Shown: positions 1 to 64,000, counted from the first letter of the stretch. The stretch: 64,000 nucleotides of DNA from an uncultured delta proteobacterium (GCA_963808625.1 CAWEHK010000026.1:1-64000); one strand, 5' to 3'. Numbers and translations are program-made. Notes: generated by a model not told the origin, from the sequence alone.

Positions 1-16
1 GCGGGGGATAAATACT

Positions 17-90
17 CACCGCAGAGACGCAGAGGACGCAGAGAAAGACATAAATCAAGAATTTTCTGCGCTCTCTGCGTCTCTGCGGTG
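17..90. repeat. REP-like inverted repeat, CACCGCAGAGACGCAGAG family
   Basis: caccgcagagacgcagag (17-34) is inverted against ctctgcgtctctgcggtg (73-90); related copies at 12923-12952, 20441-20470, 36104-36172 and 52535-52662. Confidence 0.85.
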
Positions 91-118
91 GAAAAATGAA
101 CACTCCGAATTTTAGCGG

Positions 119-672
119 GATAGCAATGGAAAGTCAGCACTATTATTGGATTTCCGGAATGGGAAATGGTTTACGCCTGGAGTCGCGAGTACTCGAGGAG
201 CGCATACCAAGAGTCTGAAAGGGCGGGAATCGTTCATACTCGCAGTCCAGGCGTTCGGCCAGCATGGTATCGGGGGACGGCTGTGGAAGGCCGGAGCGGA
301 GCCGATCGCGGTCAGGGTCCTGGGGTTCTCCGGGGCAGCGCGTCGGTTCCATGGGTTTTCCCAACACGCGCCGCCGTTCAACCATCCGACATCGTCCGAG
401 GACGTGGCCCCATGACCTCGATGCGCGTGTTGGGAAAACCCATGGAACCGACGCGCTGCCCCGGAGAACCCAGGACCCTGACCGCGATTGGCTCCGCTCC
501 GGCCTTCCACAGCCGTCCCCCGATACCATGCTGGCCGAACGCCTCAACCTCGAGATAGCGATTCCCGCTCTCCACGGCCCTCTGGATGCGCCCTCGAGTA
601 CCCGCGACTCCAGGCGTAAACCATTTTCCATTCCGGAAATCCGATAATAGTGCTGACTTTCCATCTGCTATC
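119..672. repeat. ~250 bp fold-back inverted duplication
   Basis: 119-371 is the near reverse complement of 423-672 around a 51 nt loop; the arms diverge at about 198-250. Confidence 0.95.
372..664 (-). pseudogene. 5' part of glutamate synthase GXGXG-domain subunit, truncated by the fold-back
   Basis: Joined frames read MESQHYYRISG...EAFGQHGIGGRLW...GSPGQRVGSMGFPNTRIEVMGP.SDDVGWLNGGA; lies directly downstream of the FMN-binding subunit; a second diverged 5' copy runs 126-371 on +. Confidence 0.75.
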
Positions 673-710
673 TCTGCCTCTCTCTCGTCTCAGATTCCTG
701 CAGCTCCAGG

Positions 711-2369
711 CTACACAACATATTTTATGCTAAGACGCTCGGCCGCGTTGAAATCGTTGATGGCCAGAGCATCGGACATGCCAATGGGAAGAGAAGTCGA
801 GCGGCCCAGGGGGGCGACGATCTTTTTCAGTTCCGTGTCGAAACTGAGGAAGACGTCAACCACTCGTTCCGCGACCTTCTCCGGGTCCAGCCGCCGGTAC
901 AGGCGGGCATCCTGGGACGTAATGCCTTTGGGGCAGAGTCCGATATTGCAGATATTGCAGCGATCGGATTCCGAGCCCAGACAGCCGGCGGCCGCCTGCA
1001 TCATGTATTTGCCCGTCTGCACGCCGCTCGCCCCCAGCATGATGAGCGCCGCCGCATTGGACGCCAGATTCCCGTACTTGCCGACCCCGCCGCCGGCAAA
1101 CAGGGGCAGCTCATTCTGCTTGCCCACCTTGACCAGAGTCAGGTAGCAGTCGCGGAGGTTGCTGGCGATGGGGTGGCCCATGTGGTCCATCGAAACGGCA
1201 TAGGCGGCCCCGGTGCCGCCGTCCTCCCCGTCAATGGCGAGGCCCGCCGCGTAAGGATTGCGGGCAAGATTGTTGAGCACCGATTGCGCCGTCGAGGTCC
1301 CGGAAATCTTCGGATACACCGGCACCCTGAAGCCCCAGGCCATGTACATGGACTGGATCATCTTGGCCACCGATTCTTCAATGGAATACTTGGTCTGGTG
1401 CGTGGGCGGACTGGGCAGGTTCACGCCGGCGGGCACCCCGCGAATGGCGGCGATGAGCTTGTTCACCTTGTACCACATCAACAAGCCGCCGTCACCGGGC
1501 TTCGCGCCCTGGCCGTACTTGATCTCGATGGCGCAGGGATCTTCCTTCATTTCCGGGAGGGCATGAATGATCTCATCCCAGCCGAAGTACCCGCTGGCAA
1601 TCTGGAGGATGACGTATTTGAGGAAGCGCGACCGCAGCAGTCGCGGCGGGCACCCGCCTTCCCCCGTGCTCATGCAGACCGGCATCCCCAGTTCTTCATT
1701 GAGGTAGGCAACGCCCATCTGGAGCCCTTCCCACATGTTGGGGGAGAGCGCGCCGAAGGACATGGCGCCGATGATCAACGGGTAGATCTCCCGCACCGGA
1801 GGAATCCAACCCTCTTCCGAGAGCAGCCGCAGATTTTCCTCGGGCGGCAAAATCCTGCCGAGCAAGGTGCGCAGTTCGAATTCGTGGCGCCCGGCATCGA
1901 GCGCCGGGTCGGTCAGCATGGAAATGCGGGTGAACTTGATCCGGTCGAGAATGCCGCCGGGCTCGGGATCGCGCACATTTCTGCGCCCTCCCCGCCGCCT
2001 CGGCTGTCCGCCCCGGTTGATATGGAACCGCAGCTTATCGGCTTCATCCGTTCGGTAAGGGATCACGCAGTCATTGGGGCAGACCAGGTTGCACATGGCG
2101 CATCCCACGCAGGCGTAGGCCGGATCGGTTTTCTGGCGGATGCCGTAGTAGACCTGATTGACGCTCGAGGACGCGCTGCTCTGCCCGATTTCCGCCAGGG
2201 CCGGCATCTGGATCAATCGTTTTCGATGAACCCCGAGCTCGATGGCATGAACCGGGCAGACCGCCGTGCAGCGACCGCAGAGGGTGCACTTGTCTTTCTC
2301 CCAATGGACCTGCCAGGGAAGATCTTTGATGCTTAGTGAAGATGGGCTAATCGCCCCATTTGAGAACAT
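711..2369 (-). CDS. Glutamate synthase FMN-binding subunit with N-terminal 2x[4Fe-4S] domain (split GltB)
   Basis: Two ferredoxin motifs CTLCGRCTAVCP and CVGCAMCNLVCP; MSFGALS, STGEGG, QIASGYFG, EIKYGQGAKPGDGG; C-terminal cluster cysteines CNICNIGLCPKGITSQD. Confidence 0.92.
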   Translation of the reverse strand: MFSNGAISPSSLSIKDLPWQVHWEKDKCTLCGRCTAVCPVHAIELGVHRKRLIQMPALAEIGQSSASSSVNQVYYGIRQKTDPAYACVGCAMCNLVCPNDCVIPYRTDEADKLRFHINRGGQPRRRGGRRNVRDPEPGGILDRIKFTRISMLTDPALDAGRHEFELRTLLGRILPPEENLRLLSEEGWIPPVREIYPLIIGAMSFGALSPNMWEGLQMGVAYLNEELGMPVCMSTGEGGCPPRLLRSRFLKYVILQIASGYFGWDEIIHALPEMKEDPCAIEIKYGQGAKPGDGGLLMWYKVNKLIAAIRGVPAGVNLPSPPTHQTKYSIEESVAKMIQSMYMAWGFRVPVYPKISGTSTAQSVLNNLARNPYAAGLAIDGEDGGTGAAYAVSMDHMGHPIASNLRDCYLTLVKVGKQNELPLFAGGGVGKYGNLASNAAALIMLGASGVQTGKYMMQAAAGCLGSESDRCNICNIGLCPKGITSQDARLYRRLDPEKVAERVVDVFLSFDTELKKIVAPLGRSTSLPIGMSDALAINDFNAAERLSIKYVV

Positions 2370-3465
2370 ATCTTAACCTCCTGGCGATCCTGGCGGATGA
2401 TTCCCGTATCCAGATGCATGGGCTGAAAATCCCTGCTTCGATCCCGGTCGGGGATGGCGACGTCCAGGCCGCACATTTCCGAGGAGATGGCATAACAGAC
2501 CGGGCCTTCCCCCCACCACCGCCGGGCGCAGCTTCTTGCGATCCTGGACCACGAAGAGCGTCTTGTCGGGGAGACATCCCATGACGCAGTTGGGCCCGTC
2601 GATGATCAGGCGGCGGCAGGAATGTTTCAAGTGCCGCAGGAACGTACCGTCGGGGTGGCGTTCCAGGTCATCGTCCTGCAACGGGGTGATGACGTGTTTG
2701 TATGCTTCGACGCCAAGTCCGAGGCGATTGAGGGTAAAGTGCAGAATGTGCGTAAACACCTCGGAGTCGGACTGATACCCGATGTACCCGGGAAATCCCC
2801 GGGACGCGAGGAATTCCCGATTGGGGACAAAGGCCGTGTTCTCCCCGTTGGTCATCGTCGCCACGCCCTGAAGGAAGAAGGGATGGCAGGCATAGAGATT
2901 GATCGCATAGTTGGTGTTCTGCCGGCCCTGGGCGAGCATGATGCGGGCCCGGAGCTCCTCCCGGTCCAAACCAAGATACTTGGAAACCAGGAGCGGATCT
3001 CCGATTTCCTTGATCATGATGACATCGGGCCAGAAACTGTAGACAATCATGTCCTCGTTTTCTTCCCCCATCTGCCTCAGCTGCAGCCGAACCATCATCA
3101 GGCGGTGATCAAGTCTCACGCTCGCTCAGCCCTTCCCAGGCCTCCGGGTATTCATAGGCGCGAATCAGGTAGATGTCGCGCCGGGGAGTTCCGGCGGGCG
3201 GGTTTTTGGGGACCTTGATGGACAGCTTGTACTTGGTCATGAAGCCGATGTTCATCATGAACTGGTCAAGACGCTTCAAGCCGTCGTTGGTGAAGATCCC
3301 CGAGAGGATCGGCGCTCCCTTGAGCTCCTCAAAGGGACCCCCGAGGTCACTGAGGAAAAGCCCCACCCCCGAGCCGTCATGACCTTCACGCATGACGTCC
3401 AGGGCCTGCATCGCCATCATGGGCGACAGGGGCTCCTCGCTGGTTATTGCGAATAAGCGGCACAT
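2333..3465 (-). CDS. Glutamate synthase glutamine amidotransferase (class II) subunit, frameshifted
   Basis: MCRLF N-terminal nucleophile Cys, GHDGSG, RQNTN, HPF, TNGEN, SDSE; pieces 3109-3465 and 2373-3119 plus a third frame ending at TAA 2333-2335; GGAGG RBS. Confidence 0.88.
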
Positions 3466-3870
3466 GGTACGTTCGTCTCCTCCACACAACAAACTAGCCT
3501 GGCTGCATCAGCATCCGGCAAAAGTCCGAGTCTGCTTGAGAAGCTGCCAGGAAGTAAGGCAAATGAGCCTGTAGGACCAAACTGAATGGATTGTGGCCGA
3601 TCACTCAGGCCAGGAAGGAACATCTTGAAATCTGTTTTCCGAGCGGCAAACTCCCTTACACTTCCTTTCCATTCCAGCAGGGACATTGTTTATTAGCCTA
3701 GATTATATTTTAAGTCAAAGGGCAAGTAAACTCCCAATGGCATTGCTCTCTGGAGAGACTAACAAAATCTGTTTCTTATATCCACACCGACAAATAGCCC
3801 TTTGAAAAAATAGGGATTTTTTTGTAAGAGAGAAGTGGATGCAACCACCATCGAGCACGGGTGCAAAAGG

Positions 3871-4180
3871 TGATTGACTGCTTGGGCAAACGGAGGGCGG
3901 GTTTTCCAAAGAGCTTCCTTCGCAGTCTCGACAACCTGATCTTCATGATTGACTGCTTGGGCAAACGGAGGGCGGTTCAAGAGCTTCCCTCGCAGTCTCG
4001 ACAACCTGATCTTCATGATTGACTGCTTGGGCAAACAGAGGGCGGTTTTCAAAGAGCTTCCTTCGCAGTCTCGACAACCTGATCTTCATGATTGACTGCT
4101 GGGCAAACGGAGGGGGGTTTTCCAAAGAGCCCGCGCAGCTGACAACCTGATCTGACGCTGGGAACGGAGGCGGTTTCTAA
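3871..4180. repeat. Tandem repeat, ~70-75 bp unit, 4 copies plus a degenerate fifth
   Basis: Unit tgattgactgcttgggcaaacggagggcgggttttccaaagagcttccttcgcagtctcgacaacctgatcttca starts at 3871, 3946, 4016 and 4089. Confidence 0.95.
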
Positions 4181-4232
4181 TCTGAGCTCAATTCGGGTAC
4201 AAAACGTATTGACTGATGGCATATGAGCCGGG

Positions 4233-4793
4233 ATGGCAAAATCGATAGAACGAGTCCCTTTTGAACTGCATGAAATTGCCGTTCTGAGGCAATCCATCGA
4301 CCTCTCTGAAGAACTTCTCAGTGAGCACTACAAGATCTCGACCTCGCAGTGGAAGCGGTATCGCTATGACATCCAGTCGCTGCGCGATCTCCACAAAGAC
4401 GAGATCACCGATGCTGCTTTTGCCCAGATCCACCGATACCTGCGGCACCCTCACGAACGTTTGCGCGGGAGCGAACCCGGCGATTTTTTCAAGATCTGCC
4501 TTCAGGACCACGTGATCCGAAGAGCGGTCCAGCGGGATGCCGTCATCCAGCTTTTCCCCCTTTCCCTCTATATTGTCACCCATGAATTGATTCACGTGAT
4601 CCGCTTTGCCCAATTTCTCCAGCGTTTTGACAGCACCGAACTGGAACAGGAAGCCGAGGAAGTTCGAGTGCATGAGTTGACCTACCACCTTTTGCAGAAT
4701 CGTAAGGTCCCAGGACTTCCCGGGGTGCTTTCCGCTTTTCGCGATTGCCGCACGATGGAGACGTTTTCCGGGATGGCGGGGAGTGGGGAGTAG
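4233..4793 (+). CDS. Hypothetical protein with HEXXH zinc-metallopeptidase-like motif
   Basis: 186 aa ORF; IVTHELIHVIRF followed by EQEAEE. Confidence 0.7.
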   Translation: MAKSIERVPFELHEIAVLRQSIDLSEELLSEHYKISTSQWKRYRYDIQSLRDLHKDEITDAAFAQIHRYLRHPHERLRGSEPGDFFKICLQDHVIRRAVQRDAVIQLFPLSLYIVTHELIHVIRFAQFLQRFDSTELEQEAEEVRVHELTYHLLQNRKVPGLPGVLSAFRDCRTMETFSGMAGSGE

Positions 4794-4932
4794 GGAGTAG
4801 GCAGTAGGGAGTAGGGAGTAGGCAGGGAGTGGAGTAGGGAGTGGGGAGTGGGGAGTAGGGAGTAGGGAGTGGGGAGTAGGGAGTAGGGAGTAGGGAGTGG
4901 GCAGCAGGGAGAAGGGAGTGGGGAGTGGGGAG
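4778..4932. repeat. Heptamer tandem array (GGGAGTA/GGGAGTG)n
   Basis: About 20 units of a G-rich 7-mer that includes the stop codon of the upstream ORF. Confidence 0.95.
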
Positions 4933-4973
4933 TGGTGAGCAACGAGTCATGAAGGGCATCTGCATCAAGCTGA

Positions 4974-5374
4974 GCTTTCTGCCCTGAAGGGGCTCCATAT
5001 ATTAGCCCAGGGTCAGCGATAGCGCCACCCTGGGGAGCCGGGTGCAACCCGAAGCCTTTACTCCTGAAGGGGTTGCATAACGCAGACCGTCGCAACGATT
5101 TATCTGACCCTTTCGGGTAAACGAAAAAGCGAATGGCGCTTTCCATCTGCGCTTTCTGCCCTGAGGGGCTCCATATATTAGCCCAAGGTCAGCGATAGCG
5201 CCACCCTGGGGAGCCGGGCGCAACCCGAACATTTACCCTGAAGGGGTTGCATAACGCAGACCGTCGCAACCATTTATCCAACCCTTTCAGGGTAAACGAA
5301 AAAGGAATGGCGCTTTCCATCCCAGGGTGGCGCTGTCGCTGACCCCGGGCTATTTTATATAGCCCCTTCAGGGC
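4974..5374. repeat. REPIN-like element (CCCTGAAGGGG family) with a 177 bp tandem duplication
   Basis: gccctgaaggggct...agcccagggtcagcgatagcgccaccctggg at 4981 and 5158; inverted arm at 5321-5374. Confidence 0.85.
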
Positions 5375-5537
5375 ATTCATCTTTTGTTGGATATGAGGCT
5401 GATGCACCATTAGAGAAAGCACGAGAAAAGGGAGGATTGTTTAACCGGTAGCCGTGTGTTAAGAAACCCGGCGTGCGACCGGAGTCATCGATCGGCTAAT
5501 TACCGCACCACAGTATAGAGTGTCCTTAGCCCATGCT

Positions 5538-5618
5538 CGTCATTCCGGCAGGTTTTTAGCGGGAATCCAGGAAATTTGCCCAGCCTGGATTCCAGCCAGA
5601 GACACGGCGGGAATGACG
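5538..5618. repeat. REP doublet, CGTCATTCC...GGAATCCAG family
   Basis: cgtcattccggc...gcgggaatccag inverted against ctggattcc...gcgggaatgacg. Confidence 0.8.
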
Positions 5619-5768
5619 TCTCGAATTCGGACATCTGTTTATGCGGAGGTGCACCAAGGTGATGCCGCGCGACCGTCACCCTGGCAACCGCACCAGTGAA
5701 CACCGGCCACCGTTTGTTTTTGGTTTTTCACCTTTTCACCTTTGACTTTTCACAGGCTTTTAAAGACC

Positions 5769-6059
5769 ATGGCAACCAAAATCAGCATTGAGGAAGTCCG
5801 GCATGTGGCCAACCTCGCCCGCCTGGAACTGGGGGAGAGGGAAGAACTGCGCATGACGGAACAGATGAACAGTATTCTGAGCTACATGGATAAGCTCAAC
5901 GAGCTGGACACCCGTGACGTCCCGGCAACCACGCACGCCATCCAACTGGCGAATGTTTCCCGCGAAGACCGCATCGATTCCTCCCTCGACCGCGCAGGTG
6001 CGCTGCATAACGCGCCGCAAAACGACGGGGTAAATTTCGTCGTGCCCAAAGTGATCTAG
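5769..6059 (+). CDS. gatC: Asp-tRNA(Asn)/Glu-tRNA(Gln) amidotransferase subunit C
   Basis: ISIEEVRHVANLARLEL...ILSYMDKLNELDT...ALHNAP...FVVPKVI. Confidence 0.95.
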   Translation: MATKISIEEVRHVANLARLELGEREELRMTEQMNSILSYMDKLNELDTRDVPATTHAIQLANVSREDRIDSSLDRAGALHNAPQNDGVNFVVPKVI

Positions 6060-6085
6060 AATCGATAGGAAGAGGCTTATTCTCC

Positions 6086-7551
6086 ATGCAACTTTACGCC
6101 CTTGCCATCCACGAATTGCATGATCTCCTGCTGCGCAAAGAAGTGAGCGCAACCGATGTGGTTTCAGCATTCCTCGAGCGGATCGAACGGCTCGACCCGA
6201 AACTCAACTGCTACCTGACTTCGCTTGCGGACGGGCCCTCGAGCTGGCCCGGCAATATGACCAGGGGATAAGGGATGTTGCTCTTTCTCCCCTTGCCGCC
6301 ATCCCGCTCGCCATCAAAGATGTGATCTGCATGCAGGGAATAAGGACGACGTGCGCGTCGCGCATCCTGGAAAACTTCATTCCCCCTTATGATGCCACCG
6401 TAACGCAGCATCTCAAGGAAGCCGGGAGCATCTTTCTCGGCAAGACCAACATGGATGAATTCGCCATGGGATCCTCCACCGAAAATTCGGCATATCGGCC
6501 CACCCGCAATCCCTGGGACCTGAACCGCGTCCCGGGAGGCTCGAGCGGGGGTTCCGCAGCCGCCGTTGCCGCCGACCTTTGTGCCGGGTCTCTGGGGACC
6601 GATACCGGGGGTTCCATTCGTCAGCCTGCTTCCTTTTGCGGTGTGGTCGGGTTGAAACCCACCTATGGCCGGGTTTCCCGTTTCGGCCTGGTGGCTTTTG
6701 CGTCGTCGCTTGACCAGATCGGCCCCATCACCAAAGACGTCGAAGACGCCGCGCTGCTGCTGCAGGTCATCGCCGGCCACGACCCCAAGGATTCGACTTC
6801 GGTGGAGCAACCCGTTCCGGACTATCGAGGGGCCCTGAAGGAACCCATAAAGGGACTGCGGCTCGGTATCCCCAAGGAGTATTTCATTGAAGGCATGCAC
6901 CCTGACGTGGCTGCCAGGGTGCAGAAGGCCATCCGGACGTGCCGGGACCTGGGGGCGGAAATCGTCGATGTTTCCCTGCCCCATACCGAATACGGCGTCG
7001 CAGCGTATTACATCATTGCTCCGGCGGAAGCGAGCTCGAACCTTGCCCGCTACGACGGAGTGAAGTACGGCCTGCGGGTGTCCGGATGCCAGTGACCTCA
7101 TGACCATGTATCGGCAGAGCCGTTCGCAGGGGTTCGGCCCCGAAGTGAAGCGACGCATCATGCTGGGCACCTATGTGCTGTCGGCAGGCTACTATGACGC
7201 TTATTACAGGAAAGCGTCGCAGGTGAGGACGCTGATCCGGCAGGATTTCCTGGCGGCGTTCGCGCGATGCGATGCGCTGCTGGCCCCGGTGGCGCCGATT
7301 CCCGCCTTCACCATCGGGGAAAAGATGGATGATCCGCTGCAGATGTATCTCAGCGACGTGCTCACCCTGCCCGCCAGCCTTGCCGGGGTCCCCGGCATCT
7401 CGGTACCGTGCGGCTTCACCACGGAGGGCTCCCGATCGGGCTGCAAATCCTCGGCCCCCATTTCCGGGAAGACCTCATCCTGAGGATCGCCTACCAATTC
7501 GAGCAGGCCACCCCTCAGCTTCGCTCAAAACCGCAGCTGATGGGAGGGTAA
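6086..7551 (+). CDS. gatA: Amidotransferase subunit A, frameshifted
   Basis: [68 protein letters not shown]; split over several frames. Confidence 0.95.
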
Positions 7552-7577
7552 ACATCCAAGGTATTTACATAAAAATA

Positions 7578-7637
7578 GTGCTGGGTGCTGGGTGATGGGT
7601 GATGGGTGATGAGTGCTGGGTGATGGGTGATGGGTGC
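7578..7637. repeat. Heptamer tandem array (GGGTGAT/GGGTGCT)n
   Basis: About 8 units directly after gatA. Confidence 0.9.
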
Positions 7638-7660
7638 CTGTCTGACAATTCCCCTTCAAG

Positions 7661-7800
7661 CTGGTTCCCAAGTCCGGCTTGAAAACCCACCTGCTTGACA
7701 GCTTCAGCTTCATCGGAGCGGTGAATGTCACCGGATACTCAAGAGACACGGGAAGCTGGGACTTCCGCCTTCCGTTCCCAAGCTGGAGCTTGGGAACGAG
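7661..7800. repeat. REP-like element, GTTCCCAAGCT..AGCTTGGGAAC family
   Basis: Perfect 12 bp stem at 7773-7798 and a degenerate copy from 7661. Confidence 0.7.
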
Positions 7801-7809
7801 CGAATGGGA

Positions 7810-7884
7810 ATGAAACGAGGAGATGTGGTTCTGGTGGTGGTGGCAGGGGGATTATGGAAAGCCTCGTCCTGCCGTAGTTGTGCA
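7810..7884 (+). pseudogene. PemK/MazF toxin 5' remnant
   Basis: With one G removed it reads MKRGDVVLVVVAGDYGKPRPAVVV, the typical PemK N-terminus, then similarity stops. Confidence 0.65.
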
Positions 7885-7925
7885 CTCCTCGAAGGGAAGG
7901 TTGCAGAACTTGGTCAGGATCTTAT

Positions 7926-8141
7926 CTATGCAGCCCGATTCTTCAGGCTGACCGAGAGGGTCTTTTCTTCGCTCAACTTGCTTACCTTCAGGATGGAAAA
8001 CCCAATCATATTGCCATCCGTATCCACCTTTTCCATGACCGCATCATCTTCCGTCTCGCGAAAATAGCCTTCTTTCGTCTCAAAGAGCACTTCGAGATAA
8101 TCCCCTTCCCTGTCGTACCAGACTTTTACCTTCTTCTCCAT
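7926..8141 (-). CDS. DUF2283-like small protein, putative antitoxin
   Basis: VKVWYDREGDYLEV...VMEKVDTDGNMIGFSIL pattern; overlaps the upstream partner. Confidence 0.8.
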   Translation of the reverse strand: MEKKVKVWYDREGDYLEVLFETKEGYFRETEDDAVMEKVDTDGNMIGFSILKVSKLSEEKTLSVSLKNRAA

Positions 8142-8434
8142 AACACCTGTCCTATCTTCACGGTATCCGTGAAATATGCGGTGATGATGAACGCATCATC
8201 AGTCGCCGTTTTAACCACTACGCACAAGTATTTACGCGTCACCGGCGTCTTTTCATAAGCGCGGTAAAACAACTCCACCGCACTATCAGTGCGTGACCGT
8301 ATGATCTGTTCGGGCGAGAGCAGCGTTTCCCTTATCTTCTCAAACTGGGTGGTCATTTCCGGATGGTCGCATGCAATGTGTTGCTGCCGCTCCCTTGAAA
8401 ATCGTATCTCTCTCCCATACAAATCACGCAGCAA
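8126..8434 (-). CDS. Putative BECR/RelE-like RNase toxin (PBECR/DUF4258-like)
   Basis: ERQQHI..DHPEM, IRETLLSPE, YLCVVVK, FIITAY pattern; paired with a DUF2283-like gene. Confidence 0.65.
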   Translation of the reverse strand: MLRDLYGREIRFSRERQQHIACDHPEMTTQFEKIRETLLSPEQIIRSRTDSAVELFYRAYEKTPVTRKYLCVVVKTATDDAFIITAYFTDTVKIGQVLWRRR

Positions 8435-8449
8435 GAAGCACCCTGTCAG

Positions 8450-9731
8450 TTATGATTCAGCTTTAAAGTAGCTCTTCGGCACCACGGTGATCCCTCGCGG
8501 CGTTACCTCGAAGCGCTTGCGGTCTTCTTGCGGATCGATGCCGATCTGGGTGTGGGGGGGGATGACGTTGTGCTTATCGATGATCGCTTTCTTGATCCGG
8601 CAGTAACGCCCGACCTCGACATTATCCATGATAACTGATTCATCGACTTCAGCCCAGCTGCGGACCATGACGTTGCAGGACAGCACCGAACTGCGCACCG
8701 TCGCGCCGCTGATGATGCAGCCCGGAGAAACAATGGAATCGACCGCTGTCCCGACGCGGGGCGGCTCCAAACCCGGTTGATTGAACACGAATTTAGCCGG
8801 AGGATATTGGCGCTGGAAGGTCCGAATGGGCCAGAGGGTGCCGTACAGATTGAAAAAAGGGTCAATGCCGGTCAGGTCCATATTGGCGTTCCAATAGGCA
8901 TCCAGGGTGCCGACATCGCGCCAGTATTGCGAATCCCGCGTGCCCTCGACCAACTGCCAGCGGCGTGAACCCTCCGGGTCCACCAGATGGATGTAATCGC
9001 GGATGCGATTCATACGCCGGTAAGGATAGGCGACGACCTTGAAGTCCTTAATTACGTGGGGAATGATGTCGCCGCCAAAGTCGTCGTGGTCGGTCTTCCT
9101 GAGGAGATCCAGCAGCAGTTCGGTCCGAAACAGATAGATGCCCATCGAGGCCAGTGAGCGGTCCGGATCATCGGGAATCGCCTTGGGCTCGCGAGGTTTT
9201 TCTTCCCAGGCGACGAATGCGAAAATCGTTGTCCACTTCCGCAATGCCAAATTCCGGGGCCTGGCTTCGATCCACCTCCAACAGCGCAACGCTGACATCG
9301 GCATCATGCTTCTCGTGGTAGTCGCGAAACGCCGTGTAATCCATCTTGTAGACGTGGTCCCCGCCCAGGATCAACACATATCGAGGTCGTTCCCGCTCGA
9401 CCAAATAAAGATTCTGGCGCACGCAATCCGCCGTTCCCCGATACCATTCCTTGCCCATCCTTTGCTGCGGAGCAGCAATCCGCAGGTAATGCCCCAAATC
9501 GGCCGAAAAAATATTCCAGCCCTCTTCCAGGTGGTCGACCATGGACTGCGACTTGTATTGGGGGAAGACCAGGATCTTGTAGAGCAGCGAATTGATGCAG
9601 TTGCTCAAAGGGATGTCAATAAGCCGGTAAATGCCTCCAAAAGGCACCGCCGGTTTCGACCGGTCCTGAGTCAGCGGCATCAGCCGCTTGCCTTCGCCCC
9701 CTGCCATAATAATGGTAAGCACATCTTTCAT
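8450..9731 (-). CDS. glgC: Glucose-1-phosphate adenylyltransferase, frameshifted
   Basis: AGGEGKRLMPLT.DRSKPAVPFGG, WYRGTAD, GDHVYKMDY, ASMGIY, YWRDVGTLDAYW. Confidence 0.95.
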
Positions 9732-9752
9732 GGTTCTCTCTCTGGGTAAATG

Positions 9753-10301
9753 CTAATGAAGATATTTTCGCACATCCGACGGCGGCTCAGTCTCCCGATA
9801 GACCACATTGCCCTCTTTGTTGACGAGGACAAACAGGGGTATCCCCTGGACCTTATAGGCCCTGGAAACTTTCCCGTCACCGTCATAGAGTATCGGCCAG
9901 GACACGGGATGTCCTTCCTGGTAACGCTTCAGCCGCTCCAGGGAATCACTCCCGCCAACGTTTATCCCAAGGATTTCCATTTCACCCGGACCCGTCTTTT
10001 CCCGCAGCTTGGCAACATCCGGCTTAACCTCGATGCAATGCGGACACCAGGTGGCCCAAAAATAGATCAACACCGGCCGCTCTCCCTTGAACTTACTCAG
10101 GCGGATTTTCGAACCGTTCAAATCGGGCAGCTCGAAGTCAACGGCCGCTCCTTTCACGGCCTCAGATCCAAAAAGAGCGGCCAGAACGATCGGTTCACGG
10201 GATTCGGAAGCGCTTGCCGCCTGATTCAAAGAGAACGAAGAGCTGAACGTCATCACCATGATCCAGGCCAATAGCCGGCCAAAAACCAATTTGTGGCTCA
10301 T
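9753..10301 (-). CDS. TlpA/ResA family thiol-disulfide oxidoreductase
   Basis: Signal or anchor sequence, FWATWCPHC, GIP cis-Pro loop. Confidence 0.9.
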   Translation of the reverse strand: MSHKLVFGRLLAWIMVMTFSSSFSLNQAASASESREPIVLAALFGSEAVKGAAVDFELPDLNGSKIRLSKFKGERPVLIYFWATWCPHCIEVKPDVAKLREKTGPGEMEILGINVGGSDSLERLKRYQEGHPVSWPILYDGDGKVSRAYKVQGIPLFVLVNKEGNVVYRETEPPSDVRKYLH

Positions 10302-11005
10302 AGCCAGAATTCTCCTGTCTTAATGAAGAAATACTCGGCAGCCAAAATCATCAGCAACCCGAATGCTTTCTGGATCCGCCTCATCCAAATTCCGGAACGC
10401 GGGAGGGAAGTCAGAAGACCGGTAAAGGTCCCAAGCAGGATGACGAGCGTGCCGATACCATAGGAAAAGGCAAAGAGCATCCCAATGCCCCAAAAAATAT
10501 CCTGCTGGGTCGCCACGATGGTCAGGAGCACTCCCAGGACGGGTGTGGTGCAGGTGCTGATCACCAGTGCCGAAGCCCCTCCCAGGAGCACACTCGAGAG
10601 GATATCATGCCCTCGAATATTTCGCACTTGCATTCGATTCAGGAATGCCGGCGGCGTCAGAGGAATGACTTCCAGCATCGCCAACCCAAAGATCAGGCAA
10701 ATATTCCCGACCAGCAGGTAGGTCCAGCGATTGCTCGTGAGCGCGCCGAAGAGCCCCCCGGACAGCGCGGCAAAAGCCCCAAGAGCCGAATACACAATCG
10801 CCAGCCCCAGGACATAAAAAATGGAGAGCACAAAGCCCCTCCACCGGCTGCCTTGGGCTTTGGCGCCGACGAAAGCCACGGTAATCGGCATCATCGGATA
10901 GGTGCACGGGGTGAAGCTTGCCAATACCCCACCGGCATAGGCCAGGAGCAATGCCAGCGATTGGTGCTCCCGCGCAATTTCTTCAAATTGACTCACCCAC
11001 TCCAA
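10298..11005 (-). CDS. ccdA: CcdA/DsbD-beta cytochrome c biogenesis protein
   Basis: SFTPCTYPMMP and STCTTPVL cysteines; six hydrophobic segments; coupled to tlpA. Confidence 0.85.
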   Translation of the reverse strand: MEWVSQFEEIAREHQSLALLLAYAGGVLASFTPCTYPMMPITVAFVGAKAQGSRWRGFVLSIFYVLGLAIVYSALGAFAALSGGLFGALTSNRWTYLLVGNICLIFGLAMLEVIPLTPPAFLNRMQVRNIRGHDILSSVLLGGASALVISTCTTPVLGVLLTIVATQQDIFWGIGMLFAFSYGIGTLVILLGTFTGLLTSLPRSGIWMRRIQKAFGLLMILAAEYFFIKTGEFWL

Positions 11006-11030
11006 AGCTCACCCTCTGATTCCGCTCCGC

Positions 11031-11783
11031 TCAGGTCGATCCGAGCTGTTCCAGGAGCCTCAGACTTCTAAGGTCCTTCTTAATGTGCTCACGGACCCAA
11101 TCCAGCAAAGCATTCAGAAGCGGGACCCGGCGATGCTGTGAGAAATGGAGACGCCAGATATTGGTTACGGAAAAACGCCTGGATTGATGAATAAGCACCA
11201 GACTCCCCAAATCCAACAGCAAGCGATCCTCGTCTGCCCGGCGATGTTCCGCGCACACCAGCACTCCCTGGCTTATTCGCCACCACCAGGTGGTGGCCGA
11301 TTTCAGGGGGCGGTGGCAAACTCCGCATCGTTCCAGAGCAGGAAGATAACCCATGATATGAAGAAAGCGAAGCAGGAACAGCAAGACCACATTGACCGGG
11401 TCCCTGGTCTTCACCAGATGGTCTAAAGCCTGCCGCAAGAGGAAAAAAAGCTCCGGCTGCGGTTCCCCTTCCGGGACCATTTCCAGCATAATTTCGGAAA
11501 TCAACGCCGCCTGTCCCCACCGTTTCACCTCAACCCGGAGGCCCAAATGGGGCTCCAACAGGTTGCAGGCATCGATCCACACCAATCCCCGGCGGGCACG
11601 ATAAGCCAACCTCACCAGACTGCACGGTTCAAACGTGTTGACAAACCGCTTCTTGCTCCGCCTGGCGCCTTTCGCAATGCCTTTGAGCAACCCCGACGCC
11701 TCGCCGTAAAAGGCAATGATGCGGTCAGACTCCCCGTAGTCTCTACCGTTCAAAACAATCGCATCGGTCTCAAAAACATCCAT
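11031..11783 (-). CDS. recO: DNA repair protein RecO
   Basis: DYGESDRI, AKGARRSKKRF, zinc finger C..C...C..H. Confidence 0.95.
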   Translation of the reverse strand: MDVFETDAIVLNGRDYGESDRIIAFYGEASGLLKGIAKGARRSKKRFVNTFEPCSLVRLAYRARRGLVWIDACNLLEPHLGLRVEVKRWGQAALISEIMLEMVPEGEPQPELFFLLRQALDHLVKTRDPVNVVLLFLLRFLHIMGYLPALERCGVCHRPLKSATTWWWRISQGVLVCAEHRRADEDRLLLDLGSLVLIHQSRRFSVTNIWRLHFSQHRRVPLLNALLDWVREHIKKDLRSLRLLEQLGST

Positions 11784-11797
11784 GCCCCCGTCTGCTC

Positions 11798-12745
11798 TTA
11801 TTCTTTCAGATACCGCTGGTCCGGGAGGTTAAAGCGGATCACACTGCCCTGCCTGGCTGGGACCTCAACCGGGCGGCCGTCCCACTTCATGCGAACGCCG
11901 CCGGCGTTGCCGACGATGATCTTCATGGTCTTCTCCGCTTCCCATTGGCGATTGTCCCCAGGTTCCAGCATCGCCGTCTGAGTGGTCTTATCATCCATGG
12001 TGACCTGAATCCAGGTCTTCTGGGTCGCTTCCACGCGGAACAGGCGTTTCCCAACCGCTTCCGCGGCAGGAACCGGCTTTTCGACCGGCTCCGGCAGGAC
12101 CTCGGCCGGACCGACCCCCGCTCCGGATGGCTTGGATGCCGGGCCGTCCTGGGCCCTGGGCACCACCGCCGCGCTTTGGGTCTTTTCTGCTCGGGAATCG
12201 CCGCCCGCAGATGAGGACCGAACCGCTTTGTCCTCGGAACCAGGGGCCGCTCCCTTCGACTCCGACCCGGTACTCTGCGCGGCCTTGTTGGAAAGATCGG
12301 AAGGCAGGTCCTGCTGCGGATAACCCGACGCTCTAAGGGATTGAGACGGATCCGAAGATTCCCTGAATTTCCAGAACCACACGCCGCCGTAAATAGCCCC
12401 GAGGAGCGCGATGCCGAGAAGCAGTACGGCAAATATCCCAATCCGGCTTCTCTTTCTGAGCGCCTTCGACCACTTGCCGAAACGCCGGATGCTTTCATCC
12501 TGAAGATCGAGAGCGCGAATTTCCGAAGCATGCTTCTCGATCAAGGGCTGAGGATCAATGCCCAGGGACCCGCAATAGGCTCGGATAAAGCTGCGAATCA
12601 GCAAGCTCGATCCAATCCGCTCGCAATTCCCTTCTTCCAGGGCCTGGAGCATGCTGACACTGACGCGAACCCGTTCCGACATTTCCGCCAATGGCACGCC
12701 CTGCTTCAGCCTCTCAGACTTCAAATATGCTGCGAGTTCCTTCAT
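11798..12745 (-). CDS. rodZ: RodZ-like protein (HTH, TM, DUF4115)
   Basis: N-terminal HTH LQALEEG...RSFIRAY, one TM segment, C-terminal TWIQVT.D...VGNAGGV. Confidence 0.85.
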   Translation of the reverse strand: MKELAAYLKSERLKQGVPLAEMSERVRVSVSMLQALEEGNCERIGSSLLIRSFIRAYCGSLGIDPQPLIEKHASEIRALDLQDESIRRFGKWSKALRKRSRIGIFAVLLLGIALLGAIYGGVWFWKFRESSDPSQSLRASGYPQQDLPSDLSNKAAQSTGSESKGAAPGSEDKAVRSSSAGGDSRAEKTQSAAVVPRAQDGPASKPSGAGVGPAEVLPEPVEKPVPAAEAVGKRLFRVEATQKTWIQVTMDDKTTQTAMLEPGDNRQWEAEKTMKIIVGNAGGVRMKWDGRPVEVPARQGSVIRFNLPDQRYLKE

Positions 12746-12762
12746 CCGAAACCACCAATTGG

Positions 12763-12836
12763 TTCTTAGCTCTTAGCTCTTAGCTCTTAGCTGTTGGCTG
12801 TTGGCTGTTAGCTGTTAGCTGTTGATTGTTTGCTGT
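12763..12836. repeat. Heptamer tandem array (TCTTAGC/TGTTGGC/TGTTAGC)n
   Basis: About 10 units whose sequence drifts along the array. Confidence 0.9.
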
Positions 12837-12964
12837 TTGGTCCAGGCTCCCGGCTCTTGGTTTTATACTTGCTGAGGTTTTAACACTTTCAATCTTTCCG
12901 CGAGAAAAATAAATTCGGTTCTCTCCGCGTTCTCTGCGTTCTCTGCGGTGAATTCCTCAGCCGG

Positions 12965-13923
12965 TCAGAGCGAAATCTGTATAAAGGCCCGAGCCTCAAG
13001 GTCTCGGACCCAATCCTCGAACTTCTTGCTCATTTCCGATTGAAAAAGCTGTCTTCGAGCCTTTTCGCGGGCCTCGGCATCAACCGCTGCCTGTTTTGTC
13101 TTCTGAACGTCCAGGACCTTGATGATGAAGAATCCGGTCGGCGTCTTCAGCAGCTCCGTCATCTCATTCGGCTTGAGCCCCCGGGTTGCTGCTTCGATGG
13201 GGGGCGCGAGTTCATCCGTAGGGATATAGCCCAGGTCCCCCCCTCCTGCGCGGCGGGCCCCTTGGAGTATTCTTTTGCGAGCTTGGAAAAATCCTCGCCG
13301 CCTTTTAACCGATTCATAACGTCGCGGGCCATCTTTTCCACTTCTGCCGTTTTCTGCCCTTGAGCTCCTTCCGGAAAGGGAAGAAACAGGAGCGCCAGGC
13401 GCCGCCTCTCCACAAGAGCAGCCTCATCCGTCTTGAGAAAAGCGTCAACCTGCTCCTGGGTGATGACGGTCTTGCTCTTGAACACCCGCTCGACCAGCCG
13501 CGAGCGCTCCAATTCCTTCTTGATCCCCTGACGAACCTGCTCGCGCGTTTGCCCCTGCTGCTGAATCACATTCTCAAATTGGGCGTCCGTAAAGTGATTC
13601 TCGCTCTTGATCGTTTCGAGGGCCTCATCGATTTCACGCGCCGACACCACAATCTTCAAACGCCGAATCTCCTGGTCTGCCAGGTGGTCTCGAATCATCT
13701 GCTGCAGCACTTCACGCTCGAGCTGAGCGCGCCGGGCGGGATCTTCCAACTTCAGGTTCGGCGACATCTTCGTAAGCTGGCGCACTTGCTCCTGAAGCTC
13801 ACTGTAGAGAATAATATCCCCATTGACTACAGCGACAATCCGGTCGATAGTTTCCGCGCAGACAACCCCACAGCACCCAATCAGGCACACGATTATGAAG
13901 CAAAATCTAATGATCGACCGCAT
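12965..13923 (-). CDS. SurA-like parvulin peptidyl-prolyl isomerase, frameshifted
   Basis: DRIVAVVNGDIILYSEL, GEDFSKLAKEYS, KTPTGFFIIKV; directly downstream of mfd. Confidence 0.85.
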
Positions 13924-13942
13924 GCACTCCCTCGCCCCCTAA

Positions 13943-14078
13943 GAAGGTGTCCCCCAAAACCCCCTCCATCCCGTCACCCCGGGCGAAAGCCGGGGTCCAG
14001 GGAGTCTCAAAGAAACCTGGATCCCGGCTTACACCGGAATGACGCAAGGCGATTCCGGAAAGCCTTTTGGGCAACCTC
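13943..14078. mobile_element. MITE-like shell enclosing a REP doublet
   Basis: REP doublet 13972-14044; degenerate termini gaaggtgtcccccaaaa and ttttgggcaacctcc. Confidence 0.55.
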
Positions 14079-14168
14079 CAAAATCTCAACAATTAGACCA
14101 TCGCCGAAGGTGCTTCGGGGCCGCCGCCCACCATTCCTGCAGCATGAGGCCCCCGCCCCCACCCTAAC

Positions 14169-17100
14169 CTACTGAATTGACTTGATATCACTAGCACGTT
14201 CCCAGAACTCTTGCAAGGTCCTTTTCAACCGCACGAGGCGTTGGGCCGAATCGCGTCCCCAGATGTCAACGCGCAGCCTGCGCTCCATTGCCGGATTGAA
14301 GGAACAATTCTTGGACGCCAGAAAGGAAGCGAACGACCGGAAAGGAGCATCCGCCGCAAAGTGAAGGCAAAAGGACTCATCGTCCCCGTCAATCCGCAGC
14401 ATTCCAACCTGTTTCGAGAGCAATCGCACCTTCGCGAGCAGAATCAGGTTCCTGACACTTTCGGGAAATGGACCGTAACGATCTCGCCATTCCTTCGTCA
14501 GGTCATCCACCTCCGCTTCTGCCGCAATCGTCGCCAGCCGCTTGTACGCAATGAGCCGCTGATCGGTATTTGGGATGTAAGTCTCCGGCAGGAAGGCGCT
14601 GAGCCTGATGTTGATTTCCGGCTCGATGGGCGCTTCTTCGAAGCGTTCCCCTTTCAGCTCACGAACGGTCTTCTCGAGGAGTTCCAGGTAGAGCTCATAA
14701 CCCACGGCCGCAATATGACCTGATTGGGAGGCCCCGAGGATGGTCCCTCCCCCCGGATTTGGAGGTCATTGAGGGCGATCTTGAAGCCCGCTCCGAGCTC
14801 GCTGAAATCCAGCAGCGCCCGCAGGCGCTTCTGAGCATCCCGCGTAATGAGGTGTTCCCCGGGCACGAGCAGGTAGGCATAAGCCTGCTCACTGGAGCGC
14901 CCGACCCTTCCCCGCAACTGATAAATCTGAGCCAGCCCGAACTTGTCGGCACGATTGATGATAATGGTATTGGCTGCCGGAATATCGAGCCCCGACTCGA
15001 TGATCGTCGTACAAACCAGAACATCCACCTGGCGATGGATGAAGTCAAGCATGACCTTTTCCAGGTCCCGTTCCTTCATCTGGCCGTGGGCCACGGCAAC
15101 GCGCGCGTCCGGCACCAGCAGGCTCAGTCTGGCGGCCATCTGGTAGATGCTGCCGACATGATTATGCACGAAAAAGACCTGGCCGGCCCGGTGGAGTTCC
15201 CGATAGATCGCTTCCTGGATCGTCAACTCTTCGTATTTGCAGAGCAACGTGTCTATGGAACGGCGGTCCTCGGGCGCCGTTTCGATGACGCTCATGTCCC
15301 GAATTCCGGAAAGCGCCATGTGCAGCGTCCTGGGAATCGGGGTCGCGGAAAGGGTGAGGACATCCACGGAGACTCTGAGTTTCTTCAAATTTTCCTTGTG
15401 CTTGACGCCAAAGCGATGCTCTTCGTCGACAATGACCAGCCCCAGGTCGCGAAAGCTTACATCCTTTTGCAGGAGGCGATGCGTACCGATGACAACATCG
15501 ATGGCGCCGCGCTCCAAGCCTTTGAGCACCTGTTTTTGCTGGGCGGAAGTCTTGAAACGGCTCAGCGAGGCCACCGCTACCGGAAAGCCGTTAAAGCGCT
15601 CAAGAAAGGTCTGGTAGTGCTGCTCCGCCAGGACCGTGGTAGGCACCAGCATGGCCACCTGTTTGCCATCCATGATGGCCTTGAAGGCAGCGCGAATCGC
15701 CACCTCCGTTTTGCCGTACCCGACGTCGCCGCAGATCAGCCGGTCCATGGGCAGCGCCGAGCCCATGTCCTCCAGGACGTCGTCAATGGCCCTGACCTGG
15801 TCGGGGGTTTCCTCGTAGGAGAAAGTCGCTTCAAATTCATGGAAATACGTGTCCGGAGCAGAAAAGCGAAAGCCCTCACTGACCCGTCGCTGGGCATAGA
15901 GATTGAGGATCTCCTGGGCGATTCTTTCCGCCGATTCCCGGGCCTTTTTCTTGGCCGTCTCCCAGGACTTGCCGCCGAGCTTGTCGACGCGCGGCTCATG
16001 CCCCTCGATCCCGAGATACTTCTGGACCCTGGCGAGTTTGTCAACGGGGACATAAAGGCGGTCCCCATCCTGGTACTCGAGCAGCACAAAATCGCTTTCG
16101 ATTCCCCGCACGTTCAAGTGGACCAGTTCTTTGTAGATGCCGATGCCATGGTCGACATGGACAACAAAATCGCCCACATGAAGGTCCTGAAAGGAATTCA
16201 AAAAAACACCCGAGACCGGTTTCCGGGAAACGCGACGCGATCTCCGCCCGAAAAGTTCTTCTTCGGATACGACGGCGAGCCTTTCCGCAGGCCAGAAGAA
16301 ACCTTTGAGCGAGGGACCGACCAACACTTTTACCGCCGGGGACTCATAGGATTCCTGTCCGAATGCGAGGTCGCTGGATAACACCTCCAGGTCATAGCCC
16401 GCAAGCAGCTCCGCCAACCGCCGGGACTGTTCCTTCTGCTGGCACACGAGGAAAGAAAGGATGCCGTCTTCCTGCCATTTGCGGAACTGGTGAGCGAGGG
16501 GTTCCAGGAGTCTTTCCTTGTTCTGGTGAGACTTCACGGCCAGGCCCAGGGCGCTGTGACTGTCGATCCCGAGATCCATGACCTTCTGGGTCTCGGCAGG
16601 TTCAATGAGGGCGTTGACCCACACCTGTTGAAACCGCTTCCCTTTTTCGTGCAGCCGTTCGGGGTCCGCGTAGAGCTCTGCGGGTGATTTCTGCCACTCG
16701 TTGCCGGTAGGATCCTTGGCACGATCACCGCACAACTGCCAGTAATTCTCGGCCATCTCCATGCGACAACGATTGGCATCGGACCAAAAGAGAAGCGTTT
16801 GGGGGGCGAGGTAGTCCAGAAGCGTTGCGGTCTTTTCATAGAAAACCGGCAGGAGGGATTCGAAGCCGCCGTTCTGATAGCCCTCCTGAATTCTCTCCAA
16901 CCAGGCGTTTCCCGCCGCGGGCGTCAACACCCCTTCCCGAACGTCCGCATAGAGCGCTTCCTGGGCGCGTGCCCGCGCTTCCCCATCGAGGATGATCTCG
17001 CTTGCGGGAAGGAGCACCACATCTTCCAGCACCCCGAGGGAACGCTGATTGCTGGGATGGAAAAGACGAATGGATTCCAGTTCATCCCCGAAGAACTCGA

Positions 17101-17770
17101 GCCTCAGGGGCCAGCGGTACATGGGAGCGTAAATATCGAGGACGCCTCCGCGCCGGCTCAGGTCCCCATATTCCTCCACCAGGGAAACCGGATAGTACCC
17201 GCGCTCACCGAGCTGCCGGCAGAACGATTCGAGCTCGATGGCTTCCCCTTTGACTCGATATTCCACATGGTTGAGCAGGATTTCCGGGGGCGCCAAACAT
17301 TCCAGGAGAGCCATCGCCGAGGTGACAACCAGGATGGGAGAGACCGCAGTTTTGAGGGCGTAAAGGGCCTCGAGACGCCTCGCCGTGGCTTCCATCTTTC
17401 CCAGAGACTGCGCTTTGTGGGCGGTTCGCGAAGGGAAATACCAGATCTTTCGCGCGAGGGGAGCATCCGGACGTTGGTTCTCCCTGCCGAAGAAAAAAGC
17501 GGCTATCTCGAAATATTGCTCCGCCTCCCGGTCGGTGGGGGCGATCAGGAGCATGGGTTTGCGGACGGCGCGCAGTCCCTTCCCGATGAGGTAACCCAGG
17601 GCTGTTTCCTGCACCCCGCGCAGATGCACCGACTCCCGGGAATCCCTCAGAAAGGATAAAACGGCTGCAGCATCGGCATCCCTTTTGGGAAATCCCTCGA
17701 TGGCGCTTCCATGCGATGTTGCCGGTTCCTGCTCCCGACTTACCGATATATCCATAAGGCTGTCGACCAT
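14169..17770 (-). CDS. mfd: Transcription-repair coupling factor, frameshifted near the C-terminus
   Basis: VVHVDHGIG, CGDVGYGKTEVA, DEEHRFGV, SATPIPRTL, QLRGRVGRS, TRCF domain in 14169-14705; start uncertain (17770 or 17755). Confidence 0.95.
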
Positions 17771-18011
17771 TCGATGCACAAAAAGAGTTTCATCTTCAGA
17801 GGAAATCACACTATAACCATGATGCCTGCGGAAAGAAAGGCTCGATGCCGGTTGGACCCGGCACACCCTGGGACCGGAGCATGTTTGAGGGATCCAAGGC
17901 TCGTGCTGGAAGTCCTTGGGTCTTTTAACAGAGAGGCTGAGACCAGCGATGGCGAAGATGCGGACACAGAAAGCCTGCAAACCGATGAGTGTTAAAAAGG
18001 ATGAACAGCCA

Positions 18012-19448
18012 ATGACCGGCAACTCTACTCAAGAAAGGCTGCGCCGGATTCCCAGTGTGGAGAATCTGCTGCAATTGGAAGCGATCCAGGAAGCGCTCTC
18101 GCGATATCCCCGCCGGCTGATGCTGGCAAGCATCCGGCACGTTCTGGAGCAAAAGCGCAAGCTCCTTCTTGAGGAACCGGAATCGACGCCGAGGATAAAC
18201 CTCGAAACAGCCCATCTGGTGCAGTGCGTTTTGAAACACCTCGAAAAGGCCGGCGCCTATACCCTGCAGAACGTGATCAATGCTACCGGCGTCATCGTCC
18301 ACACCAACCTCGGGCGCTCGCTGCTCGCCGAGGAAGCCGTCGCGAGACTGCAATTGCTTTGCCGAAACTACAACAACCTCGAGTACGATCTGGTCCAGGG
18401 ACAGCGAGGATCTCGCTATGTCCATGCCGAATCGATTTTGTGCGAACTCACCGGCGCGGAGGCCGCACTCGTCGTGAACAATAACGCTGCCGCCGTCCTG
18501 CTCACCTTGAACACCCTGGCGAAGGATCGCGAAGTCATCGTTTCCCGCGGCCAACTCGTGGAAATCGGCGGCTCCTTTCGGATCCCCGATGTGATGCGCA
18601 GCAGCGGCGCCATCCTCCGCGAGGTCGGGTGCACCAACCGCACGCACCTGCGCGACTACGAAGCGGTCATCACGGAACAAACCGCACTCCTGCTGCGCGT
18701 CCACACCAGCAATTATCGCATTGTCGGCTTTACCGCCGAGGTGCCGGCGGAACAACTGGTCGCGCTGGGCCGAAAGCGCGGCATCCCGGTGATGGAGGAC
18801 CTGGGCAGCGGATCTTTCGTCGATATGGCGAGATTCGGTCTGCATGGGGAACCGACCGTTTCGGAGGCCATGGGGACGGGGGTGGATGTGGTGACCTTCA
18901 GTGGGGACAAACTGCTCGGCGGCCCCCAGGCCGGTATCATTTTGGGCAGGAAGGAGATCGTCGCAGAATGCCGCAAAAACCCCCTCACGCGGGCCCTGCG
19001 CGTGGACAAGATGACGCTTGCCGTGCTCGAGGCGACCCTGCGTTTATACCGCGATGAACGCCTTGCGCTGGAAAAGGTCCCAACCCTCCGTATGATCGCC
19101 GTACCCCTGGCACTCCTCGAGGAACGAGCTCAGCATCTGGCGGCGCTCATTCGGGAGGCGGACCCCCAGCACCGCTTGCAGGTCCGGGTTCAGCAAAGTT
19201 CTTCGCAGGTCGGCGGAGGGGCGTTGCCGGGCCAGGGCCTCCCGACTTATGCGGTGGCCGTGAGTTCACCCGGCATGAGCACCCAGAGGATCGAGGCACA
19301 TCTCAGAAACAATGAACCCCCGATTATTGCCCGCATCGAGTCGGATCAATACCTGATGGACGTCCGCACCCTGCAGGCGGAAGATTTTCCGATCGTGCAA
19401 CACGCTTTTCAACGACTCCTGAGAGGACCCGAATCTGCTGGTCAATGA
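18012..19448 (+). CDS. selA: L-seryl-tRNA(Sec) selenium transferase
   Basis: INATGVIVHTNLGRS, VNNNAAA, SRGQLVEIGGSFRIPDVM, FSGDKLLGGPQAG. Confidence 0.97.
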   Translation: MTGNSTQERLRRIPSVENLLQLEAIQEALSRYPRRLMLASIRHVLEQKRKLLLEEPESTPRINLETAHLVQCVLKHLEKAGAYTLQNVINATGVIVHTNLGRSLLAEEAVARLQLLCRNYNNLEYDLVQGQRGSRYVHAESILCELTGAEAALVVNNNAAAVLLTLNTLAKDREVIVSRGQLVEIGGSFRIPDVMRSSGAILREVGCTNRTHLRDYEAVITEQTALLLRVHTSNYRIVGFTAEVPAEQLVALGRKRGIPVMEDLGSGSFVDMARFGLHGEPTVSEAMGTGVDVVTFSGDKLLGGPQAGIILGRKEIVAECRKNPLTRALRVDKMTLAVLEATLRLYRDERLALEKVPTLRMIAVPLALLEERAQHLAALIREADPQHRLQVRVQQSSSQVGGGALPGQGLPTYAVAVSSPGMSTQRIEAHLRNNEPPIIARIESDQYLMDVRTLQAEDFPIVQHAFQRLLRGPESAGQ

Positions 19449-19547
19449 TAGCCGAGGCAAAACGCTGAGCCGGGATGGTCGCCACCGCACGGAACCAGCC
19501 TCCCGGCGGCACTCTCTCCCGGCAGCCGGGAAGCCAAGATGGCGGCT

Positions 19548-19634
19548 CTCAGACTCCCGACTTCTCACTCCTGACTCCTGACTCCTGGCTCCTGGCTCCT
19601 GACTCCTGGCTCCTGACTCTGGCTCCTGACTTCT
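19548..19634. repeat. Heptamer tandem array (TCCTGAC/TCCTGGC)n
   Basis: About 12 units between selA and the accessory island. Confidence 0.9.
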
Positions 19635-19654
19635 CTCCCCAGGCAGCCAGGAAC

Positions 19655-20341
19655 TCAATAGGGCGGATCGGCCGGTCCGTCGTACCCACAGAGGCCTAAA
19701 CGCGGCGAGTTGACTAAAGGGATGGGTTCACCATACTGATCATGGGGATGGGTTTTTGCGTGTTTGGCGCATAAAGCTCCCCATTCATCTTTCCTCAATA
19801 CAGACACTCCATACACAACCAGGCCGCAGGCTTTTTACACTCTATGCATTCGGATTCCGGCATCACATTGCGCATCATGAGGGCGATGGGATGAGAAGTA
19901 GTGGGCTTGCCTTCCCGCACATTCACGAATTTTATGAGCGTTTCCGATGAGGTCCCAAAATCATAGATATGCGTCAGCTCAACACCTCGGCTCGAAAACT
20001 TTATCGATTCGTCGCCCTTTGGCTATCTCTTTACCGCGCCATCCCCCAGTTGAAAACTGGCTCATATGCCCACAGCATTCGAGCCAGATGGCACGCAAAT
20101 AATCGTCCAAATCCAGCAAGGTAGCCGAGCCGCGCATTTCCAAATCCAGCCAGAATTCGCTCTGCCCGGCAGCCTGTACCCGCAGGTGGTAAAGCGATTC
20201 GCTGTTCCCCTTCTTACCCTCAGCCTTGGCCACAACTTCCTGCCTCTTTACACAGGCCGCTAAGTGCTTGCCCGCTCCGTTCTTAGCGAGTTCTTGCCGG
20301 CAATAGGCACATTTGCCCTTCGATTGCGTTAGCTGAGCCAT
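19655..20341 (-). CDS. Cys-rich hypothetical protein, pRiA4b ORF-3-like, frameshifted
   Basis: C..C...HL..C, LDDYLRAIWLECCGHMSQF, then HIYDFGTSS, CIEC..CMEC and VNSPRLGLCGYDGP in the continuing frames; ends at TGA 19655-19657. Confidence 0.7.
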
Positions 20342-20506
20342 GCTCTTCTCCTTGAATGGTGAATCACGGTCCCATCTTCCAACTCTTCAACATTGTTCCG
20401 CTTCTTGGAACTCTGTCAAGATCTTGGTTTAGGTTCTTATTTTCTCTGCGCTCTCTGCGTCTCCGCGGTGAATGCTATTCGGTTGCAGTCGGAGGCCACG
20501 CTCAGA

Positions 20507-21892
20507 TCATATCTTCTTCAGCTCAACGATAGCTTCGTAGAGCTGGTCACGGTCCTGAGCCTTTCCGACGCGAACGCCCGACTGAATGATGCTGTTGCCT
20601 ACCCTGGTTGCCCTGGGTATATTTATCTGAATCAATTTGAGGCCAATGGATTCCGCGATTTTGCCGAAGTACTGGTCCGTCGGGATGAGGATTCCCTGGA
20701 GGATGCTGTTGCCAATCACCACGAATGCTCTGCCGCCAGGCTTGAGAGCAAACTTAATCCCTTCAGCAAACTTAAGGCAGTCATTGAAATAGGTCGCTGC
20801 ATAATTCGCCCAACCATTGCCACCGTATACGCCCTTCTCCGGCTTAAGACCTCGCAGCGCCTCAAGTCGCAGGTGGATATCGCTTCCGGGTAAATCAAAA
20901 TCGAGACCAAGGTGCTCTTTTTCGCGCACCGTTTGCCAGAACTTCCCGAAGTTGGACTTTTCAAGTGGCGCCAGGTCCTTGGGTTGCTGAACAAACCCAA
21001 GCCAGTAAAGTTGCGGTCTTGTGTTTCGATTATAGTGGTAGTTATTGAGATAGGGAGGCGACGTGATAATCAAATCGACCGTTTCCGCCTCCAGGTGATC
21101 TTTCCAGTCGAAGAAGGAAGCCTCAATGATGCGCGAACTCACTCTGCCTCCCTGTAACTTTCTTTGCATCCACAGCATGTCACTGCTCATGGCATCAAGC
21201 TTGTCAAGGAGAGCTTCTTCCACTGGATAGTCGAGGATTTCCTCTTTTCCGGAACTGACGCGCCTGCTCAGGCTGGGCTCATAGGAATAATTGGAGTATT
21301 GAACCATGGTCGAGGCGAAAGCTAAGCGAAATAAATCCTTGACCCTGATTTCTTCAACAGTTTCCAGAAAATCGAAGAACCGAAGTACCCTCAAGAGTAC
21401 CTTCGGGCTGTAGAATGGCGCCCGCGTGTGAAATCCTTGAGGAGGTAACGGACCTCGGTTGATAGCCCGAGAGCAGCCGTTCGGCACAAAACCTTTTCCA
21501 CCGGACTACCTGCTCCTGAAAAGCAGGGATTGAGACTTCGCTGGCGCTGGTCTTTGCCCTGCTGGCCATGGCAGCATAGGGATTGATCTCGAATCCTATG
21601 GCATCATGCTGTTGGAGCAACGGCTTCCACGAGAGTGGTGCCAACGCCGCAGAAGGGGTCAAGAACGGTGCCCTTTCGGGAAAGATACCGCTCCATGACA
21701 TCCTTGACGAAGTCGCTCGAGAATCCTGCAATCCACGGCACCCAGCGGTGTACTGGCAGAGCACTTGTTGCCTGCAAACGCCGGGTCACTGAATTCCGAC
21801 TTCCGGTCAGCCAGACTGCGTCCCGAACATTCAAACATTTTCAGCTGGCGCATCAAGGGCGCACTCTTGGGCAACGTGTTTGTTCGAGCCAT
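20507..21892 (-). CDS. Amino (N4-C/N6-A) DNA methyltransferase, frameshifted
   Basis: PVHRWVPWIAGFS, motif I LDPFCGVGTT, motif IV ITSPPY. Confidence 0.9.
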
Positions 21893-21920
21893 AAACTCCC
21901 TTCGGCCCATACCGTACATC

Positions 21921-22749
21921 CTACACAGGTGGGTATTTCTCGTAATGCTCTGCGATTTGCGCTTTTATCTGCTCAACTGACAGGCCGTACGGCACATTCC
22001 CAGTTTTCGTTGCCCACGCTCGTCCCGGATGAAGTGTATCCCAAGGCGACTTGGTGTTTCTGCGTGTTTTCGGGTGTCCCCGTGTTTCCCGAAGCTGTAG
22101 CAAATCCGCACTTCATTGTTCCAGACTGGCATAAAACGTCGGACCAAGTATATCTCTGCGGTCCCCTGCCAGGCGCTCTTCACAACCAAAAAGCGGCACT
22201 CAAAATGATCCAGGCTCAAATTCCGTGCGGCCTCTATACTTCTTCGGTGATCTTTCAGGCGCCCCCAAAGCCTTGTTCCCTGTTCGGTTGGGATGGTCGC
22301 TTGATGCTTTGCTGGATCAGCTTTTCCGATATAGATCGGCGTTTCGGTGTTCACAATTGACTGATAGGCATCAAATGATCCTTTGTAGTAGAGCGCATAT
22401 ATACCTGAACCGTAAAACTTGGGAAGAGACTCGATCGGGTGTCGTGGCTGAACAAGCAGGGTATCCGCAATGAGCCGCCCGACAACGTTTGGGTCTAGGG
22501 ATCGAGCACATACTGAGGTTGCCTGATCGGGTCAAGTTCTAAGAGGAATCGCTCCAGCCTGTCGATAGCGCTCTCAATATTCATGCGGAGCTGCTTGAGC
22601 TTAGCTGCCTGTATCGTTGCAGGGTCAACCGGTTCCTGCGGTAAAGACTCAAGGAGTGATCGAAGAGCGCTAAGCAACTTGGCATGGTCGAAGGTGTTGG
22701 GCAAGGAATTCAGGCCTTTCTTCTTATCGAAGCATCGAGTTCTGTTCAC
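21921..22749 (-). CDS. Eco29kI-family GIY-YIG restriction endonuclease, frameshifted
   Basis: Joined frames give FYGSGIYALYYKG...PIYIGKA...RL.DH.RSI...AE.YL...PVWN...FGKHGD...SPWDTLHPGRAWA. Confidence 0.85.
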
Positions 22750-22888
22750 TGAGGGTCAACAACGAACCGATTCTAAACCCATGAACCAGGATTGCAAGGG
22801 CAAATGCCGTTGCAGGTTGACGCCACCTTCATGGCATCCAAGAGGCATGGAATCTGCCTGGCAGCTTCCAATTCCTTCTTATCCAAAT

Positions 22889-23941
22889 TTACGGCATGAT
22901 CTTCCGCATCAGGTCATGAAAACTGTAGTCTGCGTTCCCAAGCCAATGCTGGTAGGCAATTATGTGCCTCACCTTCAGGCTCAATTCCAAGCCGCCGATG
23001 CCTTCCTCATAGTAGAGCGTTGGGAAGCGTTCGACCTCGGGCAGTGGCTCTTTAGACATTTCCTCAAGCCATGACATTCCAAACGTGGCTCTTTCCTTTG
23101 GGTCGTCAATGGCTAAAGCTTTTGCCATGACCTCTTTCAGGAACGCTTCACTATCGCGCTTCAGCACCGGCTTTTTGTCAAAAAAGTGTTCATGCCCCGG
23201 CACATCTCCAGGAAACGGATTATCGAAAAACCTGTTGACGATCTCGATATCAGTGACCTGGGCAACGGACCGGTCCAAATGCTTGTCGAAGAATTCTACG
23301 GCCTTTATGGCCCTGTCGAATGAATTGAGGTTTAGGAACATATCATCGTTCGATCTGGAAAAGAAAGAGCCCAAGACAATCGGCCGCTTTCTCCAGGGTA
23401 TTGAGGAGTAGGAGTTTGCGAATCTCAGCTTCTTGGCCTCCTTGGAATACAGCCAAACCCATCGCTGTTTGGATTTGTCGTAATCCATGCATCGCAGCTT
23501 CGCGAAGGTGTCTGCCACTTTTTCTTTATGGAACAATTGGAAGTGAAGCCGGGTGGGCTGATAAGGTTCCCCGGTTATCGTCACGAGGAAGGCCCTGTCC
23601 TGGGCCACGCCGATCTCGTCAAGCCCATATTCCGTTGTCAATTCATCAGAGGTTCTTGCTACATCATCCGCGCTGTCTCTTGGGCTTACTGGATCAACCT
23701 CGCTTTGAAGGAGCCAAATCATGGTCCAGTCCAATCCTTGCTTTTCAGACTTGACAAACTCAGACCGTGAGATGCTCTTCATGGTTATGCTATCCCATTG
23801 GATGCAGATCATGGGTTCATCGTCACCTTTTTCAATCTCGATGATTCTGCCTTGCCTTCCTGCCAGATTCGTCCCGAAATCGGGATCAGTGACTCCCTTT
23901 CTCACCTTGACTGACTCGCCAACCTTAAATCTGAACTTCAT
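22889..23941 (-). CDS. Two-domain hypothetical protein
   Basis: 350 aa intact ORF from MKFRFKVGESVKV with GGAG RBS; SH3/KOW-like N-terminus and unknown C-terminal domain. Confidence 0.75.
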   Translation of the reverse strand: MKFRFKVGESVKVRKGVTDPDFGTNLAGRQGRIIEIEKGDDEPMICIQWDSITMKSISRSEFVKSEKQGLDWTMIWLLQSEVDPVSPRDSADDVARTSDELTTEYGLDEIGVAQDRAFLVTITGEPYQPTRLHFQLFHKEKVADTFAKLRCMDYDKSKQRWVWLYSKEAKKLRFANSYSSIPWRKRPIVLGSFFSRSNDDMFLNLNSFDRAIKAVEFFDKHLDRSVAQVTDIEIVNRFFDNPFPGDVPGHEHFFDKKPVLKRDSEAFLKEVMAKALAIDDPKERATFGMSWLEEMSKEPLPEVERFPTLYYEEGIGGLELSLKVRHIIAYQHWLGNADYSFHDLMRKIMP

Positions 23942-24469
23942 TCCCGTTCTCCCGATAGTTAGCTTGCAGCGGGAGTCTACCAGCAACACCCTTGGGGTTC
24001 AAAACGAAATCGTTCGCACGGTGAAAGCCGGTCTCAAGGGGATTATCGGTGTACTGTGGTTTTTCTGAGGATCTGACACGGCTTTGGTAATGCAGCCGGC
24101 ATCTTCACAACACCTCGGAAGACTCCGGGTCAATGAAATCATCTGCAAGCCGTTCAACCCATTCAACATCGATGAAGTGCTGGAAGAATACTCTTCAGGA
24201 ATGCTTGTGGATTATTCGATAGATAGGGCCGGTTGATTCGTCGGTCGTTTTGTCGGCTGACCACTGAAAGATAACGAACTCAGTGGAGGCGACCACGGCG
24301 CCAACTCTCGTGAAGTGGTGGATTTTCTAATATGATGTGGATGTGGAAGATTTTCATGATGTCAAAATTTCAATCATCAGGAGAGCTATCTGATATCGAA
24401 GTGCTGCAGCACCAACGGTGCGATACAAAGACATCCGTACCTGAGTTATCATGTCAATCAACGCATCTG

Positions 24470-24632
24470 CAACCAGGCAGCGTCCACACAGCGAAAGAGG
24501 TATTTGTGATCGTCTTCCTTGACGCCGAGGATGAAGTGGCAGCCGGCGGCCAGAATATCACGGATGTGAGGCGCATTGAGGCTCAGAGCGTCTTCGGTGA
24601 TGATGGCTCGAAGGTGCGGGTAGTGCCGAAGT
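24470..24632 (-). mobile_element. DDE transposase fragment
   Basis: RHYPHLRAIITEDALSLNAPHIRDI....HFILGVKEDDHKYLF resembles the second-Asp region of IS4/ISNCY-like transposases. Confidence 0.65.
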
Positions 24633-24689
24633 GGGGTTCTCAAGCGACTGCTCCCAAGCCGGGACACCGGTGGTATCTCCGATCTATAT

Positions 24690-25433
24690 TCACAAGTGAA
24701 GAAGTTTTGTCCCGAACACGTTCATCATAAGCAAAAACCAATCATTCAGGATGTGGGCGCCGGAACTGACCCATAGGTTCTTGGTCTTAATGTAGGCCAA
24801 CGTTAGAATAAGACGCGCCGTGCCGATGATGATGAGGCATTGAGCGAAATTCCAATCGTACGTCGGCAGGTGGACTGAGCCGAACAAGACCGCCGAGGCC
24901 AACCAGGCCCAGAAGACGCCGGCGGCGCGGCGCATGCCACCGCGAGAAACCAGCCACTGTAGCAGCGCGAGGAAAGGCAGGATCGTCAACACTTCCTCCC
25001 CCACAAGCTGTACGGCGGTCTTGGTAAGGAACAGAACAAGCTCCCCCGGTGCAAGGCTGTTTGCCGTGGCTATGGCCTGATTGGCTGTTGCGCCGATGGT
25101 TGCCCTAACGATGCCCCCAACCACCATGGTGACCACAAAGTTCAGCAGGGCGAACAGGATCATACTCTTGATTGCACGCCACCCAACAGAGCCAAACAGC
25201 CTGCCAGCGTTTCCTTTGCTTATCAACGACAGTCCGGCAAGGGGGATCGCAGGGAACAGCAAGGCTGGAACGAAGGCGCCAAGGGCACCTCCCGGCCAGG
25301 AAATTGGGGCGATGAGTAGCGCGAAAGCCGCCGCCACCAGCGCGGCGAGAACCAACCAGTGCCCCCCGGACAATGCGACCGGAGCTCCATTATAGAAGGG
25401 AAAATCGCGTCCCGGATCTTCGGGAAGTTGCAT
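24690..25433 (-). CDS. CPBP (CAAX/Abi) intramembrane metalloprotease
   Basis: GEEVL, FGSVHLPTY and AHILND motifs; multiple TM segments. Confidence 0.88.
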   Translation of the reverse strand: MQLPEDPGRDFPFYNGAPVALSGGHWLVLAALVAAAFALLIAPISWPGGALGAFVPALLFPAIPLAGLSLISKGNAGRLFGSVGWRAIKSMILFALLNFVVTMVVGGIVRATIGATANQAIATANSLAPGELVLFLTKTAVQLVGEEVLTILPFLALLQWLVSRGGMRRAAGVFWAWLASAVLFGSVHLPTYDWNFAQCLIIIGTARLILTLAYIKTKNLWVSSGAHILNDWFLLMMNVFGTKLLHL

Positions 25434-25437
25434 GCCG

Positions 25438-28400
25438 TTAGTTCTCCTTTTTAACTGACGAAAGATCCTGGAGCAGGCGATGAATGGCCGCCTCCAACTG
25501 TGGATCGCGACCGGCGGCAATATCGTCCGGTGTGTTATACGCCAGGATATCCGGCACGGTTTCGCTGTTCTCAAACCATCCCGTCTCGCGATCTTTCGCC
25601 CCAAGCTGCGGAATGCCGTACTTGATGCTGTCATTTAGTAGTTGCATCCACCAGACGGCGGTGCCGGTGCCGGGAACACGGGTGCCGACGACGGGACCGA
25701 TCTTCAGCCGCTGATAGAGATGAGGGAAGATGCTGCCGTCGGAGTAGCTGGAGGCATTGGCCAAGAGGATGCTGGGCTTGCCCCAGCGGTCAACCGGGAT
25801 TCGGCTGGCGTGAAAGCCGTCCCGTGAGAAAAAGTCGGCGGTGACATCACCCGTGAAAAGGGTGGCGAGCTGGTCATGGAGCATGCCGCCCCCGTTGTAG
25901 CGGACATCAGTCACCAGTGCTTCTTTATCCCGACCCTCTCCGAACAGATAGTCCACGGCGCGTTGGTAGTTGTTGGCGTCCATTTCTGAAATGTAGAGGT
26001 ATCCCAGTCGTCCCCCTGAAAGATCCGCGGTGATCTTTCGGCGCTGTGCCATCCAATGATCAACCGCCAATACTTTCGCCGCCTCGAGGCTGATGGGCGT
26101 GACGATGATGTTAGTTGATGCCGCGCCCGCTTCGGGTGTTACGGTCAGTTCGATGGGTGTTCCGGTCTTGCGATTGAGCAAGGCGTGGAGGTGTTCAATG
26201 TGGAGGACCGGAGCTCCATCCATTTTGGTGATGATCGATCCCGGCTTGATGGGTTTGATGGCCAGATCGCAAGGACCGCCGACAAGAATATCCTTCACCC
26301 TGACGCCCGAACCTGTGTAGGTGTTGTCCTCGTAAATGCCGAGTGAGGCGGTGCGGTCAGCGAGTGGCGGCTGGTGGAGCCAATAGCAACCCATATGCGA
26401 GGCATTCAGCTCGCCGGCCATCTCGCCCATAAGGTCACAGAAATCTTCCCATTGCTGGAGGTTGGGCAGGTATTTGGCGTAGCTGGCGCGGAGGGCCTCC
26501 CAATCCCGGCCGTGCATCTTGGGCTCGTAGAACTTGAGCTTGGTCATCCGCCAGAAATGCTGAAACAGCCAATCCATTTCTCCGCGTGGATCATAGTCCA
26601 GTTTCGCCTCAAAGGGGATCAGGCGCGAACTGCCGTCCGCCAGGGAGATGCGTTCGATGCCCGCGGGACTGATGCCGATAGAGGGCCTCGCCGCGATCAT
26701 CCATGGACATGGACACCGCAGTCAACGGTTTCGCGAAGATCTGTTTGAACGACTCGCTCGCGAGACCGACGCGGTAGCCCAGAAGTTGTCCCGTGGCGTT
26801 GGTGGTAAGGACCAGTAATTCGCGGCCATCCGGGAAGACCTTCATGTAGAGCACGCCGGCCAGTGAGACGGGGCTGAGGCGGGTGATACGGTGCCGGATA
26901 CCGTCGGTCTGCGGCTGCCAAGCGGTGGTGTTTTTGTTTGTATCTTTGCTGTCAGCCTTTGGCGGAAGGCCAGCGCCGGAGCGGGCGAGCTTGAAGGCGT
27001 CAAAGGCTTCCTGAGTCAGATGGGCGATGAAGATGTCCTCCTGGCTCGCCTTGCCGTGGGGGGTGCGGAGACCCAGGCGGTCGCTGGTCCAAAGGACGGA
27101 TTGCCCGTCGGGGAGAAAGAAGGGACTCCTGTTGGCATACCCGCTTTGGGACAGGTTAACCGGCGGCTTCTTGCCGGTGGCGTCACAAAGGGCGATGTCC
27201 ATGTCGCCAACGATGGAGCCCAGAGTCGCCAGCAGGAATCGACCGTCGGGTGACCAATCATAGCCGATGTCTCCATCAGCGTAGCTGTAAACATGGCCTG
27301 GCGGGAGCGGGGTGGCAGTGGTGTTGTCAACGCGGTTCCAAACCTTGATGTTGTTGCGATTATCGAGGTACGCAATGCGATTTCCATCCGGCGAATACGC
27401 CGGGAAAAGCAAATCGACTTCGCTGGCGATAATCTTCTTCTCCTCCATTCCGCCGGGGGTGGTAAAACCGGAGCGCCCCTCCGGTAAAGCCACTTCGTAG
27501 ATCTCGGAAACGCCATCGCGCTCGCTGCAGAACAACAGGCGGCGGCCGTCAGGGCTGAAGCGGATATGTTGTTCGAAGGCCGGGGTATTGGTGATCCGGC
27601 GGGAACGCCCACTGTCGGTCGAGGCAACATAGATTTCACCGTGGGAGACGAAGGCGACCTCCGAGCCGTCAGGCCGGGAGACGATCTCGGATACATAGGC
27701 GTTGGCGCTGGCGGAAAAGGTGCCGGAAACGAGAGGAGCTTGACGGATGCGAATGTTGAGTGGCAGGGCTTCGCCACCGTTCGATGCTCGGCGCCAGATC
27801 ACGCCGTCATGGGCATAGACCAGCGTGCCGTCCTGGGCGAGGCTCACGAAGCGTACGGGCCGGCCCTTATGATACGTGATTTGCCGGGGCTCGGCGCCCG
27901 CCTCAAGCCCGACCTGCCAGACGTTGAAACTGCCGCCATTCTGTTCGCTTACATAATAGATGCTCTTACCGTCGGGAGCAAAGAAGCCATCACGGTCTTC
28001 GCCTCGGTTGTGGGTAAGCTGGCGATGCTTCCGGGTGGAAAGGTCGTAGAGCCACAGGTCCCGGGTTCCATCCGAAACCGCCCCCTTGCGCCACTCATTT
28101 TCATATACCGGGCAGTTGTCGTAGACCAGGCTTTTGCCATCCGGACCACCGCCACGTTGAGGGCTGGTGTGGGGAGAAGCAGCTGCACCGCGCCTCCGGC
28201 GACTGGGACCGTGTAGAGCTGGGTGCTGCCATGGTACGCCCCGACCAACTCCGTTTTCGGGCTGCCGATCCGGGACGAGCCAAAATAGATCGTGCTGCCA
28301 TCGGCCGAGAAGGCATAAGGCACATCGTCCGCCGAGTGGTAGGTCAGACGGCGCGGAGGGGCGCCTCCAACAATCGCGGTAGCAAAAACATCGAAATTCC

Positions 28401-28692
28401 CATTGCGCTTGCAGGCAAAAGCAAGCGTCTTGCCATCGGGTGACCACACCGGTCGGGTGGAGTAAAACTCTCCGCTCGTGAGCGGTACAGCCTCGCCCCC
28501 CTGCGCGTCAACCATCCAAAGCTGGCCCCCGAAGGCGAAGGCGATGGTGCGTCCGTCTGGGGAAATCGCCGGATACCGCAACCATAACGGTGGTGCGATC
28601 TTCTCCTCCGCAGTGGCATGAAGGGCGCCACCTGCCAGTAAACATGCAACAAGGAACAAATACTTGAAAACATCAGGCATCTTGTTTTTCAT
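25438..28692 (-). CDS. Tricorn-like S41 family peptidase, frameshifted
   Basis: Signal peptide, PD40/TolB-like repeats (PAISPDG, WSPDG, FSPDG, YSPDG), ELNASH, PDZ-like region, DVRYNGGG, SYSDG. Confidence 0.9.
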
Positions 28693-29193
28693 AAATCCCC
28701 CTCCAGAACAAATGATTCTGTAGTTTCTGTAAGACTCCAGGACGAGCGATGGATCATTCAACGACAGCGAGACGGATGAGATTCGGTGTGTTGCTCTCTG
28801 CGGAGAGTTGACTTCCCCCAACATCCTGACTTTGCAGCTTAATTCAGTATCGAGGCTCCTGCAAGGATATTCCGATGCCGGGCACACCCCTATCTGTAAA
28901 ACATGCCGGCAAGAAAGATTTTCAAAAAGCTCGAAAGCTTCCTGACACTCAGTTTGCTCGCCAATACATGTGGCAAGGAGCTCAAAAGGTTCCGGTCGGG
29001 ACAGTCACCGGAATGTCACTGGATCTTGCCAGAAGGTGGAATCCGACCAAACGGACTTCGCATAAAAAGTATGATCTGAAGGTGGTGAATTTTCGTGACG
29101 TTGAGATTTCCAGGATCAGGCGAGATATGGATTAAGCTGAGGATCCCCTTCATATTGGTAAGGTATTCTCAATAGCTTCTAACACAGCAGCCT

Positions 29194-29610
29194 CTACTGA
29201 AGGATGTTTGGAGAAATCAGTCTCACGGAGGGAAAGTAGGATTTGTATCTCGATACATCACGAGTGAGCAATACGAGTTCGTCTACAGCCGCATGGGCTC
29301 CAATGAAAAGATCCGGGAGAGGTGACAGCTTGAGTCCCTTTCGTTTCCGGTATTCGACGAACACCTTGGCGGCCAGAAAGAGCCCCTCTTTGGGAATCTG
29401 CAGCATATGGGCTCCACAATTTGCGATTGCCGCTTCCAGTTCTTCGATCCGCTGAAACCCTACGGAGACCTCGGCATAAATGATGGGGTTGATGCAAAGT
29501 ATGTGAGTAGTGCTGTAGTATTCAAGCATCTCCTCGGACCATTGCGCCCATACCGGATCATCCTCAAATACATCAAGCAGCACGTTGGAGTCTACCAGGA
29601 GCCCGATCAT
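29194..29610 (-). CDS. vapC: VapC PIN-domain toxin
   Basis: LVDSNVLLD, IYAEV, PLPDLFIGAHA, LLTRD. Confidence 0.92.
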   Translation of the reverse strand: MIGLLVDSNVLLDVFEDDPVWAQWSEEMLEYYSTTHILCINPIIYAEVSVGFQRIEELEAAIANCGAHMLQIPKEGLFLAAKVFVEYRKRKGLKLSPLPDLFIGAHAAVDELVLLTRDVSRYKSYFPSVRLISPNILQ

Positions 29611-29831
29611 TCGTCGCCCCTCGTTAATGCCATGATCTCATCGGTTGTCATCTTGACGGTGGCGATTCCTCGAAGCGCTCCAAATCTCTTCCGGGGACGA
29701 TGACCACTCTTCTTTAGCAGGTAAACACGGTCACCGTCTTCTACAAAGTCGACCTCGCTGTTGGGAGCAATCCCCAATTTTTCGCGAATGTACTGGGGTA
29801 TCGTTACCTGTCCTTTTGCCGTGACACGCAT
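29607..29831 (-). CDS. vapB: AbrB/MazE/SpoVT family antitoxin
   Basis: MRVTAKGQVTIPQYIREKLGI; ATGA overlap with vapC. Confidence 0.9.
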   Translation of the reverse strand: MRVTAKGQVTIPQYIREKLGIAPNSEVDFVEDGDRVYLLKKSGHRPRKRFGALRGIATVKMTTDEIMALTRGDE

Positions 29832-30263
29832 GGTCCGTCTCCTTTTAAGTAAGAACCATAATAATACTACTACTACTCTAAACAAGGTGTCGCGGCAAGT
29901 GATTTAAGGGCTGGCGCAAAGGCAGATTCTTGGAGGGAAGCGGAGTCGATTCATGGCTGGTATTTTCAACACAACTTGCCAATACCTTAAATTCCCCAAT
30001 TGTTTCCATATCATCTGTATATCTGCGTTCGGACATGCGGAAACCAGGGTGTCTTACATTCTTTACAGATTCTTGGGCCTGGCCCGAGGACCGCTTCATA
30101 GATCGTCTCACCACCCTCCAACGATACCCCAGACTCAGCAGCAAACTTCAATGACATTTTGGTTTTGAACATCACTGCTTGTCTCAGGAAATCCACTGAA
30201 GTAGTATGCACCCTTCACCGCTCGAATCAATCCGGGGATCCCTGCATTTTCGAGGAGCAATTG

Positions 30264-30467
30264 ATGACCGTAACCAAAGCTCAGATCGTTGAAAATCTTT
30301 TGGCCAAGAATCTGTTCACCAAAGGTGATTCGGCCTAAATCATTGACACGCTCTTCGAACCGATCAAGCAATCCCTGGAAAGGGGCGAAGATGTCATGAT
30401 CAGTGGCTTCGGGACGTTTTTCGTTCGGGAAAAGCGCCAACGGCAGGGAAGAAATCTCCAGAGATGA
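30264..30467 (+). pseudogene. Integration host factor alpha-like pseudogene
   Basis: MTVTKAQIVENL...DSA*IIDTLFEPIKQSLERGEDVMISGFGTFFVREKRQRQGRNLQR*; internal TAA and C-terminal truncation; GAGGAG RBS. Confidence 0.8.
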
Positions 30468-30512
30468 AGGCCATGCTAAAGCTTTTTGAGGATTCTCAGG
30501 AAGAGGTGATCC

Positions 30513-31084
30513 AATGCCCGTCCAACACAGGAACCGAAAAGGACAGACTTACACCCTGTGCCAGGGTAAAAGCAAAACAGGCACTCCGCAGTACTTTTTT
30601 TCGATGAAACCCAAGGGGGATCTGGCTGAGGCAATTCCTGAGGGGTACGAAATCTACGAGAACCCAAACGCCCAGGTTTTCCTCCGCAAGATTCAGCCAC
30701 AACTCATTTGGGATTCAGAGAGGGCCATGCTCGAAAAGCACCTCCCGGAATCTCCTGGAATGTTCCTGTGCGATATCAGAGGGAAGACGATCACCATTTT
30801 CGAAGCCGACCAGGATATCAAGAGCCTGGAAGAGTCCTTTCGGTCCTTGGCCTTCCCTCGAACTGATCGACACCGCTGAGTTGATCAGAAAGGCAGCTAA
30901 TTTCTCGGGCGTGTTTCGTTTCACCCTTCAGGATGCTGAAAAAAGACTGTTTAGCCTCGAACGTTACTGCTTCAAGGGCTCCATCGATGACTGGATCTAC
31001 CTCGCCGGCCCTGAAGAATTGGCAAATCTGGCGAAAGAGTACCTGAAGCATTTGGGTCAGAAATCGTTCTATGAGCTTTACTGA
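30513..31084 (+). CDS. Hypothetical protein, frameshifted
   Basis: [19 protein letters not shown]...[19 protein letters not shown] continues to [12 protein letters not shown]...[11 protein letters not shown]. Confidence 0.7.
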
Positions 31085-31101
31085 CCTTTCCTCCTGCCCG
31101 G

Positions 31102-32002
31102 TCAGGCAACTTCCAGCTGCAGGTAGAGGTCCCCTCTGGTATAGGGTTGGTTCGGCAAAGGCCGGCCCATTTGCCTGAGCCGCAGTTTGGTGCCGGATTT
31201 GACCCCGGGTGGGATCTTGATGGAGACCTGCTTCCCGCCTTGAAAATGGGGCAGTTCCACTTCTACGGTAGCCCCCCGCGCGGCGTCCACCGCTGAAACA
31301 AGCAATTGGTAGGTGACATCGAACCCCTCTGGGACCTCTGGTGTTTTGCCCTGAGGCAACGGGCTGGTCACCCGGTTCGCCGAGCAGTTTATTGAGAAGG
31401 TACTTGCCGGCCTTCTTCCCGGCTTTGGCGAGCAGGGATACGCCCTGTTGGAGGATGCCTTTGGGCTGAGATCCGGCATCCTGGTGGGGTGGGCGGGCGG
31501 GGCCGGTCGGCCAGGGCGATTGCGGTCTGGTTCGACTCCCGGAGCGGAACACGCGCACGCCGCCGGGGCCATCAAAGAAAACTCCCTGGAAGAAAATAGT
31601 TTTGTCGCCAAAGAACATGCGGTTGAAGAAGGTATCGTCGAAGCGAAATCCCATCCGCTGGAATTCTCTCTGCAGTTCCGCGAAGAGGTCCTGCGCATCG
31701 CGACTCCTGTAGAAATCCCTCAGGATGTCTTCCTGCGAGTAGCGAAAACCATACTGGGCCCCCCCACCGTATTGCTGCTGATACCCAACACGCCGAAATT
31801 GATCATACTGAGCGCGTTTCTGGGGATCACTCAGGACACCGTAGGCTTCACTGATGCGCTTGAAGCGTTCCTCAGCTCGCTGATCGTTGGGGTTCCGGTC
31901 CGGATGGGTCTCGAGCGCGAGTTTGCGATAGGCCTTCTTGATTTCTTCCGGGGAGGCCTCGGCTGCAACTCCCAGGGCTTGGTAGTAATCATTATGCGAC
32001 AT
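31102..32002 (-). CDS. DnaJ/CbpA-like co-chaperone without zinc finger, frameshifted
   Basis: J domain with HPD (ETHPDRNP) and C-terminal [16 protein letters not shown]...GDLYL. Confidence 0.88.
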
Positions 32003-32150
32003 TCTTGCCCGTTTCCTTTTGACGAGTCTGTGACTCTGTGTTCTTCTCACCCTCCCTTGGCTCCGCCCCCGAAAGGAAGGAGCCCGGGAGACCTGGAAGC
32101 AAGATCTTTCGATCCTTCGCTGCCGACATGGTCGACCGCATTACGCTGTA

Positions 32151-32179
32151 AGTATAAGATCACTCCTTAAGAAGATCAA
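32151..32179 (-). promoter_or_regulatory. Putative sigma70 promoter of the dnaJ-like gene
   Basis: TTGATC-N17-TATACT on the minus strand. Confidence 0.5.
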
Positions 32180-32243
32180 CGATGCAGCGGCTCGGGGAAA
32201 TTCTCGCAAGTTGCCATGATCAAATTGGATTAAGAGCAAGGCT

Positions 32244-32385
32244 TAGTACCACAACGAGGTTTCCGTAGCGGGCCTCAAGTTGTGGGGCAGGCTTTCCAGC
32301 CTGCCATGCCGAACTGGCCAAAAGGCAGGCTGGAAAGCCTGCCCCACACTGCTTGGACCTTCATCAAAGTACCGTTGTAATATTA
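32244..32385. mobile_element. MITE-like element A enclosing a GTGG-type REP doublet
   Basis: Termini tagtaccacaacg and cgttgtaatatta (10/13); perfect 25 bp inverted REPs at 32281-32305 and 32324-32348. Confidence 0.7.
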
Positions 32386-32525
32386 GTACACCTGCGCACA
32401 ATAAAGTGACCAGAATCCTCATGCGTCATTCCGGTGAAAACCGGAATCCAGAAGAAATTCCTGGATACCGGCTTGCGCCGGTATGACGGGCGAAATGAGG
32501 GCACTAATTTGAGCGGAGCTGTACT
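32385..32525. mobile_element. MITE-like element B enclosing a GTCATTCC REP doublet
   Basis: 24 bp TIRs matching 18/24; REPs at 32424-32451 and 32461-32488. Confidence 0.7.
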
Positions 32526-32526
32526 T

Positions 32527-32657
32527 GAGACTATCTCAGAACGGCCTTACCCCGTCACCCCGGCGGAAGGCTGGGTCCAGAATCCCCAGGAAAACCTGGA
32601 TTCCGGCTTTCGCCGGAATGACGATCAGCGGCGCTTTGACCATTTTGAGATAGTCTC
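32527..32657. mobile_element. MITE-like element C enclosing a REP doublet
   Basis: TIRs gagactatctcagaa and ttttgagatagtctc (14/15); near-identical copies at 53453 and 59501. Confidence 0.8.
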
Positions 32658-32664
32658 TTGGTCG

Positions 32665-34419
32665 TCAGGCGCCACAGATTCCGCAGCGACGGCAGCCTTC
32701 TTCGGGCATGCAGGGCTGGCCTTTTTGCTCCTGCAGGGCATGCTGATATTCTTCCCAGAGGAAGTCTCGCTTCAAACCGAGGTCGATGATCTCCCAGGGA
32801 AATATTTCGTCCCGGTCCCGATCCCGCACCACCCAGAAGTCGGGATTGAGCGGCGCGGTGCGCATGGCTTGGGGCCAACTCAGGTCATCCAGGGCCACCT
32901 TTTCCAGAAAGAGCGCGGTCCTGCGGTCGCCCCGGGCAAGCAGCGCCTGCACATACGCCCACTTGGGCACATCGAAGTGCACGCGAACGTTGGGGACCTT
33001 CTGCAGGGCCGTCTTGATCCACTTTGCCCGCCCCTTCAATTCCTGGACACCGGCAAAGCCCGCCCACTGAAACGGCGTAAAGGCCTTGGGAATGAAGGCA
33101 TTGATGCTCAGGGTTACCGTCCCGAGCCGCTTCTGCCCCCGACTGGTCTTCAGCACGTGATGTTTCACCCCCTTGGCCACCTCGACGATGGCTTCCAGGT
33201 CTTCGAGGTTTCCGTGGGCAAACCGATCATGAAATAGAGCTTGAGACTCAGAATGCCGCCTTCGGTGAGCAAGGTCACGGCGCGGGTGACGTCTTCCAGC
33301 GTGAGGTCCTTGTTGATCACGCGCCGCAGTCGCGCCGAGCCGGCCTCTACGGCGATGGCGACCGCGTGCTGCCCGCTGGCCCGGAGAGCGGCAGCGATCT
33401 CCGGAGTGATCCGATCGGCCCGGAGAGAAGAAAAAGAGAGCTGCTTTCCCGAACTGACGAGCTCCTGACAGATACAGGAGATGTCGGGATGGTCGGTAAC
33501 TGCGGCGCTTATCAAACCCACTCTCGAGGTCTCGGAAAGGGAGGATTCGATTGCCCCCAAGACTTTATCAGCGGCGTGATGGCGCATGGGTCGATACATA
33601 AAGCCGGCGGCGCAGAACCGGCAGCCGCGCCCGCAGCCGCGCCCGATTTCGACCAGCAGGACGTTGCTGAATTCGGTGTTGGGGGTGAGGATCGCCGTTT
33701 TGCAGGGAGAACTTGAAGTCAGGTCCGTGCGCCGGTAAGCGACTCGCGGGGGCGCCCCCGAACCCGGAAGAGGCTCAATGGCTGCCAGCGTGCCATGGTG
33801 GTGATAGGAAACCCGATAAAGCGAGGGGACATAGATGCCCGGCACTTCCCTGGCAAGGGCCGTAAGCAGGTCCTGGCGAGAGCGCTTGCTTCCCTGGTTC
33901 TCGAGCCAGAATGCCAGGAAATCCGGAATGAGGGTTTCCGCTTCCCCGACAAAAACGAAATCGAAAAAAGGCGCCAATCGGTTCGGGATTCATAAAGACC
34001 GCAATGCCGCCCGCGGCCACAAAAGGGTCTGAGGGAGCGCGCTGCACGGTCAGCGGAGGGATACCGCCGAACTTGATCATCTCCACGGCGTTGCTGAAAT
34101 CATTTTCGAACGGAAGGGAAAAGGTGAGGAAATGAAAATCCGGAAGAGGCCGCTGGGACTCAACGCTCAGCAGTCTGCCCGGTTGCTGCCTGAGCAGTGG
34201 CAGGTCTTCCGGTTCGGGATAGAAGACCCGCTCGCAAACCACATGTTCATAACGGTTCAGGGCTTCATAAACGTACTGGAAGCCCAGGTTGGACATGCCA
34301 ATGGGGTAGCGGTTGGGAAAGGCAAGGGCAAGGCGAAGCTTCCCGCCCCAATCCTTCCGAATGGTCCCCCTTTCTTCGGCCAGCCACTGCTGCTGCCGCT
34401 CCTTCAGTTTCCACAACAT
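32665..34419 (-). CDS. Radical SAM protein, frameshifted
   Basis: FPNRYPIGMSNLG, EIGRGCGRGCRFC (CxxxCxxC), KLYFMIGLPTET, FIPKAFTPFQW, C-terminal C...CRRCGIC. Confidence 0.9.
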
Positions 34420-34482
34420 GGGTCAAAACTTATGAGTTATGTAGTGATGAGTGATGAGTAACGAGTGAGTGCCGGGTGCTGA

Positions 34483-34595
34483 TCACAACGCCGCACAATA
34501 AAATGTTCAGCACCCCAGTCGTCATTCCCGCATGCTCCTGGCGGGAATCCAGAAACAAAGCTTGGAAACGGATACTCATTTATGCGGAGCCGTGC
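34483..34595. mobile_element. B-family MITE-like element with a single REP, inside a heptamer array
   Basis: Degenerate TIRs; TGA flanks on both sides; TGATGAG/TAACGAG array continues on both sides (34431-34482 and 34596-34620). Confidence 0.6.
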
Positions 34596-34712
34596 TGAGT
34601 AACGAGCAATAAGCGATGAGCCCTCTGTCAAGGCGATACCGAGGTGGATGCTTCTTGTTTCCGCTTAGACACTGTCTAAAAAGAACTTGCTCTCATTTCA
34701 GCCCTTTTTCGA

Positions 34713-34764
34713 ACCACGAAGAACACGAATAAATGACTTCGTAGTCCTTCGTGTTCTTCGTGGT
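34713..34764. repeat. REP-like inverted repeat, CACGAAGAACACGAA family
   Basis: Perfect 17 bp inverted repeat; related copy at 61205-61282. Confidence 0.8.
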
Positions 34765-34816
34765 AAGAAAGGCCTTTTATTTTTGGCCGTCTCCTTAGCA
34801 GCCCCTAAATCAGCGA

Positions 34817-36008
34817 TCAGTCCATCTGTTTGCGAATGAAGGTCGGGATGCTGAGATCTTCATCCTCCGGAGCTGCTCCGGTCAGCTTTTGGAGGAGCGT
34901 CCGCCGTTTGGGTTGATCTTGGGCCTGGCTGTCTCGTGCCGTGCGATGCCGGACCACCGTAGGGATCTGCAGGTAGTCGTAGTTCAGCTCAGGGACCAGG
35001 CCTTCCCCTCTCCTCCTGGGACGAGCGGGGATCTCCGCCTTCGGCGCCTGATCCACTTTGCCAATGCCGGTCGCGATCACGGTTACCCGAATTTCATCTG
35101 CCAGGTTGTCGTCAATGGCGATGCCGAGAATGATGTTGGCGTCTTCGTCAACCTCTTTCTGGATAATGGAGGACGCTTCTTCAAACTCGTGCATGCCCAG
35201 GTCTTCGCTCGCCGTGATATTGACGAGGACGGCGCGGGCCCCGTGGATGGAAATATCTTCGAGCAGCGGGCTCGAAATCGCCTGCTGAGCCGCCTGCGCG
35301 GCGCGGTTTTCGCCCCGCCCTACACCGGTCCCCATCAGGGCCAGTCCCATTTCAGCCATGACCGTCTTGACATCGGCGAAATCGACATTGATATATCCGG
35401 GATGGACGATGAGATCGGAAATGCCTTTTACGGCGTACAGCAGCACATCATCGACGCGCCGAAAACATTCAAGAAAGGTCGAACGCCGGTCGGCCAGACA
35501 AAGGAGGCGATTGTTCGGGATCGTAATGAGCGTGTCGACGACTCCCTGGAGGGCCTTGAGACCTTCCTCGGCATTCCGGTGCCGCACCTTGCCCTCGACG
35601 AGGAAGGGTTTGGTAACCACCGCTACGGTGAGCGCCCCCAATTCCTTACAAACCTGCGCCGCAATCGGCGCACCGCCGGTGCCCGTGCCACCGCCCAGCC
35701 CCGCCGTGATGAAAACCATGTCACAGCCGTCAATCGCCTCCCGGATCTTTTCCAGGTCTTCCTGGGTCGCCTTGGCACCGGTCTCGGGGTTGCCGCCCGC
35801 GCCGAGCCCTTTCGTCAGATTCGTCACCGAGCTGGATCTTGACCGACGCAAGGCTCCTTTCCAGCGCCTGGAAATCGGTATTCGCCGCGATGAACTCAAC
35901 TCCATCGAGGCCCGAGCTGATCATGTTATTGATGGCATTGCCACCTCCACCCCCAATCCCCAGAACCTTGATCTTTGCCCCATTCAGAGTTGAGTTTTTC
36001 AGATCCAT
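34817..36008 (-). CDS. ftsZ: Cell division protein FtsZ, frameshifted
   Basis: [39 protein letters not shown]-terminal [10 protein letters not shown]. Confidence 0.97.
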
Positions 36009-36263
36009 CCCTTTCCTCCTTTTAATCTTTTTCATGATCGAAACTTTCCATCACTTATACTCGCTTAGCCTGAAAACCTTAATTCCGGCAGAATTCTGAC
36101 TTAACCGCAGAGCACGCTGAGATCGCAGAGAAAGCCAATGATTCTCTCTGCAGTCTCTGTGATCGCTGTGGTGGAAAAGTAAACATTCTGAAGCCTAACG
36201 GATAAAACTGGACCATCCCTGTTCCCGCAACAATAAAATCCTTAAGGATTCAGTTCGTTTTCT

Positions 36264-37505
36264 TTAAATCCAGTTGCTTCTTCTCCCCCACAACTGTCTG
36301 AACCAGCGTCTCATTGCCGCAAACATGTTGCCGACCGCACCCGATTCCTCGAGCGGCGCTTGACCTCCATGTTTCCTGCCATGCAATAACAACCCGGTAG
36401 CGGTGGCATAAATCGGGTTCTTGACGACATCGCCCAACCCGCCGAAATGGTAGGGAACTCCAATGCGCACCGGTAAATCGAGTAATTTTTCGGCCAATTC
36501 ACGAATGCCCGGCAGCAACGAGACGCCCCCCGTCAGCACCACACCCCCGTGAAGCGATTCGAAGTAGCCCGAACGGAACATTTCCGCCTCAATGATTTTC
36601 ACCATTTCTTCAACACGTGCTTCAATGATTTCAGTCAGGATGGATTGCGCCAGTTGCCGGGGTTTTTGACCGCCGACGGAACCTACCTCGATAACATCCT
36701 GGGGATTGACCCACTCGACAATGGCACAACCGTATTTCTTCTTGATCTTCTCGGCCTCTTCCATAGAGGTCCGCAAACCTACCGAAATATCGGAAGTGAT
36801 GTGGTTGCCCCCCAACCCGACCACCCCGGAGTAGCGGATGGCACCATCGAGGAACATCGCGACATTGCTGGTTCCGCCCCCCATGTCGATGAGCGCTACG
36901 CCGAGGTGCTTTTCATCGTGATCCAACACCGATTCGGATGACGCCAGCGCTTCGAGGACCACATCCTGGACATGCAGCCCCGCCCGTTCGCAGCACTTGA
37001 TGATGTTCTGGATGGCCGTGATGGCCCCGGTCACGATGTGGACCTTGGCTTCCAGGCGCACGCCGGACATCCCGATCGGATTGGCGATCCCCTCCTGGTC
37101 ATCGACGATAAACTGCTGGGGAAGGACGTGGAGAATCTGGCGGTCGAAAGGCAGGGCAATGGCCCTCGCCGCGTCCAGCACGCGATCGACATCCGCCTGG
37201 GTAACCTCACGGCTCTTGATGGCGATCACCCCGTGACTGTTCAAGCTCTGGATGTGGGTCCCCGCAACCCCGGCAAAGACCGAGGAGATCTCGCAGCCTG
37301 CCATTAATTCCGCTTCCTCGATGGCCTTTCGGATCGAATGGACGGTTTGGTCGATGTTGACCACGACCCCGCCACGGAGTCCGATAGAAGGGTGCGTCCC
37401 AACACCGACGATATCGATCCCTTCCGAGCTCACTTCTCCGACCACAGCGCAGATTTTTGTGGTCCCCAGGTCAAGGCCGACGATCAATTCCTCTCTTTTT
37501 CCCAT
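36264..37505 (-). CDS. ftsA: Cell division protein FtsA
   Basis: VGLDLGTTKI, AELMAG, PIGMSGVRLEAKVH, GVVLTGG. Confidence 0.97.
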   Translation of the reverse strand: MGKREELIVGLDLGTTKICAVVGEVSSEGIDIVGVGTHPSIGLRGGVVVNIDQTVHSIRKAIEEAELMAGCEISSVFAGVAGTHIQSLNSHGVIAIKSREVTQADVDRVLDAARAIALPFDRQILHVLPQQFIVDDQEGIANPIGMSGVRLEAKVHIVTGAITAIQNIIKCCERAGLHVQDVVLEALASSESVLDHDEKHLGVALIDMGGGTSNVAMFLDGAIRYSGVVGLGGNHITSDISVGLRTSMEEAEKIKKKYGCAIVEWVNPQDVIEVGSVGGQKPRQLAQSILTEIIEARVEEMVKIIEAEMFRSGYFESLHGGVVLTGGVSLLPGIRELAEKLLDLPVRIGVPYHFGGLGDVVKNPIYATATGLLLHGRKHGGQAPLEESGAVGNMFAAMRRWFRQLWGRRSNWI

Positions 37506-37631
37506 CGCTCACCTTTCAGAGTTTCGCTTTTGGATGGCATTCACTCCTGGCATTTGGCACTTTGGGCCGGAGGGTTGAACAACCCTGGTCTTCCGGTCAT
37601 CAGATAACTGATCAGCTGTTCATACCACACA

Positions 37632-38459
37632 TCAGCTTCCTTTGGAAAAAGGAAAAAGCCCTTCGACGTAAGCTCGGTCTTCATAGTCCAAATCAATGCC
37701 CACTACCACATTCCACAACTGCCGCTCGTCCAGAATCCCAAATACGCGCTGGAGACGGTGCAATTTTTGATTGAAGCCGTCCCACCCCAGCTGAATGCCG
37801 ATATTATTGCGGGCCGCATAGAGAGCAAATCCCGTTTCGCCATGCCACCGGCACTCCCGAATCGCGTTCAGCGGCAACCAGCCCTCAGCCTGATTCAAGG
37901 CCGACAGCAATGCTTTCAACCCCTTCAGCGCGTCCGGCGCCACCGTGTCACCCTCCTTCAGATTCCGCCCGGAGAGTCCCTCAACCAGAAGAAATTCCTG
38001 CTTTTGCTCAGCCGACGCACGCGACACCAACTTGCCGTCGGTATCGATCAGATAAAAGTCCTCCGCATGAATCACCGCCAGCGGTTCGCGCTCGGTAAGT
38101 TCAACCACAATGCGGTTGGGAAGAGAGAACTGGACGACCGATGATTCGAGCCACGGCAGGGCTTCCAGCTGCTTTGCCAGCTGTGCTGATTTGAGTTTCA
38201 GCAAACTGGCCTCCGGAGGGATCATCAGCGCATTCAAGATCTCGTCTTCCTTCAAGTGCTTTAACCCGACGATGGTCACTTCTTCCACACGAAACCAGGG
38301 TGCATCAAGGAGCGCATAATACGAATGAGCAAGAACCGCGCTGAAGAGCACCATTGCCCCGAGCGAGAGGGCCAGGGCAAACGCCGCTTTGAACCAGGCC
38401 TTCACGACCTTGCGCCGTTTGGTCCGGTCAGGACGATAGCGATTGCGCTTTTTTCTCAT
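37632..38459 (-). CDS. ftsQ: Cell division protein FtsQ
   Basis: Basic N-tail, one TM segment, POTRA-like domain, EREPLA, IDLDY; lies before ftsA. Confidence 0.9.
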   Translation of the reverse strand: MRKKRNRYRPDRTKRRKVVKAWFKAAFALALSLGAMVLFSAVLAHSYYALLDAPWFRVEEVTIVGLKHLKEDEILNALMIPPEASLLKLKSAQLAKQLEALPWLESSVVQFSLPNRIVVELTEREPLAVIHAEDFYLIDTDGKLVSRASAEQKQEFLLVEGLSGRNLKEGDTVAPDALKGLKALLSALNQAEGWLPLNAIRECRWHGETGFALYAARNNIGIQLGWDGFNQKLHRLQRVFGILDERQLWNVVVGIDLDYEDRAYVEGLFPFSKGS

Positions 38460-39382
38460 GACCCCATGATGCGGATCTCTCTTTCCAGACGGATCCCAAA
38501 ATCACAACGAACGCGGTTTTCGATATGCTCGATCAGGGCCACCACATCCTGCGCTCTGGCATGGCCCCGGTTGATAATCCAGTTGGCGTGCTTGGGCGAA
38601 ACCTCAGCATCCCCCATGCGCAATCCCTTGAGCCCGGATTTCTCAATCAGAGCCCCCGCCGCAAGACCCTCCGGGTTCTTGAAAATGCAGCCCGCCGAAG
38701 GCCATCCCAAAGGTTGCGTTCGTCTTCGCTCCCGCATGATCGCCGCCAGTCGCGCCCGCTGGACGCCCGCCGCGCGCGCTTCAACCTCGAGGCAGCAACC
38801 GAGGACAACCCAGCTTTCCGGCAGTCCCAGAGACCGGTAGCCGGGTGACAAATCCGATTTCGAAATACGTCGGCGCCGGTTCTGTTCATCCAGGACGTCT
38901 ACCGAGAGCAGCCGGTCGGCGACGCTGCCGTCCCTGGTTCCGGCATTCATGACCAGGGCCCCGCCAACCATTCCGGGAATGCCGACCAGAAATTCCAGGC
39001 CCCCGAGCTCGTGTTCGAGGCAATAGCGCAGGAGCCGGGGCAGACGCACGCCCGCCCCGACGGACAGGCGGCCTGACGACGCGCCGTCCTGCCGGTCCAG
39101 AACAAGGTTCGCCGAACATAAATCCAGCTGAATCGCCAGGCCGTGCCATTCGTCATCGGGCAGCAGGAGGTTGCTTCCGCCACCAAGAATGAAATAACGG
39201 AAAGCGTGCAATCTCAACGCGTCCAGGAGCCTCGTCAGGGCCTCTTCGGTTTGCGGCCTCACCAGGCAGAAAACCGGGCCCCCCACGCGCAAGGTCGTAT
39301 ACCGGGCAAGGGGTTCCCGCCACTTGACCTCCAGGCCGGGCAGACCATCGACAAGTGCCTGCAAAAGGTCGCGATTCAGCAT
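38456..39382 (-). CDS. murB: UDP-N-acetylmuramate dehydrogenase
   Basis: TTLRVGGP, LGGGSNLL, GIPGMVGGALVMNAG, PSAGCIFKNP, KHANWIIN. Confidence 0.96.
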   Translation of the reverse strand: MLNRDLLQALVDGLPGLEVKWREPLARYTTLRVGGPVFCLVRPQTEEALTRLLDALRLHAFRYFILGGGSNLLLPDDEWHGLAIQLDLCSANLVLDRQDGASSGRLSVGAGVRLPRLLRYCLEHELGGLEFLVGIPGMVGGALVMNAGTRDGSVADRLLSVDVLDEQNRRRRISKSDLSPGYRSLGLPESWVVLGCCLEVEARAAGVQRARLAAIMRERRRTQPLGWPSAGCIFKNPEGLAAGALIEKSGLKGLRMGDAEVSPKHANWIINRGHARAQDVVALIEHIENRVRCDFGIRLEREIRIMGS

Positions 39383-39397
39383 CTCTCCCCGATCATG

Positions 39398-40770
39398 TCA
39401 AATGAGTGCATGGAGCAGGGCCTCTCCCACCTGCAAGACATTGCCGGCCCCAAGCGTGATCACCACGTCATCCGGAACGACGAGTGCGCGCAGTTTCTCG
39501 ACCGCTTCTTCCAGGGTTGCACAGAAATGCAGATCATGATGACCATAAGCGGCAATGCGCCTGGCCAGAAGCTCCCCGGTTATTCCCGGGATCGGCTTTT
39601 CACTGGCCGCGTAGATCTCGGTCAGGATCAAGACGTCGGAGTGATAGAAGCAGCGCGCAAATTCATCCATCAAAGCCTGCGTGCGGGTATAGCGATGAGG
39701 CTGAAAGACGACGATCCGACGGCGGCTGGGAAAGCAATCGGCAAGCGTGGCCAGCACCGCTCGGATTTCGTTGGGATGATGGCCGTAGTCGTCGAGCACG
39801 AGGACGCCGTGAGCTTCCCCCTTGATCTGAAAACGGCGCTGCACTCCCGTCATGTCTCCCAGTCCGGTTTGAATGTCGGCCCACGCCAGCTCCAGCTCGT
39901 GCGCCACGGCCACGGCGGCAAGCGAATTCAGAACATTGTGGCGCCCCGGAATGCGGATTTCGATCTCTCCCAGTTCCTCCCCCTGGTGAAAAGCACGGTA
40001 CCTGGTCGTCAGGCCATGAGTCCTGAGGTCGCGAGCCTGGAAATCGGCCTGTGAGGAAAAGCCGTAGGTCACGAAACGCTTGGTGACCTGGGGCAGGACC
40101 TTTTGCGTGTTCTCGTCTTCGAGGCACAGCACCGCCTGCCCGTAAAACGGCACCTTATTGATGAATTCCAGGAAGGTTTGCTGAATGTGTTCGAGGTCCC
40201 GGTAGTAGTCCAGATGCTCCAGATCAATGTTGGTTACCACGGCAATGGTTGGGGGCAGCAGCAGGAAGGTGCCGTCGCTTTCATCCGCTTCCGCTACCAT
40301 GAAATCGCCGCCGCCCAGCTTGGCATTCGTGCCCCAGGCATTGAGCTTGCCCCCGATGACGACCGTGGGGTCGAGTCCGCCGCGCGTCAACACGGTGGAA
40401 ATCATCGAGGTCGTAGTCGTCTTGCCATGAGCTCCTGCGACCAGGACCGAGTATTTCAGGCGCATCAGTTCGGCAAGCATCTCCGCCCGGCGGATGACCG
40501 GGATTTTGCCCAGGCTGCGGGCGCTCAGCAGTTCGGGATTGTCGTCCGCAATGGCCGATGACAGGACGACCACATCCGCGCCCTTGATATGGTCGGCATG
40601 ATGGCCGACGTAGATGGTCGCCCCTGATTTTCCAGGCGGCGCGTAAGGTCCGTTTCCTTGAGATCGGACCCGCTCACCTGGTATCCCAGGTTCAGCAGCA
40701 GTTCCGCGATGCCGCTCATGCCAATCCCGCCAACACCGACAAAATGAATGTGCTTGTAGCGCTTAAACAT
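39398..40770 (-). CDS. murC: UDP-N-acetylmuramate-L-alanine ligase, frameshifted
   Basis: [43 protein letters not shown]. Confidence 0.96.
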
Positions 40771-40771
40771 T

Positions 40772-41947
40772 CTATTCCATTCTTATCCGGCTGGTTCGCG
40801 CAATATTCATGAGGATTCCAACCGCCACACAGTTCGCCACAAACGCACTGCCTCCATAGGAAATAAAAGGAAGCGGCATCCCCTTGGTCGGAAACAGCCC
40901 CAGGACCACCCCGATGTTCAGCATGGCCTGCAGGGAAAGGAGCAAAGTCAAGCCAAAGGCCATCAGGGACCCGAGATAGTCGGGGGCCGACCGTGAAATT
41001 CTCATCCCGGTCTGAAAGAGGAAAAGGAAGAGCGCGCAAATTACTACAATTCCAACAAATCCCAGCTCCTCGCCGATGACCGCCAGGATGAAGTCCGTAA
41101 AGGCTTCAGGCAGATAGAAAAGCTTCTGCTGCCCATAGCCGAGTCCTTTCCCCAGGATTCCGCCCGAACCCACAGCAATCCATGCCTGGATGAGTTGGTA
41201 TCCCGAGTCCAGTTGATCGGTCCACGGGTTCAAAAAAGCCGTAATCCGCTCCCACCGGTACGGAACGAGATAAACAAACCGGTAGCACACCAACGCCGCG
41301 CAGGGAACCAGGCTGAGTAGATAAGGATAAGGCACCCCGCCCAGCATCAGCATGAAAACCGTCAAACACCCGAGCATAAAGGTCGTGCCAAAATCGGGCT
41401 CCTTCAGGAGCAAAGCGCTCAAAACGCCGCATAGAACAATGTGCGGCAAAAACCCAACGGTAAAGTGTTTGATCTTGTCCTGTTTCTTCACCAGGGAAAC
41501 ACTTAGAAAAATGATCCAGACGACCTTGGCGAACTCTGCCGGCTGCACCAGAAAAAAGCGAAAATTAAACCAGCGTCTCGCCCCATTGATTTCGGCACCG
41601 ACTCCCGGGATCAGCACCAGCAGCAAGGCCAAAACCGTCCACAGAAACATCCAGGGAATATGTTTCCGGTAACTCCGGTAAGGAAAACGGCTGATCATCA
41701 GGATCGTCCCAATCCCAAGGCCGATGCAGGCCAGCTGACGCTTGAGATAGTGGGTGGCATCCGCGAATTTCCTGAGCGCCATGATGGAACTGGCACTATA
41801 GATCATCACCAGCCCCACCCCAATGAGCAGCAGGACCTCGATCCACAATTCCAACTCCAGGGAAAGAACCGCTTTCGAGGGGCTCTGAGTTTCGGTCACC
41901 ACCGCGTCCGAGGCAAACTGAGGGGCGTCAGCAAACGGCCTGATCAT
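40772..41947 (-). CDS. ftsW: SEDS peptidoglycan glycosyltransferase FtsW
   Basis: [34 protein letters not shown]. Confidence 0.95.
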
Positions 41948-43315
41948 GCCTCTCCTTTCAGCGCCGTTACCAAACGCTTGAAATGGTCTCCTCGTTGCGC
42001 GTAGCCCTCGTACTGATCAAACGACGAACATGCCGGGGAAAGCAGCACCACGTCCCCGGCATCCGCACGCTTCAGAACATCCTTGAAGGCTGTTTCGAGG
42101 TCGGGAAAGGAATGCGTCGCGAGCCATCCTTGCAATTCCTCATGGAGTCGCGGGGCCGCTTCACCGAAGACAAAAGCTCCCTTTCCCCTGGCCTGCAAAG
42201 CCTCTCCCAATGGTTGATAGGAACCCAGCTTGTCCCGCCCCCCCAGCAGGAGGAGGACCGGGCGATCAAAGTTCGCGATGGCTTTGACCACGGCTCCCAC
42301 GTTGGTGCCTTTGGAATCATCGTAGAAGTCGATCCCGCGCCACGTGCGCACCCACTCGACCCGGTGAGGCAAGCCGCGATAGTGGTGAATCACTTCCTGG
42401 ATGGCGGAAGGGGCAGCCCCCATCACGGAAGAGGCGAGAGCCGCTGCGAGCAGGTTTTCTTCATTGTGAATGCCATGCAGGTGTGTTGCTTCAAGACTCA
42501 CGGCAAAAGGAGTCTGCCACGGAACGTCCACCCGGATCTCCCGTCCCCGAACGGTGGCGGCAGCCTGGGGGTCACTGCGGCTAAAATGGAGAACACGGCT
42601 TCGAACTTCGGAACTGCCTTCCAAAGAGATTGTGTCATCGGCATTGATAATGGCCACATCGGAAGGGCGCTGGTGGGCGAACAGCGAAAATTTCGAACGG
42701 GCGTAGGCACCAAAACCATCATAGCGATCAAGATGGTCCTCGGTGATGTTCAACAACACCCCCACTTCGGGACAAAACTTCGAAGCCGTGTCCAACTGAA
42801 AACTGCTCACCTCCAAAACAAGAACCTCGGCGATCGATGGTTCGAGCAACCACCGACTCAGTGGTGTACCGATATTTCCGCCGACAAAGACCTTTTTCCC
42901 GGAAGCCTTGAGCATTTCGCCGATGAGTGAGGTGGTCGTGGTTTTGCCGTTGGTGCCGGTTACCGCCACTACCGGGAGGTCCACCTGCCGCCAGGCCCAC
43001 TCCAACTCCCCGATGATCTCTATCCCCTGCTTGCTCGGCCGCCTCCAGAGGCTCGAGATCAAGAGGCACACCCGGGCTGACAATGATCTGATCAGCGTCA
43101 AGAAAATCCTCTGCATGGTGGACGCCAAGCCGCAGGAGACAGCCTTTCTCTTCCAGGTGATCCAGCGCTCCGTTGAAATCGCCGCGCGTGCGGAGGTCGG
43201 TGGCAATGATCCGGGCTCCCTGCTGTGAAAGCAGTTCGCAGACGGCGCGCCCGGAAGTCCCCATGCCGACAACCACCACCTTATTGGGCAAAGCGCTCTT
43301 TTCCTTCCGGTTCAT
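41944..43315 (-). CDS. murD: UDP-MurNAc-L-Ala-D-Glu ligase, frameshifted
   Basis: GMGTSG, VSPGVP, TGTNGKTTTT, EVSSFQL, DDSKGTN, LSPACSSFDQ. Confidence 0.96.
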
Positions 43316-44729
43316 CCGGCAAGAATCCCTTCTACGACGCGATCCATGGCCATGGACCGAGAACCCTTCACCAGGACCCAGGCATCTTTTACCACCTCGT
43401 CCCTGAGCCAGCTCACAATTTGTTCGTGACTCTCCGCATGGCGGCAGGCGGCAGCGGAAAGGCCGGCTTCCCTGGCCCCGCCGGCAATCTCCAGACTCAT
43501 TTGCCCGAAGGTAATCAACTGCGCCACCCCGAGGGCCCCAATCTGACGTCCCACCTCACGGTGCAGCGCAGCGCTCTCCGGACCCAGTTCCCTCATATCC
43601 CCCAACACTGCGACCACCGGCTTTCCCCGGCCCTCACGAGTCACCGTGCGCACCGCGGCCAGCAACGATCCCGGATTGGCGTTGTAGGTATCGTCAATCA
43701 GAATTCTGCCATCGGCAAGGCGGTGCATCTGCATGCGCATCTTGACCGGCTGGTACTTCGCCAATCCCGCCGCAATCGCCCCTGCCGACATGCCCATCCC
43801 CCAGCCGACGGCCGCGGCGGCAAGGGCATTCCCTACATGGTGAAACCCCAGGACCGGCAACCGCACCGTAACGCTCTCACCCCCCAGAGCTATGGCAAAG
43901 GCACTCAACCCCTCATGGGTCGCCACGTCACCGGCGAGCCTGACGTCAGCTCCAGCAGCCTTCAGGGAGTAAGTGACCGTGCGCACGTTGATCTTTTTGG
44001 AGAGCTCCACCAAACGCTCATCATCGAGATTGACCACGGCGAGATGCTCAGGCTGCAGGTTAAGCCACAGCCTTCCCTTCTCGCTCACGATCTCATCCAG
44101 GGAATGGAGGCCTTCCAGATGAGCGGGCTGGACGTTGGTGATCAGACCCACGGTTGGCCTGGTGATTTCGAGCAGCCTGGCCATTTCTCCGGGAACATTG
44201 ATGCCCATCTCCACGACCGCCGCCTGGTGCTGAGGCTGAAGCGCCAGAGAGGGTGAGGGGAACCCCGATGAGGTTATTGAAATTCCCCTGGTTCTTTAAA
44301 ACCTCATAGCTTTCGCTGAGAACCGCGGTCGTCATCTCCTTGGTGCTGGTTTTGCCGTTGCTCCCGGTGATGCCGACCACGGGAATGGGGTGCTGCAAGC
44401 GGTGATAACGTGCCAGTTCTCCCAAGGCATAAAGCGTATCCGGGACTTCGACGACGGCAACCTCGCCCGGGGCCGTCAAGAGAAAGGTCACCCCGTTGGT
44501 TCGAAACAACCAACGCGCCGCTCCCCTTAGCTAAAGCATCAGCTATGAAAGCATGGCCATCGGAGGACTCACCCGCAAGCGCCACAAAACAATCCCCGGG
44601 CTGAAGCCGGCGGGTGTCCGTCGAAATATACGCAATGGACCGATTCGGATCACCCTGCCGCAGGATACCGCCCGTCGCGGCAACAAGCTTCGCTACGGTC
44701 CAAAGTCTTTCACTGAGATCGGCGCTCAC
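43312..44729 (-). CDS. murF: UDP-MurNAc-tripeptide-D-Ala-D-Ala ligase, frameshifted
   Basis: STDTR, ITGSNGKTSTKEM, NFNNLIGVPLT, DDTYNANP, GDMRELG, VKGSR. Confidence 0.95.
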
Positions 44730-46258
44730 GATGACCTCTCTGATGCATGGATATAATCCTGGACGACCACGCGATCGTCGAACGGAAATACCTGGTTGCC
44801 AATGATCTGGTAGGTTTCGTGACCTTTTCCGCCAATAAAAACGACATCACCCGGAGCGGCCCAGGAGAGTGCCAGTCGAATTGCCTGCTTGCGGTCCACT
44901 TCGATGGTGTACGCTCTTTCTTCGGGCGCCCGGGCATCATCTTTATGGCAGGGTAAACCCATGGCTTGAATCCCCGGCTCGATCTCTCGAATGATCGCCG
45001 CCGGAATTTCGCTGCGGGGATTGTCACTGGTCACGATCACGAGATCGCCGAAGCGCGCCGCGACTTGGCCCATCAGGGGACGCTTGGCCCGGTCGCGGTC
45101 ACCGCCGCAGCCAAAAACCACAAGGAGGCGCCCTTTTGTCATTTCCTTCAAACAAGACAGGGCCTTCTCCATGGCGTCAGGGGTGTGGGCATAGTCCACC
45201 ACCACCTCGAAGCCCCACTCAGGTGGGACCGGGACACGCTGAAGCCGCCCATCCACCAGGGACACATCGTGCAGGCCGGCGCTGATCGCTTCCCCGGACA
45301 CCCCCAGAGCCAGTGCCGTGGTGGCGGCCGCCAGGAGATTGTAGAGATTAAGGCGCCCAAGCAGCGGGGAGCTGATCTTGAGGTCACCGCAAGGCGTGGC
45401 CAGCGTGGTTTGAATGCCTGAATGCTCGAGTTGCGCATCCTTCACCCAGACCCTGGCTTCCCGGTCATGGGTTGAGTAGCTCCAGAGGTCTCTATGAAGC
45501 TCCTTACTCAAGCGTTTTCCGTGAGGGTCATCGGTGTTGATGACGCTTGTAAAGTTTTCCGCCCTGGTGGAAACCTCGCCTGCGAAGAGCAGCGTCTTGG
45601 CAGCAAAGTACTCGTCCATGGTAGCATGAAAATCCAGGTGGTCCTGCGAAAGGTTGGTGAAGACGCCGACATCAAAGAGACATCCCTCAACCCTTCGCAG
45701 GGCCAGGGCATGCGAGGATACCTCCATGACCACGTGGGTAACGCCGTCCTCGTTCATTTCACTGAAAAAGCGCTGCAGGTCCAAAGCCTCAGGAGTAGTC
45801 ATGGGAGCAGTCTTCCGCTTGTCCGCCCAGCGGTAGCCAAGCGTTCCGACCACCCCAACCCGGCCGCCGTCTTGCTTCAGAATACTCTCGATCAAAAAAG
45901 TGGTGGTCGTCTTGCCGTTGGTCCCCGTTACGCCGATGAGCCGGAACTTGGCCGAGGGGTTTTCATAAAAGTTCAGCGCCAGCTTTGCCAGAGCTTTGCG
46001 GCTGTCGGGCACCCGCACGAAGGTTACCTGAGAAAAGCTGTTGGGTGCAACCTCTGCGATGATCACCGGCGCTCCCCGGCGAATTGCCTCAGGAATAAAT
46101 TGACTCCCATCCACATGGGTCCCGGGAAGTGCCACAAACACGTTGCCCGCTTCCACCCGGCGGCTGTCGTAGGCAATGCCGCTCACCGGCGTCTGCAGAT
46201 CTCCCCGGCTTTCTTTTACTGCCAAACCGTCAATGATGGTGGCCAGACTTTTGATCAC
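44726..46258 (-). CDS. murE: UDP-MurNAc-dipeptide-meso-DAP ligase
   Basis: TGTNGKTTT, MEVSSH, DYAHTPD, FGCGGDRD, DNPR (DAP-specific), GKGHE. Confidence 0.97.
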   Translation of the reverse strand: MIKSLATIIDGLAVKESRGDLQTPVSGIAYDSRRVEAGNVFVALPGTHVDGSQFIPEAIRRGAPVIIAEVAPNSFSQVTFVRVPDSRKALAKLALNFYENPSAKFRLIGVTGTNGKTTTTFLIESILKQDGGRVGVVGTLGYRWADKRKTAPMTTPEALDLQRFFSEMNEDGVTHVVMEVSSHALALRRVEGCLFDVGVFTNLSQDHLDFHATMDEYFAAKTLLFAGEVSTRAENFTSVINTDDPHGKRLSKELHRDLWSYSTHDREARVWVKDAQLEHSGIQTTLATPCGDLKISSPLLGRLNLYNLLAAATTALALGVSGEAISAGLHDVSLVDGRLQRVPVPPEWGFEVVVDYAHTPDAMEKALSCLKEMTKGRLLVVFGCGGDRDRAKRPLMGQVAARFGDLVIVTSDNPRSEIPAAIIREIEPGIQAMGLPCHKDDARAPEERAYTIEVDRKQAIRLALSWAAPGDVVFIGGKGHETYQIIGNQVFPFDDRVVVQDYIHASERSS

Positions 46259-46283
46259 TTACGGAATCGCTCCTCTTTCTCCC

Positions 46284-48263
46284 TCAAGGCACCCGGTTCA
46301 TAACCAGGTCCACCTTGGCTTTGGGCCTGACCATTGCTTCCATGCCGGAAGATACGGTAACCGGTTTTCCCGCGGGCTGCAATTTCGTCTGAATCCCAGG
46401 AGACACCGGACCCTTTGAGGCCGCCTTGTCCTCCCTTGCGGGCGCGCCAGCAGGTCCCCCCGGGCTCTTCTTTACTGCGGCCGTGGTCGTTTTCGTCGCC
46501 TTGTTGTGGGTGGCGCTTGCCGTATGGACTCCTGGGGGCAGCGAGGGGGTGCCTGCGGCGGGAAATACTCCGAGATAAGGTAGGGCCCTGGCGGCAATGT
46601 TTCGGAACACCGGCGCCGCAACTACGCCCCCATAAATAGCGCCGTGGGGTTCATGGATGACCACGCTAATCGCCAAGCGGGGCCGATCTGCCGGAATAAA
46701 GCCGGTAAAAATGGAAGTATATTTGCTCGAGGCATAGTGCCTTGTTTGCGGATCCAAGACCTGAGCCGTACCCGTCTTCCCCGCAGCAGCGTACCCTTCC
46801 GGGGCCGCCTTCACTCCCGTCCCACCTTCCTGCGTAACAGACCCATCATATCACAAATCTGCTTCGCTGTCTTTTGCTGAATCACTCGCCGGAACGGCCT
46901 GGTATGAAGCGGTTCGTAACTTTCGCCCTGACCGTCGAGGATTTGCTTTACAATAATTGGTTGACCGATTTCTCCGCCATTGGCGAGAGCTGCCATCCCC
47001 GTGGTGAGCTGCAGCGAGGTCACGCCAATGCTCTGGCCAAAACCTGTGGTCGCGAGATCGATTGGGCGCCATTTCTTGCCCGACCGCACCAGACCCCGGA
47101 CTTCACCCGGAAGCGCGATGCCCGTCCTCGAGCCGAAACCAAACCCTTTAATGTAGCTTGTAGAAGCGCTCACTTCCCAACTGCAGCGCGATCTTACTGG
47201 CCGCAATGTTGCTCGAATATTTGATCACTTCCGGCATGGTAAGCCACCCATACGGGTGGACATCATTGATGGTATGACCGGCGAGTTGGATTTTCCCGTT
47301 TTCGCAGAAGATGCGATCGCGCTCCTTGACCGTTCCCTCCTCGAGGGCCGCACTCATAAGAAAAATCTTGAAGGTGGAACCGGGTTCAAAGGAATCCGTA
47401 ATCGTGCGGTTGCGCCAGACCTCGGCACTGCTCTTGTTGCTCAGGTTCGGATCAAAGGGCGGCCAGTTGGCCATCGCCAGCACTTCAAAGGTCCGCGTGT
47501 CCAGAACCACGACTTCTCCTGCCCTGGCTCGATATTGATGCACCGCCTTCTCGAGTTCATATTCGGCCAGGTACTGGACAAACGCATCCAATGTCAGGCG
47601 CACGCCGAAATTTTCCATCGGCTCCGGCGGCGGTGCGGAGTCCAGCCAGAGGCATTTCCTGATGCCATCCCGGACCTGACCAACGGCTGCAATATTCTCT
47701 CGCAGAAGCTGGTCGAAGCCCTTTTCAACCCCTTCCAGGCCGGTCCCATCCACGCCGACAAAACCCAGGACCTGACCGCCCACCTGCCCGTAAGGATAAA
47801 ATCGCTTATACTCGTCTACCAGGTTCAGACCCGGTTGCTTCAGGCGCTCGACAGCGATGGCCTGCTGGTCGGTGAGGTGGCGCTTGAGCCAGACAAAATG
47901 GCGCGAGCACGATAGTTTTCCGGCAATGAACGATTCACTCTCATCCAGGACCGGGGCCAGGTGGGCCGCCAGCCGACCGGGAGCGTCCACCATCCCGGCA
48001 TCGACAAAAAGGGATCGCTGGGGTACGGAAAAAGAGAGGAGGCGCCCCTGGCAGTCATAGATGGAACCCCGATAAGTTGGCACGCGAATGGTCGTTTCCG
48101 TCTGATTTATTGCTCTTTCCAACCAGAGGGGATGTTCAATGATCTGCAATCGGGAAGCCCGCGCAAGGATGACGCAGAAGCCCAGGATGACCAGCGTGTT
48201 GAAAAAGACATAGTAGGACGAGTAACGAGCACTTCGGTACCTGCCAGGGTTGCGCCTCTCCAC
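46284..48263 (-). CDS. ftsI: Penicillin-binding protein 3, frameshifted
   Basis: RGSIYD, EPGSTFK (SxxK), SSN (SxN), GKTGTAQ (KTG). Confidence 0.93.
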
Positions 48264-48291
48264 CTTCAGCCCCTTTCCTTTCGTAATCTGT

Positions 48292-48633
48292 TCACGGCAC
48301 TGACAACTTCTGTTCAGACCTGGGTGGATTTAACCCAAATTCTTTTTGTCCCAACTGTTCCAAGTGGTGGGGGTCCTGAAAACGGGACCATTCCAGTCGC
48401 AATTTTCTTTGTACGGTGACCAGTTGTTCGTACTCAGCCTGGAGGCTCGCAAGGCGATAGCCGTTCTGGACCTGCTGAACGTAGAGCCAGATGTAAAAGA
48501 CGGCACCAAGAACGAAGACCGCCCCCAGGACCGCAGCAAGCAGGACCAACGCCCTCAAACCGAGCGAAGAAGGACGCTTCGGCATGTCCTCAAAATCGCT
48601 GGCAGGCTTTAAGTTCTGCACCGGATCAGCCAC
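48292..48633 (-). CDS. ftsL: Cell division protein FtsL
   Basis: TM segment plus coiled coil; lies between rsmH and ftsI. Confidence 0.8.
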   Translation of the reverse strand: MADPVQNLKPASDFEDMPKRPSSLGLRALVLLAAVLGAVFVLGAVFYIWLYVQQVQNGYRLASLQAEYEQLVTVQRKLRLEWSRFQDPHHLEQLGQKEFGLNPPRSEQKLSVP

Positions 48634-48651
48634 CCTTCCCCGTCCTTCTGT

Positions 48652-49632
48652 TCAGGCCACCTGGTCAAAATTGTTCGAACCCTTTCCCCATTTTTCCACG
48701 GCACGAAGGCGGGCGCTCCGCGCGCTTGGATTCCTGTCGATTTCCTCGGGACCCGGACGAAGTGGCCGCCGGGTCAAGAGTTTCACCAAAGGCTGCCCGG
48801 AACACTGACACCGTGGAATATGCTTCGGGCAGGTACATGATTTTGACCACTCCCGGAACCTTTGCTTGATGATGCGATCTTCCAGAGAATGAAAAGCAAC
48901 GGTGCACAGTCGCCCTCCCGGTTTCATGAGATCGAGAACCTGAGCGAGGAACTCTTCCAGGGATTCCAACTCATGATTTACCGCCAGGCGCAGGGCCTGA
49001 AAGGTGCGGGTCGCCGGGTGTATTCGAAGACTATCTTTGGTCTTGGGGACGACCTTTTCGATCTCCTTGGCAAGCTCGAGAGTCGTCGTAAACGATGCGA
49101 CCCGGCGCCGTGAAGCAAGAGCGCGGGCGATGCGCGAAGCCCATCGCTCCTCTCCGAGATCACGGATCAGGCTCGCCAGCTCCCGTTCGGAGAGGGTATT
49201 CACCAGCTCTGCTGCAGTCTGCGGAAGGCCTCGATCCATGCGCATATCCAACGGCCCGTCGACCATAAAGCTGAATCCCCGTTCAGCATCTGTGATTTGG
49301 AAGGTGGATACACCCAGGTCGACCACAATGCCATCGACCGGCCCCTGACCAAGTTGTTCCAGGATGTAACGAAGATCTGCGAAGTTCGCTTGGGCTAAGA
49401 GCAACCTGTTTTGATAGGCAGACAGTCTGGTTTGAACTCGTGCTATGGCAGCGGCATCACAATCAAGCGCAATCAACACGCCATCGGGGGCGCTCGCTTG
49501 CAGAATCGCCTCGGCGTATCCTCCTCCACCAACCGTTCCATCAACGTACACCCCACCCGCATGGCATCCCAGAAGTCCCATGACAGCTTCGCACAAGACC
49601 GGAACATGGGGGCGTCCTGTCGCTTCATCCAT
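48652..49632 (-). CDS. rsmH: 16S rRNA m4C1402 methyltransferase
   Basis: HVPVL, DGTVGGGG, DLGVS, RGFSF, PLDMRMD, HPATRTFQALR, FHSLEDR. Confidence 0.97.
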   Translation of the reverse strand: MDEATGRPHVPVLCEAVMGLLGCHAGGVYVDGTVGGGGYAEAILQASAPDGVLIALDCDAAAIARVQTRLSAYQNRLLLAQANFADLRYILEQLGQGPVDGIVVDLGVSTFQITDAERGFSFMVDGPLDMRMDRGLPQTAAELVNTLSERELASLIRDLGEERWASRIARALASRRRVASFTTTLELAKEIEKVVPKTKDSLRIHPATRTFQALRLAVNHELESLEEFLAQVLDLMKPGGRLCTVAFHSLEDRIIKQRFREWSKSCTCPKHIPRCQCSGQPLVKLLTRRPLRPGPEEIDRNPSARSARLRAVEKWGKGSNNFDQVA

Positions 49633-49638
49633 TGGCCT

Positions 49639-50101
49639 CTAAAGTCCGGTAATAGCTACCTTTTCCATAATTTGGCGATATTGCTCCGGGCTCCAGTCGA
49701 GCTGTTTCTCCCAGGCCGCTTTGTCCCAGATCTCGAAGCTTTTGAGCATTCCCGCGAGCACGACTTCCTGCTTCAGGCCCACTTTGGTTCTCAGGAAGAG
49801 AGGAATGAGAACCCTTCCCTGATCATCAAATTCACACTCCTGTGCGCTTGAAATGAAACGCCGCATGAACGCGCGTTGTTCGGGCTGGATCACGGAAAAA
49901 TCCTCCGCTTTGGCCTCGATCTCTTCCCAGTTTTCCGGCGGGTAGGCCACCAGGCATTGCTTCCAGCATCGTGACGATCAGCGAATCAGAGTAATGGTTT
50001 TGCAGGACTTCGCGATATTTTGTGGGAATCCTCAGGCGCCCTTTGGCGTCGAGGCGATTGAGCGACTGTCCTCGAAAGTGAGGCCGTTGCAGGATTCCCA
50101 C
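49639..50101 (-). CDS. mraZ: Transcriptional regulator MraZ, frameshifted
   Basis: FRG....LDAKGRLRIP and FDDQGRVLIP AbrB-like repeats; start uncertain. Confidence 0.92.
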
Positions 50102-50168
50102 TTTTCCCCCCAAATTCCCATATTTTCCCACTTGCGACCACTAATATCTATTTTTCAGCCTTTGTCAA
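50097..50168 (-). promoter_or_regulatory. dcw promoter with MraZ binding boxes
   Basis: TTGACA at 50163-50168, then GTGGT/GTGGG/ATGGG/GGGGG/GTGGG at exact 10 bp spacing (50137, 50127, 50117, 50107, 50097). Confidence 0.8.
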
Positions 50169-50435
50169 ATAGAATTACCGGGTTGAGTGAAATATTTTTG
50201 CTTTGCGGTCCGGCATCGACTCGGAGCGGAGGTCTGGCGAATCATGAAAATTGCTTCTCCTGTTCCATTTCATTTGTCGCGAACTGCCAGATTGTGTTAA
50301 GGAAAGGACGGGTCGGTGGGATGCCTGACGGGGTATTTCATCTTGCCTCAGAAAAGCCTCTGCTCAGCCCCTAAAGGCCTTCCTTCCATGCGGCAGAGGC
50401 TTTTTTGCCTTGACCATGACGAGAGAGGCAGCACC

Positions 50436-50636
50436 GTGACACAGGATGAAGAAATTATCCTTCGGTACGCGAAGGAGATCATCGTCAAATTCATCGAACT
50501 GGGGAGGGTTTCGCCCAGCAGTTTTGGCGACCAGTTCAGGAACATCTACTGGAGCCTCAAGAACACCCTCGTCGATGCGCGCCTGCCAAAGCTGGATGAA
50601 GACTTTCCCGGCGACGATCCTGCCCAGGACGGGTGA
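50436..50636 (+). CDS. Small hypothetical protein
   Basis: GAGG RBS and GTG start; AKEIIVKFIELGRVSPSSF motif. Confidence 0.7.
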   Translation: MTQDEEIILRYAKEIIVKFIELGRVSPSSFGDQFRNIYWSLKNTLVDARLPKLDEDFPGDDPAQDG

Positions 50637-50655
50637 CGGGAAAAGATCAGAGGGG

Positions 50656-50681
50656 GAGGGGTGAGGCACAGCCCACCCCTC
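50656..50681. terminator. Hairpin between convergent genes
   Basis: gaggggtgaggc-aca-gcccacccctc. Confidence 0.5.
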
Positions 50682-50688
50682 TTCGATT

Positions 50689-50934
50689 TTATGCGAGGAG
50701 CATTTTCGCGAGGTAATCAAGGATATCTTTTACGGTTCGAATCTTTTCCGCTTCCTCATCGGGGATTTCCAGATCGAACGCTTCCTCGAGGGCCATGACC
50801 AGTTCCACAACGTCCAGGGAATCGGCGCCCAGATCGTCCACCACATTGGCCTCGGCCGTAACCATTTCCTTGTCGACTCCCAATTGATTGGCGATGATGT
50901 CGACAACCTTCTTCTGCATTTCATTCCGGTCCAT
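50689..50934 (-). CDS. acpP: Acyl carrier protein
   Basis: [20 protein letters not shown]...[12 protein letters not shown]. Confidence 0.93.
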
Positions 50935-51883
50935 TCTTTCCTCCTGATCGGTCAGCATCTGTTCCAACCCTGGAACGGTTTACAAATCCATAAAAAAGCA
51001 CTTCCAAAACACCGGGCAATTCTTCCGCAAGGGAATAACTGCAATCATGTGCCAGCCACTTCTGGATGATCCCGTGGATGAAACCCATCACGCCATAGAA
51101 GACTGTCTGAAAATCGAGCGGTTTGAGCAAACCGTCCAGACTGGCCTTCTGGACCTTCTTCTTCAGCAGGGGGATGCGCCGCTTGACCTGCTTCAGGTAG
51201 AGGTCCTGAACCTGCACTCCGACATCGAGGCGCTCCTGCGCCAGGAGCCGGTACAGGCGCTGATTACGGTCGAAAAATTCAAAGTAGACCCGCACGTATT
51301 TGGTAATCATGGTGAGGACATCATCCTGACCATCAAGAATGGTCCTGGCCTTGCTTTCGAGTTCTTCCAGGCGCTGTCGCACCAACTCATGGAAGAGGGT
51401 TTCCTTATTGGCAAAATAGCGGTAAAGGGTCCCTTTTCCCACCCCGGCCCGCTCGGCCACCTCATCCATGGTTGCAACGTGGAACCCCTTTTCCGAAAAG
51501 ACCCCAAGGGCAGCCTCCAGGACTCGTTCACGCGTGGCAGCTCTCGCGGAAACCTTGTGGTCGTCGCCGGGTTCGGCTTCGCCCATCATCCTCTCCAAAA
51601 CCTTCCCAAAGAATAGCTCGGGGGCAATGTCCCGGTCCTTGGCCACTTGTTGAAACGCGGCGACGAACCCGGTAAGGGGATAGCGGGTGGAAACCATTTT
51701 TTGTTTGAACGCATCGCGCAATTCGAGAAAACACCCGACCAGTTCATCGAGAATTTGGTTCCCGGGTTGATCGGCGTCCAAAAAATCGCCCAACTTCGCG
51801 ACGATGACCTCCGGTGTCTTGCTCCCGTGAACCAGTTCTCTCATAAAACGCTGTTGTTGTTGCCGTTTGCTTTCCCTGGGCAC
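50921..51883 (-). CDS. TetR/AcrR regulator with extra N-terminal domain
   Basis: [17 protein letters not shown]...[18 protein letters not shown]; start probably GTG 51883 (GAGG RBS) rather than ATG 51925. Confidence 0.88.
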
Positions 51884-51906
51884 GACCTCTCTCCCGTTTG
51901 TGTCCC

Positions 51907-51924
51907 TGACGGACTGGTCGGTCA
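51907..51924. promoter_or_regulatory. Putative TetR operator
   Basis: TGAC-G-GAC-TG-GTC-G-GTCA palindrome (14/18) just downstream of TGnTATGAT on the minus strand. Confidence 0.65.
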
Positions 51925-52013
51925 TAAATCATAGCATGAAAATAAAGTCAAGAAGGTTGTCGGGTGAAGGTCAGAAAATACCGGTCTGCTTGGGAAAGAA
52001 AGTGGCGCGGCGA

Positions 52014-52475
52014 TCAGAGCGAAGCGTCGTAGACAGACGTCCGCAGCCCCTGCTTCTGAGCATAACCACGAAGGATCGCCCGTTCGGTGCCACGGGTCAG
52101 GTCATACCGGGACAATGACGAGATGGGAACGAAGGCGCATGCCAGGACATCACTGGCGGGAGCGGGTTCCCCAGCGTTGCACTCACAGAGAAAATCAAGA
52201 AGAATATAATGGTATTCGATGGTTCCGGCCTGATCCAGGATTACCCGATCCAATGCCACCACCAGATCACGGACCTGAACCTCGAGCCCGACTTCCTCCT
52301 TGACTTCGCGCACGACCGCTTCCTGCAGCGATTCCCCCAGTTCGACCAAGCCCCCCGGAACTGACCACTTCCCGGCAGACGGCTCGGTTCCCCGCTGGAT
52401 TAGAAGCACCTCGTCATCGCGGAAAATGATCGCCCCGACACCAACCAGAGGTCGTTCGGGATAACGCCGATTCAT
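52014..52475 (-). CDS. Nudix hydrolase (ADP-ribose pyrophosphatase-like)
   Basis: Nudix box [23 protein letters not shown]. Confidence 0.92.
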
Positions 52476-52678
52476 GCGGTCTTGCCTCCAACTTCAGGGC
52501 AGCATCCGGCAGCCATGCACCGGGAAAAGAACCTCACCGCGGAGACGCAGAGGACGCCGAGAGAAAAAGAGCATCCAAATCGTGTCACCTATTGCCCGAA
52601 ACAAGCGTAATCTGCAATCCAAAATCCAACGTTCTTCTCCGCGAACTCCGCGTCTCCGCGTGCGAAAAAAGAAGGATG

Positions 52679-53350
52679 TCACGGCTTACAGTAACGACAC
52701 GGGCGATAGCCCTGCTCCAGCCCCGTCCAACGATCCGGGAAATGGATCCTGGCCCTGGTGGCGACCTTTTTTCCCAAGGCACATTCGGAGCGATGAAAGA
52801 CAAAACTCCTCCGGTTTCCGAGGTAGGCCTTTGCCGGCACCACCGGACATCTACCCCACATGCCCTGGCGTTGATGGATTGCCTCCCGCTGGTACCGAAG
52901 GAATTCCTCCAAGCGTCTGAAGTTCTTGGATGTTCTATAGACATAGGCAGAACCCGCGCGCAGCATTTCGAGGTTCGCACACCCGCCATCCGGCAAAATC
53001 ACGTAAGCCAGGAAGCGACCGTGAGGATCGAGCACCTCACGCTCATATTGCAGCGACACCTGTTTATGGAGCACCAGGTCGCTGTTCATCCTCTTCGCCT
53101 CATCCCCGAAACAGTCTGCTTTGGCCCTGCCATGAGCCACCTCGGGCGCGTCGACGCCCAGGTAGCGGATCTTTTCGCCGCTATCCAGGATAATGGTATC
53201 CCCATCGCAGACCACAACCACCTTACCGGAACTCGGAGGGACACGCCCCCAACATGAAGCGGGTGTTCCCTGCAGGGCGGTCATCAGCAGAATGATCAGC
53301 CAGCACTTCAGAATCGTGAGGCTTCGTTGACCGACGCTATTCCCGGGCAT
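52679..53350 (-). CDS. Thermonuclease (SNase) family protein with Ada-like metal-binding tail
   Basis: DGDTI, IRYLGVDAPE, DPHGRFLAYV, FHRSEC...GYRPCRYCKP. Confidence 0.9.
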   Translation of the reverse strand: MPGNSVGQRSLTILKCWLIILLMTALQGTPASCWGRVPPSSGKVVVVCDGDTIILDSGEKIRYLGVDAPEVAHGRAKADCFGDEAKRMNSDLVLHKQVSLQYEREVLDPHGRFLAYVILPDGGCANLEMLRAGSAYVYRTSKNFRRLEEFLRYQREAIHQRQGMWGRCPVVPAKAYLGNRRSFVFHRSECALGKKVATRARIHFPDRWTGLEQGYRPCRYCKP

Positions 53351-53452
53351 GCGCCATTTCCCTTTCTAACAACGCACTGTTTTTGGCTGCTCTTCCGCCC
53401 TCGAGCCAAGAGGAGGCTTTCTGCGGATAAGTCGGTGAAAGCTCCCCTTTGA

Positions 53453-53617
53453 AGACTATCTCAAAACTGGCTTACCCCGTAACCCCGGCGGAAGCCGGGG
53501 TCCAGAATCCCCCTAGGAACCTGAATCCCTACGAAAACCTGGATTCCGGCTTTCGCCGGAATGACGTTCAATGGCGTTTTGACCATAATGGCGTTTTGAC
53601 CATCTTGAGACAGTTCC
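53453..53617. mobile_element. MITE-like element C, copy 2
   Basis: agactatctcaaaa...ttgagacagttcc around the same REP doublet; internal duplication of aatggcgttttgaccat; abuts the alaC stop codon. Confidence 0.75.
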
Positions 53618-54829
53618 TTAGACTTCGTCTTTGGCGGGCTTGGCGCGCATAAACTTCCCCATCTGGCGCAGGGCCTGGCGAAGTCTGTGTTCATTTTCCA
53701 CCAGCGCCAACCGCAGGTAGCCTTCCCCTTCCTCGCCGAAGCCAATGCCGGGAGCAACCGCCACATTCGCTTCATCCATGAGTTTAATCGCAAAGGGCAT
53801 AGAACCCATCTGGTCAAAGGGAGCGGGGATTTTGGCCCAAACGAACATGCCCGCTTTGGGCACGGTCACCGGCCAGCCGAGGCGCCGGAGTCCCCGGCAA
53901 AGGACATCGCGGCGCTGCTCATAAATCCTTGCCTGTTCCACGACCTCCGTGGCGCAATCCCGCAGCGCGACGATGCCCGCGATCTGAATGGCCGAAAAGA
54001 TACCATAATCATAGTATCCCTTGATCTTGGCCAGCCCCTGAATGATTTCCTTATTCCCCACGCAATACCCAACGCGCCATCCTGCCATATTGTATGACTT
54101 GGAAAAAGAACCAAATTCAACACCGACGTCCCTGGCCCCCGGCACCTGGAGGAAGCTTGGTGCGGTATAGCCATCGAAGGTGATCTTGGCATAGGCGAAA
54201 TCATGAATGATCATGAAGCGGTATTTCCTGGCCAAAGCAACGATCTCTTGAAAAAGTTCGGTGCTGGCCACGGTCGCCGTGGGATTATGGGGGTAGTTCA
54301 GGATCAACACCTTCGGGGTCGGATAGAGCGACTCGCACATGGTCGCAATGCGCGCCAGGAAGGTCTCTTCACTGGCCAGGGGGATGCGAATGACATTGCC
54401 GCCGGCAATGATGGTGGCATAGACATGAATGGGAAAGGCCGGCGTCGGCACCAGGACCGTGTCTCCGGGTCCGACCAGGGCCAAACACAGGTGCGAAATC
54501 CCCTCCTTGGAGCCAATGGTGCAGAGGACTTCCGTCTCAATATCCAGTTCCACGCCATAGTCCCGGCCATAGAATTGGGCAATTTCCCGACGCAGGCTGC
54601 GCAGTCCCGAAGCCACCGGATAGCGGTGACTCTTGGGGTCTTGCACCACTTCGCAGAGTTTCTGGGTCACCGCTTCGGGGGCGGGGTCGATCGGGTTACC
54701 CATCCCCAGGTCAATGACGTCGTGCCCCTGCGAACGTTTTTCCATCCTCATTTTATTGATCATCCCAAAAAGATACGGCGGCAATTGCTCCATGCGCTGG
54801 GCAAAGCGGATAATTGCATCTCCGGTCAT
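53618..54829 (-). CDS. alaC: Glutamate-pyruvate (alanine) aminotransferase AlaC-like
   Basis: LPPYLF, MGNP, TIGSKEG, PIHVY, HDFAY, SKSYNMAGWR, IKGYYDYG, FGEEG..YLRLALVENEHR match the AlaC/YfdZ pattern. Confidence 0.82.
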   Translation of the reverse strand: MTGDAIIRFAQRMEQLPPYLFGMINKMRMEKRSQGHDVIDLGMGNPIDPAPEAVTQKLCEVVQDPKSHRYPVASGLRSLRREIAQFYGRDYGVELDIETEVLCTIGSKEGISHLCLALVGPGDTVLVPTPAFPIHVYATIIAGGNVIRIPLASEETFLARIATMCESLYPTPKVLILNYPHNPTATVASTELFQEIVALARKYRFMIIHDFAYAKITFDGYTAPSFLQVPGARDVGVEFGSFSKSYNMAGWRVGYCVGNKEIIQGLAKIKGYYDYGIFSAIQIAGIVALRDCATEVVEQARIYEQRRDVLCRGLRRLGWPVTVPKAGMFVWAKIPAPFDQMGSMPFAIKLMDEANVAVAPGIGFGEEGEGYLRLALVENEHRLRQALRQMGKFMRAKPAKDEV

Positions 54830-54870
54830 GACTGTTTCCTCCTGTCTGCCTGTCTTGCTCCCGGTCAACC

Positions 54871-54902
54871 AAAAAGAAAACCCCAGGCCGCTTGGCCCGG
54901 GG
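54871..54902 (-). terminator. Intrinsic terminator (attenuator) in the alaC leader
   Basis: CCCCGGGCC-AAGC-GGCCUGGGG followed by UUUUCUUUUU, 41 nt upstream of the alaC ATG. Confidence 0.85.
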
Positions 54903-54958
54903 CTCAACGATGCCTTAGGCCGGCGGTTCAGCCCAAGGCTTTCGGTGGGTGCCTGCGG

Positions 54959-55042
54959 TTAATGAAACTCCAAGGCGCCAACCCTCACCCAGGCTATCCT
55001 GGCGGCGGCGGCCCATGCGATCGGTTTTGGAAAAGAGGTCAT
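54959..55042 (-). CDS. Putative alanine-rich leader peptide (27 aa)
   Basis: MTSFPKPIAWAAAARIAWVRVGALEFH*; GCCx4 at 55001-55012; AAGGA RBS; below the ORF-track length cutoff. Confidence 0.78.
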   Translation of the reverse strand: MTSFPKPIAWAAAARIAWVRVGALEFH

Positions 55043-55074
55043 CACTATTCTGTTCCTTTTGTTCTTTTTTATCA

Positions 55075-55103
55075 TTTTTACTGAATATTGAAGGCCTTGT
55101 CAA
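55075..55103 (-). promoter_or_regulatory. Putative sigma70 promoter of the alaC leader
   Basis: TTGACA-N17-TAAAAA on the minus strand. Confidence 0.65.
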
Positions 55104-55274
55104 TGAGCACATCGCATACCCCGCACTCACTTTTTGCGCCACCTCGAGCACTTTTTCTTGCCCTTCGGGTCGTTTTTATGTCTTATTCAGAAACACACAG
55201 GAGGAATGAACCTTGGATCATAGCGTTTTGACTGGATTGCCGATGGTCTTGCTCCATAGTTGGGAAGGGAATTT

Positions 55275-55733
55275 ATGATCGATAGACCGAAAAAATTCCT
55301 ACTGCTCATCGCGCTGGCCCTCGCCGTGGCAGCGCTTGTCTCCAATGTGTTTGCGCAAGTCGCAGAGCACATCATTGCCCAGGCTGCGGAATCTGCTGAA
55401 TCAGCACAAAGACCAAAACTGAGCCACGCCACCATGTGCGAAAGGGTCGATAACCTCAGCCCGACGCGAGCCGGCATCGTCTTTTCGGTCGCTAACGGCC
55501 AGGTTTGCTGTTATTCGTCATTTGATCCCGTGCCTCAGCCTACACTCATCTACCACCGCTGGTTCCACCGTGATGAATTGAGTACGCAGACCAGGCTGAG
55601 GGTGTATCCACCCAAATGGTCCACCTATAGCGTGATCCAGCTTCGGGAAACCGACAAAGGACCCTGGCGGGTGGAGATTACCGATCAGAACGGCCGGATC
55701 TTCAGTGTCCTGCGTTTCAGCATCACTGACTAG
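55275..55733 (+). CDS. DUF2914-like exported protein
   Basis: Signal peptide; IYHRW, WSTYS, GPWRVEI beta-sandwich pattern. Confidence 0.75.
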   Translation: MIDRPKKFLLLIALALAVAALVSNVFAQVAEHIIAQAAESAESAQRPKLSHATMCERVDNLSPTRAGIVFSVANGQVCCYSSFDPVPQPTLIYHRWFHRDELSTQTRLRVYPPKWSTYSVIQLRETDKGPWRVEITDQNGRIFSVLRFSITD

Positions 55734-55761
55734 CCCTCGACTTATCTCGTGATTCTATGCC

Positions 55762-57213
55762 ATGACAAGTTTTATCAAGTTTCTTTCAACCATTCGCTGG
55801 CAAGACCTGGTGGATATCATCATCAACAGCTATATCCTTTTCCGCGTCTATGTCCTCTTTCACGGCACCAATGCCTTTCGTGTGCTGGTTGGTATAGCCT
55901 CGCTCTGGATCCTGCAGGAGGTGGCGGCGTCCATGGGTCTGATTCTGACCAGTTGGGCGGTGCGAGGCATAACTACTGCCGCCGCGGTTATCATCATCGT
56001 CGTGTTCCGAAATGAGATCCGGTCCGCCCTCCAGGTTCGAAATCTTAAGACTTTTATCTGGGGGTCCCCCATCAGGGAACAGGCAACGCCTGTCGACATC
56101 GTGGTGCAAACAGTCTTCCAGATGGGCAAGAAGCGAATTGGCGCGCTGCTCGTTTTTCCCGGGAAAGAAGATCTGGGAGAGGACGTTCACGGGGGTATTG
56201 CCTGGTACGGAACGGTCTCAGCGGAGATGCTGCTGAGCATATTTTGGCCGAACAACCCGGTTCATGACGGCGCCTGCATCATCCGCGGCGACCAGATCGT
56301 CGAAGTGGGAGTGCTCTTGCCACTGTCCCAGCGAACGGACCTGCCCTCATATTACGGGACCAGGCATCGGGCAGCGCTCGGCCTGGCGGAACGAAGCGAT
56401 GCCCTCGTGGTGGTGGTCTCGGAAGAGCGCGGACGGGTGACCGCAGCCAAAGGCAACACGCTTATCCCGTTCAGCGAGCCGGAAGAATTGTCAAAGCTCA
56501 TCAAACGGCACCTTAACCTTGACGACGGAGTTCCCACAAATGTGCAGAAACGGGAACGCTTAAGACTCTCCTTCGCCGCCATCCTGTCTTTCCTGATCAT
56601 GACCGGCATCTGGTTCGGGTTCACCAGAAGCCAGGATACCATCATTGCCCTGAACGTCCCGATTGAGTACATCAACCGTCCGCTCGCCTATGAAATCCTG
56701 GACACTTCAACCGATGAGGCCCGCCTCCAGCTCTACGGCTCGAGCGCCCTGATCAAATCGCTGCAGCCGGGGCAGGTCCTGGTGCGCGTAGACCTTGACA
56801 AGGCCGTGGAAGGAAAGAATGTGTTTCCGATCACCCAGGACAATATCGTCCTGCCTCCGGGTGTGTTTCTCAATAAGGTACAGCCGTCCAATATCGATGT
56901 CAATCTTGATGCTCCGGTCACCAAGGAACTGCCGGTTCAGGTTGACTGGGCGGGAAAGCTGCCGGAAAACCTGAACCTGGTGAAGGTCAGTGTGACCCCC
57001 GAAACCGTAAAGGTCATCGGCGGCAGCCAAATCCTCGAACACGTCGGCACCATCTACACGGCACCGGTGCGCCTGGATAGTCTGCCCAAAACGGGACCCG
57101 TCACCACCACCCTGGTCCTCACCCCGCCATCTCTGAAATTGATTTCGAATGCAACGGAAAAGGTTACCGTCAATTATGTGTTGGACGGGAAGACCAATGG
57201 TGAGAAAAAATGA
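55762..57213 (+). CDS. cdaA: Diadenylate cyclase CdaA fused to YbbR (CdaR-like) domains
   Basis: Three N-terminal TMs, PVHDGA and GTRHRAA catalytic motifs, VVSEE.G, then a TM and two YbbR-like repeats. Confidence 0.9.
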   Translation: MTSFIKFLSTIRWQDLVDIIINSYILFRVYVLFHGTNAFRVLVGIASLWILQEVAASMGLILTSWAVRGITTAAAVIIIVVFRNEIRSALQVRNLKTFIWGSPIREQATPVDIVVQTVFQMGKKRIGALLVFPGKEDLGEDVHGGIAWYGTVSAEMLLSIFWPNNPVHDGACIIRGDQIVEVGVLLPLSQRTDLPSYYGTRHRAALGLAERSDALVVVVSEERGRVTAAKGNTLIPFSEPEELSKLIKRHLNLDDGVPTNVQKRERLRLSFAAILSFLIMTGIWFGFTRSQDTIIALNVPIEYINRPLAYEILDTSTDEARLQLYGSSALIKSLQPGQVLVRVDLDKAVEGKNVFPITQDNIVLPPGVFLNKVQPSNIDVNLDAPVTKELPVQVDWAGKLPENLNLVKVSVTPETVKVIGGSQILEHVGTIYTAPVRLDSLPKTGPVTTTLVLTPPSLKLISNATEKVTVNYVLDGKTNGEKK

Positions 57214-57267
57214 TTCATTGAAAATCTTGACGCGCTCACGCAAACACAGAAACGGCAACGCAATCAG

Positions 57268-57507
57268 ATGAAGGAGAACAACCTGATGAAAAAGTTAAGC
57301 TTCGATGTCGAAGGGTTGACCGAAGAGCAGATAGAACTCGCCCGGCAGTTCATTGAGCTCATGAAGCGGGCCAAGGACCGGGAGAGAGCGTTCACGAATT
57401 TGAAAAGGCTGCTTGGAAAGGGTGCGAGGGGAGCCGAGCAAATCTCTGAGGAAGAGGCCAACAGGATCGCCGCTGAAGCCGCGGCTTATGCCAGGAAGAA
57501 CCTGTGA
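57268..57507 (+). CDS. Putative antitoxin
   Basis: Small helical protein ending ISEEEANRIAAEAAAYAR; GTGA overlap with the PIN gene; start may be 57286. Confidence 0.7.
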   Translation: MKENNLMKKLSFDVEGLTEEQIELARQFIELMKRAKDRERAFTNLKRLLGKGARGAEQISEEEANRIAAEAAAYARKNL

Positions 57508-57956
57508 AGAAAGTCATTCTGAACACGAACATCATTATCAGTGCGCTGATAAGCCCGAAAGGCACACCCGGCAAGATTCTCGCTTTGGCCCTTCAAAAGA
57601 GATTTCGCCTGGTAAGTTCAGACCATCTTCTGGCCGAGTTAGGCAGGGCCTTGAAGTACGAACGAGTGACTGAAGCCCTTGCGCGCGCCCGAAAAGGATG
57701 GACGGAAAAGGACACTGCCGAATTCATTCGCGACCTTAGAAAAGTATCCAGCCTTGTTCCCAGCAAACCTTTATCCGAAACGGTTTGCAAAGATCCGGAC
57801 GACGACTGGCTCCTCTCCTGCGCGGTCCAATCAGGTGCATCGATCATCGTAAGTGGAGACAGAAACCTGACCGACCTGGTTAAATACAGACGCACTCGCA
57901 TTATGGAAGCCAGGGCATTTTTAGACGAGTTGACTTCAAAAGATAGCCAAGTCTGA
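57504..57956 (+). CDS. PIN-domain toxin (PIN_3-like)
   Basis: VILNTNIIISAL, LAEL, CKDPDDDWLLSCA, IVSGDRNL. Confidence 0.85.
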   Translation: MKKVILNTNIIISALISPKGTPGKILALALQKRFRLVSSDHLLAELGRALKYERVTEALARARKGWTEKDTAEFIRDLRKVSSLVPSKPLSETVCKDPDDDWLLSCAVQSGASIIVSGDRNLTDLVKYRRTRIMEARAFLDELTSKDSQV

Positions 57957-58014
57957 ACACCTTGCTTTTCCCCCCTCCGAATTTAGATGACCTCCCTTTT
58001 TCCTCGCACCATGA

Positions 58015-59364
58015 TTAGCATGCTCCCAGCGATGAGCCGTTCTTCAGCGAGTAAATGATGCGGTTTGCTCGCTCTTCGAGCTCCGGGATCATCTCGACCA
58101 GTGCTTTGAGGGAGGTAAGTATCTTCTTGGTCTGCTGTTGATGGGGAATGTCCAATGCGGGATGGTCCAGAAAGTACATGATTTCTTCCAGAACCTGTAT
58201 GTTGTCGGCTTTAAAATCGGTATAAGCAAGTTTGGGCCAGACGGTCCGGAGGTCCGGAGGCAAGTGCTCGACCTGGAGAGCAAGGTCTTTATCCGTTCCC
58301 ATCCAGATGACCTTCTGCAGTCCTTCCAGAAGCTCCTGGATCTCCTCCCGGTGCTCGTCCCAGACGCCGACTTCTGATAAAAGCCAGCCCCATTTGGGGC
58401 GAATCCGGGTATTAACCCAGTTTTGCCCCACGTGCGGCATGAGCGGTATGCGCGCCAGGTGCTGTTGGTCGTTCAATAATTCTTTGGCGAGCTCGCCTGC
58501 TTTCCCGTTGCCGTTCAGTTCGGGGAGGTGAGACTGGATGAGGTGGCTGAGCCGAGCAAGCACCGCCTTCTTGCTCACCATCTCGGGAAAGGCTTTCTCG
58601 AGCTGGGCTTCCCACTGTTCCCGCAGGAACCCTATTTCAGCGTTGATGGCAGAGAAGATGAAGCCCAACTTCACCAGCGTGTTGCGCATCTCGTGAGCCA
58701 GCACATTGCAGCTCTGAAGGCGCTGCCGCGTTAACGCCTCCTGGGCTTCCGACAGGGTTTCGCGAATATGCAGGGACAGCAGCTCGGTGCCCAGGGTCTG
58801 GGAGAGTTTTTTGATAATCTGGGTGGAACGGTCCCCCCGTTTGACCGCTCCCAATTTGAAGTGAATCTTGATCACCGCCACAACCGCAAACTCAGAGTCT
58901 CGCCAGATTGCTTTCCCTTCATGATCCAGGGGATAGTCCGGAAACTCGGCCTGGTCCCAGTACAGGTCAGCCTTTCTCACGAGGACCGGTTCCATGTGGT
59001 GTGAGTCTTCGATCCCGCCGTTCAGTTGTTTGCGCACACTCCGAAGGTCCTCATAAGGGTTGTCTGCAGTCCAGCTTTTCTGCCTTTCCACACACCACCC
59101 CATGGCTTCCTTGATGTGCCCCGGGAGGTCACGGTACTGCTCCCAGGTCTTCCCCGGGAAATTATAGTCCGAAATCCCCGGCAGCCCCCATCGGATGATC
59201 TCAGAACCATGGCTGCGAGCTCCGGAAGTAACGCGCACCGCCTGCAATTGCGGCATGGGACCAATACGGTAAATCGTCCCTTTGTTGGCATCATTCAGAC
59301 AGAACAAGATATTTTCGATCATATCTTTGCAGGTTTTTTCAAGGACGTCATTGCTAATGATCAC
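58015..59364 (-). CDS. Hypothetical protein with HisKA-like H-box
   Basis: 449 aa intact ORF, GGAG RBS, LAHEMRNTL after a coiled coil. Confidence 0.78.
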   Translation of the reverse strand: MIISNDVLEKTCKDMIENILFCLNDANKGTIYRIGPMPQLQAVRVTSGARSHGSEIIRWGLPGISDYNFPGKTWEQYRDLPGHIKEAMGWCVERQKSWTADNPYEDLRSVRKQLNGGIEDSHHMEPVLVRKADLYWDQAEFPDYPLDHEGKAIWRDSEFAVVAVIKIHFKLGAVKRGDRSTQIIKKLSQTLGTELLSLHIRETLSEAQEALTRQRLQSCNVLAHEMRNTLVKLGFIFSAINAEIGFLREQWEAQLEKAFPEMVSKKAVLARLSHLIQSHLPELNGNGKAGELAKELLNDQQHLARIPLMPHVGQNWVNTRIRPKWGWLLSEVGVWDEHREEIQELLEGLQKVIWMGTDKDLALQVEHLPPDLRTVWPKLAYTDFKADNIQVLEEIMYFLDHPALDIPHQQQTKKILTSLKALVEMIPELEERANRIIYSLKNGSSLGAC

Positions 59365-59416
59365 CGCGCCTGCTCCAGATAGAGATTATTCTTCACCTTC
59401 AGCTCATATAAATAAA

Positions 59417-59445
59417 ATTCTACAATGAATCGGCACGTTGGTCAA
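59417..59445 (-). promoter_or_regulatory. Putative sigma70 promoter
   Basis: TTGACC-N17-TAGAAT upstream of the 449 aa ORF. Confidence 0.6.
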
Positions 59446-59500
59446 TCTTGATTTTCTTCTGGCAGGCGCAGTCAGGGTTTGCGGTAGTATGCGAGGTTAA

Positions 59501-59631
59501 GGAATTATCTCAAAATGGTCAAGACGCCGTTGATAGTCATTCCGGCGAAAGCCGGAATCCAGGTTTTCCTGGGGATTCTGGACCCCGGCTTCCGCCGGGG
59601 TGACAAGGTAAGCCAATTTTGAGATAGTTTC
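59501..59631. mobile_element. MITE-like element C, copy 3 (inverted)
   Basis: ggaattatctcaaaa...ttttgagatagtttc with TAA on both flanks; abuts the malQ stop codon. Confidence 0.78.
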
Positions 59632-61130
59632 TAAGTCCGCCCATATAGGGAGCTCATTTCCCTCAGCCTCTCCGCCACTTCGGAGGTCAGTTGCTCGGGG
59701 AGGAGTCGCCAAACCCAGTTGCCATGAGCCACACCCGGCACATTCAGGCGCGCCTCTTCGCCAAGGCCCAGGATGTCCTGCATGGGAATGATCGCCGTCG
59801 CGCAAACCGACATCATGGCAAGCCTTATCAGCTCCCAGGAAACCTCGGCGCCCGTGACGTTCCTGCCCAGATAATGCCATAGCCGCGCTTTCGCCCCTTG
59901 GTCGAGTTCCTTTTCGAACCATCCCCTGGTGGTGTTGTTGTCATGGGTCCCCGTGTAAACCAGCGCGTTCCTGGTATGGTTATGGGGGGCGTACGGATTG
60001 GTTGGAAGGTCCTCGCTGAAGGCGAACTGCAACACCCTCATCCCCGGAAAACCAAAGCAGGTCATGAGCTCTGTGACATCCGGCGTGATCACCCCAAGGT
60101 CTTCGGCAATTATGGGGAGAGAGGAAAACCGTTTGAGAAGCGTAGCGAAAAAGTCATGCGCCGGCGCGGGTTCCCACTTCCCATTGATCGCTGTCGTCTC
60201 GGCCCCCGGGATCGCCCAGTAGCCCACAAAGCCTCTGAAGTGGTCAACCCTGACGGTATCGAAAAGCCGCAAATTGTGCTCGAAACGCTGGACCCACCAA
60301 CGGTAGCCTGATTCCTTCAGCACGTCCCAGCGATACACCGGATTTCCCCAGAGTTGGCCGGTAATACTGAAGTAATCAGGGGGCACCCCGGCAACAAACA
60401 TGGGCCTTTGCTCGTCATCGAGCTGGAACAGCATCGGATTGGCCCAAACCTCGACGCTGTCATCGCTTACATAGATAGGGAGATCACCGATAATCTGGAC
60501 ATTCCGCTGATTGCCGTAGCTCTTGAGGGCAGACCATTGCTCGAAAAATAGATATTGAAAGAATTCTTCCGCCAGGATTCTGTCGGCCAACCGCTCCCGC
60601 CATTCCCGCAGGGACTCGCCCGTTCTTTGCCTTATCTCCGGCGGCCAGGCATGCCACTCGATTCCCTCAAAGTGTTCCTTGAGCGCCACGAACAGCGCAT
60701 AATCATCCAGCCAGTAGGCGTTTTCACGGCAGAATCCAGTAAATCCACAAACCTCCCGGTTGCCCTGAGCAAACCTCGCAAATGCTTTTCGAAGCAGCTT
60801 GTGTTTGTGCGTGGAAGCAGTCTCGTACTCCACTTTGCCATCGTTGAACAAAGGGGAATTCTCAAAATCGTCCGGCACGAGATAGCCTTCCTCCACCAGC
60901 CGGTCGGGACTGAGCAGCAGCGGGTTGCCGGCAAATGCCGAGAAAGAGCTGTACGGGGAGTTCCCGGAGCCTGGAGAGGTCGGGTTTAGGGGCAAAATCT
61001 GCCAGAGGCTTTGGCCGGCCTCGGCGAGGAAATCAACAAACCGGTAGGCGCCAGGCCCCAGATCACCGATTCCATAAGGAGAAGGAAGCGAGGTGAGGTG
61101 AAGCAATATGCCGCTGCGTCTCGCTTTCAT
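59631..61130 (-). CDS. malQ: 4-alpha-glucanotransferase (GH77)
   Basis: GILLHLTSLP, WQILPL, GDLPIYV, GVPPDYFS, RVDHFRG, AEDLG, YTGTHDN. Confidence 0.97.
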   Translation of the reverse strand: MKARRSGILLHLTSLPSPYGIGDLGPGAYRFVDFLAEAGQSLWQILPLNPTSPGSGNSPYSSFSAFAGNPLLLSPDRLVEEGYLVPDDFENSPLFNDGKVEYETASTHKHKLLRKAFARFAQGNREVCGFTGFCRENAYWLDDYALFVALKEHFEGIEWHAWPPEIRQRTGESLREWRERLADRILAEEFFQYLFFEQWSALKSYGNQRNVQIIGDLPIYVSDDSVEVWANPMLFQLDDEQRPMFVAGVPPDYFSITGQLWGNPVYRWDVLKESGYRWWVQRFEHNLRLFDTVRVDHFRGFVGYWAIPGAETTAINGKWEPAPAHDFFATLLKRFSSLPIIAEDLGVITPDVTELMTCFGFPGMRVLQFAFSEDLPTNPYAPHNHTRNALVYTGTHDNNTTRGWFEKELDQGAKARLWHYLGRNVTGAEVSWELIRLAMMSVCATAIIPMQDILGLGEEARLNVPGVAHGNWVWRLLPEQLTSEVAERLREMSSLYGRT

Positions 61131-61319
61131 CCGCTAAACCTGGAGGTACATGAGCTCAGTGTCCTTTGGCTGGACTTCAAACTACAACCTGCCACACCCT
61201 GCCTCGAAGAACACGAAGGACACGAAAGAATGCATTCACGATAATCTCTGTGCTCCTCTTCGTGATCTTCGTGCCCTTCGTCGCTCAAAAAACGCCTGGA
61301 GTCGTGGCGACGACCGCCG

Positions 61320-63407
61320 TTATTCCGAAAACATTGAGGTTTTAGCCGGAGGCAGAGCGGTCCTTGAACCTGCCTCTTTTTCCGGTTTGTCTTTGGCCGC
61401 TATTTTATCCAAAGTCTCCGAGGGATCAATGCCTGCAGAGGGAGACTCCTGAAGATCACCCGCAACCGGTTTGACCTCTTGAGGCGCCTCGCTCTTCAGG
61501 AAGACCACGCCGAGCGGGGGCAACACCAACGGCAAGGAATAAGATCTCCCGTGGGAACGGATGGCGTCCGCCTCCATCCCGCCGAAGTTCCCATGGCCGC
61601 TGCCACCATAGAGCTTGGCATCGCTATTCAGGATTTCGCTCCAGAAACCGCATCTCGGCACTCCCAGCCGGTAACCGATTCTTGGCACAGGAGTGAAATT
61701 GGCTGCCACCATAATCACATCGCCGGTCTTTTTACCCTTCCGCAAAAAGCTGATGACACTCGCTTCGGCATCGCAAGCATCGATCCATTCGAAGCCTTCC
61801 TGGGTGAAATCCGCCTCGTACAGTGCCGGCTCCCTTCGATATGCCGCATTCAAACTCTGTACCCACCTCTGCATGCCCTGGTGCGTTGGAGCTTCGAGCA
61901 GGCTCCAATCCAGACTCTTTTCGTGATACCACTCGTCCCACTGCCCGAATTCGCCCCCCATAAACAGCAGCTTCTTGCCCGGATGGCCATACATGTACCC
62001 GAACAGGAGCCGAAGATTGGCGAATTTTTGCCAGTCATCACCCGGCATCTGCCGAATCAGGGAACCCTTCCCATAGACGACCTCGTCGTGTGACAAAGGG
62101 AGCACGAAATTTTCAAAGAATGCGTACCAGATGCTGAAGGTGAGCTGATTCTGATGATATTTTCGATGGATCGGTTCTTTCGCAAAATAATCCAGGGTGT
62201 CATGCATCCATCCCATATTCCACTTCATCCCGAACCCCAGGCCCCCGACGTAAGCCGGCCTCGAAACCATCGGCCACGAGGTCGACTCCTCGGCAATCGT
62301 CTGGACGTCAGGATGACGTTCATACACAATCTCATTGAAGCGCCTCAGGAAAGAGATTGCGTCCAAATTTTCCTTGCCGCCGTGCTCATTGGGGATCCAC
62401 TCCCCCTCTTTACGGGCATAATCCAAATAGAGCATGGAAGCCACGGCATCAACTCTAATGCCGTCCGCATGGTACTTAGTGAGCCAGAACAGCGCACTGC
62501 TGATCAGGAAAGACCTGACCTCGTATCTTCCGTGATTGAAAATGGCGCTCTTCCATTCAGGATGAAAACCCTTTTGGGGGTCCGCATGTTCGTACAGATT
62601 GGTGCCATCGAAGTAAATCAGCCCGTGTTCGTCAGTGGGAAAGTGGGAAGGCACCCAATCCAGGATTACCCCGATGTCGTTGCGATGCAGCTCGTCAATC
62701 AGAAACATGAAGTCCTGAGGCGTGCCATATCTGGCGGTGGGTGCAAAATATCCCACGGTCTGATAACCCCACGAGCCGAAAAAGGGATGCTCCATAATGG
62801 GCAGGAATTCCACATGAGTAAAACCCATTTCGCGAAGATACTTGGGGAGATGGTCCGCCATCTCGCGGTAGGTGAGCGGGCGATTGTCTTCTTCGGGGAC
62901 CCTTCGCCATGACCCTACATGCATTTCATAAATCGTAATCGGTGCTCCGAGAGCGTTGACGCTTAGCCTATTTTGCATCCACTCCGCATCGTTCCAGTCA
63001 TGCTCAAGGTCGCAGATAACGGAAGCCGTAGCGGGAGGCGTCTGCGACAAGAAGGCAAAGGGATCGCCTTTATCAACACGGTATCCATTATGTTTGGAAA
63101 CGATATGATATTTGTAGACGGTGCCGGCACCGAGCTCTGCCACAAAGCCTTCCCAGATCCCCGAACCGTCATCCCTCCCTTTTAACGGATGAGAGGCCTT
63201 GTTCCAGCCGTTGAAGTCGCCGATGACCGAGACCTTTTCCGCATTCGGCGCCCATAAGGCGAAGTGGGTCCCTTTGACTCCGTTCAACTCGATCATATGA
63301 GAGCCCATTTTCTCGAAGAGCGTAAAATGGCTGCCTTGCCTGAAGAGGTAGATATCGTGATCGGTCAGGAGACTCCCCTTGTAAACGACCTTATTGCTTT
63401 GCTTCAT
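61320..63407 (-). CDS. glgB: 1,4-alpha-glucan branching enzyme
   Basis: WAPNA, YEMHVGSW, GSWGYQ, DWVPSHF, RVDAVASMLYLDY, AEES, LSHDEVV. Confidence 0.97.
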   Translation of the reverse strand: MKQSNKVVYKGSLLTDHDIYLFRQGSHFTLFEKMGSHMIELNGVKGTHFALWAPNAEKVSVIGDFNGWNKASHPLKGRDDGSGIWEGFVAELGAGTVYKYHIVSKHNGYRVDKGDPFAFLSQTPPATASVICDLEHDWNDAEWMQNRLSVNALGAPITIYEMHVGSWRRVPEEDNRPLTYREMADHLPKYLREMGFTHVEFLPIMEHPFFGSWGYQTVGYFAPTARYGTPQDFMFLIDELHRNDIGVILDWVPSHFPTDEHGLIYFDGTNLYEHADPQKGFHPEWKSAIFNHGRYEVRSFLISSALFWLTKYHADGIRVDAVASMLYLDYARKEGEWIPNEHGGKENLDAISFLRRFNEIVYERHPDVQTIAEESTSWPMVSRPAYVGGLGFGMKWNMGWMHDTLDYFAKEPIHRKYHQNQLTFSIWYAFFENFVLPLSHDEVVYGKGSLIRQMPGDDWQKFANLRLLFGYMYGHPGKKLLFMGGEFGQWDEWYHEKSLDWSLLEAPTHQGMQRWVQSLNAAYRREPALYEADFTQEGFEWIDACDAEASVISFLRKGKKTGDVIMVAANFTPVPRIGYRLGVPRCGFWSEILNSDAKLYGGSGHGNFGGMEADAIRSHGRSYSLPLVLPPLGVVFLKSEAPQEVKPVAGDLQESPSAGIDPSETLDKIAAKDKPEKEAGSRTALPPAKTSMFSE

Positions 63408-63531
63408 GTTCCACTCCCCTACCCCTGTCATTCGCCTGGTGGCTAGTGACCAGTGGCTAGTTCATTGCGGCAGAAGTCATCATCCATATTATGCAACAAA
63501 TCAAGAAGCTACCTTGTTTCACTTGAAGAAG

Positions 63532-63679
63532 TGAATACCGAATATCGAACAAGGAATTTCGAATGATGAAGTCTTTTTGGTTTTGCTGTCCAATCTTAAT
63601 GTCCGCCACAAATCTTCAAAGCTGGATTTTCTGCAATCCTTCGACATTCTGCGGTTCCTTGTTCGATATTCGATATTCA
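63532..63679. repeat. Inverted-repeat element built from GAATATC heptamers
   Basis: 63532-63556 versus 63655-63679 are inverted with 24/25 matches. Confidence 0.8.
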
Positions 63680-63748
63680 GCTAAAAGAGCGCCTATACAT
63701 ATCGAGGGGGAAGAACCGGGTGTAGACTTGCGCCCCCTGTACTAGTGG

Positions 63749-64000
63749 CTAGGGTTCTGTTTCATCTTCCGCTCCCCTAACCCTGTCATTCGCCTCCAGA
63801 TAGCTTCGCCAATTCTCTACGGTTTTGGGGCCAACACCTGGAATTTCCTCCAGCTCATCGAGATTTTGCCATGCCTGCTTCCGGCGGCGGTCGACAATAG
63901 CCGCCGCAAACCCGGCCTTCATCTGGGGAACAAACATCAATTCCTCTTCTGAAGCGAGATTCACCTCCAGTTTTTCCCCCAGGGTCAGGCGCGCTGCCGC
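63749..64000 (-). CDS. ComEA-like helix-hairpin-helix protein (3' part, runs off the window)
   Basis: VNLASEEELMFVP...AAAIVDRR...LEEIPGVGPKT. Confidence 0.8.
   Translation of the reverse strand, partial: AAARLTLGEKLEVNLASEEELMFVPQMKAGFAAAIVDRRRKQAWQNLDELEEIPGVGPKTVENWRSYLEANDRVRGAEDETEP

Follow-up and report, generated by a model that had tools for sequence, protein, structure and literature searches.

The textbook cases of transcription attenuation respond to Trp, His, Leu, Thr, Phe and Ile/Val. In the trp leader (trpL), four segments are arranged such that a ribosome, on stalling, covers segment 1 and thereby releases segment 2. The his leader (hisL) of E. coli and Salmonella combines consecutive codons for the same amino acid with a set of alternating helices (A:B, C:D and E:F versus B:C and D:E) and an intrinsic terminator; when a ribosome stalls at the codon run, the first helix opens and the rearrangement is relayed along the rest of the chain. 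The gauging of alanine in bacteria is mostly ascribed to protein regulators or, in the mycobacteria, to an indirect loop through whiB7.

Here, a leader was analysed that lies on the minus strand of a 64,000-nt stretch of DNA from an uncultured delta proteobacterium (the window, meaning the whole of this stretch), where a short frame containing consecutive alanine codons and a terminator-like hairpin precede an AlaC-like aminotransferase gene. Judging from its sequence and from its relatives in other genomes, the leader is likely a ribosome-mediated transcription attenuator of the his type, in which read-through would follow the stalling of a ribosome at the Ala codons and would thereby occur upon alanine shortage.

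The mycobacterial whiB7 ‘Ala leader’ (PMC10274678; mentioned again in PMC13236596) is described as an Ala-enriched upstream frame with a choice between terminator and antiterminator; the frame is long and sequence-diverse and responds to many amino acids and antibiotics, and whiB7 is a transcription factor that activates aspC indirectly (PMC10274678). Alanine shortage ends in more alanine aminotransferase in both systems (aspC there, a prediction here), but the present leader has a short frame with a tight Ala run, in cis and directly before the aminotransferase. The downstream gene here is an aminotransferase and not whiB7, and the leader, although it would operate in a similar way, is not a member of the whiB7-type leaders. 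The mycobacterial polycysteine attenuators, which are leaderless short ORFs (bioRxiv 10.1101/834739), reportedly use a run of cysteine codons to sense cysteine for the downstream genes; they share with the present leader a one-amino-acid run in a short frame and a signal outside the textbook set, but differ in reading cysteine, in sitting on leaderless transcripts and in belonging to a different phylum. The alaS T-box riboswitch of the Firmicutes (PMC4695836) senses tRNA-Ala charging in choosing between terminator and antiterminator and, unlike the present leader, is described as an RNA that binds tRNA directly, without a reading frame or a ribosome. A full-text literature search, which most subscription journals fall outside, turned up whiB7 as the closest system and no publication on an alanine attenuator that acts in cis on an aminotransferase; the main text of PMC4833913 makes no mention of alanine, aminotransferase or delta-proteobacteria. 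A preliminary description of the locus had presented alanine as a signal outside the textbook set, though the sensing of alanine through an upstream frame has a precedent in the whiB7 leader (PMC10274678).

The leader and the gene behind it are laid out as follows, with coordinates counted from the first letter of the window:

55098-55103, minus strand: predicted -35 hexamer TTGACA (sequence and promoter scan).
55075-55080, minus strand: predicted -10-like hexamer TAAAAA, separated from the -35 by a 17-nt spacer (sequence and promoter scan).
55054-55058, minus strand: Shine-Dalgarno AAGGA of the leader frame, 11 nt before the leader ATG.
54959-55042, minus strand: leader frame of 27 codons plus TAA, encoding MTSFPKPIAWAAAARIAWVRVGALEFH, with the ATG at 55042 and the TAA at 54961-54959.
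55001-55012, minus strand: Ala-codon run GCC x4 (segment A), the predicted sensing codons, with weak P0 pairing to 54988-54981.
54981-54996, minus strand: segment 1 (= segment B), UAGCCUGGGUGAGGGU, the 5' part of which (54996-54987) pairs with 54939-54937 and 54935-54929.
54912-54939, minus strand: hairpin B, with a 5' arm at 54939-54929 (segment C), a loop at 54928-54923 and a 3' arm at 54922-54912 (segment D).
54894-54921, minus strand: alternative helix 3:4, in which 54921-54917 pairs with 54898-54894 and 54914-54912 with 54903-54901.
54871-54905, minus strand: terminator-like hairpin C (segments E and F) and T-tract, with the stem at 54905-54878 and the T-tract extending to 54871.
53618-54829, minus strand: class I/II aminotransferase, 403 aa, AlaC-like, with AGGAGG before the ATG.

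The promoter, the Shine-Dalgarno sequence, the 27-codon frame (seven Ala in the peptide, with GCC x4 at 55012-55001), the terminator with its T-tract and the 41-nt spacing from the last position of that tract (54871) to the aminotransferase ATG (54829) were all recovered in place as the preliminary description had reported them, and the architecture that it had read from them, that of a leader-peptide attenuator with an Ala-codon run before an AlaC-like aminotransferase, was supported. The promoter scan reads the same site as TTGACA-18-AAAAAT (10/12 matches), and transcription would start downstream of the TTGACA/TAAAAA promoter. The upstream neighbour, a DUF2914 protein at 55260-55733, is in divergent orientation, and hairpin C is therefore not the terminator of an upstream gene. 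In the window, the whole leader fold has a z-score of -2.2 against shuffles. A search of Rfam at a permissive threshold returned eight matches (E up to 10), all far below the gathering scores; the best (E 0.098) was a eukaryotic lncRNA and none was a bacterial cis-regulatory leader or a T-box. The ORFs that lie opposite or overlap the leader (54203-55084 and 54949-55209 on the plus strand, 54915-55151 on the minus strand) had no Pfam matches.

The best NCBIfam match of the aminotransferase is the alanine transaminase AlaC (NF006033 / PRK08175), at 519.4 bits and below the cut-off of 647, and the DapL models rank after it (TIGR03540, 457.8 bits, below the cut-off of 593.25). The same genome encodes a separate DapL paralog on contig 37, which passes the TIGR03540 cut-off (618.8 vs 593.25), and a second, closer AlaC-like paralog on contig 23 (636.4 bits against the AlaC cut-off of 647). 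The nearest solved structure is 2x5d, an uncharacterised ‘probable aminotransferase’. Judged by these matches the enzyme of the window is AlaC-like and not DapL, as had been proposed, with the passing DapL paralog elsewhere in the genome as further support. The name AlaC given to it earlier is too strong for a protein at 519 bits against a cut-off of 647 in a genome that has a paralog at 636. That the enzyme would form alanine is deduced from its leader.

Clear orthologs of the aminotransferase (74-93% identity) were found in 18 of 40 relatives by protein search, and paralogs of ~52% and ~44% identity were also present in all 40. Among the 17 complete orthologous upstream regions, 14 contain the same leader, with runs of 3-6 GCN codons in those 14. 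The expectation that an Ala-run frame and the stems would be conserved in orthologous leaders was borne out. Ala runs were found at none of 12 loci upstream of the ~52% identical AlaC-like paralogs, nor upstream of the window genome's own paralog.

A covariance model (R1), built on 15 leaders (MAFFT alignment A2), matched the window's own genome in exactly one copy. Within the order, 24 of 96 genomes had a strong match (E <= 1.1e-16), in a single copy each, and the 24 of 122 genomes with strong matches in the class were these same 24. No copy was found in 150 other genomes sampled from the phylum, and one order of the Acidobacteriota had a copy in 4 of 76 genomes. All 24 strong matches end 29-104 nt upstream of the orthologous aminotransferase, and the orthologs behind every strong match have 70-93% identity. 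Six weak matches in the order (E 2e-4 to 9e-3) were rejected as tandem-terminator look-alikes that have no Ala run and do not lie beside the aminotransferase.

A pattern scan of genome contigs returned at least 118 stretches, with true matches numbering 15 in the first 80 and 5 in the other 38. Among the matches listed, all but three of the true ones were duplicates of genomes already found (identical bit scores), and the remaining stretches were chance matches in G+C-rich genomes; one weak match (L097) was rejected. Carriers among the matches listed include Syntrophobacteraceae MAGs, a Desulforhabdus isolate and a Desulfacinum MAG. The pattern scan added at least three Acidobacteriota MAGs, whose order is the one with a copy in 4 of 76 genomes and in which the leader stands before a 70-73% identical ortholog (three loci examined), and a metagenome scan supplied 12 further loci. 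Altogether 39 copies were collected, which gave 35 distinct sequences (alignment A3; the window and 34 others). Since the 35 sequences come from about ten genera and a few acidobacterial lineages, counts of alignment cells overstate the number of independent events. The features are beyond chance on two grounds, the fold z-score and the recurrence of the whole element before the same gene in 23 other genomes of the order.

The promoter hexamer TTGACA is conserved in 8/8 members of the window's genus, including three in which the leader is absent. In these three species (L003-L005), the promoter and the Shine-Dalgarno region of the leader are kept and are joined, after TTTT, to the AGGAGG of the aminotransferase. 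Because the promoter is joined directly to the Shine-Dalgarno sequence of the aminotransferase in these species, the promoter upstream of the leader serves the gene, and the absence of the leader marks it as a dispensable regulatory insert.

Across the 35 leaders, the Ala run is near invariant at codon positions 1 and 2, and its third positions at columns 6, 9 and 18 use 3-4 bases; the two central third positions of the run are fixed, and both pair in helix P0 (the pairing of the run with the 3' part of segment 1). A start codon of the Ala frame is present in 35/35 leaders (ATG in 31/35), a Shine-Dalgarno-like motif precedes the in-frame start in 28/35, and a stop codon falls between segment 1 and hairpin B in 34/35. 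The other two frames have starts in 10/35 and 20/35 leaders and Shine-Dalgarno-like motifs in 1/35 and 5/35. Ahead of the Ala run, neither the length nor the sequence of the peptide is constant. A pattern of this kind marks a frame that would be translated and whose meaning would reside in its Ala codons. A peptide that is itself active, either as a nascent arrest peptide or as a trans-acting small protein (Ala run, 2-3 residues, A-W-A-x-V-G), might also keep such a frame, and a motif of the form T/S-A-W-A-T/S-V is indeed common to the two phyla. The codons of this motif are, however, invariant even at third positions (columns 30, 33, 36 and 39), which indicates RNA pairing and not selection on the peptide; the Ala run, by contrast, shows synonymous change, and in L189, a copy from a metagenome, the loss of 1 nt directly behind the run shifts the frame yet keeps the RNA, though an assembly error could also account for this copy. 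L189 equally counts against a ribosome-mediated attenuator. An active peptide therefore appears very unlikely to be what the leader encodes.

RNAalifold on a plain MAFFT alignment gave three helices, corresponding to P0, hairpin B and terminator C, and together these would form the terminated fold. For P0, B and C combined, 94.3% of cells over the 35 sequences are paired, and both-side changes are seen in 10 pairs. Helix P0 brings together the Ala run and GCGNCGGU, which lies in the 3' part of segment 1; 97.6% of its cells are paired, both-side changes are seen in 0/7 pairs, and its probability in the window's own sequence is 0.02. Hairpin B, which the preliminary description overlooked, has 11 pairs (95.8% of cells paired, three pairs with both-side changes) and an energy of -20.6 kcal/mol in the window (54939-54929 with 54922-54912). 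At least six T are found in the 9 nt after hairpin B in 15/35 leaders, all outside the window's genus and not in the window itself, such that many leaders carry tandem terminators, each covered by one alternative helix. Hairpin C has 10 pairs in the alignment, seven of them with both-side changes, and in the window has 12 pairs (8 G-C) and a loop of 4, followed by TCTTTTTGGT. At least six T follow hairpin C within 9 nt in 29/35 leaders; the other six, one of which is cut by a contig end, include an acidobacterial/metagenomic subgroup without an evident T-tract.

The strands of these hairpins have a second set of partners. Helix 1:2 joins segment 1 to the 5' arm of hairpin B and encloses the stop-codon region (10 pairs in the window, 9-14 in 35/35 leaders), and helix 3:4 joins the 3' arm of hairpin B to the 5' arm of terminator C (8 pairs in the window, 8-13 in 35/35). 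In the window, 1:2 pairs AGCCUGGG with CUUGGGCU and is present in the minimum-energy fold of a partial transcript. Among partial transcripts of the 35 leaders, the mean energy is -28.5 kcal/mol for 1:2 vs -22.1 for hairpin B; for 3:4 it is -15.4 kcal/mol vs -18.3 for C. Paired cells amount to 93.7% for 1:2 on A3 (92.4% on A2) and to 89.4% for 3:4 on A3. The two helices together are paired in 91.9% of cells on A3 vs 24.8-46.0% with the partners slid, and on the MAFFT alignment A2 in 91.6% vs 26.3-47.5%. Changes on both sides are seen in 4/10 pairs of 3:4 and in 2/14 pairs of 1:2, and the support for 1:2 and P0 is conservation together with changes from G-C to G-U, not covariation. Column 135 in the 5' arm of C (G/A) covaries both with column 109 in the 3' arm of B (C/U) and with column 148 in the 3' arm of C (C/U), which is the behaviour that would be expected of a strand with two alternative partners. 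Overall, the leaders share the Ala-run frame, hairpin B and terminator C as conserved features, with which helices 1:2 and 3:4 compete.

Mutually exclusive helices had already been drawn for this leader in a different arrangement, in which the stalled ribosome masks segment 1 and the antiterminator arises from pairing of B's 5' arm with that of the terminator (54939-54926 with 54908-54895). Of that arrangement, helix 1:2 is present. In the window, the proposed antiterminator is a possible pairing (duplex energy -17.3 kcal/mol), and in the window's genus its strength matches that of 3:4 (-16.6 to -19.4 vs -12.6 to -16.2 kcal/mol). Over the 35 leaders, however, it pairs in 68.8% of cells, a value that 225 of 500 shuffles reach (63.7% when slid by +1), and two central columns pair in 0/35 and 3/34 leaders; it is thus no better than shuffles. 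It also omits hairpin B, which is adjacent, is the first to form and is more stable. With segment 1 masked in the full leader of the window, B and C persist at probabilities of 1.00 and 0.96, against formation of this antiterminator. Masking of segment 1 by the stalled ribosome is contradicted by the conserved scheme, in which 1:2 belongs to the read-through fold, and such a wiring is highly improbable. The preliminary description was partly supported: it identified the type of element correctly but not how the switch is wired.

Folding ensembles were calculated with ribosome masks. At equilibrium, the full leaders showed no switch with the mask at any of four positions (first or last Ala codon, segment-1 Ala, stop codon), B and C being dominant; with the stall mask at full length, B was still dominant in 27/35 leaders and C in 26/35. 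Since there was no switch in the full-length ensembles, partial transcripts were folded instead. When the transcript ended at the 5' arm of C and segment 1 was free, 1:2 was dominant in 23/35 leaders and 3:4 in 22/35; with segment 1 masked, B was dominant in 32/35 and 3:4 in 1/35. For the window's own sequence, B was dominant at every stage and 1:2 had a probability of 0.00-0.01. As B and C dominate once the 3' arm of C is present, whatever the mask, read-through would need a kinetic trap. Taken as models, the ensemble calculations agree in part with a ribosome-driven switch.

The indifference of the full-length equilibrium fold to the ribosome mask would also suit a conserved RNA switch read by a small ligand, a protein or an uncharged tRNA, in which the reading frame plays no part. 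The sequence of segment 1 and of hairpin B's 5' arm hardly varies, even at unpaired positions, as might be seen in such an RNA, but near invariance is likewise expected of strands that must pair with two partners. The codon period in the variation of the Ala run, the conservation of start, Shine-Dalgarno motif and stop in one frame only, and the lack of any Rfam family at gathering score all speak against a switch that ignores the frame, which we regard as unlikely.

For the ribosome-mediated attenuator, the helix chain would be A:B (P0), C:D (hairpin B) and E:F (terminator C) in one state versus B:C (1:2) and D:E (3:4) in the other. When alanyl-tRNA is plentiful, the ribosome would cross segment 1 and reach the stop codon, which lies a median of 12 nt before the inner 3' strand of 1:2. 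With a ribosome over segment 1 up to the stop, helix 1:2 could not form, and hairpin B and then terminator C would fold, so that transcription would stop 41 nt short of the gene. When alanyl-tRNA is scarce, the ribosome would stall at the Ala run, which ends 4-7 nt before segment 1, keeping P0 open and segment 1 free. Helix 1:2 would then form once the 5' arm of B is made and before its 3' arm is, and the 3' arm, left free, would pair with the 5' arm of C (3:4) and exclude the terminator. The enzyme would then be made and is predicted to restore alanine by transamination of pyruvate. Because 1:2 is part of the read-through fold and not of the terminated fold, the stalled ribosome must leave segment 1 free and not mask it.

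The opposite logic, in which a stall at the Ala codons leads to termination, alanine sufficiency induces the gene and the enzyme is catabolic, draws on the geometry of the same region: a ribosome with the last Ala codon in its A site reaches the first 2-3 nt of segment 1, two more Ala codons lie inside segment 1, and transaminases are reversible. A ribosome that does not stall also crosses segment 1, however, and would favour B and C as well. With both the stalled and the moving ribosome favouring B and C, the inverted scheme leaves no translated read-through state, and we give it very little credence.

With read-through upon stalling, the leader would resemble hisL in having a single-amino-acid codon run in a short frame and an alternating helix chain that ends in a terminator. 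It differs from hisL in its amino acid (alanine), in preceding a single aminotransferase gene where the his leader precedes a pathway operon, in that hairpin B is itself terminator-like in 15/35 leaders (tandem terminators), and in having no sequence or Rfam similarity to it. With trpL it would share a ribosome-mediated choice between terminator and antiterminator and a stop codon placed such that a ribosome at the stop favours the terminator. Unlike in trpL, the segment-1 helix would belong to the read-through fold, such that the stall must lie upstream of segment 1, and there are six segments here vs four.

If the attenuator operates as proposed, it would assign a function to an AlaC-like clade that is poorly resolved and lies below all family cut-offs, and the leader would be a compact, testable switch for which Rfam has no family. 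Ready-made comparisons are offered by the three sister species in which the leader is deleted and by its occurrence in two phyla. On balance, we lean towards regarding these leaders as the first cis-acting, alanine-specific family of classical leader-peptide attenuators, a compact cassette in which a promoter, an Ala-run mini-gene and a six-segment helix chain containing one or two terminators precede the aminotransferase, and which would gauge tRNA-Ala charging directly. As such, the cassette would mark a starvation-induced, alanine-forming transaminase of the syntrophic and sulfate-reducing Syntrophobacterales and may have moved as a unit into a lineage of the Acidobacteriota. A direct Ala-codon attenuator on an aminotransferase, if true, would add an amino acid to the classical mechanism, with alanine joining those governed by attenuation.

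Within the genus, the entire leader of the AlaC-like aminotransferase gene, comprising the alanine-run mini-gene and its hairpins, is missing upstream of the aminotransferase ortholog at three loci (L003, L004, and L005; genomes G006, G004, and G005, respectively). The absence is clean, extending from the mini-gene start to beyond the terminator, and both the promoter and the Shine-Dalgarno sequence of the aminotransferase are retained, such that three of the eight species carry a natural deletion of the attenuator. For two other genomes, the ortholog was recovered by tblastn as two neighbouring pieces in different frames, with the break at about codon 102 in G001 (L018/L033) and about codon 34 in G002 (L007/L032), representing either frameshifted genes or assembly errors in the metagenome-assembled genomes.

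Two features of the window lie on the promoter side of the leader:

55152-55188, minus strand: conserved block of about 37 nt, composed of GAATAAGACATAAAAA, about 10 nt, and GGGCAAGAAAAA
55762-57213, plus strand: open reading frame of 483 aa with a DAC (diadenylate cyclase) domain and YbbR repeats, identified by domain match

The conserved block is flanked on one side by the promoter of the leader and on the other by the divergently oriented DUF2914 gene, and a comparison of upstream regions found it in all members of the genus (8/8), including the three lacking the leader. Read on the plus strand, the block could be the promoter of the DUF2914 gene or an operator common to both genes. In the 483-aa reading frame, the DAC domain and YbbR repeats are joined in a single product; these usually occur as two separate genes, cdaA and cdaR.

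A subgroup of acidobacterial and metagenome loci (L181, L182, L183, L185, L186, and L086/L179) retains hairpin C, the terminator hairpin, followed by a GAATTCCCTGG-like sequence with no T-tract, and hairpin B likewise lacks a T-tract. These leaders may switch through another route, for example one that depends on translation or on Rho, or the switch may be in decay. In L189, a metagenome contig, a 1-base deletion directly 3′ of the alanine run puts the remaining codons of the leader out of frame, placing the stop within the 5′ arm of hairpin B, and the RNA helices are preserved; the missing base reflects either genuine variation or faulty assembly.

The leader-plus-aminotransferase cassette is patchily distributed in a second phylum, the Acidobacteriota (loci L086, L109, and L119; genomes G268–G270 and G342), where it was found in 4 of the 76 genomes of one order. 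This patchy occurrence, along with the 70–73% identity of the encoded proteins to the window aminotransferase, suggests that the gene and its attenuator were horizontally transferred together.
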